DNA from: Candidatus Poribacteria bacterium
GTDB taxonomy: Bacteria; Poribacteria; WGA-4E; PCPOR2b
Assembly (NCBI GenBank): GCA_965208325.1
Contig: OZ242326.1
Span: forward strand, 512,001-576,000
Reading direction: 5' to 3'
Length of the DNA: 64,000 bases
Part shown: piece after piece, positions 1-64,000 of the stretch
Numbering within the stretch: position 1 is the first letter of the stretch
Layout: each line of letters opens with the position of its first letter
Program-made: the position numbers and the translations under genes
Notes under the pieces: generated by a model
What the model saw: only the letters and a program-made list of their open reading frames with translations
What the model was told of the DNA's origin: nothing
Databases searched by the model: none

Positions 1-628
1 CGCTTTGCGGAGGCACAATGCGGAATTCACTGTGATATCGAAACAGGCGATAGTCATTTATTGCGACCGATGCGGTGCCATTTTCGATTCTGTTCGACGG
101 ATTGAGGTTGAGTGAGTATCCTAACGACGAACCTAATGGTAAGATTTCGGCGGAAGGAACTACAGCAAAGCGTTTATTTGAATCTACGAAAACTTTCAGC
201 ACATCTTCCGTGAGATTCGCGGAAATAGCGGCATGAGGTGGTTGCGTATTGATAAAAAACTCAAAATCAACACTTTCCACCGAATTGCTTTAATTTCAAT
301 TCGGTTTTCACCTTCTCGCAACAAAAACGGCGATTCAAACCTCCCTTTCTCATCAATGCTTTGTTGAAAGAATATTTCCCATCCACCAAGTCGGTTGTCG
401 CTCAACGCATCAACGATTTACTTCCATTGGAACAAATCGCCGGCTGTCTTGATAATCCGGAACCAAGCGATAGCCGCACACCGAAGCCCAGAATTTCGGG
501 GTTGCGTAAGATGGATGAACACAATTTAATCCGGTGAGCCAACAAAATGAAACGTGTATTAAGAACCGTCCTGTCCCACTAATTGCGACGAGTGGGTCCT
601 TCCGGTATTCTTGATTTCTGGCTTTCAC
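1..628 (-). pseudogene. Fragmented (frameshifted) gene for a probable secreted Ig-like-domain protein, running off the left edge
   Basis: Three consecutive minus-strand pieces: 628-410 (GTG 3 nt after the lexA stop, signal-like segment); ~405-285 (IDEKGRFESPFLLREGENRIEIKA, Ig-like pattern); and a stop-free frame 289-2 (SVESVDFEFFINTQPPHAAISAN...) that the ORF track lacks. Confidence 0.4.
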
Positions 629-631
629 TTT

Positions 632-1240
632 TCACATCTGGCGGAAAAGCCCAATTACCTTGCCCAAGACTTGAACCTCAGACACCACAATCGCATCCAT
701 ATCGGGATTCTCAGGTTTCAAGCTAATTTTGTCGCCCTCATAGAAAAATCGTTTTACCGTCGCTTCATCATCAAGCAGAGCCACAACAATGTCCCCTGGG
801 TCCGCAACACTTTGTGATTTCACAACGACCAAATCTCCTTCCAAGATTCCTGCATCAATCATACTTGAGCCATTCACCCGGAGGGCGAAGCATGAGTCAT
901 CCTTAATCATTTCTTTGGGGACCGGCAGGCTTCCTTCTAGGTTTTCAGATGCCAAAAGGGGGACTCCAGCAGCTACACGTCCAACAATAGGGACTTCAGC
1001 CGCTTGCCGAAGTCCCTTTTTGGACACACCTTCTAAGATTTCGATTGCCCGCGGTTTTCCGCTGGCGCGCTTAATGTACCCTTTCTTCTCGATAGCATTC
1101 AGGTAATCGTGAGCAGCCTTTTCAGAAATTCCGAATGCTCTCCCGGTCTCGCGAACAGTCGGTGGATACCCGAAATTCTGTAGGTGATACGAAATATATT
1201 CTAGGACTGTTTCCTGTTTTTTTGTCAACGGTTTACGCAT
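632..1240 (-). CDS. lexA: LexA SOS repressor
   Basis: N-terminal wHTH (GYPPTVRE), Ala-Gly cleavage site (GRVAAG), catalytic Ser (GSSM) and Lys (ATVKR); AGGAGG RBS upstream. Confidence 0.97.
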   Translation of the reverse strand: MRKPLTKKQETVLEYISYHLQNFGYPPTVRETGRAFGISEKAAHDYLNAIEKKGYIKRASGKPRAIEILEGVSKKGLRQAAEVPIVGRVAAGVPLLASENLEGSLPVPKEMIKDDSCFALRVNGSSMIDAGILEGDLVVVKSQSVADPGDIVVALLDDEATVKRFFYEGDKISLKPENPDMDAIVVSEVQVLGKVIGLFRQM

Positions 1241-1271
1241 GGTGCTTCCTCCTAAAGTTTAGAAAATAAGA

Positions 1272-1290
1272 AGTGTATGGAGCATACACT
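1272..1290. promoter_or_regulatory. Perfect palindrome AGTGTATG-N3-CATACACT upstream of lexA (candidate operator)
   Basis: 8-bp perfect inverted repeat ~30 bp upstream of the lexA ATG, downstream of the predicted promoter. Confidence 0.45.
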
Positions 1291-1324
1291 CAACATGTTT
1301 GAAACGATATCTAGGCACCCTTTA

Positions 1325-1353
1325 ATTCAACTATACACAGGTTAAGATGTCAA
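1325..1353 (-). promoter_or_regulatory. Candidate sigma70 promoter for lexA
   Basis: Minus strand TTGACA-N17-TTGAAT (perfect -35, 4/6 -10). Confidence 0.5.
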
Positions 1354-1388
1354 GGAAAAACCGCATAAATGGCAGTGCGTTATTTTTT

Positions 1389-1443
1389 AAACCCCTACAA
1401 TGCGGGTAAATTAGCCATTGGATACGTTTCGCAATAGGGGTTT
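1389..1443. repeat. Intergenic inverted repeat AAACCCCTA...TAGGGGTTT
   Basis: 9-bp perfect arms (1389-1397, 1435-1443); a similar TGAAACCC...GGGTTTCA pair lies at ~25703-25753. Confidence 0.4.
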
Positions 1444-1624
1444 CACTGACGCCACAGACATCTTCAGCTAAACATTAACCGGCCAAGAAATCTCAAAACT
1501 GAGTCTCTTCATAGGTTATGAAACAATCGCATTCTTATAAGACGACTGAATTTATCGGTGAGGAGACCGAATGTCAGCGTGCACAGTTTCGCCGTTAGTT
1601 TAATCCACCCAATTCAGTTTTCAC

Positions 1625-4363
1625 TTACGGGTGTCGGTGCTGCACAAAACTCACGGGAATGAGTATCAGAAGAGCGGGGATTATCACCCATTTCCATTCT
1701 GTAAAGAGCGGTTCTATCCCCAGGATTGGATGTGCGTAAGGGAGATAGACAATAAACACGTGTAAACCCATGCACGCCAGAATAGTAATTAAAAGGGGCA
1801 CATTCGCAATGACTCTTTTGAGAAGGGATTGCCAAGGATGTCGATGGCATTGAAAGGTTGCGGCCAATTGTGTGAAGATTAAAATGGAACATGCGACTGT
1901 TTGCGCTTGAATCTGACCCGAAGATTGCAGCGTCGCCACAAACCCGACAATTGTCATGAGTGCAATCCAAAGGCCGCGAACTAGGATATCAAAGCGATAG
2001 TCTTTTGAAAGGAAGGGTGAAACATTATGGCTTCGGTTGTGCTTCAGCTGACCTTGTATTCGATCTTGGCCGAGCGCAATTAGCGGAAATAAATTGACGA
2101 GTAAGTGGATCCAGATGATGTGATGCAGAGTAAGCGGCATTGGGAATTCGCGCCACAACTGCAGGCCGGATCCGAGCTGAAGGATGAGTCCAATGAAAAG
2201 CGTGGTCATCTGCGCTAGCGTACACGTCAACAACCAACGCATAGAATTCTTAAGATTACTGTGAGCTTCACGCGCGTGAAGCAGCAGATCGGCAATGAAA
2301 CGAAACCCATCCTTAAGTATTAAACAACCCGCGTTATGTTGGATTACGGGCGACGTACATGACGCAGATGCAATACTGACATCAGCCGCTTCCATTGCCC
2401 TTGTATCGGTAGGTGCTTGTCCGCAAAAACCGACCGAATGATTGTTGTGTTTGAGTTTTTCTACCAGCTTAAGTTTTTGTTCCGCAGATGGGCTGCAATA
2501 TACAAGTAGCCGATTGGCAATCGAATCGTAATGCTCTTCGCTAAATTCGTCTAGATTTGAGCGGGATACAACAGCATTTCCATCCTGGATAATTCCAAAT
2601 TCTCGCGCAACATCTGTCGAATTTTCCTTGTCTTTTTCGGTAATCAGCACTACTTTAACACCTGCACCTAAGCAGAACTCAACACTCTCTTTAGAACCTT
2701 CATATTCCTGCTGTGAAAAGGCGACTAATCCCAAAAAAGTTAAGTTTCGACCTATTTCGTCTTGCGGCGGAAGGGAATTGCGACTTCGATAGGCGACGCC
2801 AAATACTTGGGCTCTGTTATCCGACAAATATTGAGCAGCTAGTCGAATCATCTGTTTTTGGTCAAAACTTATGCGATCCATGGATTCGCCAATTTGCATT
2901 CGTTGAGCGCCCTGTATTATAGCGTCGGGGTGACCAAACATAATATTCAAAAACCTGTTTTCTTGCGTTTCCAAAACAACTGCGTCAAAGGGCGGGCCTG
3001 CTGTTTCCGTTATTTCAGCGACTTTCGTTAAAGCTGCATCATAATGCTCTAAATCCAATCCGATTTGGTCCGCCAGCTTAATCAGTGCTTCAGCGACAAC
3101 ATCTTCCGACGGGTTTTGATTGATTAAGTCGCGGCGTTTGCCATGAGTCTTGCAAAGTGTCGCTAACAATATCAACAGTTGAAAACCAGGCGAGATTGCG
3201 CCATTCGGTGGCAGAGACGCATCTAATGTCTCGTCCGTCTCTTGTGGCACAGTCTCAGCATTCTTTAACCTATCTTCCCACGATTCTCTGTCGATGAGTT
3301 CTTCATCAATAAAAACACGAGACGTGGACATTTGCTCTTTTGTGAAATTACCAATCTCATTGACGCATACGGCTGTTATGCTGCTTAGCCGCTCAAGATT
3401 TACCACATCGCGAATACCAATGCCCTTTTTGAACAGTTTGTGAGCATTTCCTGCCAGAGTTGCCCGACACGTTGAAACTACCCCGTCGGGAATGGAAGCG
3501 AGTACAAACCCTAATCCAAGAAAAAGCAATGATTGCCAATTTTCCTCAAAACTTTTGCGTTGAAAGTACCAAGTCGCCAAGACCGCAACCCCTCCTAATA
3601 TCAGGCCGGTAATCTTAAATCGATTATAAACCGAGTCCATCTGAATCTCTGCTTCCGACTCCAAATTAAGCTCGGTAGGGGCACTGCGGTACGGTTGGTT
3701 GATTTCTAATTCTTCGCCTGTTCCGACGACTATGGCGCGTCCCTCGCCTTGTAACACATACGAGCCCGCAAAAACCATGTTAGCCTGTTTTTCAGGCGGT
3801 ACGGTCCTATCGGGCATGTCATCTGTTGTTTTTTGCGTTGACATCGACATGCCGAATAGCGGAGTTTCATCAACAACCAGATCGTCCGCGTCAACTATTC
3901 GCGCGTCCGCGGAGATGAAACTCCCTTCAGCCAAGACAAGCAAATCTCCCGGCACAACCGATTCGGGTGTGACATTTTCAAGTCGTGCATCTCGAATGAC
4001 CGAGACCGTAATTTTTAGACTGCGCTTAATTGATCGGCGATGCGAGCGGGATTTGCTATCTTGGAAAAACTGCCACAGCAAGTGCAAGAAGAGAACACCA
4101 AAAACTGCGATCGCCTTAAGAAGAGAGTGGTTGGGATAGGTATGGATGATTCCAACGATGACTAAAATAACAACTGTAACGCTAGTCAGTTGCCTTGCGA
4201 AGAAGGAAAGGATAGGCCTTTCATGGGATGGTAGAATTTCGTTGTCGCCGTATTCACCTCGCCGTGCACTTGCTTCATCAGCGCTCAACCCACGCTCAAG
4301 ATCGGTATTAAACTCGTGTAGAATATATGGAATTTTCTGGGTGTACCAATTTGATGTGTTCAT
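1625..4363 (-). CDS. P2-type cation-transporting ATPase homologue with degenerate catalytic motifs (probable pseudo-ATPase)
   Basis: Complete architecture (GLS..EA..RR..YG.N, VPGDL, NMVFAGS, ADVSIA, C-terminal TM bundle), but DKTGT reads NEIGN, TGES reads FGMS, TGD reads TEK and GDGxND reads GQAPTD. Confidence 0.9.
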   Translation of the reverse strand: MNTSNWYTQKIPYILHEFNTDLERGLSADEASARRGEYGDNEILPSHERPILSFFARQLTSVTVVILVIVGIIHTYPNHSLLKAIAVFGVLFLHLLWQFFQDSKSRSHRRSIKRSLKITVSVIRDARLENVTPESVVPGDLLVLAEGSFISADARIVDADDLVVDETPLFGMSMSTQKTTDDMPDRTVPPEKQANMVFAGSYVLQGEGRAIVVGTGEELEINQPYRSAPTELNLESEAEIQMDSVYNRFKITGLILGGVAVLATWYFQRKSFEENWQSLLFLGLGFVLASIPDGVVSTCRATLAGNAHKLFKKGIGIRDVVNLERLSSITAVCVNEIGNFTKEQMSTSRVFIDEELIDRESWEDRLKNAETVPQETDETLDASLPPNGAISPGFQLLILLATLCKTHGKRRDLINQNPSEDVVAEALIKLADQIGLDLEHYDAALTKVAEITETAGPPFDAVVLETQENRFLNIMFGHPDAIIQGAQRMQIGESMDRISFDQKQMIRLAAQYLSDNRAQVFGVAYRSRNSLPPQDEIGRNLTFLGLVAFSQQEYEGSKESVEFCLGAGVKVVLITEKDKENSTDVAREFGIIQDGNAVVSRSNLDEFSEEHYDSIANRLLVYCSPSAEQKLKLVEKLKHNNHSVGFCGQAPTDTRAMEAADVSIASASCTSPVIQHNAGCLILKDGFRFIADLLLHAREAHSNLKNSMRWLLTCTLAQMTTLFIGLILQLGSGLQLWREFPMPLTLHHIIWIHLLVNLFPLIALGQDRIQGQLKHNRSHNVSPFLSKDYRFDILVRGLWIALMTIVGFVATLQSSGQIQAQTVACSILIFTQLAATFQCHRHPWQSLLKRVIANVPLLITILACMGLHVFIVYLPYAHPILGIEPLFTEWKWVIIPALLILIPVSFVQHRHP

Positions 4364-4507
4364 TTTTTTTGAAGAGGTTCGCGCAGAGCGGCATAAAGAA
4401 AAGTACGCGAATCCGCTGTTCGATGTCGGTAAGTCCTATTTCGACGTGATACGTGGAATAAATGCAAGTAAACGAATTACATCGTTAAGACACATTGGCT
4501 TTTAGCT

Positions 4508-5452
4508 TCATCTCATTCCACTATTCACGCACGAATTTGTTTGTTCTCCTATATCCACGGTTGCGCCGGTAGAATCAATTGATAGAATCTTAACGTTGCA
4601 GGACACACCGTGCATTGCAAAAGCTTGATTCATTTGATTAGCGATATTTTGCTCTTCCTTAATGCAATATGCGGCAACACTTGGCCCCGCGCCGCTGAGC
4701 GCAATCCCTAATGCACCTGCTCTCATAGCGGCTTCAGCAACGTCGTCAAATCCTGGTATGAGCGATTTCCGATAAGGTTGATGCAACCGGTCACGCATCG
4801 CGAACGGCAACAATTCTAGGTTGCCAGTTGCGAATGCAGCGACGAGTAACGAGCTGCTACTTACGTTGTGGACGGCGTCGCAAAATTTTACAGTGTCTGG
4901 CAAGACGCCGCGTGCCCGTTCTGTCGGCATCTGGAAATCTGGTATGGCTATGGCAACGGAAAGATTGGGATGACAATCCAATTTGATGGTGTGTACTCGC
5001 CCGTCAAGTGTGAGTGATACTACCAACCCTCCTAGAAGAGAAGCGGCAACATTATCTGGATGCCCTTCAAGTGCTGTTGCGAAATTGAGTAGTTGGTCTC
5101 GCGAAAATGGATCGCCGCAAAGCGCGTTAGCTGTCAATAAACCGCCGAGAATAGCCGTGCCGCTCCCACCTAACCCTCGAATCGCTGGGATGCCATTCTC
5201 TATACGCAATCTGAGTCCTCTGGGTTGGTAGCAGGTTTTTTCGAAAACCACATTTGCGGCGCGATAGGCTACATTATCAACATCTTTGGAAATAATTTGC
5301 GAATCAATCCCGCTAACGAGAATTTCAATGCCAGAATTAATCTCCTCGAGTTCAACCGTACTATAAAGTCGGAGGGCCAACCCGAGCACATCAAAACCAG
5401 GCCCCAAATTGGTTGTGCTTGCAGGGATCCGGGCGATTGATTTGCGCGGCAT
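4508..5452 (-). CDS. thrB: Homoserine kinase
   Basis: PASTTNLGPGFD, GHMP P-loop PAIRGLGGSG, EGHPDN, LHQPYR, SGAGP. Confidence 0.95.
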   Translation of the reverse strand: MPRKSIARIPASTTNLGPGFDVLGLALRLYSTVELEEINSGIEILVSGIDSQIISKDVDNVAYRAANVVFEKTCYQPRGLRLRIENGIPAIRGLGGSGTAILGGLLTANALCGDPFSRDQLLNFATALEGHPDNVAASLLGGLVVSLTLDGRVHTIKLDCHPNLSVAIAIPDFQMPTERARGVLPDTVKFCDAVHNVSSSSLLVAAFATGNLELLPFAMRDRLHQPYRKSLIPGFDDVAEAAMRAGALGIALSGAGPSVAAYCIKEEQNIANQMNQAFAMHGVSCNVKILSIDSTGATVDIGEQTNSCVNSGMR

Positions 5453-5460
5453 AAATTTTC

Positions 5461-6630
5461 CTAGTTATTGATGCGTGAAATTGCCGCGTCCATGCGGACT
5501 AATGCTTCACTGATATTTTCTAAGGAATTTGCATACGAAAGTCTGATGTATCCGTCGCCGAATTTGCCAAACCCGGTACCAGACAATACGCCAACGCCCG
5601 CTTCTTCAAGCAGATAATCCTCTAACGCTTCGCACGACATTGGAACTTGCGAGACATTCGCAAAGACGTAAAAGGCGCCAAGCGGTGTGATACAACTGAT
5701 ACCATCAATGGAATTTAAACCTTCGACAATCAGATTACGCCGCTGCCGGAACTCGGTTACCATTTGAATAACGAAATCTTGCGGCCCTTTTAAGGCTTCA
5801 ATACCAGCTATCTGTGTGAACGAACAGGTACAAGAATTGGAGTTAATCATCAATTGCGTAATTTTATCCGCCATCGGTTTGGGTGAAATTCCGTATCCCA
5901 ACCGCCATCCTGTCATCGCATAGGTTTTAGAATGACCTTCAATAAGAATTGTCCGCTCCTTCATCTCAGGAAGGCTGATTATACTTTCATGGACACCTTC
6001 ATAAAGAATGCGCGAATAAACCTCATCTGTTAATACATAAAAATCGTACTTAATCGCTAATTCCGCGATGGCTTCGAGATCAGATTTTTCCAAAATACCG
6101 CCCGTTGGATTTTGGGGCGAATTGATGATGAGAAGCCGTGTCCGATCCGAGATTGCTGAGGCAAGATCTTCAATTCGGAAGCGGAAGCCAACGTCTTCAC
6201 GCAGCGGCAGTGGAACCGGCGTGCCTCCGACAAAGTTTATGACCGATTCGTAAATTGGAAAGCCGGGGTTGGGATAGATGACTTCACTTCCTGGTTCGGC
6301 GAGTGCGAAAATAGTAAAAAAGATAATGGGTTTGGCGCCGGGAGTAACTGCGACTTCTTCAGGATGGACTATGACCCCTCTGGTTTCTGAGATATGTTCC
6401 GCGGCGACTTCGCGAAACTCAATTAATCCCGCGGAGGGACCGTATCCGGTATATCCATCCTTCATCGCCTTATACCCCGCTTCGCAGATGTTCATCGGGG
6501 TATTGAAATCCGGTTGCCCAATTTCGAGATGTATGATATTCCGGCCTTTTGCCTCTAAGCCTTTTGCTTTTGCCAGCACTTCGAAGGCGGATTCAGTTCC
6601 TAGCCGACTCATTCGCTGCGCAAATCTCAT
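5461..6630 (-). CDS. PLP-dependent class I/II aminotransferase (aspartate aminotransferase-like)
   Basis: GQPDF, NSPQNPTG, DEVY, PLP-lysine motif SKTYAMTGWRLG, IRLSYA. Confidence 0.93.
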   Translation of the reverse strand: MRFAQRMSRLGTESAFEVLAKAKGLEAKGRNIIHLEIGQPDFNTPMNICEAGYKAMKDGYTGYGPSAGLIEFREVAAEHISETRGVIVHPEEVAVTPGAKPIIFFTIFALAEPGSEVIYPNPGFPIYESVINFVGGTPVPLPLREDVGFRFRIEDLASAISDRTRLLIINSPQNPTGGILEKSDLEAIAELAIKYDFYVLTDEVYSRILYEGVHESIISLPEMKERTILIEGHSKTYAMTGWRLGYGISPKPMADKITQLMINSNSCTCSFTQIAGIEALKGPQDFVIQMVTEFRQRRNLIVEGLNSIDGISCITPLGAFYVFANVSQVPMSCEALEDYLLEEAGVGVLSGTGFGKFGDGYIRLSYANSLENISEALVRMDAAISRINN

Positions 6631-6673
6631 TCAGATTACCTTTCACCTAATCGATCCAATAAAACTACGGCGA

Positions 6674-7711
6674 TTATTCAGAATATTTCATTACGAAACC
6701 GTTGTTACCGGTAATCCAAATGTGGTTCGCGTCCAGAATAAACAGGTCGTTGACTGGAATTTTACTAATCATCGTCCCTTCAATGCTCTGGTTTTCCCAC
6801 GTTTTGCCGCCATCGATTGTATGAATTACGATGTTGATTCCCATATCGCCCCCAACTGCCCAACCCATCCTTTTGTCGACAAACTGCACGCTAGAGAGCG
6901 TTTCCTGCGTATTACTCGATTGTATTTTCCATCTATCGCCGCCATTTGTAGTGTGCAGCACAACGCCGCCTTCACCTACCGCCCAGCCGGTTGAGGCATC
7001 TATAAAAAATATATCTTTAAGGGTATCTTCGACATTTGTAAGTTGATCTGCCCAGGTTTTTCCACCATCCGTGGTTTTTTTAACGATCCCGTTTTGAACG
7101 CCGGCTTGCGGATTCACAAAAACACCCGCTATCCACCCGGTAGATTCGTCAATAAATTGTACGCAGTTGAACAATCCCTCTGGCTCCTCTCCAATTCGTG
7201 TGGGAAGTACGCCCCCTTGTAGGATATTCCATATTTTGCCTCCGTTAGTTGTTTGTAAGATGGTTTCTCCCATGCCCACCGCGTAACCGAATTCTTCGCT
7301 TACAAAGTGAATATCATACAACCAGTTGTCGACTTTACTAGTTTGGATATCCCATTGTTTGCCGCCGTTTGATGTCCCGACAATCATCCCATTCGCCCCT
7401 ACAGCCCAACCGTGCTTCTTGTCATAGAAAAAAACATTCGAGAGAATCTGATTGACGGCAATCTCCGCTTTTTCCCATGTCTTCCCGCCGTTCGTCGTAC
7501 GACCGATATAACCCGGATTCTCCATTTCCAAAGCTGAAACCCCGGCGACCCATCCTTCCCTCGCACTCACAAATATAATCGCATTATAATCTCGAATATC
7601 CTCATTATCCTGTTCCTGTAGAGCAAACCATTGTCCGTCGCCGTAAAGCGTGGTTGTCATGACCATTGATGCAAGCAAAAACGTTGTCAGAAACGCTGTC
7701 TTGATGTACAT
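6674..7711 (-). CDS. Secreted YCF48/BNR(Asp-box)-repeat beta-propeller protein
   Basis: Signal peptide; repeated GWAVG...TT(N/D)GG(K)TW motifs; GGAG RBS. Confidence 0.88.
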   Translation of the reverse strand: MYIKTAFLTTFLLASMVMTTTLYGDGQWFALQEQDNEDIRDYNAIIFVSAREGWVAGVSALEMENPGYIGRTTNGGKTWEKAEIAVNQILSNVFFYDKKHGWAVGANGMIVGTSNGGKQWDIQTSKVDNWLYDIHFVSEEFGYAVGMGETILQTTNGGKIWNILQGGVLPTRIGEEPEGLFNCVQFIDESTGWIAGVFVNPQAGVQNGIVKKTTDGGKTWADQLTNVEDTLKDIFFIDASTGWAVGEGGVVLHTTNGGDRWKIQSSNTQETLSSVQFVDKRMGWAVGGDMGINIVIHTIDGGKTWENQSIEGTMISKIPVNDLFILDANHIWITGNNGFVMKYSE

Positions 7712-7742
7712 TTTTTAGTTGACTCCTTTCAAAATTTAGCGT

Positions 7743-7771
7743 AGTATAGCACCCATCGCGGTTGCTGTCAA
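7743..7771 (-). promoter_or_regulatory. sigma70 promoter for the YCF48-aminotransferase-thrB(-ATPase) run
   Basis: TTGACA-N17-TATACT with extended -10 TG. Confidence 0.75.
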
Positions 7772-8036
7772 GCACAAACAAACCTTGATCTATGCGAAGC
7801 ATATTTCCCAAGGGAGCGTTGCGTCATTTTAGGCAAATTCCAATTATTGTCAAGAAAATTATTCAAAGTTCCGTTTTTGTTTGCACCGGTGTATACAGCC
7901 CATGATTTCAGCTTCGGTTTGATGGCAGTCCAAGGCTATTCGCTGTATAGGTTATTGAGGTTTAATATCGGGAAACCAGCGGTGTGCACGCATTGTAATA
8001 GTGGGATTCGATGACATTCGTAAGGAGGTAGGATAC

Positions 8037-8921
8037 ATGTTGAATCAAGTAGAGATTGACTTCTACCACGCGAACGGCTACATTGCAGTTGAAAATGTCC
8101 TTTCGGTAGAAGAAGTTTCTGACCTCCAACGTGTTACAGATGAATTTGTTGAAAAGTCGCGCGAACTTGCTGAACATAACGATGTGTTTGATTTGGAACC
8201 GGGGCATAGTTTCGATGCGCCGCGTGTTCGCCGAATCAAGAATGCAGCAATCCATCATTTGGTGTATGACCGGGCGTTGCGCAACGATAGGATTCTCGAC
8301 ATTGTCGAACAACTCATTGGTCCTGGTGTAAGTCACAACGGTCACAAACTCAACATGAAATACCCAAGGTTTGGGAGTCCTGTAGAGTGGCATCAGGATT
8401 GGGCGTTCTATCCACACACGAATGACCGCCTGCTTGCGGTCGGTGTTGCAATTGACGATATGTTGATTGAAAACGGCTGCCTGATGGTTCTCCCGAAGTC
8501 ACATAAGGGCCGAATTTACAACCATCATCAAAATGGTGCTTTCGTTGGCGCGGTCACAGATTCTAATTTCGAGCCGAATAACGCCGTTCCCATTGAGGTT
8601 AAATCCGGCGGCATATCAATTCACCATGTCCGTACACTACACGGCTCGGCGCAAAACGTCTCAAATAAACCTCGCCGCCTATTGCTCTTGCAGTATTGTG
8701 CGGTTGACGCTTGGCCGCTTATTAAACCGCCAGATTGGAACGATTTTGCAGCGCTTGTTTTGCGAGGCAAAACCACAAATCAGCCGCATTTGACTGCTGT
8801 ACCCGTTCGGATGCCGTTCCCGCAGGGCGCACGAACCGGTACAATCTACGAAGTTCAGAGCCTGCTAGAACAGCCAATATTCCGTATGAATAAGGCTAGC
8901 GAGCGAGAAGCGGCTGGTTGA
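8037..8921 (+). CDS. Phytanoyl-CoA dioxygenase (PhyH) family Fe(II)/2OG oxygenase
   Basis: WHQD (HxD), distal His in TLHGS, ENGCL; start moved to ATG 8037 behind TAAGGAGG. Confidence 0.9.
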   Translation: MLNQVEIDFYHANGYIAVENVLSVEEVSDLQRVTDEFVEKSRELAEHNDVFDLEPGHSFDAPRVRRIKNAAIHHLVYDRALRNDRILDIVEQLIGPGVSHNGHKLNMKYPRFGSPVEWHQDWAFYPHTNDRLLAVGVAIDDMLIENGCLMVLPKSHKGRIYNHHQNGAFVGAVTDSNFEPNNAVPIEVKSGGISIHHVRTLHGSAQNVSNKPRRLLLLQYCAVDAWPLIKPPDWNDFAALVLRGKTTNQPHLTAVPVRMPFPQGARTGTIYEVQSLLEQPIFRMNKASEREAAG

Positions 8922-9109
8922 CCAGTACACAGCACAATTAGCATCTGCAACGCATTATGCTTTAGGATTGCGCCGCTCCATAACGGCAGCGAGCGTAATT
9001 TATCGCCGGTAAATGTCCTGGCTCTTGATTGCGTGGAAGGGTCGAGATCTCAGAAATCCGACGAGTGTCGTTGGAGTGTGGAATAATACTATACTTTCTC
9101 AAATGGATT

Positions 9110-9182
9110 TTGTCATAATGGCATACACTGAGTGAGAAGCGTTGGCCGATTGTCAACTTGGCAGCCCAATGTCGTGGCGGCA
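9110..9182 (+). promoter_or_regulatory. Candidate enhancer (bEBP UAS) boxes TTGTCA-N3-TGGCA
   Basis: Two copies at 9110-9123 and 9150-9163 (40 bp apart) and a degenerate third, TGTCG-N3-CGGCA, at 9170-9182. Confidence 0.5.
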
Positions 9183-9295
9183 ACGGCGGAGGTATATTTC
9201 CGACATGTTGAATCCAAAGGAACACGAGGCGTCGGAGCGTGTGCCTGCTCCCATTCGAATAGAATTTCCTCCATTTATTTGATGGATTTTAAGTT

Positions 9296-9312
9296 TTGGC
9301 ATGCAACTTGCA
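9296..9312 (+). promoter_or_regulatory. sigma54 (-24/-12) promoter upstream of hsp20
   Basis: TTGGCATGCAACTTGCA, exact GG-N10-GC spacing, ~80 bp before the ATG. Confidence 0.7.
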
Positions 9313-9391
9313 CAACCTCGGATTGTCTGATGGAAAGGGCATCAGAAATCAAAAAAAGCAACGCTAAATTACAAATTTGGAGGAAAATAAA

Positions 9392-9835
9392 ATGTCTAAC
9401 GTTTCGCGCAGAAACATTTCAAGCATGTACAATCGGATGGACAGAATCTTTGATGACTTCTTTGGTGGACGCCCCGCATTCCTGCGTTCGGAATCTGGCG
9501 ATTGGGATTGGAGTCCACCGGTGGATATTACTGAGTCAGGTGATTCCCTAGAAATCCGAGCTGAGGTTCCGGGTCTAACAAAGAACGATGTCAGTGTTGA
9601 AGTAAATGAAAACGTCCTGACAATTAAAGGTGAGAGGAAGCAGGAAAACGGTGACAAGAATGAAGCTGTACATCGTGTTGAACGTGCCTATGGCCGATTC
9701 CAACGAACTTTCACTTTGCCAAGGAGCGTTCGTTCTGAAGACGCGAAGGCATCGTTCAAGGGCGGAGTGTTGACGCTTTCCATTCCAAAGATAGAACAAC
9801 TCAAACCGAAAGCGATTCCAATCAGTGTTGAATAA
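9392..9835 (+). CDS. Hsp20/alpha-crystallin small heat-shock protein
   Basis: WSPPVDI.E, AEVPG, ERAYGRFQRTFTLP, GVLTLSIPK; GGAGG RBS before ATG 9392. Confidence 0.96.
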   Translation: MSNVSRRNISSMYNRMDRIFDDFFGGRPAFLRSESGDWDWSPPVDITESGDSLEIRAEVPGLTKNDVSVEVNENVLTIKGERKQENGDKNEAVHRVERAYGRFQRTFTLPRSVRSEDAKASFKGGVLTLSIPKIEQLKPKAIPISVE

Positions 9836-9858
9836 TGACACTGGGTTGGGTTATCATG

Positions 9859-9902
9859 AAGGCGTCCTGTACGAAAACACGGGGCGCTTTTTTCATTTTT
9901 TT
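9859..9902 (+). terminator. Intrinsic terminator after hsp20
   Basis: Stem AAGGCGTCCTGT / ACGGGGCGCTTT (with G-U pairs), 8-nt loop, followed by a T-rich tract. Confidence 0.75.
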
Positions 9903-10016
9903 ATTGGTACCCATGTTTATGATAATTGAAACTTTCGCTTAAGCGTTGGTGTGACTTGAAGAGACAAATCACAATCTAAAAAACATTTATCGAAATTAGG
10001 TTAGGAGGACAAAAAA

Positions 10017-11567
10017 ATGCTTAGAATCTTTTCAAGCAAATGGGGAGTTGCACTGGCTTTGTTCTTGATTTTTGCAATTGCAATCTCAACCAAAGTAGAA
10101 TTTTTCGCTACTAATACGGCAGTCGGTCAGGCTACAGATGACGATTTCGCCTACCTAGAACGGGCAAACCGTGCTTTTATTGAAGTGATTAACGCTGCTA
10201 AACCCGCGGTCGTGCAGATTACGACAAGAAGACTAGTTTCAGGGAGGAGTTCACAGCGTCAATTTGATTTTTTTGACGAAGATTTATTCCGATACTGGTT
10301 CGGTGAACCCCGCAATCGCCGAAATCAGATAGATCCCGAAGCAGAGCGGGAAATTCAAGAAGGACTCGGATCCGGAGTCATAGTGTCTGAAGGCGGTTAT
10401 GTCCTTACGAATAATCACGTCATTGATGGAGCTGAAGAAATTACGGTCATGTTACAAAATGGGCGTGAATATGAGGCTGAGGTGGTCGGAAAAGATCCAG
10501 GGAATCAGGGAACAGACATCGCGGTACTGAAGATAGCTGGTAAGGATTTACCTGCCTTGGAGTTTGGCAACTCGGACAGCCTAAAGGTTGGAGAATGGGT
10601 AGTTGCAATTGGGTCCCCTTTTGGTTACGCTCAATCGGTGACACGTGGAATTGTCAGCGCAAAAGGACGTTCGTGGCGTACACCTAACCGAGCCAGTAAA
10701 ATTGCGTATGCTGACTTCATCCAGACCGATGCCGCCATAAATCGGGGCAATAGCGGGGGCGCACTGATAAACATCCACGGTCAGTTGGTAGGTATTAACA
10801 CCGCAATAGTTACTACTAGCGGTTTATCTCCGGGCAATGTCGGCGTAGGGTTGGCAATTCCAATCAACCTCGCAAATCATGTTATGCGGTCGCTCATTGA
10901 GAAGGGAGAAGTTGAACGTGGATGGTTAGGTGTGGGGCTCCAGGAGATTAACCACGACATTGCAGAAGAACTCGGGATTGGAGAACCGCGAGGAGCACTC
11001 GTTGCCAATGTAGGTGTAGGAATGCCGGGAGACGACGCGGGGCTCCGGAAAGGCGATGTGATTGTGGAGTTTGACAATGTGCAAATCCGCAATGGTAAAC
11101 ATCTTCGCGATACGGTCGCCACAACGGAAGTTGGGAAAACAGTCGAAGTACAAGTTATCAGGCAGGGTAAAGAGAGGACATTGAGAGTCCAACTTGGGAA
11201 GCGAACTGAAGATGCTATCGCAGCTATGGACGGTTCTTCACGTTATGTTCCAGGCGGACTAGACGAGGAAGCGTTTGCAGGGTTAAGGGTAAGCGAACTC
11301 ACCGATGAACTCGCCGCGGCATACCGCCATAAAGGTGAAAAAGGGGTCATTGTCGTTAACGTTGAACGTAGGAGTCCTGCCGCGAAAGCCGGTATCCGAA
11401 AGGGAGATCTTATTCAGGAGATCGATTGGGAGGAGGTTGTTACAGTCGCGGACTATCGCACACATGTCAAGGCTGTTACAGATAAACCCAAAATCGTAAT
11501 GCATGTCAGACACAGCAATGGAACACACGAGTTTATTGTACTAAAGAACATTGCGTCACGGCAATAA
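10017..11567 (+). CDS. Do/DegQ (HtrA) family periplasmic serine protease, two PDZ domains
   Basis: GSGVIV, TNNHV (His), TDIAVLK (Asp), AINRGNSGG (Ser), RGWLGV; AGGAGG RBS. Confidence 0.95.
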   Translation: MLRIFSSKWGVALALFLIFAIAISTKVEFFATNTAVGQATDDDFAYLERANRAFIEVINAAKPAVVQITTRRLVSGRSSQRQFDFFDEDLFRYWFGEPRNRRNQIDPEAEREIQEGLGSGVIVSEGGYVLTNNHVIDGAEEITVMLQNGREYEAEVVGKDPGNQGTDIAVLKIAGKDLPALEFGNSDSLKVGEWVVAIGSPFGYAQSVTRGIVSAKGRSWRTPNRASKIAYADFIQTDAAINRGNSGGALINIHGQLVGINTAIVTTSGLSPGNVGVGLAIPINLANHVMRSLIEKGEVERGWLGVGLQEINHDIAEELGIGEPRGALVANVGVGMPGDDAGLRKGDVIVEFDNVQIRNGKHLRDTVATTEVGKTVEVQVIRQGKERTLRVQLGKRTEDAIAAMDGSSRYVPGGLDEEAFAGLRVSELTDELAAAYRHKGEKGVIVVNVERRSPAAKAGIRKGDLIQEIDWEEVVTVADYRTHVKAVTDKPKIVMHVRHSNGTHEFIVLKNIASRQ

Positions 11568-11698
11568 GCGGCACTTGAAGGGCTTCGGGCATATAACCAC
11601 GCAGGTCCTCCCTAATTTATACTTGCCGACGCCTTTCAATGAAAAACTAAAACCTCGTTGATGTGCGGAATTAAGTACTCACTATCACGCTAATGGCG

Positions 11699-14600
11699 TC
11701 ACTTTAATAGCACCAAATTTTGCACGAATGTATTCAGCTCACCGTTGCGGCTTGCAACGCGCAAGACATAGAAGTAGACTCCGCTGCCAACCAAATTTCC
11801 AGCCTGGTTACGGCCGTTCCAATGTGCTGCGTTGTCCCGCCGGTGGTACCTCCCTGCTGGTTGAAGCCCGAGATTTGAACGGCTAACTAGTTGTCCCAAC
11901 GCCGTATAAATCTCAATCTCTACACTAGCTGGCGCCGCAAGTTCATAGGGTATCCACACCTCCGGATTAAATGGGTTTGGATATACCGGCAGTACGCCCG
12001 TTTTCGCAACTATGGGAAACGCACAATTCGGGTTGGACAGCTGTTTCGCCGATTCCACCCAATATATTAACGCTTCTATCGCCTTCCGAGCATTGGATGC
12101 TAGCTGTGGTTGGCGGCGTAACACCGCTAGCGTTTTACCCATTTGGTTAAAATCCATCTCGGTGTAAGTAGGACCATTAGCGCTGGATTTCGCGGGCGGA
12201 CCCGCGTCGAAATTACTGCGCGAAGCATTGTGCATCATGCGCGTCAACGTTGGGGCTGCATTGGCGTCCACTTGAAAATGATTTGCCACTAGCACCAAGT
12301 CTTCAACGTCAACAACCTCATCTCCATTGACATCCACGTACGGGTCAGTAATCTGGTCGCTGGCTTTCCCGAAGTGCTTTGCAACTAAGACTAAATCGAA
12401 AATGTCTATCGTGGCATCTCGGTTTACATCCCAAACGGAAGCGTTATTCAACATAACGCCAGGTGTGATACTACTCCAGTTGCGGCTTGGCAAATTTGCC
12501 TGGTTCTCCGCCTTGACTCTCGCGTAGTATGTTGTGTCAAACTCTCCCGTAAAGGTGTGGCGGGTTATCGCGCCATTTACCGTCTCATCGTATAGCATAC
12601 CCGATTGAAAATCTCTAGAATCTACATCAATCTGGACGTGATAGGCGCTAATACCGCTTGTGTCGTTGACGGCATCCCATTCAAGCGTGATTTCGCGTGC
12701 GTTTCCCGTCTCATTCAACAACAAGTTGAGATTCGACACCGTAGGCGGTGGCGTGCTATCAATTTTGAACCCATAATGACTAGCGTCGGTCCAATAACCT
12801 AACGAATCGCGCGCGCGAACATGCACCCACCAGACACCGTCGCTCAGCCCAGTGAATGCTAACGCATTACTTTTGGAAAGTGCCTCCGGATGTGTGTCGG
12901 GAGCAGTTGCGCGTTCTCGATTCAAGATGAAGCTGTATTGTTGCCTGGCGTCCACCATAGGTGAAGTCAGCAACTCCAATTTTGGCGAGTTGCTTGCATA
13001 CCAGCGATTGAAGTCTGGATGGGTGTTCGAGGTAACGATTGGAGGCAACAGTGGCGTATGGTCAACAATTACGACACCGTCGCTGTATACGTCGGTAGGT
13101 GGATTCTGCGAATCCGAAACAATCGCACGAAGGTAGTAACTGCCCTCCAACAGAGCATCCGTATTCCAAGTGAACACCGAGCGGTCTTGAGTCAAACCGG
13201 ATTTAATCAATGTCGAACCACCCGGGAGGTTGTTACGGTCATAAAACAGCGCGACTGTGAAATCGTCGTTGTCGGAGTCCGATGCTTCCCAAGTAATTTG
13301 AAAGGTCTCATCAGAGACAGCACCGTCAGCATTTGGAGACGTGAACTGAAATGACGGGGCGGTGTTAAGGCGAAAAATAGCGTGGTGAGCAATGTAAATC
13401 TCCTCAAGCGGCTCCAACATAGGGAATCCACGCTTTCGCCACGCGATAGCGATGTCCGTGATGCCTTGGGGTAAGTCGTTGACTAGAATCTCCCAGAGCA
13501 AATCGGTACCGTCGGAGATTCCGTCGTCATCAACCCTTGGCTGGTGGTCGATAGAATCAGGTGTATCAAAGATATCCCATAAAATACTTGCTACTGTTCC
13601 TTCGACATTTTCGCCCTTCGTGTTTGATCCCAATCCTGCGGCGTGACCAGTCCACCACTGGTTGGATTCGATATTCGGTACGGATTGATTGAGGTAGCCG
13701 GTTACGTTCAAAGCGCGGTTATCGACGGCTGCCTCCATAAACGCCGCCCAACCTTCATTAAAGGCGAAACCGGCATCCGATACTGTTTCAAGGCGGTGAG
13801 AACCCCGATACCTGCCCTTCGGCACGGCGTTGTAGTTGTAACCGTACGCCGCGGTCATAACAGCGTGTGCATATTCATGGAACATAATTGTACGCGTCCA
13901 CTGATCGCCGTGGGCGAGATTAATTGTTTCATTTGATACTTGTCCTTCAATTGCATCAGGAGCGTAGTAGGAGATGTTCTCAACGCTAGGCCAAATGACA
14001 CGCACAGGACGGTCACGTTCCCAACCTAGGCGGTTGAGTAGAAAGCCGTGTGCAAGTTGAACGGTGTTAAAAATATACCCAACCGCGCGATTCGAGTTTT
14101 GAGAATTTAGGGATAGGTGAATCGTAGTGACACCATCGGGAACATTGCGAACCGTTTCTGATGTGAACGCATATACCTTTGCCTGAGGGGCTCCAATTGA
14201 CAAGACGCTGTTGTCAAATTTTACGACGACATAAAGATTGCGGGACGAACTCCTATTAATATCCGAGTGCGAAAGATTTTCAAAAATGAATTCTCCTCGA
14301 TCGTCAGCGACAGTTTCGTCAATTTTGATATCGTCATGGTCAGGCAAATCGAGGTAGAGCGCAACATGGGGGCGATGCACCGGAAGTTCCGCCTCCTCAT
14401 TGTCGTTGAAATATACTACCGAACCCCGAATGGTTACATCACCCGCGGAGTTTGGGGCGGTTCGCACCTGCGCATGGGTTTCTAGAATTGGGTTGTCGAG
14501 CGGTTGGTTAAACGGAACAGCGCTAACTTGAGCGTATCCTGACGCCACTCGGAGGTATACGTAGAAATGCTCAATTATGGTTTGACCGTTTGCAAGCCCC

Positions 14601-15013
14601 GCGTAGATTGACGCTTGCAAGGGATACACTCCCGGTTCCTTCACGTTGAACGCCACGCTGAATTTCTGATCCGGGGCATATGGAGAAAAGTAGACTCGGT
14701 CAAATTGAACAGGCGAACGGGATGAAATCCCTTGAGGGAGGCGAAACTGAATGCGGGAGTGGATAGTCTCAAGCAGGTTAGATCTAATTGAAAAGATGAG
14801 AGTGGCATCTTTACCAACTCGCGGTGCACGCGTAAGCTCAAGGGCGCCATTGAACGCCTGTGGACGGCGGGGTTGATGGGCTGATGCGGAGGAGAGTGTT
14901 TTAGCACAGAATATGGCAATCGAAAGCCATGAAAACAACAATACGAGCCGCACAAAACTGACAACGCGAGTTGCCAAATGTAGCATGTAAAACGAATACT
15001 TGCTTGCATTCAT
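11699..15013 (-). CDS. Large secreted multidomain protein: gluzincin-type Zn-peptidase, Ig/FN3-like domains, dockerin-like pair, C-terminal FlgD-Ig/T9SS-like sorting domain
   Basis: Signal-like N-terminus; HEYAH plus downstream NEGW; DVNRDATIDIFDL and DVNGDEVVDVEDL repeats; YPNPFNPEVWIPY...WNGRNQAG..VGSGVYFY tail. Confidence 0.8.
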   Translation of the reverse strand: MNASKYSFYMLHLATRVVSFVRLVLLFSWLSIAIFCAKTLSSASAHQPRRPQAFNGALELTRAPRVGKDATLIFSIRSNLLETIHSRIQFRLPQGISSRSPVQFDRVYFSPYAPDQKFSVAFNVKEPGVYPLQASIYAGLANGQTIIEHFYVYLRVASGYAQVSAVPFNQPLDNPILETHAQVRTAPNSAGDVTIRGSVVYFNDNEEAELPVHRPHVALYLDLPDHDDIKIDETVADDRGEFIFENLSHSDINRSSSRNLYVVVKFDNSVLSIGAPQAKVYAFTSETVRNVPDGVTTIHLSLNSQNSNRAVGYIFNTVQLAHGFLLNRLGWERDRPVRVIWPSVENISYYAPDAIEGQVSNETINLAHGDQWTRTIMFHEYAHAVMTAAYGYNYNAVPKGRYRGSHRLETVSDAGFAFNEGWAAFMEAAVDNRALNVTGYLNQSVPNIESNQWWTGHAAGLGSNTKGENVEGTVASILWDIFDTPDSIDHQPRVDDDGISDGTDLLWEILVNDLPQGITDIAIAWRKRGFPMLEPLEEIYIAHHAIFRLNTAPSFQFTSPNADGAVSDETFQITWEASDSDNDDFTVALFYDRNNLPGGSTLIKSGLTQDRSVFTWNTDALLEGSYYLRAIVSDSQNPPTDVYSDGVVIVDHTPLLPPIVTSNTHPDFNRWYASNSPKLELLTSPMVDARQQYSFILNRERATAPDTHPEALSKSNALAFTGLSDGVWWVHVRARDSLGYWTDASHYGFKIDSTPPPTVSNLNLLLNETGNAREITLEWDAVNDTSGISAYHVQIDVDSRDFQSGMLYDETVNGAITRHTFTGEFDTTYYARVKAENQANLPSRNWSSITPGVMLNNASVWDVNRDATIDIFDLVLVAKHFGKASDQITDPYVDVNGDEVVDVEDLVLVANHFQVDANAAPTLTRMMHNASRSNFDAGPPAKSSANGPTYTEMDFNQMGKTLAVLRRQPQLASNARKAIEALIYWVESAKQLSNPNCAFPIVAKTGVLPVYPNPFNPEVWIPYELAAPASVEIEIYTALGQLVSRSNLGLQPAGRYHRRDNAAHWNGRNQAGNLVGSGVYFYVLRVASRNGELNTFVQNLVLLK

Positions 15014-15124
15014 AGAACATGTACTGCTGAAATTCGCTTGCCCGCCTTCGTCAATCCGATGGTCTGAAGCCCATCCATGTGCGAAAAAATGAAGGTCGCA
15101 GTCTTCCTGTTTTCGCGGCTCGCA

Positions 15125-15775
15125 TCATTGATTTGCAAACCATACACCTAACATCATTCCTATTGTAATTAATACGATTATTGTCCCGATAACGCCCAGC
15201 ACTAGCTTCCATGTCATCATTGCCGATTTACCTTCTTCCTTCAATTCGACCCTGGAATTTGGCTCTGCCTTTTCAACCTTTCGCTGCCGCTTTTGAGGGT
15301 GGGCGCGAATTGAGTCCTGTTCTTCCCGCATTTCACGCCGCTGAATTCGAATCTTTTCCACCAATCGCACTGTTTCGGGCGCTAGTTCGTGGTCTCCAGT
15401 TGCATTCTGTTCAACCGTATTTGACTCGATTGAGCCTGCCTCACCGGTCTTCGACTTTTGGGAGATTGGTCGACTTTCAGATTCGTAGGGACGCATTGTG
15501 TCATCGGCAATTTCCACGTCCGCACTTGATTGTGCAGTTGAACTCGAGTCGCGTTGAGGTTCAGAAGGAATCGTAGGTTTCACAGTCGGGGCTTTATTAT
15601 CTTGAAGTCCAATTGCATTACCATTTGGATTGTCGGATTTAACATCGGACTGCTTTTCTTCGTCCACTGCCGATTTATCCGATGTGTCCGAAGGACGTTT
15701 CCCCGCCCACATAGCGCGCCGCTGTTGTTTATATTTCTCTTTCAGTACTTGCTTTTCTTCTTCACTCAACTGCAT
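15125..15775 (-). CDS. Hypothetical protein, low-complexity body with single C-terminal TM helix
   Basis: AGGAGA RBS; charged/polar sequence; LVLGVIGTIIVLITIGMMLGVWF at the very end. Confidence 0.75.
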   Translation of the reverse strand: MQLSEEEKQVLKEKYKQQRRAMWAGKRPSDTSDKSAVDEEKQSDVKSDNPNGNAIGLQDNKAPTVKPTIPSEPQRDSSSTAQSSADVEIADDTMRPYESESRPISQKSKTGEAGSIESNTVEQNATGDHELAPETVRLVEKIRIQRREMREEQDSIRAHPQKRQRKVEKAEPNSRVELKEEGKSAMMTWKLVLGVIGTIIVLITIGMMLGVWFANQ

Positions 15776-15860
15776 GGGTTTTATCTCCTGACGCTTAAAT
15801 TGAACGGTGAACGAGGTTTATTGCGTGAAACTTCTACATTTTATTTAATTATGATGTTCT

Positions 15861-16241
15861 CTATTCAAAATATTTCTCGATTCTGACCGTGGTTCCACTC
15901 TTGACCTGTTTAAACGCTTTCGCGTCTCCTGAGAGTCTACCGATTACATTGACCGCACTCGCTGGACGAATCTCATCTGCAATGCTCATCGGTGTTGGGC
16001 CAAAAAAGATGCAAAACGCGGCACCGGGCGGCCAATAGCCAAGATCGCCTAGTTCGACAACTTCTTGAGGGTTTTCAACGTCCGCATTTAATGGAATTGA
16101 AAAGTAGATTTCATCACCCCATATATTCGCTTGTGCCTCAACAGGAAGCACGTCCCGGAGCATCTGCGCCGTTCTGGAGTCATTTAGTTCAGCGTCCATA
16201 ACGACAGGATTAGCATAAATTTTTATCTTATTTGAGCACAT
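15861..16241 (-). CDS. Cyclophilin-like fold protein (TM1367/DUF369-like)
   Basis: WGDEIYF, GDLGYWPPG.AFCIFFGPTP, PASAVNVIG. Confidence 0.85.
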   Translation of the reverse strand: MCSNKIKIYANPVVMDAELNDSRTAQMLRDVLPVEAQANIWGDEIYFSIPLNADVENPQEVVELGDLGYWPPGAAFCIFFGPTPMSIADEIRPASAVNVIGRLSGDAKAFKQVKSGTTVRIEKYFE

Positions 16242-16281
16242 GACAATTCTTCATTGAATTTCGTGAAATTGTGATTTGGAG

Positions 16282-16310
16282 TTGACCTGAAGCGTACTTT
16301 TTACGATAAT
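16282..16310 (+). promoter_or_regulatory. sigma70 promoter for the SDR gene
   Basis: TTGACC-N17-GATAAT. Confidence 0.55.
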
Positions 16311-16483
16311 GGTAGCGGAATATTTGTTATTCTAACATAACCCACTCAATATCCTCAACACAAAAGCGTGTCAATCCAGAATCGGTGGTGAAGGCGCAAG
16401 TGCAAATTGACGTATACGTTTCACGGTGAAAACACGCCTGCCTTCATCAATGACCAAAATTACGTCAGAGTAGGGAGGTTAAC

Positions 16484-17215
16484 ATGCGGCTAAAGAATCG
16501 CACAGTAATTGTGACGGGCGGCGGACAAGGGATTGGGCGGGCGATTTGCCTCAAGTTTGCCAGTGAGGGTGCAAATATTGTAATCGCCGAACAAAATCTG
16601 GATACAGCTGAAGCTGTTGCAAAGCAGGCTCGCGTACTTGGCATACGTGCGCTCCCAATCTGCACCGATGTTACCGACAGCGATGCTGTACGTGCAATGG
16701 TTTCCGAAACGCTCCATTCCCTTCAACGAATTGATATTCTCGTCAATAACGCCGGGATTTTTAGCCACACGCCAATCGAGGAATGCACTGAAGAAGAATG
16801 GGATCGTATCATGGACGTAAATCTCAAGGGACCTTTTCTCTGTTCGCAGGCGGTCATTGAGGTTATGAAAAAGCAGGGGAACGGCAGGATTATTAATCTG
16901 GGTTCTGTTGCGGGTAGAGTAGGAGGTTTGTTTGCCTCCGCGCCTTACGCATCGTCTAAAGCCGGAGTGATGTGCTTGACGAAATCATTTGCGCGCCGGC
17001 TGGGCAAACACGGAATCACTGTCAACGCTATTGCTCCAGGCGTGGCTGAAACCGAGATGACGAAGGATCACCCTGAAATGACACCGCAAATTCCGCTGGG
17101 GCGTGTCGCTGATCCGATTGAGGTAGCGAACGCGGCACTATTTCTTGCGTCAGATGAAGGGTCATACCTGACAGGCGTCATTTTAGACGTAAACGGCGGG
17201 TTACTGATGCCATGA
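16484..17215 (+). CDS. Short-chain dehydrogenase/reductase (FabG-like)
   Basis: TGGGQGIG, NNAG, YASSK; GGAGG RBS. Confidence 0.93.
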   Translation: MRLKNRTVIVTGGGQGIGRAICLKFASEGANIVIAEQNLDTAEAVAKQARVLGIRALPICTDVTDSDAVRAMVSETLHSLQRIDILVNNAGIFSHTPIEECTEEEWDRIMDVNLKGPFLCSQAVIEVMKKQGNGRIINLGSVAGRVGGLFASAPYASSKAGVMCLTKSFARRLGKHGITVNAIAPGVAETEMTKDHPEMTPQIPLGRVADPIEVANAALFLASDEGSYLTGVILDVNGGLLMP

Positions 17216-17244
17216 CCGAAAAAACGGACGAATCGACTCGGCGG

Positions 17245-18192
17245 TTAACCGAGAATCTCCAATTCACTCTCTGCTCCATGTTCGCGCAGTTCCGCTTCAA
17301 GCAGATTCGATGCATTGCGAAAGGCTTCGGATTGTGACGATTCCGGGTGCGATGCGACAATGGGCACACCAAGGTCACCACCAGTACAGATTTCCGGGTC
17401 GATCGGAATCGCACCCAAAAATGGAACGCCCAACTTTTCGCTAATCCTCTTCCCGCCATCAGATTTGAAGATGTCTGTACGTTTGTCACAATGGTCGCAA
17501 ATGAAATAGCTCATGTTTTCAACGACACCCAAGATTGGTACGTTGAGCTTCTCAAACATGGCAACACCTCGCCGAACGTCGGCAAGTGCAACATCTTGCG
17601 GCGTAGTTACAATCACTGCGCCGGTCAGGGGTATGGCTTGAGTTAAGGAGAGAGCGGCGTCTCCGGTGCCTGGCGGCAAATCGATAATCAGATAATCGAG
17701 TGAACCCCAGTTTACATCACTTAAGAACTGGCGAATCGCGCTATGCAGCATTGGTCCACGCCAAATCATTGCTTGTTCCTCAGATACCATAAAACCAATC
17801 GACATAAGTTTAATATTGTGACTAGCGAGCGGAATCAGTTTCCTATCCTGCCCGACCTCTGGCTGTTTGTTTATCCCCATCATGGTCGGGATGCTTGGTC
17901 CATAGGCGTCTGCATCCATTAACCCAACTTTCGCCGCTCCTTGCGCCAAAGCGAGTGCTAGATTGGTTGCAATTGTCGATTTCCCAACACCGCCTTTGCC
18001 GCTCGCTATGGCTATCTTATATTGAACATCCTGGAGCATCACGTTTTGCTGAGGTATATTTGCCTGTGGCGCAGATGGTTTGGATGCTGCCGAGTTGCCA
18101 ACCATCTGGAGGTCCGGATGGTGCTTTCCTCCTTGCGGCGGCGTCACCTGTTCTTTTGTTACACCACCTTTGTCTTTCTTAAAAAGGTTCAT
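17245..18192 (-). CDS. Mrp/NBP35 (ApbC) Fe-S cluster carrier ATPase
   Basis: SGKGGVGKST, WRGPM, DLPPGTGD, ENMS..CDHC; start placed at ATG 18192 behind GAGGA. Confidence 0.93.
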   Translation of the reverse strand: MNLFKKDKGGVTKEQVTPPQGGKHHPDLQMVGNSAASKPSAPQANIPQQNVMLQDVQYKIAIASGKGGVGKSTIATNLALALAQGAAKVGLMDADAYGPSIPTMMGINKQPEVGQDRKLIPLASHNIKLMSIGFMVSEEQAMIWRGPMLHSAIRQFLSDVNWGSLDYLIIDLPPGTGDAALSLTQAIPLTGAVIVTTPQDVALADVRRGVAMFEKLNVPILGVVENMSYFICDHCDKRTDIFKSDGGKRISEKLGVPFLGAIPIDPEICTGGDLGVPIVASHPESSQSEAFRNASNLLEAELREHGAESELEILG

Positions 18193-18345
18193 CTCTATTA
18201 TCCTCGTGCGGTCAAATTGCCCCGATGCGCTGTTTTGGAATAAGGTAATAGGCATAACCCCACGCCGTAACCTCTTAGGGCGCACTGGGAGTGCCTGCTA
18301 ATTTGCGTTGAGCGTCCAGCTGCGTTAGTCCTAGAATCTTTGATA

Positions 18346-18374
18346 ATTTTACCGAAATCCCCTGTGAAAGTCAA
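18346..18374 (-). promoter_or_regulatory. sigma70 promoter for mrp
   Basis: TTGACT-N17-TAAAAT. Confidence 0.65.
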
Positions 18375-18454
18375 GTCATACTAACACTACCCAGACACCT
18401 AATTCATTTCATGTGCAGCAATGGAAAGGGCTTGCGCGTAATTTGGTAATGATG

Positions 18455-20938
18455 TTACAAAACACTTATTGGGTCAATATCAACGATTACATCTACATCT
18501 TTCGTCGTGGCCGCAGGCTCAATTGCGCCAACGGCGCGTCTGGCGGTTTCGCGGAGGGTTTCAGCTTGTTCACACCGCAGCAGGAAATGCCAGCGGAACT
18601 TACCCATAATTTTTGAAAGCGGCGCGGCGACCGGACCACGAATTATAACGTCCGAGAATTCCTCTGTTTGTAACTTCTCTAAGCAGCTAAGTAGGCACGA
18701 TGCTACACGAATCACTTCCTTTTCAACTGGCCCGCGGATTAAAATGGTTGCCGCATGACTATAAGGTGGGTAAAGGAATTTCTCTCGATATCCGATTTCC
18801 TCTCGGTAAAAGCCGTGGTAGTCGTGTTCGCGTGATGCCTGAATACTGTAATGCTCGGGCATGTATGTTTGAATAATGACCTCGCCGCCTGCATGGCTGC
18901 GCCCGGATCGACCGGCGACCTGTGCTAGCAGATTGAACGCTCGCTCGCCAGCACGAAAGTCAGGCAGGTTGAGGGCGGTATCCGCGGAGATGACGCCAAC
19001 GAGTGTTACGTCGGGAAAATCTAAACCCTTGGCAATCATCTGTGTTCCGACTAGAATATCGATTTCGCCGGTTCTGAAGGCGCCTAAGATTTTACGGTGC
19101 GCATCTTTGTGCTTTGTCGAATCAGTGTCCATACGATTGACACTCGCCTTTGGAAACGCCTTAATCGCCTGCTCCTCGACCTGTTGCGTGCCAAGTCCAA
19201 AATACCGAAAGTAAATACTGCCGCATTGCGGGCAAACTTCTGGCGTCGGTCTTTCGTAACCACAGTGATGGCATACCAACCGTTTGGTATGATAATGGAA
19301 CGTCAGCGCGATTGAACAGTGCTTACAACGTTCGACATGCCCGCAAGTTCTGCAAAAAACATGTGTCGAGTAACCGCGGCGGTTCAGGAACAATATCACC
19401 TGTTCCTGTTGCGTCAACCGTTTTTCAATTCCCCTCCGCAGTGCAACTGAAAATATTGAGCGGTTACCCTTTTCTAATTCTTCGCGCATGTCGACAATCT
19501 GGACGGTTGGCATTTTAATATTGGAGACACGCGAGGGAAGATTGAGCAAATGGTAATTATCCGCCTTTGCGCGATAGAAACTTTCCATTGAAGGAGTAGC
19601 AGTCCCCAATATTACAGGGCAATTTGCCAATTCCGATCTTTTAATGGCAACATCGCGAGCATGATACCGGGGCGAGGCGTCTGTCTGTTTGTACGACGTT
19701 TCGTGCTCTTCATCAACCACAATCAGACCGAGATTTGGCATTGGAGCAAAAACTGCCGACCGCGGGCCCACGACTATGTCCGCCTCCCCGGCTTTAATTC
19801 GCTGCCACTGATCATATCGTTCTCCGTCTGATAGGTCGCTGTGTAGCACCGCTACCCGTTGCCCAAATCGCCCGACAAACCTAGAAATTGTTTGTGGCGT
19901 CAAGGCGATTTCTGGAACTAGGACAATCGTGCCTTTTTTCCGATTCAGGGCGATTGCAATCGAGCGCATGTAAATTTCTGTTTTACCACTGCCAGTGACG
20001 CCATGCAGCAGAAAAGGCGTTCTACGATTTTGATTGATTGCAGTCTGGATTGCACCCAACGCTATCGCTTGATCGGTGTTGAGCGTAATGACTTGCGTTG
20101 AGGGCAGCGCTTGCAGGCTGAGCGGATTTCGTACAGCCTTAACCCTTGTAATTCCAATTAGTGCTTTTCGTTCAAGCGCTCGCAAGGTCGACAGGCTAGT
20201 ATTAGTATGTTTGATGAGCTCGGTTGCAGGCCAGCTCAAATCCTGCCAGTTGTGCCTTTGGGCAAGTATTAACTCCAATAGCTGAGCTTGTTTCGGCGCA
20301 CGCTTTATTAATGCAGGCATCTGAGTCTCGACCTCAGCGATCGGCTTGGTTAATTTAACGACAAGTGTCGTCCGCGGTTTAGATTTAGATTGGAAATCCG
20401 ATTTGAGTTCAATTAACCCTTTTTCCCGCAACTTGGAAATAACCGGGCTCAATTTTGCATATTCACGTCCAAGTCTGCGAGAAAGTTGGTTCGGAGACAA
20501 TCCCCCGTGCTGTCGTAAAATCGACAGGATTCGGCTCTGCAGCGGCATCCGCTTCTTCATCATTTCAATTTGTTCATCAGTCGCTAGCAGATGAATCACG
20601 CGGCGTTGCTGTGTCCTCACGGCAGCCGGAATTGCAATCTTCAATGCCTCTCCCCATGACGACATGTAGTATTTGGCTATCCATTTTGTCAACGCCAGCA
20701 GTTCTTCCGAAAACGTCGGTGAGTCATCAAGGCAGTCAACGAGGGGCTTGATTTCGATGGATGGATCGGGGAGAACCAGTTGGTCAATCAACTCGATTAC
20801 GACGCCTTCGCGAACGCTGCGCCCTAACGCGGCAAGCACGCGAGTTCCAGGCTGTACGACTCGAGAGAGATGATTTGGGATTGCGTAGGAGAAGCGGAGA
20901 TCTTCAGGCAACGGGAAAGCCACGTTAGCATATTTCAT
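18455..20938 (-). CDS. priA: Primosomal protein N' (replication restart helicase)
   Basis: GVTGSGKT, DEEH, four CxxC pairs, KGLDFP, QVAGRSGR. Confidence 0.97.
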   Translation of the reverse strand: MKYANVAFPLPEDLRFSYAIPNHLSRVVQPGTRVLAALGRSVREGVVIELIDQLVLPDPSIEIKPLVDCLDDSPTFSEELLALTKWIAKYYMSSWGEALKIAIPAAVRTQQRRVIHLLATDEQIEMMKKRMPLQSRILSILRQHGGLSPNQLSRRLGREYAKLSPVISKLREKGLIELKSDFQSKSKPRTTLVVKLTKPIAEVETQMPALIKRAPKQAQLLELILAQRHNWQDLSWPATELIKHTNTSLSTLRALERKALIGITRVKAVRNPLSLQALPSTQVITLNTDQAIALGAIQTAINQNRRTPFLLHGVTGSGKTEIYMRSIAIALNRKKGTIVLVPEIALTPQTISRFVGRFGQRVAVLHSDLSDGERYDQWQRIKAGEADIVVGPRSAVFAPMPNLGLIVVDEEHETSYKQTDASPRYHARDVAIKRSELANCPVILGTATPSMESFYRAKADNYHLLNLPSRVSNIKMPTVQIVDMREELEKGNRSIFSVALRRGIEKRLTQQEQVILFLNRRGYSTHVFCRTCGHVERCKHCSIALTFHYHTKRLVCHHCGYERPTPEVCPQCGSIYFRYFGLGTQQVEEQAIKAFPKASVNRMDTDSTKHKDAHRKILGAFRTGEIDILVGTQMIAKGLDFPDVTLVGVISADTALNLPDFRAGERAFNLLAQVAGRSGRSHAGGEVIIQTYMPEHYSIQASREHDYHGFYREEIGYREKFLYPPYSHAATILIRGPVEKEVIRVASCLLSCLEKLQTEEFSDVIIRGPVAAPLSKIMGKFRWHFLLRCEQAETLRETARRAVGAIEPAATTKDVDVIVDIDPISVL

Positions 20939-21246
20939 AATCGTGGAATGTTAAATTTACGGTTAAACGCGCAGGGAGTAGAACGTCGGTAATTGCTTCC
21001 AAACACCATGACGAACATCGGATGGGGTGGACAATAATTTTCGCTGTAACGCTAAAAACATTGGGGCTTTCACCAAAACTTTTTCGTCCTGCCGTTACAG
21101 CATTACACATGCACTCTACCATATTTCGAGGTGCGGTGCAACATCAAATTAAACCCACTGTGCATGAACGAAGGTATCACTTTGGGTGCCCAATCTGCTT
21201 TAGAATGCATTGCCAACGGTTACCACACCTGCCACCCGGCATTCGA

Positions 21247-21275
21247 TTGACGGTCTGGACGTTTCATGCTAGAAT
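21247..21275 (+). promoter_or_regulatory. sigma70 promoter for comEC
   Basis: TTGACG-N17-TAGAAT with extended -10 TG. Confidence 0.65.
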
Positions 21276-21371
21276 ACGTCACAATTCGGTTGAAATAGAA
21301 CCGATCATCATTGGACTAATTCTTAAGGGTAACCGAAATTAATTTCCTCACAATTGCATCAAATACATTAG

Positions 21372-23816
21372 ATGCGCCGCCCCGCTCTTAACACAGTCAT
21401 TCCATACTCATTAGGCATCCTTGCCGGCAAAACCCTGCCAATCCCTAAATTTTGGACTTGGCTGATAATCCTGACATTTCTCACCGCGGGTTTCATCCTA
21501 CATCAGCGGCGCAAGTGTGCCATTCGTTTTGAAAATTTAGATGACACACGTTTCCCGCAAGCCCTTCTTCTGTTGGCAATCTTTGCCTGCGGCATACTTC
21601 GTGTGGGGATCGTCCTGAACTCTCCCTGCCCTTCGGAACTATACAATCAACCGGTGCGGTTTTCGGGACACTTGTCATATCAGCCTTTCCGCGGTGAATT
21701 GTGGGACGCGGGTTATGGAATCGGTACTATCGAATCCATTTCCGAGCCGGGTTTAATGGTGGAGATGAAAGTCTTGGTTCGTTTTCATGAACCGGTAGCA
21801 TTGTGGTACGGCGACCACATTGAAATTGAAGGTGTGTTGCGCCAACCAAAAGGAAGACGAAATCCGGGAGGATTCGATTACCGCGCTCATCTGGCACGTC
21901 AGAAAGTCTTCGGGATTTTTTATCCAAACCGCGATCAAGAAATTTCGCCAACCCATCAATCCGGAATTCCGCCATTGCGTTGGGCTGAACGCTTGCGTCG
22001 TCGCGTGGAAATTACAATTGATCGGCTATATCACGAGCAACCCGATCACATTCAAATTCTCAAGGGAATGCTATTAGGGAAGCGAAGCGAACTGCCCTCC
22101 TCTACATATGATGTTTTTCGCAATAGTGGAAGCCTTCATATTCTCGCAGTGTCGGGGTTGCACGTTGGATTGATTACAACCCTTTGTTTTCTAGGTTTTT
22201 CTCTCATCCAACTTCCCCGCAAGACAGTTTGCCTTCTCACCATTGCCTCAGTTATACTCTACGCCTGCTTGGTAGGATTTCGCCCATCAGTGTTGAGAGC
22301 GTCATTTATGGCAATCCTATTCCTAATCGCGCAGATGATTGATCGAGACGCCGATCTTGGCAATTTGCTCGCGTTTGCTGCATTATTTCTATTACTGATT
22401 AATCCTGCCCAATTGTGGAATATAGGTTTCCAACTTTCATTCGCTGCCGTGGCATGCATCATTTATCTTTTGCCCAAGTGGACGGCTTTCATTTCCCGTC
22501 ATTCTACTGATGGAAGTAACCACGCGGCGCATTCTATCTCACAGCTTGAAATAGCATGGGGAAGCGGTTGGAAGCGATCCGTCAAATGGTTGGTTCTTGC
22601 GTTTGGGGTAACGTTATCAGCGCAAGTAGGTACATTCCTTATCATCGCACGTAATTTTTGCCGTGTATATCCACTCGGGTTGATTGCAGGACCTTTCGTC
22701 GTTGGGTTAGCCGCCCCAATCGTCACCATAGCCTCAATCTCAATTATTCTTGGGATGATTTGGCTTCCGCTTGCAACGCCGTTCGTTTATGCGAACCACC
22801 TCATTCTCTTCATTTTTCTGAATATTGTCGAATTCTTCGGTCAACCCTGGGCGGGTGTAAAAATATCACCGCCCGGGTTAGGCTGGATTAGTGTTTACAT
22901 TGCAGTATGCGTAGCCATAACACACTTGCGCAGCGTGAAGGAGCATGCAGGTAAAGCGCTGATAATTGCCGCTTCAGTGCTTGCTATCTGGGTTTGGGAT
23001 GCCGCTTTGAAGGAAGACGGAAACCTTTTTGAGATTACGTTTCTTGATGTCGGACAGGGCGATGCAGCATTTGTCCGATTCCCTGACGGCAAAACTGTCC
23101 TGATCGATGGTGGTGCCAATCGGCGCGGCTTTGATAATGGTGAACGCGTCCTCGATCCATTTCTGTGCCGCAAGGGTGCATTCAGCCTGCATCTGCTCGT
23201 TCTGAGCCATCCGGACAACGATCACGGCGGCGGACTCGCTCACATACTGCGCGCGTTCGATGTCAAGCGCGTGCTCGGCGTGCCGCATCGAGTACTGCCG
23301 CCGCTGACTCACCGCTATTTGCATCAAATTGCCGATCAAAAAGGCGTGCCGCATGAGTTCGGTAATGCAGGGAATATTCAACTGACCTCGACTGGTCAGG
23401 TTGACCTATTACATCCTCGGGATGAAGCGTCGGTAAATCTCATGGATTCGGATATCAACAACGATTCGCTTGTGCTTAAGATTACTTATGGGAATGTACG
23501 GACGCTTTTTACGGGTGACATAAAGCAAGAAATTGAGCTCGATATAATCGCTGATGGTTACGATGTAAGTGCGGATATTCTCAAGGCTCCGCACCACGGC
23601 AGTGAATCATCCAGCGGTTCCGAATTTCTCGAAGCCGTGCGTCCGCAGGCAGCCATTTTTTCGGTCGGCACCCGAAATCGGTACGGCTTTCCAGCTGAAA
23701 AAGTTGTCAAGCGCTATGAAGAATTGGGCTGCCTCGTGTTGCGTACAGATCGGCTCGGTGCAATCAGTATAAGAACCGATGGACGCCGTTGCTGGATTAG
23801 GCAATACGCAGAATGA
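21372..23816 (+). CDS. comEC: DNA internalization competence protein ComEC/Rec2
   Basis: RNPGGFDY, HILAVSGLHV, GFQLSF, MBL domain DVGQGD / SHPDNDH / PHHGS. Confidence 0.95.
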   Translation: MRRPALNTVIPYSLGILAGKTLPIPKFWTWLIILTFLTAGFILHQRRKCAIRFENLDDTRFPQALLLLAIFACGILRVGIVLNSPCPSELYNQPVRFSGHLSYQPFRGELWDAGYGIGTIESISEPGLMVEMKVLVRFHEPVALWYGDHIEIEGVLRQPKGRRNPGGFDYRAHLARQKVFGIFYPNRDQEISPTHQSGIPPLRWAERLRRRVEITIDRLYHEQPDHIQILKGMLLGKRSELPSSTYDVFRNSGSLHILAVSGLHVGLITTLCFLGFSLIQLPRKTVCLLTIASVILYACLVGFRPSVLRASFMAILFLIAQMIDRDADLGNLLAFAALFLLLINPAQLWNIGFQLSFAAVACIIYLLPKWTAFISRHSTDGSNHAAHSISQLEIAWGSGWKRSVKWLVLAFGVTLSAQVGTFLIIARNFCRVYPLGLIAGPFVVGLAAPIVTIASISIILGMIWLPLATPFVYANHLILFIFLNIVEFFGQPWAGVKISPPGLGWISVYIAVCVAITHLRSVKEHAGKALIIAASVLAIWVWDAALKEDGNLFEITFLDVGQGDAAFVRFPDGKTVLIDGGANRRGFDNGERVLDPFLCRKGAFSLHLLVLSHPDNDHGGGLAHILRAFDVKRVLGVPHRVLPPLTHRYLHQIADQKGVPHEFGNAGNIQLTSTGQVDLLHPRDEASVNLMDSDINNDSLVLKITYGNVRTLFTGDIKQEIELDIIADGYDVSADILKAPHHGSESSSGSEFLEAVRPQAAIFSVGTRNRYGFPAEKVVKRYEELGCLVLRTDRLGAISIRTDGRRCWIRQYAE

Positions 23817-24080
23817 TAGCCGTTTACAGCCATATGGATTTGCCTAGATTGCTCAACCATCCGATGGGATTCAACCGCCCAAAGTTTGATGGTAGTGTGC
23901 ACGATTGGTATTCCGCTTTTTCCTTTTGACATAAAAGCCCAGCAATGATAGACTCTATCGTGAGAATAGCTGAGAGAAAAAGCGTAGATTCCACTGATTA
24001 TCCACCAAACCCGATGACAATCTCTGGACAACGCTTTATACAACAACGGCCGTGGTTGACGATATCGGTAGAGAGTGAAC

Positions 24081-25646
24081 ATGAAAGTCGTTACCGCAAA
24101 CGAGATGCGTCAGATTGACCAACAGACGATTCACGGTATCGGGATTCCCGGTACCGTGCTCATGGAATATGCCGGCGGAGCGGTCGTCGCAGCAATTCAA
24201 AAGCACTTCTCAGAATGTCGGCGTGTCGCCGTTGTGGTAGGCAAGGGGAATAATGGCGGAGATGGATTGGTCGTTGCCAGAAAACTTTCGCTTGCGGGTC
24301 TGTCCGTTAAGGTTATTCTCGTTTCTCCACCCCATGAATTCACGGGCGATGCCTTAATCAATTTGCAGATTGCCCAGAATCTCAATCTCCCCATTGCGCA
24401 AGCGCTTTCTCCACCCGATCTCGAGCAGTTGCAACCCCAGATATCGGAACACGATTTAATTGTCGATGCAATTTTTGGTACGGGCCTGCGGGGAGCAGTT
24501 CGCGGTTTTGTTGCTAGCGTCATTGCGTGTATTAACGATAGCAGTGCTCCGATTGTCGCCATCGATCTTCCCTCTGGCTTACAAGCGGATACAGGTGCAA
24601 TAGAGGGCGCGTGCGTCAATGCTACCTATACCGTCACAATAGGGCTGCCCAAGCGTGGATTGCTAATTCATCCGGGCGCGGACACGACCGGAACACTGGA
24701 AATCGCCGATATCGGGTTCCCTCCTAAAGTCGTCGAGTCATTAATGGTTCGAGTGAATTGGACTAGGTTGGGCGATGCCTTTAAATTAATTCCGCCGCGC
24801 TGCCGCAATTCACACAAAGGGACGTATGGGCGTGTTTTTGTGGCGGCGGCGTCTGCCGGTATGACCGGTGCCGCAACGCTAACCAGCCAAGCGGCATACC
24901 GTGTCGGTGCTGGTTTGGTGACCGTCGGCATACCCAAAAGCCTCAACCCAATTTTAGAAGCTAAACTGACCGAGGTGATGACTCTGCCGTTGTGCGAGAC
25001 GAATGTGAAAACCTTGGCGCTAGATGCAGGTTCGCAAATTCTCGAATTTGTCGAAAAGACGGAATCTATTCTAGCAATTGGGCCTGGACTCTCACGACAT
25101 CCCGAAACGGTTTCACTCGTTCACAACCTAATTCGCAAAAGCGAACGTCCAATCGTCATTGACGCCGATGGGTTGAATGCTCTCGCAAAATCGACGAAGT
25201 TGCTCTCAAATTTGCCGCCCCAGACCGTGCTGACCCCGCATCCCGGTGAAATGGCACGGCTCATTGGCGGGACAGTCTCCGAAGTTGAAGGCGATCGAAT
25301 TGGCATTGCACAGCAGTTTGCGCAGGGACATGACATCACTCTTGTTCTCAAAGGAGCTCCGACGGTCATTGCAAGTGGAAGCGGCACTGTGTGGATTAAC
25401 TCCACCGGCAATTCTGGTATGGCGACCGGGGGTATGGGTGACGTACTGACTGGAGTAATTGCTGGATTAATGGCTCAGCAATCATCAAGTCTCAATGCTG
25501 CGATACTAGGTGTATACCTCCACGGACTAGCAGCGGACATCGCTGCCGAATCAATCGGAGTTCACGGATTGATGGCAGGAGATGTGTTGGACGCACTCCC
25601 TAATGCGATTCAAGAGTGCCTCGGTAGTAGATTGGGATTAACGTGA
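24081..25646 (+). CDS. nnr: Bifunctional NAD(P)H-hydrate epimerase/dehydratase (YjeF)
   Basis: GKGNNGGDG, DAIFGTG, DLPSG, HKGTYG, TPHPGE, GMGDVLTG. Start may be GTG 24075. Confidence 0.95.
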   Translation: MKVVTANEMRQIDQQTIHGIGIPGTVLMEYAGGAVVAAIQKHFSECRRVAVVVGKGNNGGDGLVVARKLSLAGLSVKVILVSPPHEFTGDALINLQIAQNLNLPIAQALSPPDLEQLQPQISEHDLIVDAIFGTGLRGAVRGFVASVIACINDSSAPIVAIDLPSGLQADTGAIEGACVNATYTVTIGLPKRGLLIHPGADTTGTLEIADIGFPPKVVESLMVRVNWTRLGDAFKLIPPRCRNSHKGTYGRVFVAAASAGMTGAATLTSQAAYRVGAGLVTVGIPKSLNPILEAKLTEVMTLPLCETNVKTLALDAGSQILEFVEKTESILAIGPGLSRHPETVSLVHNLIRKSERPIVIDADGLNALAKSTKLLSNLPPQTVLTPHPGEMARLIGGTVSEVEGDRIGIAQQFAQGHDITLVLKGAPTVIASGSGTVWINSTGNSGMATGGMGDVLTGVIAGLMAQQSSSLNAAILGVYLHGLAADIAAESIGVHGLMAGDVLDALPNAIQECLGSRLGLT

Positions 25647-25878
25647 AAGCACTCGTCCAACTTGCAGGCATTTCAATTACATCGGTTTATTGTTGGATAA
25701 AATGAAACCCAAACACTCAGTTTGACGTGCTGTGTATAGAATATGGGGTTTCAGTCATATGTCGAATTTTCTTAGTAGAAAAATAACCTCTGAGTTTCCA
25801 TTGTAACGCTGGGCGTCTTTGGTTAGTTATGTCAACCCATCCTATGGAGTTTTTTAAACATAACATTAGGAGAATCAG

Positions 25879-26661
25879 ATGGATCTCAATTTAACAGGAA
25901 AAGTCGCTGTCATCACAGGCGGCAGTGAAGGTACGGGATACGCCGTGGCGATGCGGCTTTCTGAGTGCGGCGCAAAAGTTGCAATCTGTGCGCGGAGGGA
26001 AGCTGTCCTGAAGCAGGCAGCACAGGACATACAACATAAGACCGGGAACGATGCACTCGCCATTTCCGCCGATGTTACAATACCCGAAGCGTTGGAGGAA
26101 TTTGTTCGCCGAGTCATTGAACACTTCGGGCGAATCGATATTCTTATCAACAACGCCGGACGGGCGACGGGGGCACCCTTTGAGAAGGTTACCGATGAGG
26201 ATTGGTACGAAGATTTAAATCTTAAGTTGATGGCGGCTGTGCGTTGCTCGCGGCTGATTATCCCTCAAATGAGAGCCGCTGGCGGCGGCCGCATAATAAA
26301 CATTACACACCCCGGCGGAAAACAGCCCGGCGCCGGCACCTGTCCGACTTCGGTTAGCCGTGCGGCGGGAATCGCTTTGACTAAAGCCCTATCCAAGGAT
26401 TTACTGCCTGACAAAATTCTGGTCAATACGGTCTGTTTGACCTCCATCAAGACAGCGCAAGGTGTTCGCGGCTGGCGAGCACAAGGATCGCCGGGCACCC
26501 TTGAGGAATACTGGAGACAGCAGGGAAAAAACCATCCGCTTGGGCGTCTCGGAGAAGCCGCTGAAGTCGCGGATTTGGTTGCCTTCCTCGTATCGGATCG
26601 CGCGGAATTTATTACCGGAACGGCAATAAACATTGACGGCGGCCTATCAGCGGTAGTCTGA
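25879..26661 (+). CDS. SDR family oxidoreductase, atypical active site
   Basis: TGGSEGTG, NNAG, IDGG; TSVSR at the YxxxK position; AGGAG RBS. Confidence 0.88.
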   Translation: MDLNLTGKVAVITGGSEGTGYAVAMRLSECGAKVAICARREAVLKQAAQDIQHKTGNDALAISADVTIPEALEEFVRRVIEHFGRIDILINNAGRATGAPFEKVTDEDWYEDLNLKLMAAVRCSRLIIPQMRAAGGGRIINITHPGGKQPGAGTCPTSVSRAAGIALTKALSKDLLPDKILVNTVCLTSIKTAQGVRGWRAQGSPGTLEEYWRQQGKNHPLGRLGEAAEVADLVAFLVSDRAEFITGTAINIDGGLSAVV

Positions 26662-26871
26662 TAGCGGCTTGACCAACACCGCGCTGTTAAAAAGCATCAC
26701 AATGCTTTCAATGGAAGTGGATGCATTAATGTCGATACCGATGAATCGGCAATCCGAGTCAGGTCACTGTTACGCTGCAAACAGGATTTCCGATCGTTCG
26801 TCGAAAATTCCTGCAACGCGGGGACGTGAATAATACCATATGTAAACCTGTCTCTAGAAGGGGATGAGTAA

Positions 26872-27414
26872 ATGACTTTAGGGGAGGTTTTTGATTTATC
26901 TCAGGATATTGAATTAAGGCACGCGAAATTATATGCGTCACTCTCTCTTATGCTGGGCGATGTTGATGAACGGGTCGCACGATTTTGGCAAAATATGAGC
27001 GCCGAGGAGTGGCAACACTATATTCTCATCGATTTCGGGCGTTCATTGTGTGCCCGCGCGTTTGGACTAGATGCGCCGTCGACAGGATTGCCCGAAACAT
27101 CCATCCAACGAATCGTTCGGGCGTTAGATGAACACGAACGTCGAGTGAACGAAAAGCCAATTACCCTAAATGAAGCGTTTGAAATTGCCATCGCTATTGA
27201 AGGAAGCGAAGCGGACACAATTTATATGGATCTGCTGGACACGATAAAAAGAGCAATCTATAAGGGTAAGCAGACCTACCTCCTAAGCCGAGTCTCCCAA
27301 ATTGAAAAAGATGTGCAGGCTCACGTGGATCGTCTGATTGATGCAACCAAAAACTTCGCCAAAGATCCGGATCTCGTCCGGAGGGCACTCAGCTTGAAAG
27401 ATCACCATCATTGA
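26872..27414 (+). CDS. Ferritin-like/rubrerythrin-like four-helix protein
   Basis: IEL..AKLY, FWQNMSAEEWQH (ExxH), AIEGSEADTIY, AHV pattern. Confidence 0.65.
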   Translation: MTLGEVFDLSQDIELRHAKLYASLSLMLGDVDERVARFWQNMSAEEWQHYILIDFGRSLCARAFGLDAPSTGLPETSIQRIVRALDEHERRVNEKPITLNEAFEIAIAIEGSEADTIYMDLLDTIKRAIYKGKQTYLLSRVSQIEKDVQAHVDRLIDATKNFAKDPDLVRRALSLKDHHH

Positions 27415-27476
27415 ATGCTTACGGAAGCAAGGTGACGACTTAGTATCGCCAATACGGCAGTCATGAGTGCAATGAC

Positions 27477-30002
27477 TTGATTACACCCGAAATTTATTCC
27501 ACGATAACGAGTGAGTCGGTCGAACAATTGGCGCTTGTGCTCGCTCGCCGCGATTTGACCGCAATCGCGCGGTTGAAACCCATCGCCGATTTTGAAGAAC
27601 TAATTTCATTCACAACGGAAAATCCAACGCCCGTTGCACACTCTAATCGAAATCCGGTCTGGCATCTGGAATCTGTTTCAGCAAGACTCATTGAGGCAGT
27701 TGCGATTTCAGTGCATGAACCGGCGATGCGGGATGCCGGCTGGAGGGTTCTTTCCCAAATTATCCTCAAGCACACAGAGTATCTATACACCTACCACCAT
27801 TCCCGCAACCCGCGCGTACGACTCCAAGCGGGTGCAGCACTAGCGCTAGTGAGTAGTCTTTGTCCGGTACTTTCGCAGAGCACGGCTTGGCGGCTCGTTG
27901 GGTTTGCGCGGATTGCGGAATCTATTCCCAAAATTGACGATGTCCCGTCTTACGTGATTGAACACATAGATGCGGCGTTTGAGTTGGGGCGTGAGCTCGA
28001 TCTCCCTATATTCGGCGAGGCGATTGATCGCTACGTCACAACCATCAATCGGGATTTTTCTTGGGATAAGCGAACACACTTTGAGCTCAGTGATGCCGAA
28101 TTTTTCAATCATCTGAATCTGTGTCATCCCGGCTTTGAGGATGTTAAATCCGAATGGGAACGCGGGAATCTTCAAGAGGCAAAACTGGCTCATACGTCAG
28201 TGAAACAATCATTCCTCAATTGCAAAAACTGGGCTGACCTTTGGACATTGCCGCTTAGCCGCAGGGATGCAGATTCACTGGAGTTTGGGTCTGACCAGTT
28301 TCCCTATTCCGGCGCTTTTCACCAAAAACGGCCGGCGGAGATGCGTCGGCCGTTTGCGAATAAATGCCCAAAGCTTTTTTTCGGCGGGCAGACCCACGCT
28401 GAAAGTCCCGCCGCCATGTCCTTCGATATGGCAAAATCCTACCTTGAGTGCGCCCGATTCTATTCAACCTATCAAGGACTTGACAATACAGATGTCCATT
28501 TGGAAACGAGCGCAATTGGAATTGCCGCACTAATCTTCCCGGAATGGAGAGACCAAGAACAGTTTCTCAAACTCGCACTGCGGCGTTATGAATGGTTGCA
28601 CGACGAGCACGTCCTCCCGGACGGTCGCCAATGTGACAGTATGAACACCGCACACCACTTCGCAATAATTAGCCTGCTCAATTTTATTCAACTTGCACGC
28701 CGCAGCGGCATTCCACTGCCTAAACAATTCAACCGGCGTTGTGAAATGATGATCGAGGCGCTCGTGTATCTCAGCCTACCGGATGCGAGTCTCAATCCTT
28801 TAATTCAATCCGGCTCAGTGGATATGAGTGCGATCAAACTCTATGACATCGCTCACGCGGCCTTCCATCGAGAAGATTTTCTGTACATAGGGTCCGGCGG
28901 AGCGGCGGGACAGCCGCCTAACGAGACCTCACACGCCTTCTCTGACACAGGCTATTATGTCATGCGAGACTATTGGAGAACGGACGCGCAGCACCTTGGT
29001 TTTTACAGCGGCGATGCAGAATCTAAAGGTCAGCGTGGGGAAAAACTCAACTTCATCCTGCACGCTTACGGGCGGCCGCTGATTGTCCATGGCGGAGGTG
29101 TGCTTGCGGAGGATTGTCATTCAACCCGACGATACAACACCGTGATAATTGACGGAAAAAGACAATATCGTCCTGCGTTACATCGTGCGGCACGGGTTCC
29201 AAACCCTGATAACAAGTGGTTATCGACGTCAAAATTCGACTTTGTTGAGGGTTGGCACAAAGACGGTTATGCTCAAGGAGACCCTATTGACTGCAATCCA
29301 CTTCTCCATCACAAGCGATCGATATTTTACGTTAAAGGACAGGCACAATCTCGGTGCACAATGCCGGCGGTTGGCGGATATTTTATCCTTCACGATCTAA
29401 TCCTCGGCGATGGTGTGCATAATTTAGAACAGATATTTCATTTAGCGTCAGCGAGATGCGATCACATAAAGATCTACGACAATCGCGTGGTGTGTACCGT
29501 CGAATGTAATGTAAGCAACTTGGTGGTCGCACCGGTTAGCGGCGGGCAACATCTGGACGTTCGACTGCGGTGTAAACAAACTGAATCTCTCATTATCCCA
29601 ACAGTAACTAAACTCACTCCTAGTGAGTTGACTTACATTGCAAAACGGTCACTCCCAACAGTCATGAACACCGTTTTGTTGCCGCTTCGTCCGGGCGTGG
29701 AGAGGGTCCCAGAACTCCATACGAATGAAGTTTTAACCGATCCGGATGTGCTTGCAACAGGCTTCACGGTGAAACACGGCAGAACTACCGATTTTATCCT
29801 CATTTCGGATGACGGATTTGCGGGCATGTCGACCGACGATGTGGAGTTTGTTGGCGAATATCTATACCTACGGCTTTGTGATGAAGGGAAACTTCAGCAG
29901 GTAATGATTATCAACGGACAGTTTCTGAAGTGGAGAGGGGATGTGGTAGTAGACCTTTCAGAACCGCGAACACATTATGAATCGAGCGTCTGCGGAGAAT
30001 GA
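27477..30002 (+). CDS. Heparinase II/III-like (polysaccharide lyase fold) protein, degenerate
   Basis: TSHAFSDTGYYVMR, HAYGRPLI, NTVIIDG, FDFVEGWH, HKRSIFYV match the Hepar_II_III C-terminal domain; start uncertain (TTG). Confidence 0.7.
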   Translation: MITPEIYSTITSESVEQLALVLARRDLTAIARLKPIADFEELISFTTENPTPVAHSNRNPVWHLESVSARLIEAVAISVHEPAMRDAGWRVLSQIILKHTEYLYTYHHSRNPRVRLQAGAALALVSSLCPVLSQSTAWRLVGFARIAESIPKIDDVPSYVIEHIDAAFELGRELDLPIFGEAIDRYVTTINRDFSWDKRTHFELSDAEFFNHLNLCHPGFEDVKSEWERGNLQEAKLAHTSVKQSFLNCKNWADLWTLPLSRRDADSLEFGSDQFPYSGAFHQKRPAEMRRPFANKCPKLFFGGQTHAESPAAMSFDMAKSYLECARFYSTYQGLDNTDVHLETSAIGIAALIFPEWRDQEQFLKLALRRYEWLHDEHVLPDGRQCDSMNTAHHFAIISLLNFIQLARRSGIPLPKQFNRRCEMMIEALVYLSLPDASLNPLIQSGSVDMSAIKLYDIAHAAFHREDFLYIGSGGAAGQPPNETSHAFSDTGYYVMRDYWRTDAQHLGFYSGDAESKGQRGEKLNFILHAYGRPLIVHGGGVLAEDCHSTRRYNTVIIDGKRQYRPALHRAARVPNPDNKWLSTSKFDFVEGWHKDGYAQGDPIDCNPLLHHKRSIFYVKGQAQSRCTMPAVGGYFILHDLILGDGVHNLEQIFHLASARCDHIKIYDNRVVCTVECNVSNLVVAPVSGGQHLDVRLRCKQTESLIIPTVTKLTPSELTYIAKRSLPTVMNTVLLPLRPGVERVPELHTNEVLTDPDVLATGFTVKHGRTTDFILISDDGFAGMSTDDVEFVGEYLYLRLCDEGKLQQVMIINGQFLKWRGDVVVDLSEPRTHYESSVCGE

Positions 30003-30015
30003 CATGGAACGGTCA

Positions 30016-31950
30016 TCAACTCAACACGGGGTGCCAGCCCATGTTGTACACTGTTATTTTAAACACCGCGTTGATAATGCTCCAGATGCATCCGAGTGAA
30101 TAGTCCCCTAACATCAAGCCTGCGAAGAACGGCAGCGCACGGCGATACGCCCGCAGTCCGCCATACCTGAGAATAGCGAATTTCAGACACCAGCTTATCA
30201 ACACAGGCACCCAAATATAAACCATTTCTGCCGGACTAACTCCCAGCACGTATCCGACCGGGTGGAATGGCCACCAGAGAAACCGCATTTTCATCGCCAA
30301 CAAGAATCCCGTGATTGCGACCCCGATACCCATGAACCCCGTGGTAGCATAATCAGGTCCTGTTGGGAATGTCAACCACTGTTGCAGGCGCCGGGAAAAA
30401 CTTTCGCTTCCGATATAAACGAGCCATGGTGCCATGTTATCCGCGCCGTGTTTGTAAAGGATGGTAAGAAATATCAAAAACGTCGCCGGTATCGCGAGAA
30501 TCAGTGTGATTAACATTGCCCATACCAGTTTTCTTGTATTGATGTTGGATTGCTCACCGATTCGAAAGACTTCAAATTGATTCGGCATTGGATGGGCGGC
30601 TTGGTCTCGATTCAAGAAATAAAGGAAACTGAGAATCGTCAAGTTTCGCGGACCGTAGGCACGTGATCCCACCGATGTTACCATCGTGCGTGCCGGGTCT
30701 ACCCACAACAGTTCGTGTACAGGCAATCCAAGTCCACTCCGCATCTTGGTCACGCCAATGGCGCTGCAACAGAACAAACCCAAAAAGATTAGAAGTACCC
30801 AGGCAGAGAATCCGGCTTTGTAAGCGAACCACAGAAGGAAAAGTACTCCCGCGGCGATGCCCAAAATCGCTGTGCGGTACGACATCGGTTCCTTCGACTC
30901 ATCAATGCTGCCCCTTCCCTTGAACGCCTGCACAAATACGCGCTTGAAGTGTCTGCGTCCAACCCATAGCGCCAAAGCCCCCAAAGCAATCCACGCCCCT
31001 TGCGCCTGCTCGTCAAAATAGAGGTTTCGCCATCCCATGGTGACCCCCAATGACAGTTGCGTCAACTTCTTCAGAAAGTAGAAGAACCACGCAGAAAAGG
31101 CGAGGTCTAGCGGCATGAAATAAGCGAGCCCAATGACGAACGGTTGAAACGAGATACGCGTGTAGACCATGTAACTCCACGGCTTCTCGTCGAAGGTGAA
31201 CCGTGTCCAGCCGACAGGGATGTTTGGAAAGAATGGGAATTGAAAACTCAAGCCGTTCAGCAAATTAATTGCCGCAGCAATGCCGAATCCTATCCACATC
31301 AATCGATTTCGCAAAAAACCGACTGGGTCACGTCCCAATTCAAGCGGCATCCAAGTAATTGGATAAGTGAGACGTTCGTGCTCCGTTAACTGTTTGCGAA
31401 TGATTGCATTGATGCAGATAAGCACAAAGAAAAGTACGATAAGAAAGGCGGACCAATAGAGCACAGGACCCAGCCAAGCTATGAGATTGACACGCGTGAA
31501 GAAGGATGTTTCTCCGAGGAAAAATCCGCTCAGAGCAGTTTCGTCCCTGACAGTGAACCATTCCGGTATATATCGCCAGAACAAATTTCGCCAATCGTTC
31601 TCAGGTGTAGCGAACCAAAACGGCTGCACTAGCATAGAAAGTACACGGTTCATCCGGTGCCCCGCAACCGTAGATGCCGTGACGACCATAATATAGATGA
31701 CCAGAATATCAGGGTTCCTCAATGCGAATCTTGGGACACACCGTCTAAAAAGCAGATTCAGCAAAATCAGCACGAACAGCGTAAATACGGCATTGCTGAA
31801 CAATGACATATAAGTGTGTGTCACTGCTTTTTGGAGGTCATTGACGGATATCCAGTAAGCGTTAGCAAGCGCCAAGATGAGCCCGATGCCGAACACTCTC
31901 AAACGAATCCCATCGGGCTGATTGCTTTGTAATGTAGAAAATCTTTCCAC
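30016..31950 (-). CDS. Polytopic membrane protein, DUF6785/DUF6784-like (putative transporter)
   Basis: Many TM segments; ATPENDW, ERLTYPI, WWPFHPVGY, RYGGLRAYRRALPFFAGL. Confidence 0.75.
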   Translation of the reverse strand: MERFSTLQSNQPDGIRLRVFGIGLILALANAYWISVNDLQKAVTHTYMSLFSNAVFTLFVLILLNLLFRRCVPRFALRNPDILVIYIMVVTASTVAGHRMNRVLSMLVQPFWFATPENDWRNLFWRYIPEWFTVRDETALSGFFLGETSFFTRVNLIAWLGPVLYWSAFLIVLFFVLICINAIIRKQLTEHERLTYPITWMPLELGRDPVGFLRNRLMWIGFGIAAAINLLNGLSFQFPFFPNIPVGWTRFTFDEKPWSYMVYTRISFQPFVIGLAYFMPLDLAFSAWFFYFLKKLTQLSLGVTMGWRNLYFDEQAQGAWIALGALALWVGRRHFKRVFVQAFKGRGSIDESKEPMSYRTAILGIAAGVLFLLWFAYKAGFSAWVLLIFLGLFCCSAIGVTKMRSGLGLPVHELLWVDPARTMVTSVGSRAYGPRNLTILSFLYFLNRDQAAHPMPNQFEVFRIGEQSNINTRKLVWAMLITLILAIPATFLIFLTILYKHGADNMAPWLVYIGSESFSRRLQQWLTFPTGPDYATTGFMGIGVAITGFLLAMKMRFLWWPFHPVGYVLGVSPAEMVYIWVPVLISWCLKFAILRYGGLRAYRRALPFFAGLMLGDYSLGCIWSIINAVFKITVYNMGWHPVLS

Positions 31951-32192
31951 TCTTTACCTCATCTTGCGGGGAAATGACTGTTAACGGGGCGTGCACTGCA
32001 ATAATTAAATGGGCGGGACGTGTTCAGAATTGCCTAGCGATTTAATCGCGCAAGTGTAGCAGTATTTCCAGGCTACGTCAACCGTAAAGGACGCTGTCAC
32101 CCATGTGTAACTTCGTTCTCCTTGTTGCAACTATCCAATCTAATCGTTGTATGTGGGAATCATGTTCCTAGGCTTTGCTAACCGACGTTTTG

Positions 32193-32201
32193 TGGTATAA
32201 T
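32193..32201 (+). promoter_or_regulatory. Extended -10 promoter for the Nmad3-like gene
   Basis: TGGTATAAT, followed by GGAGG RBS and GTG. Confidence 0.55.
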
Positions 32202-32258
32202 TGAAAAGCGCACGCTGCGCGTTTTTCGCTGAAAGACTACAATAGTCGGAGGTACACC

Positions 32259-33080
32259 GTGAAGATTATCCTGAGCCGAAAAGGGTTTGACAGGAGTAGT
32301 GGCGGGTTTCCAAGCCCAGTCTTACCAGACGGGAAATTGCTAAGTCTCCCAATCCCGATAGAAAGCGAAAGTTTGTCATATGACGCGATAAGCGATCCCG
32401 AGGAGAAATCGTATTCCAGAATCATTGAGGAGCTAGAGACGGGCGTCCACGTCGAAAACAAAGGAGTTCACCTAGATCCAGATTTAGTGGCGAATGTGCG
32501 AGCACGGATGACGGGCTGGCGTCCGGCGTTTGGACAGTGTGGTGCTGCCGGAAGCCATCTAGACAATCGCGGCGTTTCGGAAGGCGATTTATTTCTTTTT
32601 TTCGGTTGGTTTCAATATACCAAGACCGTTGCTGGACGCTTGTCGTATCGCGGTGGCATAAACGGTTTTCATGTTATATTCGGCTATATGGAAATAGGCG
32701 CAATCGTTCGTTCAAATGCGGAAGTCAAGGAAAAAGGGTGGTTACTCAACCATCCTCATGCCAAACTGGAATGGGCAAATGACAGGATTTATGTCGCGGC
32801 GCCGAACCTTAGTTTTCACTCGAAATTACCTGGTAGCGGTGTCTTTGAATTTGACGAGCGGCTCCGCTTAACCAAGAAAGAGGAATTCAGGCGAAGTCGC
32901 TGGGATCTCGATCCAAGAGTATTCCGCAACGTAGAAATTTCATACCATTCTCAGGCATCGTGGAAGGATGGATATTTTCAGTCTGCGGGACGGGGGCAAG
33001 AATTTGTCATCAACGCTAATGGAGGCGTCATTCAGTGGGCATCTGATCTCATCAAAGACTGTTGCCTCTGGTCGGATTGA
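32259..33080 (+). CDS. Nucleotide modification-associated domain 3 (Nmad3)-like protein
   Basis: MKIILSRKGFD..GG.PSP..PDG.L.SLPIP, HLDPDL, FGQ, GDLFLFFGWF, HVIFG, GRGQEFV. Confidence 0.75.
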   Translation: MKIILSRKGFDRSSGGFPSPVLPDGKLLSLPIPIESESLSYDAISDPEEKSYSRIIEELETGVHVENKGVHLDPDLVANVRARMTGWRPAFGQCGAAGSHLDNRGVSEGDLFLFFGWFQYTKTVAGRLSYRGGINGFHVIFGYMEIGAIVRSNAEVKEKGWLLNHPHAKLEWANDRIYVAAPNLSFHSKLPGSGVFEFDERLRLTKKEEFRRSRWDLDPRVFRNVEISYHSQASWKDGYFQSAGRGQEFVINANGGVIQWASDLIKDCCLWSD

Positions 33081-33089
33081 TTGATCAGG

Positions 33090-33194
33090 TCCCCTCCTTT
33101 AACAAGGGGGATAGGGCAAAACGCCATCACGGCAACCGCGAGAATTGTGCCAACAGGAATTGACCAAACGTAGGGGCAGGTACTATGCCTGCCC
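33090..33194. repeat. Two REP-like hairpins (CCCCTCCTT-N4-AAGGGGG; GTAG + GGGCAGGTA-CTA-TGCCTGCCC)
   Basis: Hairpins at 33090-33111 and 33170-33194; the second has the GTAG-foot REP architecture. Confidence 0.55.
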
Positions 33195-33202
33195 ACAACA
33201 CT

Positions 33203-33231
33203 TTGTCAACCGAAGCAAACTGTGTTATAAT
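33203..33231 (+). promoter_or_regulatory. sigma70 promoter for the YwaF-like gene
   Basis: TTGTCA-N17-TATAAT with extended -10 TG. Confidence 0.7.
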
Positions 33232-33363
33232 TTATATACTTGATGGTGACGACCGGGTATGTCCTCCCTTGCATTTACTGATTCCCACCGCGGCGTTGCG
33301 CTGAAGGCATTCATCTCTTAAATCTCAGGAATACCGGCAGTCATTAAGCGCGCAGAAACCGTA

Positions 33364-34140
33364 ATGACACAATCCGAATTCAAGTTTCTCGGCATTCACC
33401 ACATCATAGTTTTAATGCTAACGGGTGTAATTCCCCTTGCGCTTTCCGCGTTGGTCCGGCGGGTAAATTCGCACAAACTCACGCGAACTGTTCGCTATAC
33501 ACTGGGAGTTATTTTACTCGGAAATGACATCGTGCACTTGGGTTATCGATTCATCAGGGGTGAGTTTAACCTGTTTCTGCGATATTTCCTCCCGCTCCAC
33601 GTCTGCGGGCTTGCAACATTCGCGACCGCCGCTACGCTTCTTTTCCAGATTCAGACGCTCTACGAGTTCGCCTATTTTTGGGGCCTCGTGGGCACATTCA
33701 ACGCTGTACTGACGCCCCAACTTGAAGTCGGTTTCCCAAATTATCGGGCATTTCAGTATTTTATAGCGCACAGCGGCATCGTTATCGGTGTTCTGTTTTC
33801 AACGCTGGGGCTTCAAATGCGGCCATCGCTCAGGTCCTTATTCCGTTCATTCGCTGTCATTAACCTTCTTGCACTCGTTATCGGCGGCTTTAATTATTTG
33901 GCGTCAGCTAACTACATGTTCCTTTGCGAACCGCCAAAGACGAAATTTCCGGTGTTTAATCCGGAATCTCCGCTCTTTATACCTTGGCCGTTGTACATAC
34001 CGATATTGGACGTTCTCGCGCTCATACTATTCTTCGTTGTTTACTCGCCCTTCCTGATTAGAGATTGGCGGAGGCGTACCGCGGGAAACGCAGATTTCGG
34101 CAATAGCACCACGGATTGCAGCAATCACCTGAGCGAATAG
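33364..34140 (+). CDS. TIGR02206/YwaF-family integral membrane protein
   Basis: LPLHVC, AYFWGL.G...A.LTP, YFIAH, ANYMFL, PWP.YI. Confidence 0.85.
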   Translation: MTQSEFKFLGIHHIIVLMLTGVIPLALSALVRRVNSHKLTRTVRYTLGVILLGNDIVHLGYRFIRGEFNLFLRYFLPLHVCGLATFATAATLLFQIQTLYEFAYFWGLVGTFNAVLTPQLEVGFPNYRAFQYFIAHSGIVIGVLFSTLGLQMRPSLRSLFRSFAVINLLALVIGGFNYLASANYMFLCEPPKTKFPVFNPESPLFIPWPLYIPILDVLALILFFVVYSPFLIRDWRRRTAGNADFGNSTTDCSNHLSE

Positions 34141-34258
34141 CGAAGGTACAAGGCGATGAATATTGAGTACGGTAGTCTTCGATAATTTTGTAGGTTGAGG
34201 TCAATTTTCTGACGCCTATAAGCGTAATTTTAGATGCAATTGACTATTGAACAACGCT

Positions 34259-35608
34259 ATGGTTAAGAACGACAGAAAGACTATATTCGGCTGGTGCATG
34301 TACGACTGGGCGAATTCCGCCTATATTACCACAGTAGTCGCGGCGCTTTTGCCAAACTACTTCGCGCGCGTTATCGTCGGCGAAAAGGGCGTCCAAATCG
34401 GAAACACAACGGTCAGCGCCACTGCTTTGTGGGGCGCGATGGCAAGCGTCGCCGCGTTCTTTGTATTTCTGTGCGCCCCCGTATTAGGCGCGATATCGGA
34501 CTTTTCGTCCGCGAAGAAAAAGTTCCTGATATCCTTCGCATACACAGGTAGCGTCGCCGCGGTTTTTCTTTATTTCTGTGGGTCCGGAGATGTCTGGATG
34601 ACCGTGCTCTTCTTTCTAATCTCGCGCATTGGGTTTGTGGGGGCTAACGTGTTCTATGATGGATTCTTGCCTCAAATTGCTTCTGAAGATAAGATAGATT
34701 GGGTATCGGGCAAAGGGTTTTCTTACGGGTACGTCGGCGGAGGACTTCAATTCGCAATGGCGCTGGGGCTAGTCGCCGGCCATGACGCGATCGGCATCAG
34801 TACATCTCTTGCTGCCCGAATCGGAATTGCCATGGCAGGGGTTTGGTGGGCGGGTTTCACGCTGCTAACGTTGAAACACTTGAAAGAGAGCGGCGTTTCA
34901 GAGGAGATTCCGAAACAGTATCAATCCACGTATAAGTTTTTTGCTTATGCCTTCATCGGCGTCACCAGAATCCAGGGGACGTTGAGAAAAGTTCGGCGGT
35001 TCAAGCATCTGTTGCTATTCTTGATAGCCTTCATGATTTATAACGACGGCATCCAGACGGTCATTAGCATGGCGACGATTTACGGAACCGAGGAGTTGGG
35101 CTTGTCAGCGACCGTTTTGATGTTGACCCTGTTGGTAACCCAAATTATCGCCGCTGGAGGCGCATTGTTATTTGGCAGATTGGCTGATAGAATTGGGACA
35201 AAAAACGCCGTAATGCTGTCCCTAGTCTTCTGGAGTGGTGCGGTAACATATGGTTACTTTTTACACACAGCAACTGAATATTTTATACTCGGCGCATCCG
35301 CAGGAATCTTTATGGGAGGTTCCCAAGCACTCAGCCGTTCGCTTTACGGTTCAATGATCCCGGAGCAATCTAGCGCCGAGTTTTACGGCTTCTACTCCGT
35401 ATTTAGCAAATTCTCCGCAATTTGGGGCCCCTTGGCTTTTGGCGCCATTCGGCAAATTACGGGAACAGCGAGATTATCTATCCTTTCATTGATGGTTTTC
35501 TTTATTGTTGGTCTGATTTTGCTCTGGTTCGTCGATGTGGAAAAAGCCCAAGCAGCGAGAGGCAAAAAAGAACTTCTCGGCTCAATCAAATCAATGGAAT
35601 CGCAGTAA
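34259..35608 (+). CDS. MFS transporter, UMF1/ATG22-like
   Basis: WCMYDWANSAY, GYVGGG, YNDGIQT, QALSRS, EFYGFY. Start may be TTG 34247. Confidence 0.9.
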   Translation: MVKNDRKTIFGWCMYDWANSAYITTVVAALLPNYFARVIVGEKGVQIGNTTVSATALWGAMASVAAFFVFLCAPVLGAISDFSSAKKKFLISFAYTGSVAAVFLYFCGSGDVWMTVLFFLISRIGFVGANVFYDGFLPQIASEDKIDWVSGKGFSYGYVGGGLQFAMALGLVAGHDAIGISTSLAARIGIAMAGVWWAGFTLLTLKHLKESGVSEEIPKQYQSTYKFFAYAFIGVTRIQGTLRKVRRFKHLLLFLIAFMIYNDGIQTVISMATIYGTEELGLSATVLMLTLLVTQIIAAGGALLFGRLADRIGTKNAVMLSLVFWSGAVTYGYFLHTATEYFILGASAGIFMGGSQALSRSLYGSMIPEQSSAEFYGFYSVFSKFSAIWGPLAFGAIRQITGTARLSILSLMVFFIVGLILLWFVDVEKAQAARGKKELLGSIKSMESQ

Positions 35609-35764
35609 GTTAAGTTTGCTGGAAATTAAAACTGTGCTAGCCGACTCGCGATTCCGATCGCGATTCAATATTCGGTTGAACTTAGGACAATCTGAAACCG
35701 CTCAGAGTACGGTAAGATTAAACGGTCATATCGACGTTCTACACGTTAATTGAATTAAATTTAA

Positions 35765-35812
35765 TTGTAAAATCTGTTAAATTTTGTAAACTTTTGTAAA
35801 CTTCAGTATAAT
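35765..35812 (+). promoter_or_regulatory. sigma70 promoter overlapped by phased TTGTAAA direct repeats
   Basis: TTGTAA(35784)-N17-TATAAT(35807); TTGTAAA at 35765, 35784, 35794 and CTGTTAA at 35774. Confidence 0.6.
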
Positions 35813-35978
35813 TCTGTCGATTTAAATAATTGCGAGCGCACTGACCCAAAAGTTCAAATCTGCGGCGTGGTACCGCGATTAATTGCTTATAGCGGTTTCT
35901 AGCAAAGATACAAATAGTTAGGATTGTTAATTATGTCAACTAAAATTCAATGCGGAATCTAAAACCGTAAGGGGATTT

Positions 35979-36926
35979 ATGAAATACACTAATGGAACAT
36001 TATTGGCCGTTGGGGCAACTTGTCTGGTATGGCTATTGATGGGATGTCAGGGAGCAACGCTTAATATTCCCGATGTTGGCACGAGTGAAAATCCGCTAGA
36101 AAAATCAGGGGAGTTGTCCAAGAGCGAGGTCTGGGCGGGAAAAATTTTGATTACTGGTAATGTTGTCGTCCCCGGAGGAACGACGTTGACGATTCAACCC
36201 AATTCGATTGTCGGGTTTGATCCTGCTATTGGCGCCCACCAATTGATTGTGTACGGTACGCTGTTCGCGGAGGGCGAGGCAGATCGTTTCATAACCTTTG
36301 GTTCACTTGGAACGGCTGAAAATCCCCCAACAGCTGGGGATTGGCTCGGCATCTTTCTGGGAGAAACGAGCGTAAATTCACGTTTGGTAAACTGCCGAAT
36401 TCGACACGCGGATACCGGTGTTGCCTGCCGATCCGATTCAACGCAGGTCGAAAATTGTCTGATGACCGATAACGAATTGGCAATTCTTTGCGACGATGCA
36501 GCGCCATTGATTTCCCAGAACGAGATTAACAAAAACGGTACCGCCATAAAGTGTATTAACGATGCGGCCCCGGAAATCAGCAGGAACACAATTCAGGCCA
36601 ATGAGTACGGCATTGTTTGCGATGACGATTCCAGAGCGACAATAAATAACAACGAACTTTCCAGTAACTATCAGCATGCCATCGTCTGTTTCGCATTATC
36701 CTCTCCCGAGATTGTCTCAAACAATATTTTCTTAAACGGCGGGTGGGCAGTGTACGATGGCGGCCGATTGCGTGACAATTTCATTCGAGGAAATAATGAA
36801 CGGGGTTCGGACGTCATTGAACATGGAACAGGACGAGACGGCGGACAATACTACGGAGTGGACGAAGTCTTGGACCCGCGTGGTTCGCCCGTTGTTGACG
36901 CTGGCGTGCAGCGTGAGCGGTTCTAG
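35979..36926 (+). CDS. Lipoprotein with right-handed beta-helix (NosD/pectin-lyase-like) repeats
   Basis: Lipobox LMGC; G.TLTI.P, GDWLGI, repeated P.IS.N.I..N..(G/A)I.C units. Confidence 0.8.
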   Translation: MKYTNGTLLAVGATCLVWLLMGCQGATLNIPDVGTSENPLEKSGELSKSEVWAGKILITGNVVVPGGTTLTIQPNSIVGFDPAIGAHQLIVYGTLFAEGEADRFITFGSLGTAENPPTAGDWLGIFLGETSVNSRLVNCRIRHADTGVACRSDSTQVENCLMTDNELAILCDDAAPLISQNEINKNGTAIKCINDAAPEISRNTIQANEYGIVCDDDSRATINNNELSSNYQHAIVCFALSSPEIVSNNIFLNGGWAVYDGGRLRDNFIRGNNERGSDVIEHGTGRDGGQYYGVDEVLDPRGSPVVDAGVQRERF

Positions 36927-37009
36927 CTAGAATTCGAGAGAATAAATAGCGACGTAAACTCATGCCGGCCTATGTTAAACTAGTTCAAATCGCAAGAACA
37001 TGAGGGAAA

Positions 37010-37789
37010 ATGAAACCTAGGGTTCTCGTCCTACGGACGGCGGGCACAAACTGCGATTATGAAACAGTCTACGCTTTTCAGCTAGCGGGCGCTAAAACAG
37101 ACTTGATTCACATAAACAGTCTTATAGCCGGCCAAACAAAGGTTATGAACTACCATGTTTTGGCAATCCCGGGCGGATTTTCTTATGGAGACGACATCGC
37201 GGCAGGAATTTTGTTCGCAAACCAAATCAAATACAAACTAGCAGATCAGCTAGTAGAATTCGTCGAGTCGGGCCGGTTAATTCTCGGCATCTGCAACGGG
37301 TTTCAGGTGCTTGTAAAAGCGGGATTGTTGCCTCGTCTTGACCGAGGAATCCTGCAACAAGCAACGCTAGCGATGAATGGCTCTGCGAAATTTGAGTGCC
37401 GTTGGGTACATTTGGAAGTAAAGAAGAGTCCATGCGTCTTTACGCAAGGATTAACTCCCCAAATATATCTCCCGGTAGCGCACGCAGAAGGACGTTTCAC
37501 CGCGCCGAACCCTATACTCGATCAAATTGAATCAAATCGGCAGATTGTCTTTCTTTACATTTCGCCGAACGGATACGCGCCGAAATATCCCGATAATCCA
37601 AATGGTTCCGATCGTCATATCGCCGGCATTTGCGACTCAACGGGCAGAATCTTAGGTATTATGCCTCATCCCGAACGCTTTCTCACGCGGTTCAATCATC
37701 CGCGTTGGACGCGAGAGAGATTACCTAAGGGAGGAGACGGATTGTCAATCTTTCGGAACGCCGTGGATTATGCGCAGTCTAACTTGTGA
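37010..37789 (+). CDS. purQ: Phosphoribosylformylglycinamidine synthase I (glutaminase subunit)
   Basis: GTNCD, PGGFSYGD, GICNGFQ, AHAEG, NPNGS, MPHPER. Confidence 0.96.
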   Translation: MKPRVLVLRTAGTNCDYETVYAFQLAGAKTDLIHINSLIAGQTKVMNYHVLAIPGGFSYGDDIAAGILFANQIKYKLADQLVEFVESGRLILGICNGFQVLVKAGLLPRLDRGILQQATLAMNGSAKFECRWVHLEVKKSPCVFTQGLTPQIYLPVAHAEGRFTAPNPILDQIESNRQIVFLYISPNGYAPKYPDNPNGSDRHIAGICDSTGRILGIMPHPERFLTRFNHPRWTRERLPKGGDGLSIFRNAVDYAQSNL

Positions 37790-37894
37790 ACATAGGTATA
37801 GCGGATGATATTCTTTTTCGCATCGAGTTTGCTCTTGGATATACAATGAAACAGTTGCAATTTTTTATTTGGAATAATTAAGCGAGTAAAACGA

Positions 37895-38971
37895 ATGACT
37901 ATTCGTCAATTCCTAAGGCCGGATCTCTCAGATTTAAATCCCTATCATGTAGAACAACCGCCCCACCGATTCAAGCTCGATGCAAATGAGTCCCCCTTTG
38001 ACCTACCTACAGAACTTCGTGAAGATATAGCAAACGAGATGAAAAATATCCAATTTCAACGCTACCCGGATCCAAGTTCAGATGCATTGAGAACAGAACT
38101 TTCAGAATATTTGGGTGTCGATAAAGGTCAAATCGTTGTAGGCAATGGTTCCGACGAACTAATCGGTTATTTGGTACTTGCATTTGGGCGCACAGATGCT
38201 TGTGTCTCCTTCCCAACCCCAACGTTTGCAATGTATCACATTTTGGCTCGAATTGCGGGGTTAAAAGCAGTTGGATTTCCGCTTGACGACCAATTTAATC
38301 TGAATGAAGACTCGTGGCAATCACATTTGGATGCCAACAGGTTGAATTTAGCGTTTATCTCAAACCCGAACAATCCTACGAGCAACACTTTTTCCGCTGA
38401 AGTTATCCGCAAGACGCTCTCTCGGTCAGACGCACTTGTTGTGCTTGATGAGGCTTATTGTGAGTTTTCAGGGAAGACCTTTTTCGGCGAATTAAATCGG
38501 TACCCAAATTTAGTTATTGCTCGCACTTTTTCAAAGGCCTACGGACTTGCTGGGTTGCGAATCGGTTACTTGATTGCTCACCCGGAGATTATCAATGAAA
38601 TCAACAAAGTCCGGCTGCCTTACAACCTAAACCGGTTTTCGCAACTGGCTGCGTTGCTTCTATTGAAACAGCACGTACGGCAAGCGCAGAAATCAGAATT
38701 TTCATTGCGGATTCAGGCGATTCTTAAGGAACGCGAGCGCGTTTATGCCGCCTTACAAGCATTGGATGGCGTTTACCCGTTCCCGACAGATGCAAACTTC
38801 ATTCTCTTTCGGACAGAATCGCATGCCGATAAATGGTTCCAGCATATCTTGGATTGTGGAATTCTCGTTCGCAATCTCAGTCGTCCGGGGCCGCTGTTAA
38901 ACTGTTTACGCGTTACGATCGGCACACCCGCGGCGAACTCCAAGTTTCTGGAGGCGATGGCTTCGTATTGA
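37895..38971 (+). CDS. hisC: Histidinol-phosphate aminotransferase
   Basis: KLDANESP, RYPD, GNGSDE, PNNPT, DEAY, RTFSKAYGLAGLRIG. Confidence 0.93.
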   Translation: MTIRQFLRPDLSDLNPYHVEQPPHRFKLDANESPFDLPTELREDIANEMKNIQFQRYPDPSSDALRTELSEYLGVDKGQIVVGNGSDELIGYLVLAFGRTDACVSFPTPTFAMYHILARIAGLKAVGFPLDDQFNLNEDSWQSHLDANRLNLAFISNPNNPTSNTFSAEVIRKTLSRSDALVVLDEAYCEFSGKTFFGELNRYPNLVIARTFSKAYGLAGLRIGYLIAHPEIINEINKVRLPYNLNRFSQLAALLLLKQHVRQAQKSEFSLRIQAILKERERVYAALQALDGVYPFPTDANFILFRTESHADKWFQHILDCGILVRNLSRPGPLLNCLRVTIGTPAANSKFLEAMASY

Positions 38972-38984
38972 AAGGCGATTTTTT

Positions 38985-39455
38985 GTGAAAATTAACCTCA
39001 GAAATGCCACGCCGCATTCCATTGATAAGATTCACCGGAGACTGTTGCCTTTCTATATGCGACCAACCGTCTTAGTTGCATTTGTGTTAATTTCCTTGGT
39101 CGGACAGTTTCTGTGGATTATTGGCATCACCATTATCGGCGAAGTCCATTTGTGGGGGTGCAGTTTCGCGTTCGCACTTGGAATTATCCTCGGTTACGTT
39201 CACGGGAAATGGACGGGACGGATGTGGGCTCGCTATTATTTGCGCGTTATAAATCGAGAGATTACGTTTTGGCAGGCGAAAGGTGGAAAGGGAACTTCTA
39301 TATTTGTGCTGCTTGCACTTGGCATTCCAATTTTATGTGCGGCATTTACACGGCTGTCGTTCGACGCATTGGCTGCGGTACAATCATACATTTTCGGTTT
39401 TATCGGCGGGACGAATTTCGCGATTTGTTCGTGGGTTCGAACCTTGCCGAAATAG
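38985..39455 (+). CDS. Hypothetical membrane protein (~4 TM)
   Basis: Starts 13 bp after hisC on the same strand; hydrophobic segments. Confidence 0.6.
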   Translation: MKINLRNATPHSIDKIHRRLLPFYMRPTVLVAFVLISLVGQFLWIIGITIIGEVHLWGCSFAFALGIILGYVHGKWTGRMWARYYLRVINREITFWQAKGGKGTSIFVLLALGIPILCAAFTRLSFDALAAVQSYIFGFIGGTNFAICSWVRTLPK

Positions 39456-39507
39456 GATTGATGAATTAAGTGATTTCTTGCCGGGTTTGTTGTTCGGCCT
39501 CAAGAAA

Positions 39508-39660
39508 TAGGAGTTGCGCAGTTGAAGGATAGTGTGTCCTGATTCGCTGCTCCATCAAGAATGCGGGAAAGATGCCCCGCCTACAAAGGACGCAGCGTCT
39601 GACAATGCCCTTCGACGCCTTATGAATCGCCAATCTTCAATCTGAAGTGTGTAAGTCCTA
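39508..39660. mobile_element. MITE-like element with TA-terminated imperfect IRs and internal GTAG-REP hairpin
   Basis: Left end TAGGAGTTGCGCAGTTGA vs reverse complement of right end TAGGACTTACACACTTCA (13/18); related end at 18314-18333. Confidence 0.5.
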
Positions 39661-39666
39661 AATGTA

Positions 39667-41223
39667 TTAGGAGTCTGACAGTCGGCGGCATTGCCTTTCC
39701 GCTATCCATAACGTCACGAATGAGATTAGCGTCGAAATTAAAACCAAGCGATACGCGCTTGCCTCCCAACCGATTGTAAAATAGTTGAATATTGCCAAGG
39801 ACAAGGTCTGCGTTTTTCCAGGAATGTTACCCGCTACCATCATTGTCGCACCGAACTCGCCGAGACTCTTAGAAAAAGCGAGAATTCCGCCACCCACAAT
39901 TCCGCGATACGATAAAGGTAGAGTCACGGTGAAAAATACTTTCAATGGGTGCGCGCCGAGAGTGCGCGCGGCGCTTTCTAACTTCGGACTCACACCTTCC
40001 ATAGCAGTCACAGCACTTCGGACAAATAGTGGAAATGAAATCACAGAAATCGCTAATACAACCGCGGCCCACGAGAAGATAACCTCTCTGCCTAAAAGTC
40101 GGTATAAAATGCTTCCAAGCGGTCCTGCTCTGCTAAATAGCATCAATAGAAAATACCCGCTAACTACCGGCGGCAGCACTAGAGGCACCATCACTATTGT
40201 ATTGAGGAACGATTTTCCCCGAAATGAGTTCTTCGCGAACGCCCAACTGACGAAGAGTCCGGGTGGGAAAATGAAAACGAGACTTAAAATAGCTACTTTG
40301 ACCGATAGAATCAGGGCGTCAACTTCAGCACTTTTAATAGTCCATAGCCGGTCGGAAGTGCCTCGCTCCACATCTTTTACCACGCCATCCGATACACGCT
40401 GGACGGACTGCGCCATTGAAAATCCATTGCTTTCAAAGATTCCAGTGGCTTCTGATGAATTTAAGTACGCGAGGAATACCTGCGCGAGTGCTTTACGGTC
40501 GGTTGTTTTCATGACTGCTGCGGGATATACTATCGGACTGTGGCTCGAACTGGGAAATTGATAAATCGCCTTGACCGATTTGCTGATTGCCGCATCGGTC
40601 TTATAGACTATCCCCACATCTACTTCACCTGATTCTACATACGCCAATGTTGACCGAACATCTGTGCCAAGAATAAATTTGCTTTGAACATCTTCCCAAA
40701 TCCCTAAACGCAGCAAAGCTTCTCTGCCATAAATGCCCGCAGGCACCGAATGTGGTTCGGCTATAGCAATACGTTCAATTGGCGGTGTAACAAGCATCCG
40801 TGGATCGGAGGCGGAAGGTATACCGTTCAAAGGGGCAATCAATACTAGACTATTGGTCAAAAGATTTCGGCGAGTATCCTCATGAACGCGCTTTTGTGCT
40901 TCAAGGGAATCCATTTGCATAGGGCTGGCGCAAATAAATATATCGGTGTATGCGCCTTTTTCAATCTGCTGCTGCAAGGTCGAAGAACCCGTGAAATTGC
41001 AATGTATTTGAATTCCGGTCTCCAATCGAAAGCGCTTACTGATTTCAGATAGTGCATCCGTCAAGCTAATTGCTGCAAAGACAACTAACTCTCCTTGCCG
41101 AGTTGGCTTTTCTGCCTCACCACTATCGTGTTCGGATTCAAAATGCCTATCGTCTCTGCAACCGGGCAGGAAAAGCAAAAAAAGATTGAGAATTATGAAG
41201 ACTTCAAAGAGGCGCAAATTCAT
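39667..41223 (-). CDS. modAB: Fused molybdate ABC transporter substrate-binding protein (ModA) and permease (ModB)
   Basis: Lipobox LPGC; ModA motifs AAISL, GSSTL..QIE.GA, VPAGIYG, GIVYKTDA, PIVYP; then in frame ModB motifs PLVLPPVVSG, AARTLGA, LGEFGAT...GNIPGKT. Confidence 0.92.
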   Translation of the reverse strand: MNLRLFEVFIILNLFLLFLPGCRDDRHFESEHDSGEAEKPTRQGELVVFAAISLTDALSEISKRFRLETGIQIHCNFTGSSTLQQQIEKGAYTDIFICASPMQMDSLEAQKRVHEDTRRNLLTNSLVLIAPLNGIPSASDPRMLVTPPIERIAIAEPHSVPAGIYGREALLRLGIWEDVQSKFILGTDVRSTLAYVESGEVDVGIVYKTDAAISKSVKAIYQFPSSSHSPIVYPAAVMKTTDRKALAQVFLAYLNSSEATGIFESNGFSMAQSVQRVSDGVVKDVERGTSDRLWTIKSAEVDALILSVKVAILSLVFIFPPGLFVSWAFAKNSFRGKSFLNTIVMVPLVLPPVVSGYFLLMLFSRAGPLGSILYRLLGREVIFSWAAVVLAISVISFPLFVRSAVTAMEGVSPKLESAARTLGAHPLKVFFTVTLPLSYRGIVGGGILAFSKSLGEFGATMMVAGNIPGKTQTLSLAIFNYFTIGWEASAYRLVLISTLISFVTLWIAERQCRRLSDS

Positions 41224-41297
41224 AGCGTTTTGGCCGCTTTCAGCATACTCGTGGTAACCACATATTTAGCGTTTTCTGCCTAAAAGCCGACACATCT

Positions 41298-41329
41298 CAG
41301 AGCATACACCATAAATGTTGCTCTGTCAA
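41298..41329 (-). promoter_or_regulatory. sigma70 promoter for modAB overlapped by CAGAGCA-N14-TGCTCTG inverted repeat
   Basis: TTGACA-N17-TATGCT; IR arms 41298-41304 and 41319-41325. Confidence 0.65.
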
Positions 41330-41435
41330 TTTAGAAAACTTCTTGATTGCATGCGTGGCGAACGGGTTTTCAACTGTAACATGATTTGCACATGACTATT
41401 TAACGTTGGGCAAGGGAGTGTTGATTCTATTTTGC

Positions 41436-41464
41436 TTGCAACCGAACTCGTGCTCTGCTAAACT
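41436..41464 (+). promoter_or_regulatory. Candidate sigma70 promoter for the caspase-like/PEGA gene
   Basis: TTGCAA-N17-TAAACT with extended -10 TG. Confidence 0.5.
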
Positions 41465-41541
41465 TGCTTTATCCGGTGATTAATGTAATTAGAAAGTGTG
41501 AAAATCACCGATTTAATCGGAAGTAATATAAGGTAGATTTT

Positions 41542-43215
41542 ATGAAACAGATTATATTATCAACAGCATTCATCCTTGAGTGCATGATTTTTGACGCCTC
41601 GCCATTGCGAGCGCAACCTTTTGACACGTCGGCGTGGTGGCTGGTGGTGAGTCCCACTACCGACGACCGTACTCAAGATTACCTTGATGCACTCGTTGAC
41701 TTGGTGAAGGAAAGGGGTAAAGTGCCGGCCGGACAAATTTCCCGACTCGAAGGAGAAAAGTGTACGCGCGAAGGCGTGCGGGCAGCCATTGCAAAAAAGG
41801 CCAGCCTAATGCAAAAAGGAGACCGACTACTATTTTTATATCGGGGTTTTGTTACCAAACCGCGACGATTAAATGCCATCTACTTTTTGACACATGGAGC
41901 GGCATCCGATAGTTACAAAAATGGATTTGAGATTCGGCAATTGAATGCTTGGGTAGGCAAATCGCCAAACGCCTCTATGTTAGCCATTATCGACGGTTTA
42001 ACCAACGACCGTAACTTAATGGCTTTTTACGCCAACCGCGAGGCGCCCGGAGATGCAGCTTACGTGTCGATTCAGCCGGCAGCGGAAAACGCCGGTCACG
42101 AATTTACGAAACATTTACTGGAAGCCTTTCAAAAAGACACAGCCGATTTGGATGAGAATCGGCGAATCTCAATTGGAGAACTACACGAATACATCACATC
42201 CAACGCGCCGCCTCAGCCAGGAATCTTGGCGCCGACCGGGAACATTGAGGCAACCATCCTGAAATTGAGACCCATGCTCAGCATTGTAACAATTCCTGAC
42301 GGCGCATCAATCTTTCTCAACGGAATACAATCTGCGCTAACGCCGTATCACCTTATTGACAACCTCAATAGTGGAATCTATGAAGCGGAAGTACGGAAAG
42401 CGGGGTATTTAATCCCCCCTTCTCAATCTACAGAGATTGATTTGGTTCAAGGTCAAGCAACTCGTTTGTCTTGGGATTTAGAATCTATCGCCGTTTTTGG
42501 CGATGTCAAGGCATCAGATGGCACAGCCCTTGTGGAAACTAGAGTGTGGATTGACGAGACTGAATACGAGCGAAGTAAGCAAATCATCGGAGAGAATCAA
42601 CACTATCGGCTTTTTGCAAACGTCGCCAACGAGTCTCGTGATAAGAGGGTTGACACTCAAGTTCTGGAACCGAACCGGACATATTCCTTGCATGCCGAGA
42701 GTGGTAGTTTTTACCACGTAGACACGACCTTCACGCTACCTAAGTATGAATCCATTCGGCAAGATTTAACTTTAGAAAAAATGTCTTGGTTTGAAGTTGC
42801 CCAGATGCGCTTTAATCGTGAGGAGTATGAGGAGTCCATCGCTGCGTTTCAAAACGGAATTGAGGATACAACTGACTTCCCAGCAATTACCCCGGCGTTC
42901 ACTCAAATGCTTTTTGATTCGTTCTCGTTGGCGATTGACAGACAAACTGATGAAATTAACTCCGCACACGTTGTTGCGGCGGCAAAGTTGGCGGATCGAC
43001 TCAGCCTCCACGAACATTCCAAGATTTACTGGACGCGGGTAAAGTCAATCGCCGCGAAAGGAAGCCAAGATTACATTCTTGCAACGGAGCGATTAAGAAT
43101 ACTGAATATGTCACGGTATTTGATTAACATCAGCATTGTATTTGCGTTGCTCGTTGTTTTGATATCCGGGGTTTTTACGCTGCATAGGCATCGCCGAAAA
43201 GCACGCAGTGGATAA
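41542..43215 (+). CDS. Exported membrane-anchored protein: degenerate caspase (C14)-like domain, PEGA domain, C-terminal TM
   Basis: Signal peptide; CTREGVRAAI..GDRLLFLYRG, FTKHLLEAF..ADLDENRRISIGELHEYI (C14-like); TIPDGASIFLNG..TP..G.YEAEVRKAGY (PEGA); TM plus basic tail. Confidence 0.65.
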   Translation: MKQIILSTAFILECMIFDASPLRAQPFDTSAWWLVVSPTTDDRTQDYLDALVDLVKERGKVPAGQISRLEGEKCTREGVRAAIAKKASLMQKGDRLLFLYRGFVTKPRRLNAIYFLTHGAASDSYKNGFEIRQLNAWVGKSPNASMLAIIDGLTNDRNLMAFYANREAPGDAAYVSIQPAAENAGHEFTKHLLEAFQKDTADLDENRRISIGELHEYITSNAPPQPGILAPTGNIEATILKLRPMLSIVTIPDGASIFLNGIQSALTPYHLIDNLNSGIYEAEVRKAGYLIPPSQSTEIDLVQGQATRLSWDLESIAVFGDVKASDGTALVETRVWIDETEYERSKQIIGENQHYRLFANVANESRDKRVDTQVLEPNRTYSLHAESGSFYHVDTTFTLPKYESIRQDLTLEKMSWFEVAQMRFNREEYEESIAAFQNGIEDTTDFPAITPAFTQMLFDSFSLAIDRQTDEINSAHVVAAAKLADRLSLHEHSKIYWTRVKSIAAKGSQDYILATERLRILNMSRYLINISIVFALLVVLISGVFTLHRHRRKARSG

Positions 43216-43316
43216 TATCGTTTATGTTGATTTTATCTTCCTACACCCTGTTTCCAATGGTCAGGCCATGCCCTCAGCCCTTTACGGCAGTACGTCGCAG
43301 GGGTACCAAAAAATGC

Positions 43317-43345
43317 TTGAAAACAGTATGAGGCAATGATATAAT
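43317..43345 (+). promoter_or_regulatory. sigma70 promoter for the TPR/beta-barrel pair
   Basis: TTGAAA-N17-TATAAT with extended -10 TG. Confidence 0.7.
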
Positions 43346-43393
43346 AGCCTCTGGTTTTAGACTGCGGGCTTATGTTGGGAGGGCGGAAGAATT

Positions 43394-46300
43394 GTGTGTT
43401 GGTTTAGTAAAATCCTCACGATTGCCTATATCTTCACGTGGATAGTGCTCTCGGCGATTGCGGGAGAACGCGAGGAATATTCTTTCGCTTACAGTTTCTT
43501 TGAAAAACAGGCCTATGGCATTGCTAAAGATCGGTTCAAATCCTTCCTTCAGGAATATCCAAAAAGTGAAAACGCGGACCATGCTCGCTTTCTAATGGCT
43601 GAATGCGCGCTGCGGCTCAATGGATATGACGAAGCGATCCAATATTATAAACAGCTTCAGATTGACTATCCGGATAGTCCACTGCGTCTAGAGGCAGCAT
43701 TTGGCGTAGCTACCGCTTGGTTTCGGCAAGGCAAATTTGAAGAAGCCATTAAAGCCTTCGAAAAAGTTATCGAACAATCACCTGATGAACAACAGATTTC
43801 CCTTAGTCTCTATCTCATTGGAGAGGCATACGACAATTTAGGTCTCTACCAGGAAGCGGGTGAATTTTATAACCGGGTTCTCACAAAATATCCTCAGTCG
43901 GCAAAAGCCAAAGATGCCCTTTATTCAATGGGCTGGAGTCTTTACCGCCTCAAGAAATATCAAGCAGCCTATGACGTGTTTACCCGTTTCATTAATAATT
44001 ATTCTGACCACTACGCTGTTGTAGAGGCCTCGTACCGTGCTGCGGAATCGCTTTTCAATTTAAGACTTTGGGCAGATGCGCAAACCGCATACCAGGATTT
44101 TCTCACCACCTACGGTAAAGATGACAAAAACAGGCAATTTACGATAATCGCTCGATTCAAGTTGGGCGAGTGCTATTTTCAACAACGGTTGATGGACGAA
44201 GCCAAGGAGACGTTTCAACTTCTTTTACAAGAGCATGGAACATCGCCCATTGCCGTAGAGGCGCAATATTGGATCGCAGAAATACTGTTGGAGCGGGAAA
44301 AGTACCCTGAAGCAATTTATGAATATGGGAAAATAATCAATTTTCATCCGAAGAGCCATGTCGTTGACGACGCCCAGTTTGGAATTGCGATAGCACATTT
44401 TCGGCAAGGGGACTATGTGCAAGCGCGGATGCAGTTCAAGGTTGTCGCAGATAATCTGCGATCCGATCTCGCGGATTCCGCACGCTTTCGAATCGGTGAG
44501 TGCTACCGGTTACAGCGTGAATTTAATTCAGCAATCCTCAACTATAAGAAAGTACGTCCCGGATCATCATACGCGCCGGATTCCCTTTATGCGTTAGGCA
44601 CAAGTGCGTTTGAACTGCGGGATTATTCACAAGCCGCCCTTACTTTCAATGAACTGCTTCAATCTTATGATGCTAGCCCGCTTAAACCGTACACGCTTTA
44701 CCACCTCGGCCTTACCTATTTTTACGAGGAGGAATACCAGAAAAGTGTAGTAGCTTTCGATCGATTTTTCGGTGAGGCACGCAGCGTTGAGTTTGAGACT
44801 GCCCCGCATGATGAAGCGCTTTTCTGGAAAGCACGAGCACAATATGAACTTGGGAACTATCCGGAAGCAATTCAAAACTTTGAGCGGGTGCTTCAAGAGT
44901 TTCCAAACTCGCGACAATCTGAAGCAGAACTTTATATCGCCGAAAGCATCTTTTGGCATCAGCAAACGCAAAGCGGTTTTCAATCCGCACGGAGAAAATA
45001 CCAGAACCTTTTAGATAAACACCCGGAGGAGCAATGGGCGGAGAAAAGTCGATATGGAATTGGATGGACCCATTTCTCTGAAGCAACCCTGTCAGAGGAC
45101 GAAGCGGTTGGTGCAAATCATTACCAATCAGCGATTAATGCATGGGAGGAAGTGGTTAAAAATCACCCGGTCGGTGAGTTCGCGGATCAAGCGCAATACC
45201 ATATCGGGGTTGCCCATGTAAACCTTAAACAATACAACGATGCAATTGACGCCTTCAATCAGCTAATTACGGGTTATCCCGGCAGCAACTGGCGTGATGA
45301 TGCCCGTTATCACATTGGGCAGTCGCTTTATAAACAAGAAAAATACGAAGAAGCTATCCTCGCCTTTGATGAGATGCTCAAAGAGCACTCAGGATCTCAA
45401 TTCGTTCCTAAAGCGATTTTTGGAATCGCTAATTCCTATTTTAAACAGGGGATATTTAAAAAAGCTGTCGAATATTACGAACGGGTCGTTAATGAATTTC
45501 CAAACCCCGTTCGTGAGCCAGGTACGGAGAAGATAGTCGATCTCCGTCCCGAAGCACAATACTACATCGCTGAGAGCCATCTGAGCCTTCGGGATAATGC
45601 CACGGCGATTGACGCATACGGTAACGTGATTCAGCATTTTCCAGCGAGCGAGTGGGCAGATGATGCACAATATGGTGTCGCGTTAGCATTCGAAAACCTA
45701 GGGCAGAAAGAAAAAGCTGTCCAAGCGTATAGGACGTTGATCAAGAGGTACGCAAGCGGCGACCTTGCTCCGGACGCTCAAATTAAGATTGCCGGCTATT
45801 ACTATCAAGAAAAAGATTATACCCGTGCCATCGCCGAGTATCAAGAAGCAATAAACCGGTATCCCAATACACAAGAAGCATGGTTGGCCCAATACAACAT
45901 TGGAAAATCATACATCGCACTAGCTTCTTACCGGCAGGCGATTAAGGCGTTTGAACGAGTCGATCCTAGAAGCGAAATTGCTGCTACGGCGGCGTACGAA
46001 ATTGGCTTCGTTTGGTATGACAAAAAGAATCCAGGGAGGAACCTTGGGACTGCCGCGAACGCGTTGAACAAGGTAGCTCAACAATTCCCGAATAACCCGG
46101 ACGCGCCGCGTGCTCTATCGCTAGCCGGTAAGTGTTATCAGGAGTTAGCGGAATGGGACAAGGCGATTGGCGTGTTTCGGCAAATCATAGATAGCTATCC
46201 ACATTCGGAGGACGCGTATCGGGCGCAACTTGAGTTGGGGCATACTTATCTCGCGCAGGAGAAATACCAAAACGCAATTTCAGCTTATGATGTTATCCGC

Positions 46301-46660
46301 AAGAAAGGGACAGACGAATACCCTATTGATATCGTCATTGACGCCGTGTTGAAACTAGCAGAATCTCAATTGAACGTTGGTAATCATGAGGATGGTGCAA
46401 TTACTTATCTTCGCATTCCTCTGCTGTACAAGCAATACGATCCACTAATCGCGCTAAACGCAACGGTTCGCGCTGCTAACGCCTTTTTGGTGGCCGGTAA
46501 GAGCTATATGGCAAAGGACACTTATGAAGATGCCATTAAATTCTATGAATCAAACGCTTCAAAGGTACAGGACTCCAAAATTAGGGACGATTGGGATAAG
46601 TTATACGACACTTCGAAGACAAAACTCCAGCAACTTATCCGCCATATTGAGCAAGAATGA
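43394..46660 (+). CDS. Giant periplasmic TPR protein (BamD/CpoB-type repeats), 1088 aa
   Basis: Signal peptide; roughly two dozen repeats of ..YP.S..A..A.Y.IG..Y.....Y..A...(F/Y). Confidence 0.9.
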   Translation: MCWFSKILTIAYIFTWIVLSAIAGEREEYSFAYSFFEKQAYGIAKDRFKSFLQEYPKSENADHARFLMAECALRLNGYDEAIQYYKQLQIDYPDSPLRLEAAFGVATAWFRQGKFEEAIKAFEKVIEQSPDEQQISLSLYLIGEAYDNLGLYQEAGEFYNRVLTKYPQSAKAKDALYSMGWSLYRLKKYQAAYDVFTRFINNYSDHYAVVEASYRAAESLFNLRLWADAQTAYQDFLTTYGKDDKNRQFTIIARFKLGECYFQQRLMDEAKETFQLLLQEHGTSPIAVEAQYWIAEILLEREKYPEAIYEYGKIINFHPKSHVVDDAQFGIAIAHFRQGDYVQARMQFKVVADNLRSDLADSARFRIGECYRLQREFNSAILNYKKVRPGSSYAPDSLYALGTSAFELRDYSQAALTFNELLQSYDASPLKPYTLYHLGLTYFYEEEYQKSVVAFDRFFGEARSVEFETAPHDEALFWKARAQYELGNYPEAIQNFERVLQEFPNSRQSEAELYIAESIFWHQQTQSGFQSARRKYQNLLDKHPEEQWAEKSRYGIGWTHFSEATLSEDEAVGANHYQSAINAWEEVVKNHPVGEFADQAQYHIGVAHVNLKQYNDAIDAFNQLITGYPGSNWRDDARYHIGQSLYKQEKYEEAILAFDEMLKEHSGSQFVPKAIFGIANSYFKQGIFKKAVEYYERVVNEFPNPVREPGTEKIVDLRPEAQYYIAESHLSLRDNATAIDAYGNVIQHFPASEWADDAQYGVALAFENLGQKEKAVQAYRTLIKRYASGDLAPDAQIKIAGYYYQEKDYTRAIAEYQEAINRYPNTQEAWLAQYNIGKSYIALASYRQAIKAFERVDPRSEIAATAAYEIGFVWYDKKNPGRNLGTAANALNKVAQQFPNNPDAPRALSLAGKCYQELAEWDKAIGVFRQIIDSYPHSEDAYRAQLELGHTYLAQEKYQNAISAYDVIRKKGTDEYPIDIVIDAVLKLAESQLNVGNHEDGAITYLRIPLLYKQYDPLIALNATVRAANAFLVAGKSYMAKDTYEDAIKFYESNASKVQDSKIRDDWDKLYDTSKTKLQQLIRHIEQE

Positions 46661-46704
46661 GTAAAATCCGCGATCCCAAGACGAAGTCGATATGAGACAA
46701 TTCT

Positions 46705-48423
46705 ATGCCCCGATTGGTATGCACAATACTCTGGGTTAGCCTTTTCATTGTCCGGATCGCATCTCTTTACGCCGAGGAGCCGCAAATAGACCAAGACGAG
46801 CATGTGGATGCTAAGGAGGAACAATTAGAGGCGGATTTACCGGATGTCATTCGGGCGAAAATAATTGATAAAACACGAATCGTACTTGAGCCGCGCAGGC
46901 GCTTTAGCGACCCATCAAAACCGAAATTGATTAGCGCAAAGGGAATATACGCTAAGGAGCGCCTATGGAATTTGTCTCCGGCTTCGATACCGCAAAAAGC
47001 TGTTGCACCGCAGGTGGCGCATTCAAAAACCCACGTCGTCAATTTCACGGCTTATCCAAGTTTCCCTGATTCGCTCTATTACCGTGCACTTTTTGGAGTA
47101 CACGCCAACCGATCACGGGGATTCCTTTACCTAGATGGTAAGCAGCTTGGTGACAAGCGTACAAGGCAACTGGGGGACTATAACTACAATAGTGTTCGAG
47201 GTGAGTTGAGTTATCAACACCTAAATAAGAGCGAAATTTCTCTTGATGTGGGTCTCGACCTCAAAAGCCTCAATTGGCGATCAGCACCAAACAATCAAGA
47301 GCGGGAAAAATTGCCGAAGGATTTTACATTCCTTAGTTCCGCGATAAGTTGGAAGCAACAGATTGGAGAATCGGCATGGGCGAGGCTTAATCTTGACGCG
47401 GAATCAATGCGTCTGACGCATGATGCGCCAGATCAACAGAATGATGGGACGGATCTTCGTTTCAATTGCGACGCAATGATTCCGCTGCCTTTTCAGAACC
47501 CGTTTCAGGCAGGTGATACGGTAGATGTAAATCCAATTCACATTGGTAGTGCCATTGAATACTACGCTATAAATACCCGAGGGGAACACGAGAATTGGTC
47601 GCCAATCATACGTTTATATGTACGAGATGAGTTTACGCTTTTTGGACCGTTTGCATTAAGCATGCGAGCGGAGGGGGTCAATTTTAGTGATCGGACTGAT
47701 AGCGGAGAAGATCTGACGCGATTACGTTTTGATCCCAGCCTTGCGGTTACGACCAACTTAGGTAGACGGTGGATTTTTCGTATACACGGTATGCGGACGA
47801 CGCACCAACCCAAATTGTCGTCACTTTATTTCGAAACGGATTATATCAGCTTTAATCCTTCTCTTCGACCCGAAAAGACTTGGGACGGTCGGGTAAAGTT
47901 GAAATACCATCAAGGCAGAAAATTAGTAATCGGTCTCTCAGGATTTGCAAGGCAGATTGATGATTTAGTAGTTCTTGAAAGAGTAACGGATAAACAGAGT
48001 CCGCTTGCGTGGGTGCCAGCCAACATTGAAGCTCAGATTTATGGCGGTAAACTCGATTTCTCAGCGCAAGCCACCAATCGGCTCGAGTTTCGATTGCAAT
48101 ACATTCATGAATTTCACCGCCCAAAGCAGGTAGAGAACATCAATTACAGACCCGAGGATTTAGTGAATTTAAGGGTTGAATATTATATTTCAGGCGATTT
48201 TCGATTTGAACTAGATGGAGAATTTAGCGGCGCTCGTTATGCTGAAAAAGATGAAACTTTGGATCACTATTTCTTGTTCAAACCAAGGCTGAGTAAAACC
48301 GTAGGGACATATATAGATACGTTCATCGGCTGCACATTCGCAATTGGCGAGTATGCCGTGCTCCATAAAGACCTTACATTCTCACAGAACACCGTCGATT
48401 TTGGCGTAGAATTGAGATTCTAA
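46705..48423 (+). CDS. Outer-membrane beta-barrel, TonB-dependent-receptor-like
   Basis: Signal peptide, amphipathic strands, NPSLRPEK motif, C-terminal GVELRF. Confidence 0.75.
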   Translation: MPRLVCTILWVSLFIVRIASLYAEEPQIDQDEHVDAKEEQLEADLPDVIRAKIIDKTRIVLEPRRRFSDPSKPKLISAKGIYAKERLWNLSPASIPQKAVAPQVAHSKTHVVNFTAYPSFPDSLYYRALFGVHANRSRGFLYLDGKQLGDKRTRQLGDYNYNSVRGELSYQHLNKSEISLDVGLDLKSLNWRSAPNNQEREKLPKDFTFLSSAISWKQQIGESAWARLNLDAESMRLTHDAPDQQNDGTDLRFNCDAMIPLPFQNPFQAGDTVDVNPIHIGSAIEYYAINTRGEHENWSPIIRLYVRDEFTLFGPFALSMRAEGVNFSDRTDSGEDLTRLRFDPSLAVTTNLGRRWIFRIHGMRTTHQPKLSSLYFETDYISFNPSLRPEKTWDGRVKLKYHQGRKLVIGLSGFARQIDDLVVLERVTDKQSPLAWVPANIEAQIYGGKLDFSAQATNRLEFRLQYIHEFHRPKQVENINYRPEDLVNLRVEYYISGDFRFELDGEFSGARYAEKDETLDHYFLFKPRLSKTVGTYIDTFIGCTFAIGEYAVLHKDLTFSQNTVDFGVELRF

Positions 48424-48733
48424 CGGGCAATGTGTTTTTTACCGCGAGAGCGTCCACAGTTTGTTTGAATGCAGATGGAATTGAGTTGAAAAGTTAGATT
48501 TAAAATACAGGTGTTACGCTGCAAGATGATTTTCTTTTGATAAATTGGGTGCAGATTAATTGATTTTTCATAAAAGCGGAATTTGAACAACTGTGAAGGG
48601 ATGTAAGATGGCAGAAATTCTTGTATGAAACGGAAGGCGTGACTGTTCACGCACTCAATTTTTTTTGGGGTATCCGAAGAAATAACGTGAACCGTCGCTG
48701 CACTGTATTTCATTTATCCGCTTCAATTTGTCT

Positions 48734-49420
48734 ATGGGTCAATTTGTTCATATTATTCTTTCGGGGTTAGGGCAATTAAGCGAGGGAGGCCTAATTTTAA
48801 TCCCACTAGTTGCCTTTTCGCTTTGTTCGCACACAATTATATTGGAACGCGCGTATCACTTGCGCCGCAAACGGATAATTCCTTCGCACTTTGTGACGCG
48901 TAGCATTTACAACGAGTTAGTCCAGGGCAATCCAGAAATAGCCATTAGGATGTGTGAGAAAAAACCGGGGCCCTTGACTAACATTCTTCGAGCAGGTTTA
49001 GAACATCGGGACGCGGAAGAAGAAACAATTAAACGGGCCATTCGAATCGCAACCAATACGGAGAAGCGTGTTTTAACACGATACCTTAACTTTTTGGGAC
49101 TGCTGGCTTCAGTGTCTCTTTATACGGGTTTGCTTGGCACGGTCGTCGGCATGATACACTCGTTCGGGGCATTATACGTTGGGAAACCAACTGATATTGC
49201 TGTTGGAATCTCACAGGCTCTACTAACCACCGCAGCGGGGTTGATTGTCGCATTGCCCGCTTATGTGGCGAATGATTATTTTCGAAGCAAGTTGCAGAAC
49301 TTCTTTATAGCGCTTGAGAGACACGGGCTGTCATTGGTTCGATTTCTTACTACGGAGGAATACAACCTATTTCAGGGCGAGTTTGAAGGCATTCGAGTAA
49401 TCGAGGAAAATGGTGGATGA
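48734..49420 (+). CDS. MotA/TolQ/ExbB proton-channel family protein
   Basis: IILER, GLLGTVVGMI.SF, GISQALLTTAAGLIVALPA. Start may be TTG 48728. Confidence 0.92.
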   Translation: MGQFVHIILSGLGQLSEGGLILIPLVAFSLCSHTIILERAYHLRRKRIIPSHFVTRSIYNELVQGNPEIAIRMCEKKPGPLTNILRAGLEHRDAEEETIKRAIRIATNTEKRVLTRYLNFLGLLASVSLYTGLLGTVVGMIHSFGALYVGKPTDIAVGISQALLTTAAGLIVALPAYVANDYFRSKLQNFFIALERHGLSLVRFLTTEEYNLFQGEFEGIRVIEENGG

Positions 49421-50316
49421 CCAATAGGCGCAGCGAAGTCGGGATGGCAGTATTTTTGACGATTGCCATTGTTGAGCATGTGATATTTATTCTTGTTTTG
49501 GCCACAGTTGTTTATACTGAACCAGTGCCAAAACCCGATCGTCCAGTTACAGTGGACATTATTCAAAATGTGCAACCGCAGGAAAAGCGGCTTTTGGATG
49601 AAAAACCAGTTGCGTCTATGCCTGTGCAACCTCAGGTGCAAGATGATTTACCCCCGATTCGCTTTACACATAACCGCCAAGAGTATCTACAACCTTCGGA
49701 CTCCAATGATAGATTGCCGGAAACGCACCAAAAACGGTTAGTCAATCCAAAATCTGCTCGGTTTTCTTTGGAGATTGCGCGTCCTCAAGGCAACAAGCGA
49801 GATTTAGTGGATAATTCGCCAAACGCTATCGTTCGCACAAAACCGCTTGTTAAAACGCCCGGGTATCATGGACCCGAACCCCGGGAACTACCAGAAACAA
49901 ATGGCGGGAAATTCACTCGAGGCACAAGGGAACAAAACTCCATTGGGCGGCTCCCCGCAAAGAGTTCGGTAAACACCCGTATCAGTCGTATCGCGGGCAG
50001 TGGCGAAGACGGAAATATCCGAATCTCTGGCGAAGTTGGCGGCAGAAAGTATCGCCTGCCTCCCGCCATTCAGACTGAAGGCAAGCAAGGTGGAAGCATT
50101 CAACTCAGTTTCAGAGTGAAACCTAATGGAACTGTTGATAGTAGCAGCGTGCGTATCGAATTTGGTCCTAAAACGACAGTCGGAGAAGTCCAATTAAAAA
50201 GAAAAGCAATACGATATCTCGTAGGAATTCGATTTGCAGCCCTTCCCAAAAACGTACGGCAAGTTAATCAATCAGGGGAACTATTCATCGAATTTTCAAC
50301 ACAATCAAGTCAATAG
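49417..50316 (+). CDS. TonB/TolA-like energy transducer
   Basis: N-terminal TM with His, Pro/polar linker, TonB_C-like end (G.IQLSFRVKPNGTV...RFAALP); ATGA overlap with the exbB-like gene. Confidence 0.7.
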   Translation: MTNRRSEVGMAVFLTIAIVEHVIFILVLATVVYTEPVPKPDRPVTVDIIQNVQPQEKRLLDEKPVASMPVQPQVQDDLPPIRFTHNRQEYLQPSDSNDRLPETHQKRLVNPKSARFSLEIARPQGNKRDLVDNSPNAIVRTKPLVKTPGYHGPEPRELPETNGGKFTRGTREQNSIGRLPAKSSVNTRISRIAGSGEDGNIRISGEVGGRKYRLPPAIQTEGKQGGSIQLSFRVKPNGTVDSSSVRIEFGPKTTVGEVQLKRKAIRYLVGIRFAALPKNVRQVNQSGELFIEFSTQSSQ

Positions 50317-50790
50317 GTTTTTCGTTTAGTCTTGTCATTCCTAAAATTGGCAGGAGATCGACAGCACTTTAATACAAAAAACATGAATCGTTACGCGTGC
50401 TTACGTGCTTTTTGATAATAGTTACATTTTGAATGGTACATCAATATTTCAGTCCACATTCCGATGCAACGCTGAAGACAAATTAATCGAAATTGTTTAT
50501 CAATCAGGATAATATATCTTTATAAATCTCGAATAATGGGAAATGGGCTTATACTATCCTGACCCATTGAATTGTCATTTAAAAGTTGAAAACCCATACC
50601 GCAATTTTTTCAATGTAATACCTGCTTCAACACTTTTTTATGTAGTGAAGATCGAGCGAATGTTCAGCGAGTGCGATAATTTCTGCGGCATAAGAAGATC
50701 ATTGCTTTCGTTATTCACTCGGTTGATTGCAAAGCGTCTAGAGTCTTAATTCCTCAATTTGTCAACTTTACACTAAAAAGGAGAAACAAA

Positions 50791-52173
50791 ATGAATCGCC
50801 TGAAAGTTCTTTGCCTTAATTTTGCACTTGCTGGCTTAGCTGTAATCATTGTTGGGTGCTCCGGCGGAATGAGCGGTATTGTACCCCTGAGTGCGAAAAT
50901 ACAAAACGCTGACCGCAAACTTGCGGAGGCGGAGCAACTTCAATTTAAAGGTGACACGAAAGAAGAAAAAACAACATTTGATGCAGAAAAGAAAGAACTT
51001 TACGATGATGCGCTTCGTCGATACTTGGAAATTATTGAGGCTGCACCGCAAGGAAAATATGCACAGCGGGCGCATTTCCAAGTAGCTGAAATTTACAAAA
51101 AACGTTATGATTGGGATAGTTCTGTACAACATTTTCAATCAATCGTAGATCTGTCCCCAACGGGTTATTATGCCAGCCGGGCGAAGAGCGGCATTGCTGA
51201 CATTCGCAAGAATCGTCGAATCATTCAGGAAAAACGTCGTATCTATCAAAACCGGCGCCTTCTCGAAGACGACGAAAGCCAAACTTTAGCTGCGAAAGCC
51301 TTGTATGATGTCGCGAAGGCTTATGAAACGATTGGCAATTATCCGGAGGCAGTTGAAAATTATGAGAAACTAATCGCTGAATTCTCTGAATATAAGTTGA
51401 CGCCTCAAGTGCAGTTCCAAATTGGCAACATCTATTTCTATAGGCTGCACGATTATTCAAACTCTGGCGGTTGGGGCGCATTTGTGAAGGTTATCGAAGC
51501 CTATCCCGAATCATTCGAGGCGCGCGAAGCAGAGACGCTTTTGAAAAAGTCCAGTCGAACCCTTACCCAGATAGCCCAAGAAATGGAGCTCATTGAGTCC
51601 TATAAAAATAAGAAGGCGTTTGACTATCGCGACACTGGCCGCTATGTACCATCTACTGAATTATGGAAGATGGGTTACTCCGACCATGCTGTCCAGGCTT
51701 ATCAGGAAGTCGCCCGTGGCTGGGAAAAAATGAGGAATTATACATTTGCAATCGCCGCTTACGACAAACTGGTAGAGTATATATCTCACAGAAAGTTTGC
51801 GGTTGCTGATGCATTATTTCAAACGGGGGTTTTGTACCAGAAAAACGGTGAGCTCGAACGGGCAATTGATGCATACCACCGGTTATTTGAAAAAGCGCCC
51901 GAATCAACCTGGCGCGCTGAAGCGGTATATAACCAAGCCGTCTGTTTTCAGTCTATCCGTGAGTTCAACGAAGCGTATAGGGGGTTCAAAGCTTACATGA
52001 GTCTCGGCGATGATGGTAAGTATTACCGCGAAGCGGAACAGCGTGTACGTCAGTTTGAACTTGATCAGGATGGAGATGGATATAAGTTCTACAAAGAACA
52101 GGAAGCCGGAACATCCGATCAAGACGCGGACGATTTTCCTGGGGCGCAACAGCCTGCGGCGAGCGGCATGTAA
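50791..52173 (+). CDS. TPR lipoprotein with C-terminal acidic DxDGDG (TSP3-like) motif
   Basis: AAGGAG RBS; lipobox IVGC; BamD-like TPRs; DQDGDG...E..AGTSDQDADDFP. Confidence 0.85.
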   Translation: MNRLKVLCLNFALAGLAVIIVGCSGGMSGIVPLSAKIQNADRKLAEAEQLQFKGDTKEEKTTFDAEKKELYDDALRRYLEIIEAAPQGKYAQRAHFQVAEIYKKRYDWDSSVQHFQSIVDLSPTGYYASRAKSGIADIRKNRRIIQEKRRIYQNRRLLEDDESQTLAAKALYDVAKAYETIGNYPEAVENYEKLIAEFSEYKLTPQVQFQIGNIYFYRLHDYSNSGGWGAFVKVIEAYPESFEAREAETLLKKSSRTLTQIAQEMELIESYKNKKAFDYRDTGRYVPSTELWKMGYSDHAVQAYQEVARGWEKMRNYTFAIAAYDKLVEYISHRKFAVADALFQTGVLYQKNGELERAIDAYHRLFEKAPESTWRAEAVYNQAVCFQSIREFNEAYRGFKAYMSLGDDGKYYREAEQRVRQFELDQDGDGYKFYKEQEAGTSDQDADDFPGAQQPAASGM

Positions 52174-52278
52174 CGGACATATTTACCTTCTCACGTCGAA
52201 CAACATGCGAGAGCCGGGACGCTTCGGCGCCGCTTAATGTTACGCCTTCCTTAGAATTGCAGCATCCATGGAGGCAAT

Positions 52279-53139
52279 TCAGATTAATAAATGCACCCGT
52301 GACCGATTCGCCGGTTGCAATTCCGCATTGATCAGCTTTCGGACGTGTTCTGAGGTATAACGCCTCGAAAAATGTGTCAAGATAATGTGTTCACTTTCAA
52401 TTGACTTCAACAATTTAGGAAGGGAGTCGAGATGAAAGTGCATTGTTTTCTTTGCATGTTCGCGATGTTCTGGCATCAGAAAGGTACACTCACAGATTAA
52501 AACTTGACACTGGTGGAGCAGGGGGTGGGAGGCTTGCGGAATGCTTTGCGTATCCCCTAAATAAGCGATTAGCGGTAATTCAATCTGATTCGAAACCTCT
52601 ACACCCGCTCTGCGCAATTGAGCAATCTCAATTCCCGGTAAACCGAGAAATTCAGGCTTCAACTTCTGCCGTGTTTCGCAAATCATGTATCCTACGGCTG
52701 GAACGCCGTGATCTGCAGGCAAGACATGTGCCACTAGGTTTCGGCGAAAAGGAATTATGTCGCCAACCTGCACCGCGGTAAGGTGGTAATCCCATTCCAT
52801 TCCACAATCTAACACAGCAATCTCATCCAAAATTCGCCTTAGCTGATCAACGCCCTCCGACGGAACGCAAATCATTCCGGGCGGAATTCCGGCAAGCCAC
52901 CGTTGGCTGACGTATATGGGCAAACCGAAATAGTGGTCTAGGTGAAAATGTGAAATAAATACATGACCGGTACCGATAAAATTCATCGGGCAGCGTCCCA
53001 AATCAAAGATTAAATCTAGCTCTCGTACTCGGAGATAGGTTGCGATAGCCGAACTTGATTCGCCTTCAATCGTTATTTTCCCGCAACGCAATAATGCCAT
53101 CCGATGAAAATTTTCCTTGAGTGTTTGTCTTCCATTCAA
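52279..53139 (-). CDS. Metallo-beta-lactamase hydrolase, tRNase Z (Thermotoga-type)-like
   Basis: SHFHLDH, short flexible arm KLKPEFLGLPGIEI, YLGDT, CECTF, THFSRRY. Start may be ATG 53100. Confidence 0.8.
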   Translation of the reverse strand: MNGRQTLKENFHRMALLRCGKITIEGESSSAIATYLRVRELDLIFDLGRCPMNFIGTGHVFISHFHLDHYFGLPIYVSQRWLAGIPPGMICVPSEGVDQLRRILDEIAVLDCGMEWDYHLTAVQVGDIIPFRRNLVAHVLPADHGVPAVGYMICETRQKLKPEFLGLPGIEIAQLRRAGVEVSNQIELPLIAYLGDTQSIPQASHPLLHQCQVLICECTFLMPEHREHAKKTMHFHLDSLPKLLKSIESEHIILTHFSRRYTSEHVRKLINAELQPANRSRVHLLI

Positions 53140-53161
53140 ACGGACAAATTTCTACTTAGCC

Positions 53162-54115
53162 TCATGCTAAAGCACCGCCGCACGACGATCCAGATCCGGC
53201 CGTGCATCCGAAACAGTGCGATCCGGTCATAATTCTCCGGTGGGCGAATAGTGAAGGTTTGAAGTCGCTAATATTTTGGGGGTAATCTTTCCCTACTGGA
53301 AGTTTAAGAGCTAAGTTAAAATCACAATCGTATAATCGCCCATCCCAACCGATACTAATCTGCCGCCGACACATTAGTCCGTCTATAGTAGCTAAGTTGA
53401 TGCTATCTCGTAGCAATTGATTGTAAGCTTCAATCTTATTTTCCCGTGTCAAATCGCTGCGAAAACGGCCTATGGGCATGTTGGCAATTGTCAGTAGGTT
53501 GGAAAATTCAACCCCATATTCTGATTTCAAATGCTGTTTGTAATCAGATTCGAGTTCAGATTGCTGCGGCGGAAGCGTCGGACCTACCGGGTTATAGACG
53601 AGATTCAAAGTAAGATGGGATTCCACCCCATATCCTAACCTATTTAGGAGTTTTAACGCTTGAATACTGTCCTCAAAAACACCAGTCCCGCGCTGCTGAT
53701 CGACGTTGTCTTCTAAGTAACAAGGTAAAGACGCGCAAAGTTGAACCTCTTGCTCTCGAAAAAAGTCCGGCACCGTTTCAAAACCTGGCTGAAGCAAAAT
53801 CGTGAGGTTCGTTCGCACCAACACGGGAAACCCTTTTCCCCGCAATTCCTTCACAAAGCGGCGAAAGTGCGGGTGCATCTCTGGCGCTCCGCCAGTGATA
53901 TCCACGAGTTTTGCGTGCGATTCCTCCGCAGCGGTTATCACGCATTTCATCGTCGCCCAATTCATCATCTCTTTCCGGCGTGGTGAAGACACTACGTGAC
54001 AGTGCGCGCATTCCAGGTTGCACTTGAGTCCGATATTCACCTGGATAGTCTCGACACACAAACTAGTCAATCCGTCTCCATTGTAACTTGAGATTGCCTT
54101 GTCAAACGTATTCAT
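53162..54115 (-). CDS. arsS: Radical SAM protein, ArsS/DUF3641 family
   Basis: QVNIGLKCNLECAHCHV (CxxxCxxC), DITGGAPE, ASLPCY, LMCR, YDCDFN, HCFGCTAGSGSSCGG. Confidence 0.85.
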   Translation of the reverse strand: MNTFDKAISSYNGDGLTSLCVETIQVNIGLKCNLECAHCHVVSSPRRKEMMNWATMKCVITAAEESHAKLVDITGGAPEMHPHFRRFVKELRGKGFPVLVRTNLTILLQPGFETVPDFFREQEVQLCASLPCYLEDNVDQQRGTGVFEDSIQALKLLNRLGYGVESHLTLNLVYNPVGPTLPPQQSELESDYKQHLKSEYGVEFSNLLTIANMPIGRFRSDLTRENKIEAYNQLLRDSINLATIDGLMCRRQISIGWDGRLYDCDFNLALKLPVGKDYPQNISDFKPSLFAHRRIMTGSHCFGCTAGSGSSCGGALA

Positions 54116-54366
54116 CGTTTTTTACCTTCTTGATGTGTTGAAAACCAATTGAAAATACGTTAGCGATTTGTTAGAATACGCTCCCTGTCGCGCCAAGCAT
54201 CAAAGAATTTTTTTCAAGCGAATAGTATTCCTGCTTGCAAAGAACATATCGCAAACTTAGGAAATTGATAGAATCACATGATTAACTAATGCCGTTTATG
54301 TTCCTTATGGTTAATACTATCGAATAATTCCAAACTGAATCAAGGCTTAATAAAATTGGAGGACTC

Positions 54367-55230
54367 ATGAGCGTTAAAATTGGAATAATTGGCGGTTCAG
54401 GATTTTATCAGATGGAAGGTTTAACAGACATTGAAAATATTGACGTGGATACACCTTTTGGACAACCCAGCGATTCGCTGACTGTGGGCGCGATTGAAGG
54501 AAAACGCGTCGTTTTTCTGCCCCGTCACGGTGTGGGACATCGACTTCTCCCGTCCGAGATTCCTGTGCGCGCTAACATCTACGCTTTAAAGAGTTTAGGA
54601 GTGGAGTGGATTATCTCTGTGAGCGCAGTAGGTAGCCTCAAGGCTGAAATTGAGCCACGCCACTTTGTTATTCCTGACCAACTGTATGATCACACAAAAA
54701 ATCGAGTTAACACCTTCTTTGGTGAAGGCATTTCCGCCCACGTCAGTCTTGCCCAACCATTTTGCCACATCTGCAGCCAATTCTTGTATCAAAGCACAAC
54801 TGAAATTGATGCGACTGTGCACATGGGCGGCACATATATCTGCATGGAAGGTCCATCCTTTTCGACACAGGCCGAATCGAATGTCTATCGACAACTTGGA
54901 TTCGACGTAATCGGTATGACGGCGGCACCGGAAGCGAAACTTGCCCGGGAAGCAGAAATTTGCTATGCACTTCTTGCTTGTTCAACTGACTACGACTGTT
55001 GGCATACAGAACACGATTTCGTCACCGCAGAAATGATTTTTGACAATCTAGCCGCGAATGTAGACGTGGCGAAGCGCGTTGTCAAGTCCTTAATTCCCAA
55101 GATTCCCGACAAACGTGAAGAGTGTATTTGCTCAAACGCTATTGAAAAATCAATTGCAACCAACCCATCAGTTATGCCGGAAGCCACCAAGCGGAAACTC
55201 CGCCTGCTGGTCGGCAAATATCTGAAGTGA
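54367..55230 (+). CDS. mtnP: S-methyl-5'-thioadenosine phosphorylase
   Basis: GIIGGSG, TPFG.PS, RHG.GH, EGPSFST, IGMT..PEAKLAREA, TDYDCW; GGAGG RBS. Confidence 0.94.
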   Translation: MSVKIGIIGGSGFYQMEGLTDIENIDVDTPFGQPSDSLTVGAIEGKRVVFLPRHGVGHRLLPSEIPVRANIYALKSLGVEWIISVSAVGSLKAEIEPRHFVIPDQLYDHTKNRVNTFFGEGISAHVSLAQPFCHICSQFLYQSTTEIDATVHMGGTYICMEGPSFSTQAESNVYRQLGFDVIGMTAAPEAKLAREAEICYALLACSTDYDCWHTEHDFVTAEMIFDNLAANVDVAKRVVKSLIPKIPDKREECICSNAIEKSIATNPSVMPEATKRKLRLLVGKYLK

Positions 55231-55287
55231 TGTGCTTTCAATTTGCAAGATTGAATGTTAGAGGGGTACAACTTGCGCCCTCTATTC

Positions 55288-56967
55288 CTACTCCCGTGTC
55301 AAAATAATCGTATCAATCCGACGGTTTTTATCTCTGCCAGCTTTATTTTCGTTGCTCTCAATTGGAAATTCTTCGCCTAAACCTATTGATGATATTCTTT
55401 CACTAGGCACCCCACCATCTTCGGACAAAAATTTTGCAAAGATTGTAGCTCGATCTTCCGTCAACTTGAGATTGATGTCGGTTTTTCCAACGTCATCGCT
55501 GTGTGCTTCTACTTGCACAGGGAAGTGGGCAAATGAATGGAGAATCTCAGCCAATTTAAGAAGCATTGGCAAATATTGTGGATTGATTTCCGTGCTTCCC
55601 GTCTCGAAGATATTCCCGTTAAAACGCACAAGCACTCCTTTTTCCATTTTTTTGGTGTCTGCTGCGGAAATTTCTTTTGTTGATTTAAGAATGTTTGTTT
55701 CAACGGCTTCAATCTGCTTGGCTTTTGCGATGGCATTGGTTAACGTCTCTAAGCTTTGATTGCCTAAGGTAATGGCGCGTACATAATTAGCGTTAGACAA
55801 AGCGGCTTTGGCTTGTGCAATCAGTTCAACCGCCTTTTTGTACGATTTGGAAGCAAGGTTTGGAGTTTCCGTTACCCTTGTTTGGTCAATGCTTTCCTCC
55901 GCCTTAAATATTGTGTCTTTGGCTTCGGCAATTTTTTCCTCCATTGCTTCTTTAGCAGATTGCGCGCGATCTATAGCTTCGGCGGCAGTATACGCTTCAT
56001 GTCCAACACTTTCCGCCTGTGCAGCCAACTGCAACGCCTCTTTATACTCTTCCGTTTTCAATGCGAGATTCGCTCGTTCAAGCGTTGTTTGCGCTCGATT
56101 AAAAAGCGTCTGAGCGTGTACAAACGCATTGACACTTTCTGCCTTGTCTATCTCAATTTGTGCACGAGCTATAGCGACTCTTGCGTCTGCGTAGTCTTCG
56201 AGCTTCATTAATCCTGCGGCCTGTGTTCCCACGCGCGCAGCAGTTCGAGAATCTTTTGCATGCTCCCCAGCTTTTACAGCCGCTGCTTTGGCTTCATCGA
56301 ACTTCTCTTGTACCAACAATGAAAGTGCTTGATTGATGAGGTTCTCAGCGGCTTGAAAACTATCACCATCAAAGTTTAGCGCTCCTTCAGCCCTAGCGGA
56401 ATCAAGCACAAGCTGCGCTTTTCCAATCGCCAATTGTGTTTGTGCGTTGAGTCGGGCGTTCTTCGCGTCGCGCCTCGCTGTGCCGGCTTCAGCTTGGGCG
56501 ATTGCCATGCGCTGTTCAGCATTTTCGGCTCTGAAAACGGCACGCCTCTCACGTCCTTCAGCCATTGTCCGCAGAGTTTGTGCCGTCTGAACTTTGTACT
56601 CCAATTCTTGAGCTAATGCCTTCAACATATCCTCGCGAATCTGACTTAATCGCTTTTGCGCAATTTTCTGGCGTGTTACCGCGCCAGCTACCCGTGCTTC
56701 TGTCTGAGCTTGAAATGCTAATTCTAAACTCTGTACACTGCTGCCTTCCTGCCGAGCCTGCTTCGAATCCTCAAATAATTTTACCGCATTAGCAAACATT
56801 TCGCGTGCATATTCTTCAGCTCCCAAATGTCGTGTGTCAGTAATGAAACTCTGCGCATCATTTAAACTCATGTCTAGCAGGGCCGGATCGATTTTTTCCG
56901 CACAGCCGATTCCTCCCCCCAAAATTGCGATAAAAATATGCAACCATAATATCCCTTTCGATTGCAT
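55288..56967 (-). CDS. Lipoprotein with multiple DUF4398-like helical repeats and C-terminal OmpA peptidoglycan-binding domain
   Basis: Lipobox GIGC; Ala/Glu/Lys helical repeats; F.TGS...HSDDVG..NLKLTEDRA...NRRID. Confidence 0.85.
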   Translation of the reverse strand: MQSKGILWLHIFIAILGGGIGCAEKIDPALLDMSLNDAQSFITDTRHLGAEEYAREMFANAVKLFEDSKQARQEGSSVQSLELAFQAQTEARVAGAVTRQKIAQKRLSQIREDMLKALAQELEYKVQTAQTLRTMAEGRERRAVFRAENAEQRMAIAQAEAGTARRDAKNARLNAQTQLAIGKAQLVLDSARAEGALNFDGDSFQAAENLINQALSLLVQEKFDEAKAAAVKAGEHAKDSRTAARVGTQAAGLMKLEDYADARVAIARAQIEIDKAESVNAFVHAQTLFNRAQTTLERANLALKTEEYKEALQLAAQAESVGHEAYTAAEAIDRAQSAKEAMEEKIAEAKDTIFKAEESIDQTRVTETPNLASKSYKKAVELIAQAKAALSNANYVRAITLGNQSLETLTNAIAKAKQIEAVETNILKSTKEISAADTKKMEKGVLVRFNGNIFETGSTEINPQYLPMLLKLAEILHSFAHFPVQVEAHSDDVGKTDINLKLTEDRATIFAKFLSEDGGVPSERISSIGLGEEFPIESNENKAGRDKNRRIDTIILTRE

Positions 56968-57040
56968 ATATACTACGTCTCCAAATTCAGGATTCCATAG
57001 GTCAAGCGTGCGCGAAGTTCATCCAAACATCTTAGGTATT

Positions 57041-57466
57041 TCAATTTTCGGGGGTTGAATTAAAGCGGCCTAATTTCATGTTGGCTTGCTCAAACTCGTG
57101 CTTTGCCTTTTCCATAGCCCGCATTTTCGATGCCAATCTTTTTTCCATATTACGGGCTTCCTCTTCAATCTTTATTGCAATGGATATTGATTCCGCTAAT
57201 TTGCCCGCGAGATTTGCACGCCTTCCTAGCCTATATGCTTCTTCCGTTTTTCCGTTGTGCAATGCCGATTCTGCGTCAGCGAGCATCCGTGCGGCTTCTT
57301 CATACGATTCAGTAGCTAAGTTTTGCGCATCAGTTGCTTGTGCAGAGAGAATCTGCGCTTTTGCATCCTGAATAATGCTCTCCGCATAACGGCTTGGCAT
57401 ACCGCATCCAATACTCACCACAACGACAAACAAACTGAAACCTGCAATTACCAACCGCTGATTCAT
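57041..57466 (-). CDS. DUF4398-like small lipoprotein
   Basis: MNQRLVIAG..SIGC lipobox; A...A..SYEEA..ML..AE helical motif; start moved to ATG 57466. Confidence 0.75.
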   Translation of the reverse strand: MNQRLVIAGFSLFVVVVSIGCGMPSRYAESIIQDAKAQILSAQATDAQNLATESYEEAARMLADAESALHNGKTEEAYRLGRRANLAGKLAESISIAIKIEEEARNMEKRLASKMRAMEKAKHEFEQANMKLGRFNSTPEN

Positions 57467-57976
57467 ATAATTTCCCGCCGTAAATATCACGTGCATTGTG
57501 TTTTTAGGAAGCATGCTCACTAAATGTAGTAGTTTTACGGCAATTCCGACTTAAGGATTATTTGATACTCAATCGTGACTTCTGAGTTTCGCTCTATCCT
57601 TCATTCTGTATTGCCGATTCAGGAATTTCCTGGAGTGCTCACTGAAAAACTCCTATAGCTGGATAAAATTATTCTTGAAGAAAATAGGTTCTTTCCAACC
57701 AACAATGACCGGTACCCAAGCTATTTCCACGGAAGGCAACTGGCATCAAGCCTGCGGGCAAGAATATGAGATGCGTGACAATCGATAATCTGATATACGT
57801 CATGATTATTGCAATCGGTATGGCTCTAGCCGACTGGGAAAATCGTTTCCACCGATATTTATTGCTTCCAGCGCGACATTAGTCATCTCAAGACATCAAA
57901 TCTAGTCTCTTGCCTAAACTGCGCGGTTGAATTAGATTGTCAGTGATGAGTATGGAATGCATTCGCGCAAAGTTGT

Positions 57977-58006
57977 ATTATAGCACGCCGATCAAAAAGA
58001 GATCAA
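57977..58006 (-). promoter_or_regulatory. Candidate leftward sigma70 promoter
   Basis: TTGATC-N18-TATAAT with extended -10 TG. Confidence 0.5.
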
Positions 58007-58042
58007 GCGGGAAAACTAAACAATCGCTATGGCTTATCCGGT

Positions 58043-59295
58043 CAGGGCAAACGCATCTAAATTTTGTGCTTGACATGAGAGGAATTTGGGATATGCTTGT
58101 GTAAAATCTTCCAGAGGCGCATTCCCCATGTCTAATCCCCCTATTTCCTCTATTGAAGCGCATTTTGAGTCATTGCCAGATCCTAGACGAGTTGATTGTC
58201 GCACACCCCATAAATTGCTTGATATTGTCGTAATTACTATCTGCGGGGTTATTTGCGGCGCCGATAATTGGGTGGCAATTGAAGCATTCGGAAACGCCAA
58301 GCATGAATGGCTAGCCAAGTTTTTGGAATTACCGAAAGGCGTCCCGTCGCACGATACATTCAGGCGTGTGTTTAGTGCGATGAACGCTGTCAAATTCGAG
58401 GCATGTTTTATCAACTGGATGCGGAGTGCCATTGAAATGACACAAGGTCAAGTGATTGCCGTTGACGGAAAACAGCTTCGTCGTTCCTATGATACTCATA
58501 ACAACAAATCAGCCATTCACTTGGTTAGCGCTTGGGCCTGCCATCAAGGGGTAGCGCTAGGACAACTTAAAGTTGCCGACAAGTCGAACGAGATTCCAGC
58601 CATACCCCAATTGCTTGAAGTATTGGACGTGTCAGGGTGCATTGTTACTATTGATGCGATGGGTTGTCAAACCGACATCGCTCAAACCATTGCGGATTCA
58701 GAAGCCGACTACGTTTTCGCGCTTAAAGCCAATCAAGGACAGTTGTATGAAGATGTTCAACTTCTGTTTGATGGCGTCTCAACCGGCGGCATAAGAGATA
58801 TAAAGGTCGACTCGACGCAAACAATTGACGGCAATCATGGACGTATTGAAACCCGTTCTGCTTATGCGATTGCAGACCCCGGTGTAATTTCCACGCTTAG
58901 AGCAAGTGAAAACTTTGTCAATCTCAACTCAATCGTCAAAGTTATTGCCGAGCGCGAAGTCAACCAAAAGATAACCACGGAGTCACGTTACTACATTTCT
59001 TCACTTCCCGGTGATGCACAACAGTTGCTTGAAGCCACCAGACATCACTGGCGGATTGAAAACTCATGTCATTGGGTGTTGGATGTTGCTTTCCGTGAGG
59101 ACGCCTCTCGGATTCGTAAAGATAACAGCGGAGAGAACTTCGCCATTATCCGACGCATCGCGCTCAATTTACTCAAGGCTGAAAAGTCAACCAAACTTGG
59201 CGTCGCAAACAAACGGCTCAAAGCCGCATGGGACAACAATTACTTGACTACTATTTTAGAAACTCTATTCTGAATAATCAGGTGCGTTTGCCCTG
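58043..59295 (+). mobile_element. ISAs1-family insertion sequence, 1253 bp, intact
   Basis: IRs CAGGGCAAACGCATCTAA / CAGGGCAAACGCACCTGA (16/18); 10-bp direct repeat CTTATCCGGT at 58033-58042 and 59296-59305. Confidence 0.97.
58128..59273 (+). CDS. ISAs1-family DDE transposase
   Basis: DPR, PSHDTF, AVDGK, KSNEI, TIDAMGCQ, LKANQ, HGRIETR, HWRIEN..HW.LDV.FRED. Confidence 0.97.
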   Translation: MSNPPISSIEAHFESLPDPRRVDCRTPHKLLDIVVITICGVICGADNWVAIEAFGNAKHEWLAKFLELPKGVPSHDTFRRVFSAMNAVKFEACFINWMRSAIEMTQGQVIAVDGKQLRRSYDTHNNKSAIHLVSAWACHQGVALGQLKVADKSNEIPAIPQLLEVLDVSGCIVTIDAMGCQTDIAQTIADSEADYVFALKANQGQLYEDVQLLFDGVSTGGIRDIKVDSTQTIDGNHGRIETRSAYAIADPGVISTLRASENFVNLNSIVKVIAEREVNQKITTESRYYISSLPGDAQQLLEATRHHWRIENSCHWVLDVAFREDASRIRKDNSGENFAIIRRIALNLLKAEKSTKLGVANKRLKAAWDNNYLTTILETLF

Positions 59296-59315
59296 CTTAT
59301 CCGGTTGCTTTTCGA

Positions 59316-59344
59316 TTGACACTTGTTCTCTTTTTTGATAATCT
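59316..59344 (+). promoter_or_regulatory. Candidate sigma70 promoter for the second phyH
   Basis: TTGACA-N17-TAATCT with TG, 10 bp beyond the IS target repeat. Confidence 0.5.
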
Positions 59345-59554
59345 GCCAAGACCAGAAATACAAATTTCAGAGCAAATTTAATATCTAGTATGCGAAACTG
59401 GACGGCAAATAAATGAGATACAACTCCATGACACTATCCTACAATCACGAAGTCCATTTCGAGGTCAATAACATGTGCCTTGTAAGGCGGGAATATCTTT
59501 CTCGTCCGGTCAATCAATGTGAATAAACCCTTTCAAAATCTTGGGAGTTTCATT

Positions 59555-60340
59555 ATGTCTGACTTCAAACTTACGCAGCAGCAACTGAATTTTATGGAAA
59601 CCTTTGGATATCTGTGCTTTCCCGGCCTGCTCAACGACCGAATTGATCAGATTATCGAAGCTTTTGAACAGGTTTGGGTGGACTTGAATGTAGAACACCC
59701 TGAAACACAGCGTACTTACATTGTACCGTTTATCGGACAAAGCGAATATCTCAGTTCGCTGCTTGACGACGATCGCATTGATGGAATTTTCAGCAGCCTT
59801 TTGGGGGAAGATTACGTTTACTTGGGCAGCGACGGCAATTTCTACAGCGGCGATTCTGGATGGCACTCGGATGGCGGTTGGCCGCGCCGCATTCGTCACT
59901 GCAAGATGGCGTTCTACCTCGACCCGTTGACCGCAAACACCGGCGCTTTGCGATTCATCCCTGGCAGCCACAGATATGGGGAAGCTTATGCCGAGACCAT
60001 ACAGCAAGGCGTTGCGACCTTGGGTGAGACCTATGGAATTGACGCTACCGATGTGCCGGCAGCGGTAATGGAGACACATCCCGGTGACGTTGTGGTGTTT
60101 AACCAAGGCTTGAAACACGGTTCATGGGGCGGTAGCACGCAACGCCGTATGTTTACGATTAACTGTAGTTATCGGTATAAAGAAGATCAGATGGATCTTC
60201 TCCAGAAGGAAGTAGGGATGACAATAGGTCATGAAGGCAAAATTTACGGAGAAAAAATGCTTGCGACAGCGGGGCCGCGAAGACTCGTACATCTTGAACA
60301 GCCTTTATCAATTGCTCCGGGTGGCGTGCCGTTGGGTTAG
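59555..60340 (+). CDS. Phytanoyl-CoA dioxygenase (PhyH) family protein
   Basis: FGYL.FPG, WHSDG, GALRFIPGSH, PGDVVVF..LKHGS..RR; GGGAG RBS before ATG 59555. Confidence 0.88.
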   Translation: MSDFKLTQQQLNFMETFGYLCFPGLLNDRIDQIIEAFEQVWVDLNVEHPETQRTYIVPFIGQSEYLSSLLDDDRIDGIFSSLLGEDYVYLGSDGNFYSGDSGWHSDGGWPRRIRHCKMAFYLDPLTANTGALRFIPGSHRYGEAYAETIQQGVATLGETYGIDATDVPAAVMETHPGDVVVFNQGLKHGSWGGSTQRRMFTINCSYRYKEDQMDLLQKEVGMTIGHEGKIYGEKMLATAGPRRLVHLEQPLSIAPGGVPLG

Positions 60341-60583
60341 AGCAGTTCAACCTTTCCACGGCCTTCAATGATTACATTTGGCAGTTACATCGATTGTGCA
60401 TCCTGCTAAACAAAATTGTGGCTGATAAATAAAAAATTTAAAATTTGGGCGTTACAGATTACAAATGTTTCCGCCAATATCATTGTCGCTTCGTTCAAAC
60501 CCGTCAAGAATTTTATTGAATGACTCTTGCTGTCAGTGTAAGTGAATTTGAATTCGATATGGTAAAGAGAAGGTTGGAATGAA

Positions 60584-61726
60584 TTGAAAAGCACATTCTT
60601 AAAAGACATGGCATTCCGCAAAGCACGCATTGCAATGACTGTAATCGCTATCACTGTTTTGATTGCACTAATTCTGATGTTGGGCGGAATTATGAACGGC
60701 ATGCGTATACAAGCGCAGCAGTACGTCAAATCTACGGGGGCGGACATTTGGATTTCCGCTGAAGGCTCAGGTGGCGCGTTCGTTGGCTTTTCAATGCTCA
60801 ACCCGGAGTATCTTGCGTTTCTAAATAATGCCAAAGATCTGAAACCCAAATCTGCATCACAACTCGTTTTTGCGCAAGCGCGGCCTGTAATCAAAGGTAA
60901 GACCGGCAAAGCCATTGTCGTGGGATATCAAAACGGAAAACTCGGCGGCCCCGTACGTTTAGTCGAAGGACGTTTGTTCACTCCGAGTCGATTCGAGGAT
61001 TACCGGCCGGAAGATATCCCGTCACCCGAGGTCGTCATTGATGAAAATATGGACCTCGAAATAGGCGAACGACTATCCATCGGCGGCAGCGAACTAAAAG
61101 TCGTCGGCAAAGCCAAAAGCCTGATGTTTGTACTTGACACTCCGCTGTTATTTATGGACATCCGCACCGCGCAAAATGTGATGTTAGACAACATACTGTA
61201 TGTCAATATGATCATTTCAAAAGCCGCGGATGGACGTCCGTCCGACGAAGTTGTGGAAGCCTTAAATCGATCGGATGCAGAATCGAAAATGATTGAAGTT
61301 TATACGCTTAAGCAGACTATTGGTGATATTCTCGAGACCTACGTAGATGAACCAATGAAGGCGGTTCAGTTCTTGCGCGCGATGCTGTGGTTAGCCACCG
61401 GAATTATCGTTGCCATGATAACTTACGTCACGACACTTGAAAAGACGCAGGAGTTTGGTACATTGAAAGCCATCGGCGCGTCAAATTCCTATGTGATATC
61501 CCTGATTCTAAAGCAAGTCGCTTTAACTTCGCTGATTGGGATAATTTTTGGGCTTCTCTTATCGTTTATCTTTGCCGCCGCGGCTCCAATCTTTGTTTCA
61601 ATCAACCTAGTCGAAGCGGTTATCGTGGCGATTATCAGCTTCATTGTCTGCTGTAGCGGCGGTTACCTCGCTGGGCGAAAAGCAATTACTGTCGATCCGA
61701 TGGTCGCATTCAGAGGAGAAATTTAA
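60584..61726 (+). CDS. ABC transporter permease (MacB/FtsX, DevC-like)
   Basis: TM, GADIW periplasmic domain, EFGTLKAIGA, three C-terminal TMs, VDP..AF. Confidence 0.88.
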   Translation: MKSTFLKDMAFRKARIAMTVIAITVLIALILMLGGIMNGMRIQAQQYVKSTGADIWISAEGSGGAFVGFSMLNPEYLAFLNNAKDLKPKSASQLVFAQARPVIKGKTGKAIVVGYQNGKLGGPVRLVEGRLFTPSRFEDYRPEDIPSPEVVIDENMDLEIGERLSIGGSELKVVGKAKSLMFVLDTPLLFMDIRTAQNVMLDNILYVNMIISKAADGRPSDEVVEALNRSDAESKMIEVYTLKQTIGDILETYVDEPMKAVQFLRAMLWLATGIIVAMITYVTTLEKTQEFGTLKAIGASNSYVISLILKQVALTSLIGIIFGLLLSFIFAAAAPIFVSINLVEAVIVAIISFIVCCSGGYLAGRKAITVDPMVAFRGEI

Positions 61727-62400
61727 TGGGCGCAATCGTACAGGGAAAGGGCTTAACCAAGCGGTTTGGCGAAGGCGATGCTACCGTAATGGCTGTTGAT
61801 AGCGTTGATGTTGCAATTGAGGCGGGCGAATTGGTCATGATTATGGGAGACAGCGGATGCGGAAAAACCACCCTGATTAGCTTGCTCGGTTGCATTCTCA
61901 CACCGAGCGAGGGCAATCTGTGCATCGATGGGAAACCAGTTGAATACGGTCACCAAAATCTTTCTGTCATTCGCCGGGAACAAATTGGCTTTGTATTTCA
62001 ACTGTTTAATCTGATCCCTTACCTGACGGCAATTGAAAACGTAATCGTTGCGATGAACATTGCCGGAATCAAAGGCTACAGTGCAGAGGCGCGGGCAAAG
62101 GAGTTGCTTACTCGGGTAGGGTTGGAACAGCGCTTATATCATCGTCCTGCGCAGCTCTCCGGGGGTGAAAAACAGCGTGTGTCCTTTGCGCGTGCGCTTG
62201 CAAATAACCCTAAAATTGTCTTCGCCGACGAACCCACTGCAAATCTTGATAGCCGTCAAAGTGCAAATTTAATGAATCTTATCCGCGAACTACGTCAAGA
62301 ACACCAAACAACGATTGCGATTGTGACTCATCATGAAGGGCTGAAGCAGGATGCAGACCGTGTCATCCAGATGAAGGATGGACGAGTCGTATCGAGTTAA
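61726..62400 (+). CDS. ABC transporter ATP-binding protein (LolD/MacB-like)
   Basis: GDSGCGKTT, IGFVFQ, LSGGEKQRV, ADEPT, VTH; TAATG overlap. Confidence 0.95.
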   Translation: MGAIVQGKGLTKRFGEGDATVMAVDSVDVAIEAGELVMIMGDSGCGKTTLISLLGCILTPSEGNLCIDGKPVEYGHQNLSVIRREQIGFVFQLFNLIPYLTAIENVIVAMNIAGIKGYSAEARAKELLTRVGLEQRLYHRPAQLSGGEKQRVSFARALANNPKIVFADEPTANLDSRQSANLMNLIRELRQEHQTTIAIVTHHEGLKQDADRVIQMKDGRVVSS

Positions 62401-62483
62401 AAAATCGTGTGCCGAGTGAATTCGCTTACCGTGTAGGGATTCGGTTAGATTAGTCGGTACGAATGCAGGCATGAGCATGACCT

Positions 62484-63899
62484 ATGAGTCGAAACGACTT
62501 TTTCGTGTTTTGGGTCGTCATTTTGGTGCTTCCCTGCACGATTCAGGTTTATGGACAAGTTGAGTCAAGCGAAATCCAGCAAACCGAGAATGAATCCGCA
62601 CTATACGAATCACCGTCGGGATTGGAAGAGGCAACCCTCCAGCAAACTAACCTTTCCGGAGTTGGATTAACCGTCATCAACGAAGATCCGTTTTTCCGAA
62701 TGCAGTTGCAGCCGGAGGTCAACCTTGGCAAAATTGGGTTTGGGTTAGGTTTCGTGGTTTTGTACAATCCGAGCGCTGAAAATGACGAGGATAAAATCTT
62801 TACTGAAGATGCTGAGAACTGGGACAATCCCAGTTCCTATCTGCGAACCGTCCGGTATGTGCGTTTTGGACACCTCGGCGATTCGTTCTACACCCGATTC
62901 GGAGAATTGGATTACGTCACCATCGGGTATGGATTCATCATGTCCGGCTATTCCAACCACGATCGGCGTGGAATACGACTGAACCTAAGCAATGACACTA
63001 AGAAATACGGTGTAGAGACTGTCATAAACAACGTCCGCAATCCGACGGTGTTTGGTGGGCGGACATACATTCGTCCACTGCGGAAAGAGCATGAGTCGGC
63101 AATCCTTAACCGTCTGGAATTCGGGGGTACCTATCTTACTGATATTGACCCATCATGGGGCAATCAGAATGAAGATCCGCTCGTGGCGTTAGGTGTGGAT
63201 GTCGGACTCCCGATAATTCACAACAGGCTCATGCGGGTAAACTTGTACGATGAAGTTGCTTTCCTCAACACGAAACCGACTTCAGATTCGACCGGCACGA
63301 TTGAACTCGCAAGGGGAAACGCCATCGGGATCGGTTTATCGATTTTTCAAGCCTTGTTCAAAGTGGAGTATCGGACCTTTGGCGAGGCATTCCCTCCTAC
63401 CATTTTTGACTACACCTATGATGCGGCTAAGGCAAATGTACCAGATTTTCTAGGAATGGATCCAAACACCCAAATTGACGGGCCAGGACGCGGATTCTTC
63501 TCACTGCTAGCCTGGCGGCCGACCCCAATGGTACATCTGCTAGGCACCTTTGAAGATTACAATACGACCGAGCCGAAGTTATACATTGGCGTTACTGAAT
63601 CTGGCCTGGTAGATAAGATGTCGTTCCGAGCGTTTTATGTCAAGCGTAACATCGGCGGACCGGATTCAGGATACCCGGATGGCATCGGAAGCAAAGACCC
63701 GTTATTCTTCGAAGATCTGTTCCGCCTTGATGAAAAATCCGCGTTCACCGTGCGGATTGGGTATGAAGCATATGCACCCATTGAGGTAGCAGTAATCCGA
63801 GAGTTTCGGTTCCGGCAGGTGGAAAAACCTGATAAGAGTTTTGGCTTCGAGCCAATTCGGAAAACCACAGTCGAGGTAGGAGTGAATCTCAAATTCTAA
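62484..63899 (+). CDS. Hypothetical exported protein, probable outer-membrane beta-barrel
   Basis: Signal peptide, alternating amphipathic strands, C-terminal VEVGVNLKF. Confidence 0.65.
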   Translation: MSRNDFFVFWVVILVLPCTIQVYGQVESSEIQQTENESALYESPSGLEEATLQQTNLSGVGLTVINEDPFFRMQLQPEVNLGKIGFGLGFVVLYNPSAENDEDKIFTEDAENWDNPSSYLRTVRYVRFGHLGDSFYTRFGELDYVTIGYGFIMSGYSNHDRRGIRLNLSNDTKKYGVETVINNVRNPTVFGGRTYIRPLRKEHESAILNRLEFGGTYLTDIDPSWGNQNEDPLVALGVDVGLPIIHNRLMRVNLYDEVAFLNTKPTSDSTGTIELARGNAIGIGLSIFQALFKVEYRTFGEAFPPTIFDYTYDAAKANVPDFLGMDPNTQIDGPGRGFFSLLAWRPTPMVHLLGTFEDYNTTEPKLYIGVTESGLVDKMSFRAFYVKRNIGGPDSGYPDGIGSKDPLFFEDLFRLDEKSAFTVRIGYEAYAPIEVAVIREFRFRQVEKPDKSFGFEPIRKTTVEVGVNLKF

Positions 63900-64000
63900 G
63901 CCGGAAGCGGGGGACAATTTGAAAGAAGGATTTACCCCTTATCAAAGTACATTCATCGCTGTTGGAGAAATGGACCGGAGCACAAATACGCGTGATGAAT

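Follow-up and report, generated by a model that had tools for sequence, protein, structure and literature searches.

A phylum-wide pseudo-P2-type ATPase of Poribacteria, probably non-pumping and maintained by purifying selection

The gene, its domains and its replaced residues

We analysed a window of 64,000 nt from Candidatus Poribacteria bacterium (assembly GCA_965208325.1, contig OZ242326.1, positions 512,001 to 576,000), to which all coordinates below refer, and found at 1625..4363 on the minus strand an intact gene for a 912-aa pseudo-P2-type ATPase, as judged from the ORF call, Pfam, PDB sequence matches and dN/dS. The first-pass annotation had described an ORF free of stops in which all domains remain, and both claims are borne out: a single frame opens with ATG and holds no internal stop, and the A, P, N and M domains are all recognisable. 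Three Pfam models score above their curated cut-offs and in canonical order, Cation_ATPase_N (57.8 vs 20.4 bits), E1-E2_ATPase (92.8 vs 28.1 bits) and Cation_ATPase_C (76.0 vs 27.3 bits; residues 741-904), which makes the protein by descent a member of the P-type ATPase superfamily. For the P-domain (Hydrolase) model, the score of 25.6 narrowly misses the cut-off of 26.4, and for the N-domain model it is far too low (13.7 vs 21.7). TIGR01494 is passed (90.1 vs 62.3), and neither the PMR1-type equivalog TIGR01522 (227.7 vs 798.3) nor the SERCA-type equivalog TIGR01116 (187.0 vs 703.4) is reached. A Kyte-Doolittle scan gives nine clear membrane segments at the places of M1-M7, M9 and M10 and a weaker M8, and also scores one non-membrane stretch of the N domain. 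Matches in the ESM Atlas are to generic P-type ATPase clusters only, and Rfam at its gathering threshold has no match anywhere in the window.

Among solved structures the best sequence matches are Listeria LMCA1 (lmo0841; 6zhf, 9euq) and SPCA1/PMR1 (8iww, 7yag; TIGR01522), with an E-value of 3e-58 for the single protein and 4e-105 for a profile of its clade. These pumps match the pseudo-ATPase in domain order, in length and, it seems, in their layout of ten helices, whereas they are only 22-26% identical to it, and its catalytic motifs, ATP contacts and Ca2+-binding residues are replaced.

Upon re-translating the exact codons and aligning the protein to human SPCA1 with phmmer (8iww/8iwp, E 3e-58), we recover every substitution that the first-pass annotation had listed. 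The former phosphorylation loop reads N335-E-I-G-N for D-K-T-G-T (3347..3361), the former dephosphorylation loop of the A domain F170-G-M-S for T-G-E-S (3845..3856), M4 P292-D-G-V for P-E-G-L (3479..3490), TGD has become T575-E-K, with the Thr kept and the Gly and Asp lost (2633..2641), and the hinge is G648-Q-A-P-T-D for G-D-G-x-N-D (2405..2422); for these, 62 orthologues were also compared. In the N domain, F476-G-H-P-D stands for K-G-A-P-E, with loss of the ATP-contact Lys (2924..2938), and the DPPR place is unrecognisable, reading VAFSQQEYEG (2696..2725), both by re-translation and alignment; all these features lie on the minus strand. Because phmmer sets the replaced strings opposite the SPCA1 motifs (icsDKTGTltk, lTGEt, ipEGl, itGDsqe and mtGDGvNDa), the replacements are genuine and do not come from misalignment.

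Of the 62 orthologues, 48 have D as the acceptor residue, 11 have N and 3 have S; the residue that follows it is E in 60, D in the other 2 and K in none. Where the acceptor is Asp, its context is D-E-x-G and the TGES Glu is absent. Indeed, Glu occupies that TGES position in 0/62, and the F170 position is F in 61/62. The place of the M4 Glu is E in 27 sequences, H in 10, Y in 9, D in 8, F in 4, Q in 3 and N in 1 (62 in total). TGD occurs in no orthologue, with T or S as its first residue in 60/62, and the first Asp of GDGxND is likewise found in none, its last Asp being present in all 62. Furthermore, a 64-row tree requires at least 7 exchanges among D, N and S at the acceptor, in some cases between sequences that are 95-96% identical; given this switching, the acceptor residue would not be needed by the family. 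Still kept are T/S575, K630 and D653, which correspond to the Thr of TGD, a Lys conserved in the P domain and the final Asp of the hinge, and some residual phosphate or metal chemistry may persist in the Asp-bearing members.

Two further losses, of the N-domain ATP contacts and of the membrane cation ligands, came to light beyond those listed in the first-pass annotation. When the consensus of 26 active relatives is set against 50 clade members, three N-domain contacts are replaced (K by F476, R by Y554 and F by Q453), while the GDPTE block varies; from the SERCA literature, we take the KGAPE Lys, the DPPR Arg and the Phe and Glu of the adenine pocket to be the ATP contacts. The former cation site of M5-M6 (2093..2221, minus strand) reads T715, Q718, H753 and N757 for N, E, N and D in the active consensus, with N738 and D742 of SPCA1 opposite H753 and N757 in the phmmer alignment. 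The membrane Ca2+ ligands are presumably the Glu of the M4 PEGL, the Asn and Glu of M5 and the Asn and Asp of M6, and this P2A ligand set is not found here, the places in M4, M5 and M6 being held by D293, T715/Q718 and H753/N757. Of 64 rows, 58 carry Q718 and 62 have H or Q at position 753; at position 757 the residue varies among N, S, T, G and V, and Asp occurs in none.

In total, 157 sites are at least 85% conserved in the 26 active relatives, and the clade keeps 66 of them, re-fixes 10 and varies at 81; it keeps 4/21 in the N domain and 23/28 in the A domain. The hinge from the P to the N domain carries a conserved, clade-specific stretch, F351...W362-E-x-W365-L (3266..3313, minus strand), where active relatives are mostly gapped. 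W362 is invariant in the clade and W365 at least 90% conserved, and the active relatives are gapped at both positions.

Orthologues, selection and ancestry

We find the orthologue at 63 Poribacteria loci, of which 61 hold an intact single ORF of 907-976 aa and two run off contig ends. The first-pass annotation had favoured a selected pseudo-pump over random decay, and this reading holds up across the phylum: no copy at these loci is truncated by a stop, and DKTGT occurs in 0/62 Poribacteria sequences and 0/69 database clusters. The TGES Glu, TGD and the first Asp of GDGxND are also absent from all 69 clusters and all 62 genomic orthologues, and in the 31 next-best database matches (P0070-P0100) every motif is present. 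A P2-like match at E <= 1e-20 is found in 175 of the 176 phylum genomes and in 133/133 of those of high quality, with exactly one such match in 168 genomes and no internal stop among the 150 matches listed. The only genome without a match is G071 (81% complete). In G003 (family f11), only a canonical pump is present, and in G009, a deep lineage with a 64% complete genome, the copy is split over two overlapping frames, reflecting either decay or an assembly error.

The coding sequence evolves slowly. Against the closest orthologue (L004), dN is 0.042 and dS 0.420, giving an omega of 0.099, well below 1, again in keeping with the first-pass reading; for the 60 closest of 367 pairs computed, omega is 0.07-0.29. 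When partitioned by domain, it is 0.06-0.19 in the closest pair and 0.09-0.21 in the next two, and purifying selection thus acts in every domain of the pseudo-ATPase. Neighbouring genes have similar values (ThrB 0.110, aminotransferase 0.114, BNR 0.066, LexA 0.034), and in the same three genome pairs the pseudo-ATPase, at 0.099-0.146, lies lower than the working CopA pump, at 0.162-0.189.

All degenerate sequences form one clade (SH-aLRT 100; 54 rows, LG+G4), which is recovered with an SH-aLRT of 99 under LG+C20 PMSF in a tree of 26 rows, 28 of the 54 having been left out, and in both trees it is nested inside active P2A-like pumps. Long-branch attraction could exaggerate the monophyly of such fast-evolving sequences; the site-heterogeneous model agrees with the monophyly. 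The most basal members of the clade make up family f10, which keeps remnants of the motifs (S-N-K-K-G and G-D-x-x-N-D), and the series from these partly degenerate proteins to the fully degenerate ones shows which parts were lost earlier and which later.

Neighbouring genes

Directly upstream lies the homoserine kinase gene thrB (4508..5452, minus strand; TIGR00191, 268 bits vs a cut-off of 168), which adjoins the pseudo-ATPase in 40/63 loci. It is preceded, on the same strand, by a class I/II (aspartate-type) aminotransferase gene (5461..6630), assigned by Pfam Aminotran_1_2 and synteny with all NCBIfam equivalogs below their cut-offs, and by a gene for a secreted Ycf48-like BNR beta-propeller, with which the conserved string begins (6674..7711; Pfam PSII_BNR, 103 bits). 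Signal-peptide-like N-termini are present in all 40 BNR orthologues listed, and in family f5 the BNR gene directly adjoins the pseudo-ATPase. Just upstream of the BNR gene are two sigma-70-like promoter matches of 11/12 each (7743..7853, minus strand), the two best in the region. They could be promoters, though the 10 promoter matches of the region do not exceed the 12.8 found in shuffles; overall, the scan of the region for promoters and terminators is not above chance.

The string of BNR, aminotransferase and thrB genes is kept in 40/63 loci, absent in 23/63 and broken in a large sub-lineage. We found no gene partner that is conserved phylum-wide, no mechanistic reason linking the pseudo-ATPase to thrB or the aminotransferase, and no conservation of the downstream genes, the closest relative being the only one with lexA 3' of the gene.

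Possible functions and known relatives

In origin, the gene goes back to a bacterial P2A-type (PMR1/SPCA/LMCA1-like) Ca2+-ATPase that was once active, and it is the orthologue of that pump in Poribacteria. Judging from the aligned motifs, the pump chemistry appears to have been lost before the main Poribacteria lineages diverged, and the protein is predicted to have lost ATP binding and activity. The residues of a pump are gone, yet the gene is under strong selection, and it therefore seems to have some other job. We consider it highly probable that it encodes a selected, non-pumping pseudo-ATPase that is ancient and shared across the phylum. Since it evolves at the pace of a housekeeping enzyme, it constitutes a natural experiment on the P-type fold without its chemistry.

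As for mechanism, our preference, which we hold tentatively, is for a membrane scaffold or regulator that is either conformationally static or responsive to a ligand. With an ATP-driven E1/E2 cycle presumably impossible, the protein would act through its fold, a step that we infer. Side chains of the protein itself would now fill the former phosphorylation pocket, with the re-fixed F170 coming from the loop of the A domain, E336 from next to the acceptor and a Lys or Arg from 337 or 577, and the neutralised ion site would let the helices stay packed without a bound cation. Contacts would be made through the A domain, which is well preserved, and through the Trp-rich hinge that is specific to the clade. 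A basic residue is present at 337 or 577 in 57/62 sequences and at both in 1/62; this charge pattern tracks phylogeny, amounting to one or two events only, and could be taken as weak backing for the refilled pocket.

The main alternative, though a rather unlikely one, is an uncoupled channel or passive carrier, in which an ion or a small solute would still follow its gradient through the M domain, with the headpiece as no more than a gate or plug. The polar residues that remain at the old ion site (Q718 and the H/Q at 753, at the frequencies given above) would suit it, as would the good conservation of M7-M10 within the clade and an omega of 0.10-0.17 over M5-M10, a constraint like that on the remainder of the protein. 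The variety of residues at the M4 position (E, D, H, Y, F, Q or N) and at 757, however, is unexpected for one defined substrate site, the changes from acid to amide would equally stabilise an empty site, and a pure channel would not need an omega of about 0.1 across all three cytoplasmic domains.

It is more doubtful still that the calcium pump has turned into an ATP-independent receptor or gated conduit, its headpiece self-locked in a phosphoenzyme-like state and working with the secreted Ycf48-like beta-propeller of the conserved string. If true, Poribacteria would provide the first bacterial pseudo-P2-ATPase that stands alone and has a defined new function, and the device would be a trait of the whole phylum.

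Pseudoenzymes are often regulators of active paralogues, and PF00122 has exactly two matches in about 122 of 150 genomes, one in the pseudo-pump and one in a pump of P1B size, as a non-catalytic regulatory subunit of another P-type ATPase might lead one to expect. The genome of the window, however, yielded no canonical P2 paralogue, so that of the first-pass proposals the selected pseudo-pump stands and the partner of an active P2 paralogue does not suit this genome. The sole other P-type ATPase in this genome, and the sole candidate partner, is a CopA-type P1B pump that is encoded 1.9 Mb away and belongs to a different subfamily, and in the basal f10 lineages the active P2 paralogues are encoded on other contigs; we regard a regulatory subunit as very improbable.

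Public annotation treats the protein as a working ATP-driven pump, here with non-canonical residues, and cluster members are named 'Ca2+-transporting ATPase' or 'cation-transporting P-type ATPase' in their sources. The score against TIGR01494 and the acceptor Asp of 48/62 orthologues agree with such a pump, but the acceptor in the window's protein is Asn, and the TGES Glu, the DKTGT Lys and Thr, TGD and the first hinge Asp occur in no orthologue. Furthermore, the positions of ATP contact are variable, the Ca2+ carboxylates are gone, and the PMR1 and SERCA equivalogs score 228 and 187 bits vs cut-offs of 798 and 703. In the accessible text of a survey of 9,634 P-type ATPases, DKTGT is intact in 99.77% (PMC3896382), and a working pump here has, in our judgement, hardly any chance of being right. 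A decaying pseudogene or assembly artefact, to which the joint loss of many motifs and the one two-frame copy in the incomplete genome G009 might point, is refuted for practical purposes by intact ORFs in 61/63 loci, low dN/dS (omega about 0.1), presence phylum-wide, in every high-quality genome and through many independent assemblies, and the re-fixation of ten ex-catalytic sites to new residues.

The aspartyl-phosphate cycle is the defining trait of P-type ATPases. A close likeness outside bacteria is in the flippase (P4-ATPase) modules of alveolate P4-ATPase/guanylate-cyclase fusions (P4GC), where, in the accessible text, DKTGT and LDGET are degenerate in Cryptosporidium, P4GC-beta, gregarines and Tetrahymena, and the authors suggest that ATPase activity may have been lost while the module stays necessary (PMC13466520). 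The P-type fold is retained there after loss of the acceptor Asp, the A-domain Glu or both. As that text describes them, however, these modules belong to eukaryotes and to the P4 subfamily, and each is joined to a cyclase, its obvious output, whereas the Poribacteria protein is bacterial, P2-derived and stand-alone, without an attached output domain. The survey cited above (Pedersen et al. 2014, PLoS One 9:e85139) counts, in the text accessible to us, 22 of the 9,634 proteins without an intact DKTGT, 17 of them bacterial, and its authors consider sequencing errors and non-functional or highly specialised proteins (PMC3896382). Those variants are there single point changes without evolutionary follow-up, whereas in the Poribacteria family every motif is lost, the gene is orthologous phylum-wide and purifying selection has been measured.

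Our literature searches, with most subscription journals outside their coverage, found no account of such a bacterial family. Going by its residues, the only P2-type homologue of a sponge-associated phylum would be a protein without ATP binding, phosphorylation, dephosphorylation or cation binding. The naming of its members as Ca2+- or cation-transporting ATPases amounts to a systematic annotation error, and metabolic reconstructions of sponge symbionts that relied on these names would go astray.

An intact P2-type ATPase homologue with replaced motifs

We found that the pseudo-pump is encoded on the minus strand (window 1625..4363) as a single uninterrupted frame of 912 aa with an ATG start, as the first-pass annotation had claimed in reporting no stop or frameshift, and codon-exact re-translation verified all of its motif replacements and residue numbers. 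The three hallmark Pfam models of P2-type pumps scored above cut-off, namely E1-E2_ATPase (92.8 bits), Cation_ATPase_C (76.0) and Cation_ATPase_N (57.8), and hydropathy revealed nine clear membrane segments where expected. The accompanying claim that all domains and TM helices remain holds for these parts, but M8 is weaker, the P-domain Hydrolase model narrowly misses its cut-off (25.6 vs 26.4), and that of the N domain misses by a wide margin (13.7 vs 21.7). Of the NCBIfam models, TIGR01494, which covers the generic HAD-IC P-type ATPase subfamily, was the only one passed (90.1 vs 62.3), with the PMR1-type and SERCA-type equivalogs below cut-off (228 vs 798 and 187 vs 703 bits, respectively). 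The nearest solved structures in a single-sequence search were human SPCA1 (8iww, E 3e-58) and Listeria LMCA1, both of which were matched by the clade profile at E ~4e-105. When aligned with SPCA1, the pseudo-pump reads vcvNEIGNftk for icsDKTGTltk in the phosphorylation loop, lFGMs for lTGEt in the A-domain loop, ipDGv for ipEGl in M4, itEKdke for itGDsqe in the TGD region and fcGQAPTDtra for mtGDGvNDava in the hinge.

A word-indexed protein search returned 69 clusters with 36-91% identity (609-1913 bits), followed by a cliff to 268 bits and 23-26% identity. Upon aligning the query with its first 100 matches, DKTGT, TGES and GDGxND were absent from all 69 clade members, so that the losses are common to the orthologues, and were present in all 31 matches past the cliff. 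An exhaustive HMMER scan over 1.84 billion representatives added remote degenerate members at 25-32% identity (protein representatives P0124-P0127, P0131 and P0135), with a scrambled loop particular to each, such as VCVEHTGG, LCVEQESS or LCVEREWG, and a pattern check found 13 full-length representatives without all three motifs among the 149 nearest. Where public names are given, clade members are called 'Ca2+-transporting ATPase' or 'cation-transporting P-type ATPase [Candidatus Poribacteria bacterium]'.

Distribution and selective constraint across Poribacteria

Of 80 loci recovered by a scan that took one genome for each species, 63 hold a clade member (32-92% identity; 59 titled Poribacteria and 4 'uncultured bacterium'), and the remaining 17 come from other phyla at 22-27% identity. 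Phylum-wide, at E<=1e-20, we observe a match in 175 of 176 genomes and in all 133 high-quality genomes, with exactly one P2-like match in 168 genomes and no stop codon in the 150 matches listed; only G071, at 81% completeness, gave none, and weak scores in G036 and G074 correspond to contig-end fragments. The window's genome, 4.71 Mb on one contig, contains only two PF00122 genes, the pseudo-pump and a CopA-type P1B pump of 772 aa (L002, G000:C1:2400812-2404348) with HMA, CPC, DKTGT, TGES and GDGIND intact. A search of this genome gave no canonical P2-type (calcium-pump-like) ATPase, and the active P2 paralogue that had been proposed as a partner is thus missing from it. Furthermore, all 150 genomes at least 90% complete have PF00122 matches, about 122 of them exactly two, which indicates that the dead protein is the sole P2-type homologue in most Poribacteria.

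A single intact ORF of 907-976 aa is present in 61 of the 63 loci, the other two running off contig ends, and none is cut short by a stop. By Nei-Gojobori estimates, dN/dS is well below 1, with an omega of 0.099 against the closest orthologue, L004 (dN 0.042, dS 0.420), and 0.07-0.29 over the 60 closest of 367 pairs computed. For single domains omega was 0.06-0.19 in the closest pair and 0.09-0.21 in the next two; constraint acts on all domains, N and P included. In the same genome pair as the closest pair, omega was 0.110 for the homoserine kinase ThrB, 0.114 for the aminotransferase, 0.066 for BNR, a secreted Ycf48-like beta-propeller protein, and 0.034 for LexA. Across three genome pairs, the working CopA gave 0.173, 0.162 and 0.189 vs 0.099, 0.146 and 0.142 for the pseudo-pump, and the constraint on the dead pump is at least equal to that on the live one. 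Between the same two genomes dS varied about threefold by locus (CopA 0.138, L002 vs L112; pseudo-pump 0.42; neighbours 0.25-0.57), which may reflect recombination or codon-usage differences.

Residue changes and candidate functions

Of 62 Poribacteria sequences, 48 have D at the acceptor position, 11 have N and 3 have S; the residue that follows is E (60) or D (2), never Lys. None carries the TGES Glu or TGD, the Thr position of the latter being T/S in 60, and the first hinge Asp is kept in none and the last in all 62. The acceptor residue changed at least seven times on a 64-row tree, in some cases between sequences 95-96% identical, indicating that the nucleophile itself is dispensable. Residue 337 or 577 is basic in 57 of the 62, and just one sequence is basic at both positions; this pattern tracks phylogeny and so amounts to one or two events. 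Within the membrane, T715/Q718 replaces the Asn/Glu pair of M5 (Q in 58/64) and H753/N757 replaces the Asn/Asp pair of M6, with H/Q at 753 in 62/64 and N, S, T, G or V at 757.

When the clade (50 members) was set against 26 active relatives, 157 sites proved at least 85% conserved among the latter; of these, the clade keeps 66, varies at 81 and has 10 re-fixed to another residue (T>F170, T>L219, L>A238, L>F286, V>L323, K>E336, V>P625, A>G645, L>M657 and E>Q718). Such sites survive at 23 of 28 positions in the A domain and at only 4 of 21 in the N domain, where the KGAPE Lys, the DPPR Arg and the GDPTE block have gone. Additionally, the P-to-N hinge bears a conserved Trp-rich stretch specific to the clade, F351...W362-E-x-W365-L (residues 351-366; window 3266-3313, minus strand); active pumps are mostly gapped there, and the stretch is a candidate new interaction surface.

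Judged from sequence, the protein is a real, ancient, phylum-wide pseudo-pump that descends from a P2A pump, has lost the residues needed to bind ATP and Ca2+ and to carry out phosphoryl transfer and dephosphorylation, and is held by purifying selection in all domains throughout the phylum; it is a P2A-kind P-type ATPase by descent and not one by every functional criterion tested. As it presumably cannot pump, its function would reside in the fold. A membrane scaffold or regulator, either static or ligand-responsive, is our tentative preference, and we would give it nearly an even chance, because constraint persists in all three cytoplasmic domains, the ancestral surface of the A domain is preserved, ten catalytic-site positions have settled on new residues rather than just relaxed, and the membrane acid-to-amide changes would stabilise an empty ion site. 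The main rival, a passive conduit, has a modest chance. A partnership with CopA, the canonical P1B pump that is the only further P-type ATPase in the window's genome, seems unlikely, as does residual pumping, which would have the frequent acceptor Asp on one side and the missing catalytic residues on the other. Decay of the gene is unlikely: the first-pass proposal of a selected pseudo-pump rather than random decay is borne out by shared losses, intact ORFs, an omega of about 0.1 and presence in 175/176 genomes.

In the accessible text of a UniProt-wide survey, DKTGT is not intact in only 22 of 9,634 P-type ATPases, all single point changes (PMC3896382). The nearest described case of a degenerate P-type module that is retained comes from alveolate P4-ATPase/guanylate-cyclase fusions, in their flippase part; these differ from the pseudo-pump in being eukaryotic, P4-type and joined to an output enzyme (PMC13466520). 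The accessible part of a 2023 review of open P-type ATPase questions anticipates additional prokaryotic families, and we found no mention of dead pumps there (PMC10654040). Beyond engineered mutants and papers on unrelated subjects, our other literature searches for inactive P-type ATPases yielded nothing.

Origin and genomic neighbourhood

The 22 degenerate sequences all group in a single clade (SH-aLRT 100) that sits within active P2A-like pumps in an LG+G4 tree of 54 rows, and a 26-row tree under a site-heterogeneous model recovers the same clade (support 99), with long-branch attraction among fast-evolving sequences as a caveat. Its most basal members belong to family f10, from another class of the phylum, in which L085 (G001:C23) and L086 (G002:C17) keep the remnants I-C-S-N-K-K-G, T-K-G and G-D-S-A-N-D (G-D-x-x-N-D). 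The f10 genomes also carry canonical P2 paralogues on other contigs (L089, L090, L092 and L093), and together these look like a snapshot of early inactivation steps; the single genome of family f11 has the canonical pump only. The simplest reading is one ancient inactivation, with Asp changed to Asn and TGES lost, followed by stepwise erosion of the nucleotide and ion sites and by loss of the active paralogue from the main lineages. In G009, a deep-lineage genome 64% complete, the homologue is split over two overlapping frames of 403 and 629 aa (L097/L100, G009:C15:24776-27089), through either a frameshift or an assembly error.

The order BNR propeller, class I/II aminotransferase, thrB and pseudo-pump, on one strand, is found in 40 of the 63 Poribacteria loci (loci L004-L070), with a median match distance of 88.5 bp from thrB to the pseudo-pump; in the window, the upstream string and its promoter-like sites span 4508-7853 on the minus strand. 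The two best sigma-70-like matches in the window (11/12) lie directly upstream of the BNR gene, with a total count not above shuffles, and co-transcription of the string with the pseudo-pump is plausible. Among deep lineages, family f8 retains aminotransferase, thrB and pseudo-pump, family f5 has the BNR gene 96 bp upstream without the other two, and in a large sub-lineage (45-47% identity) the pseudo-pump is relocated behind a response regulator, an RNase E/G-like gene and rplU. A functional tie to the periplasmic propeller may be suggested by gene order, as a lead only. Downstream of the pseudo-pump we found no conservation of genes, and lexA is adjacent only in the closest relative. A 384-bp non-coding gap (window 1241-1624) separates the pseudo-pump stop from lexA and contains two minus-strand terminator-like hairpins, at 1360-1376 and 1271-1291.
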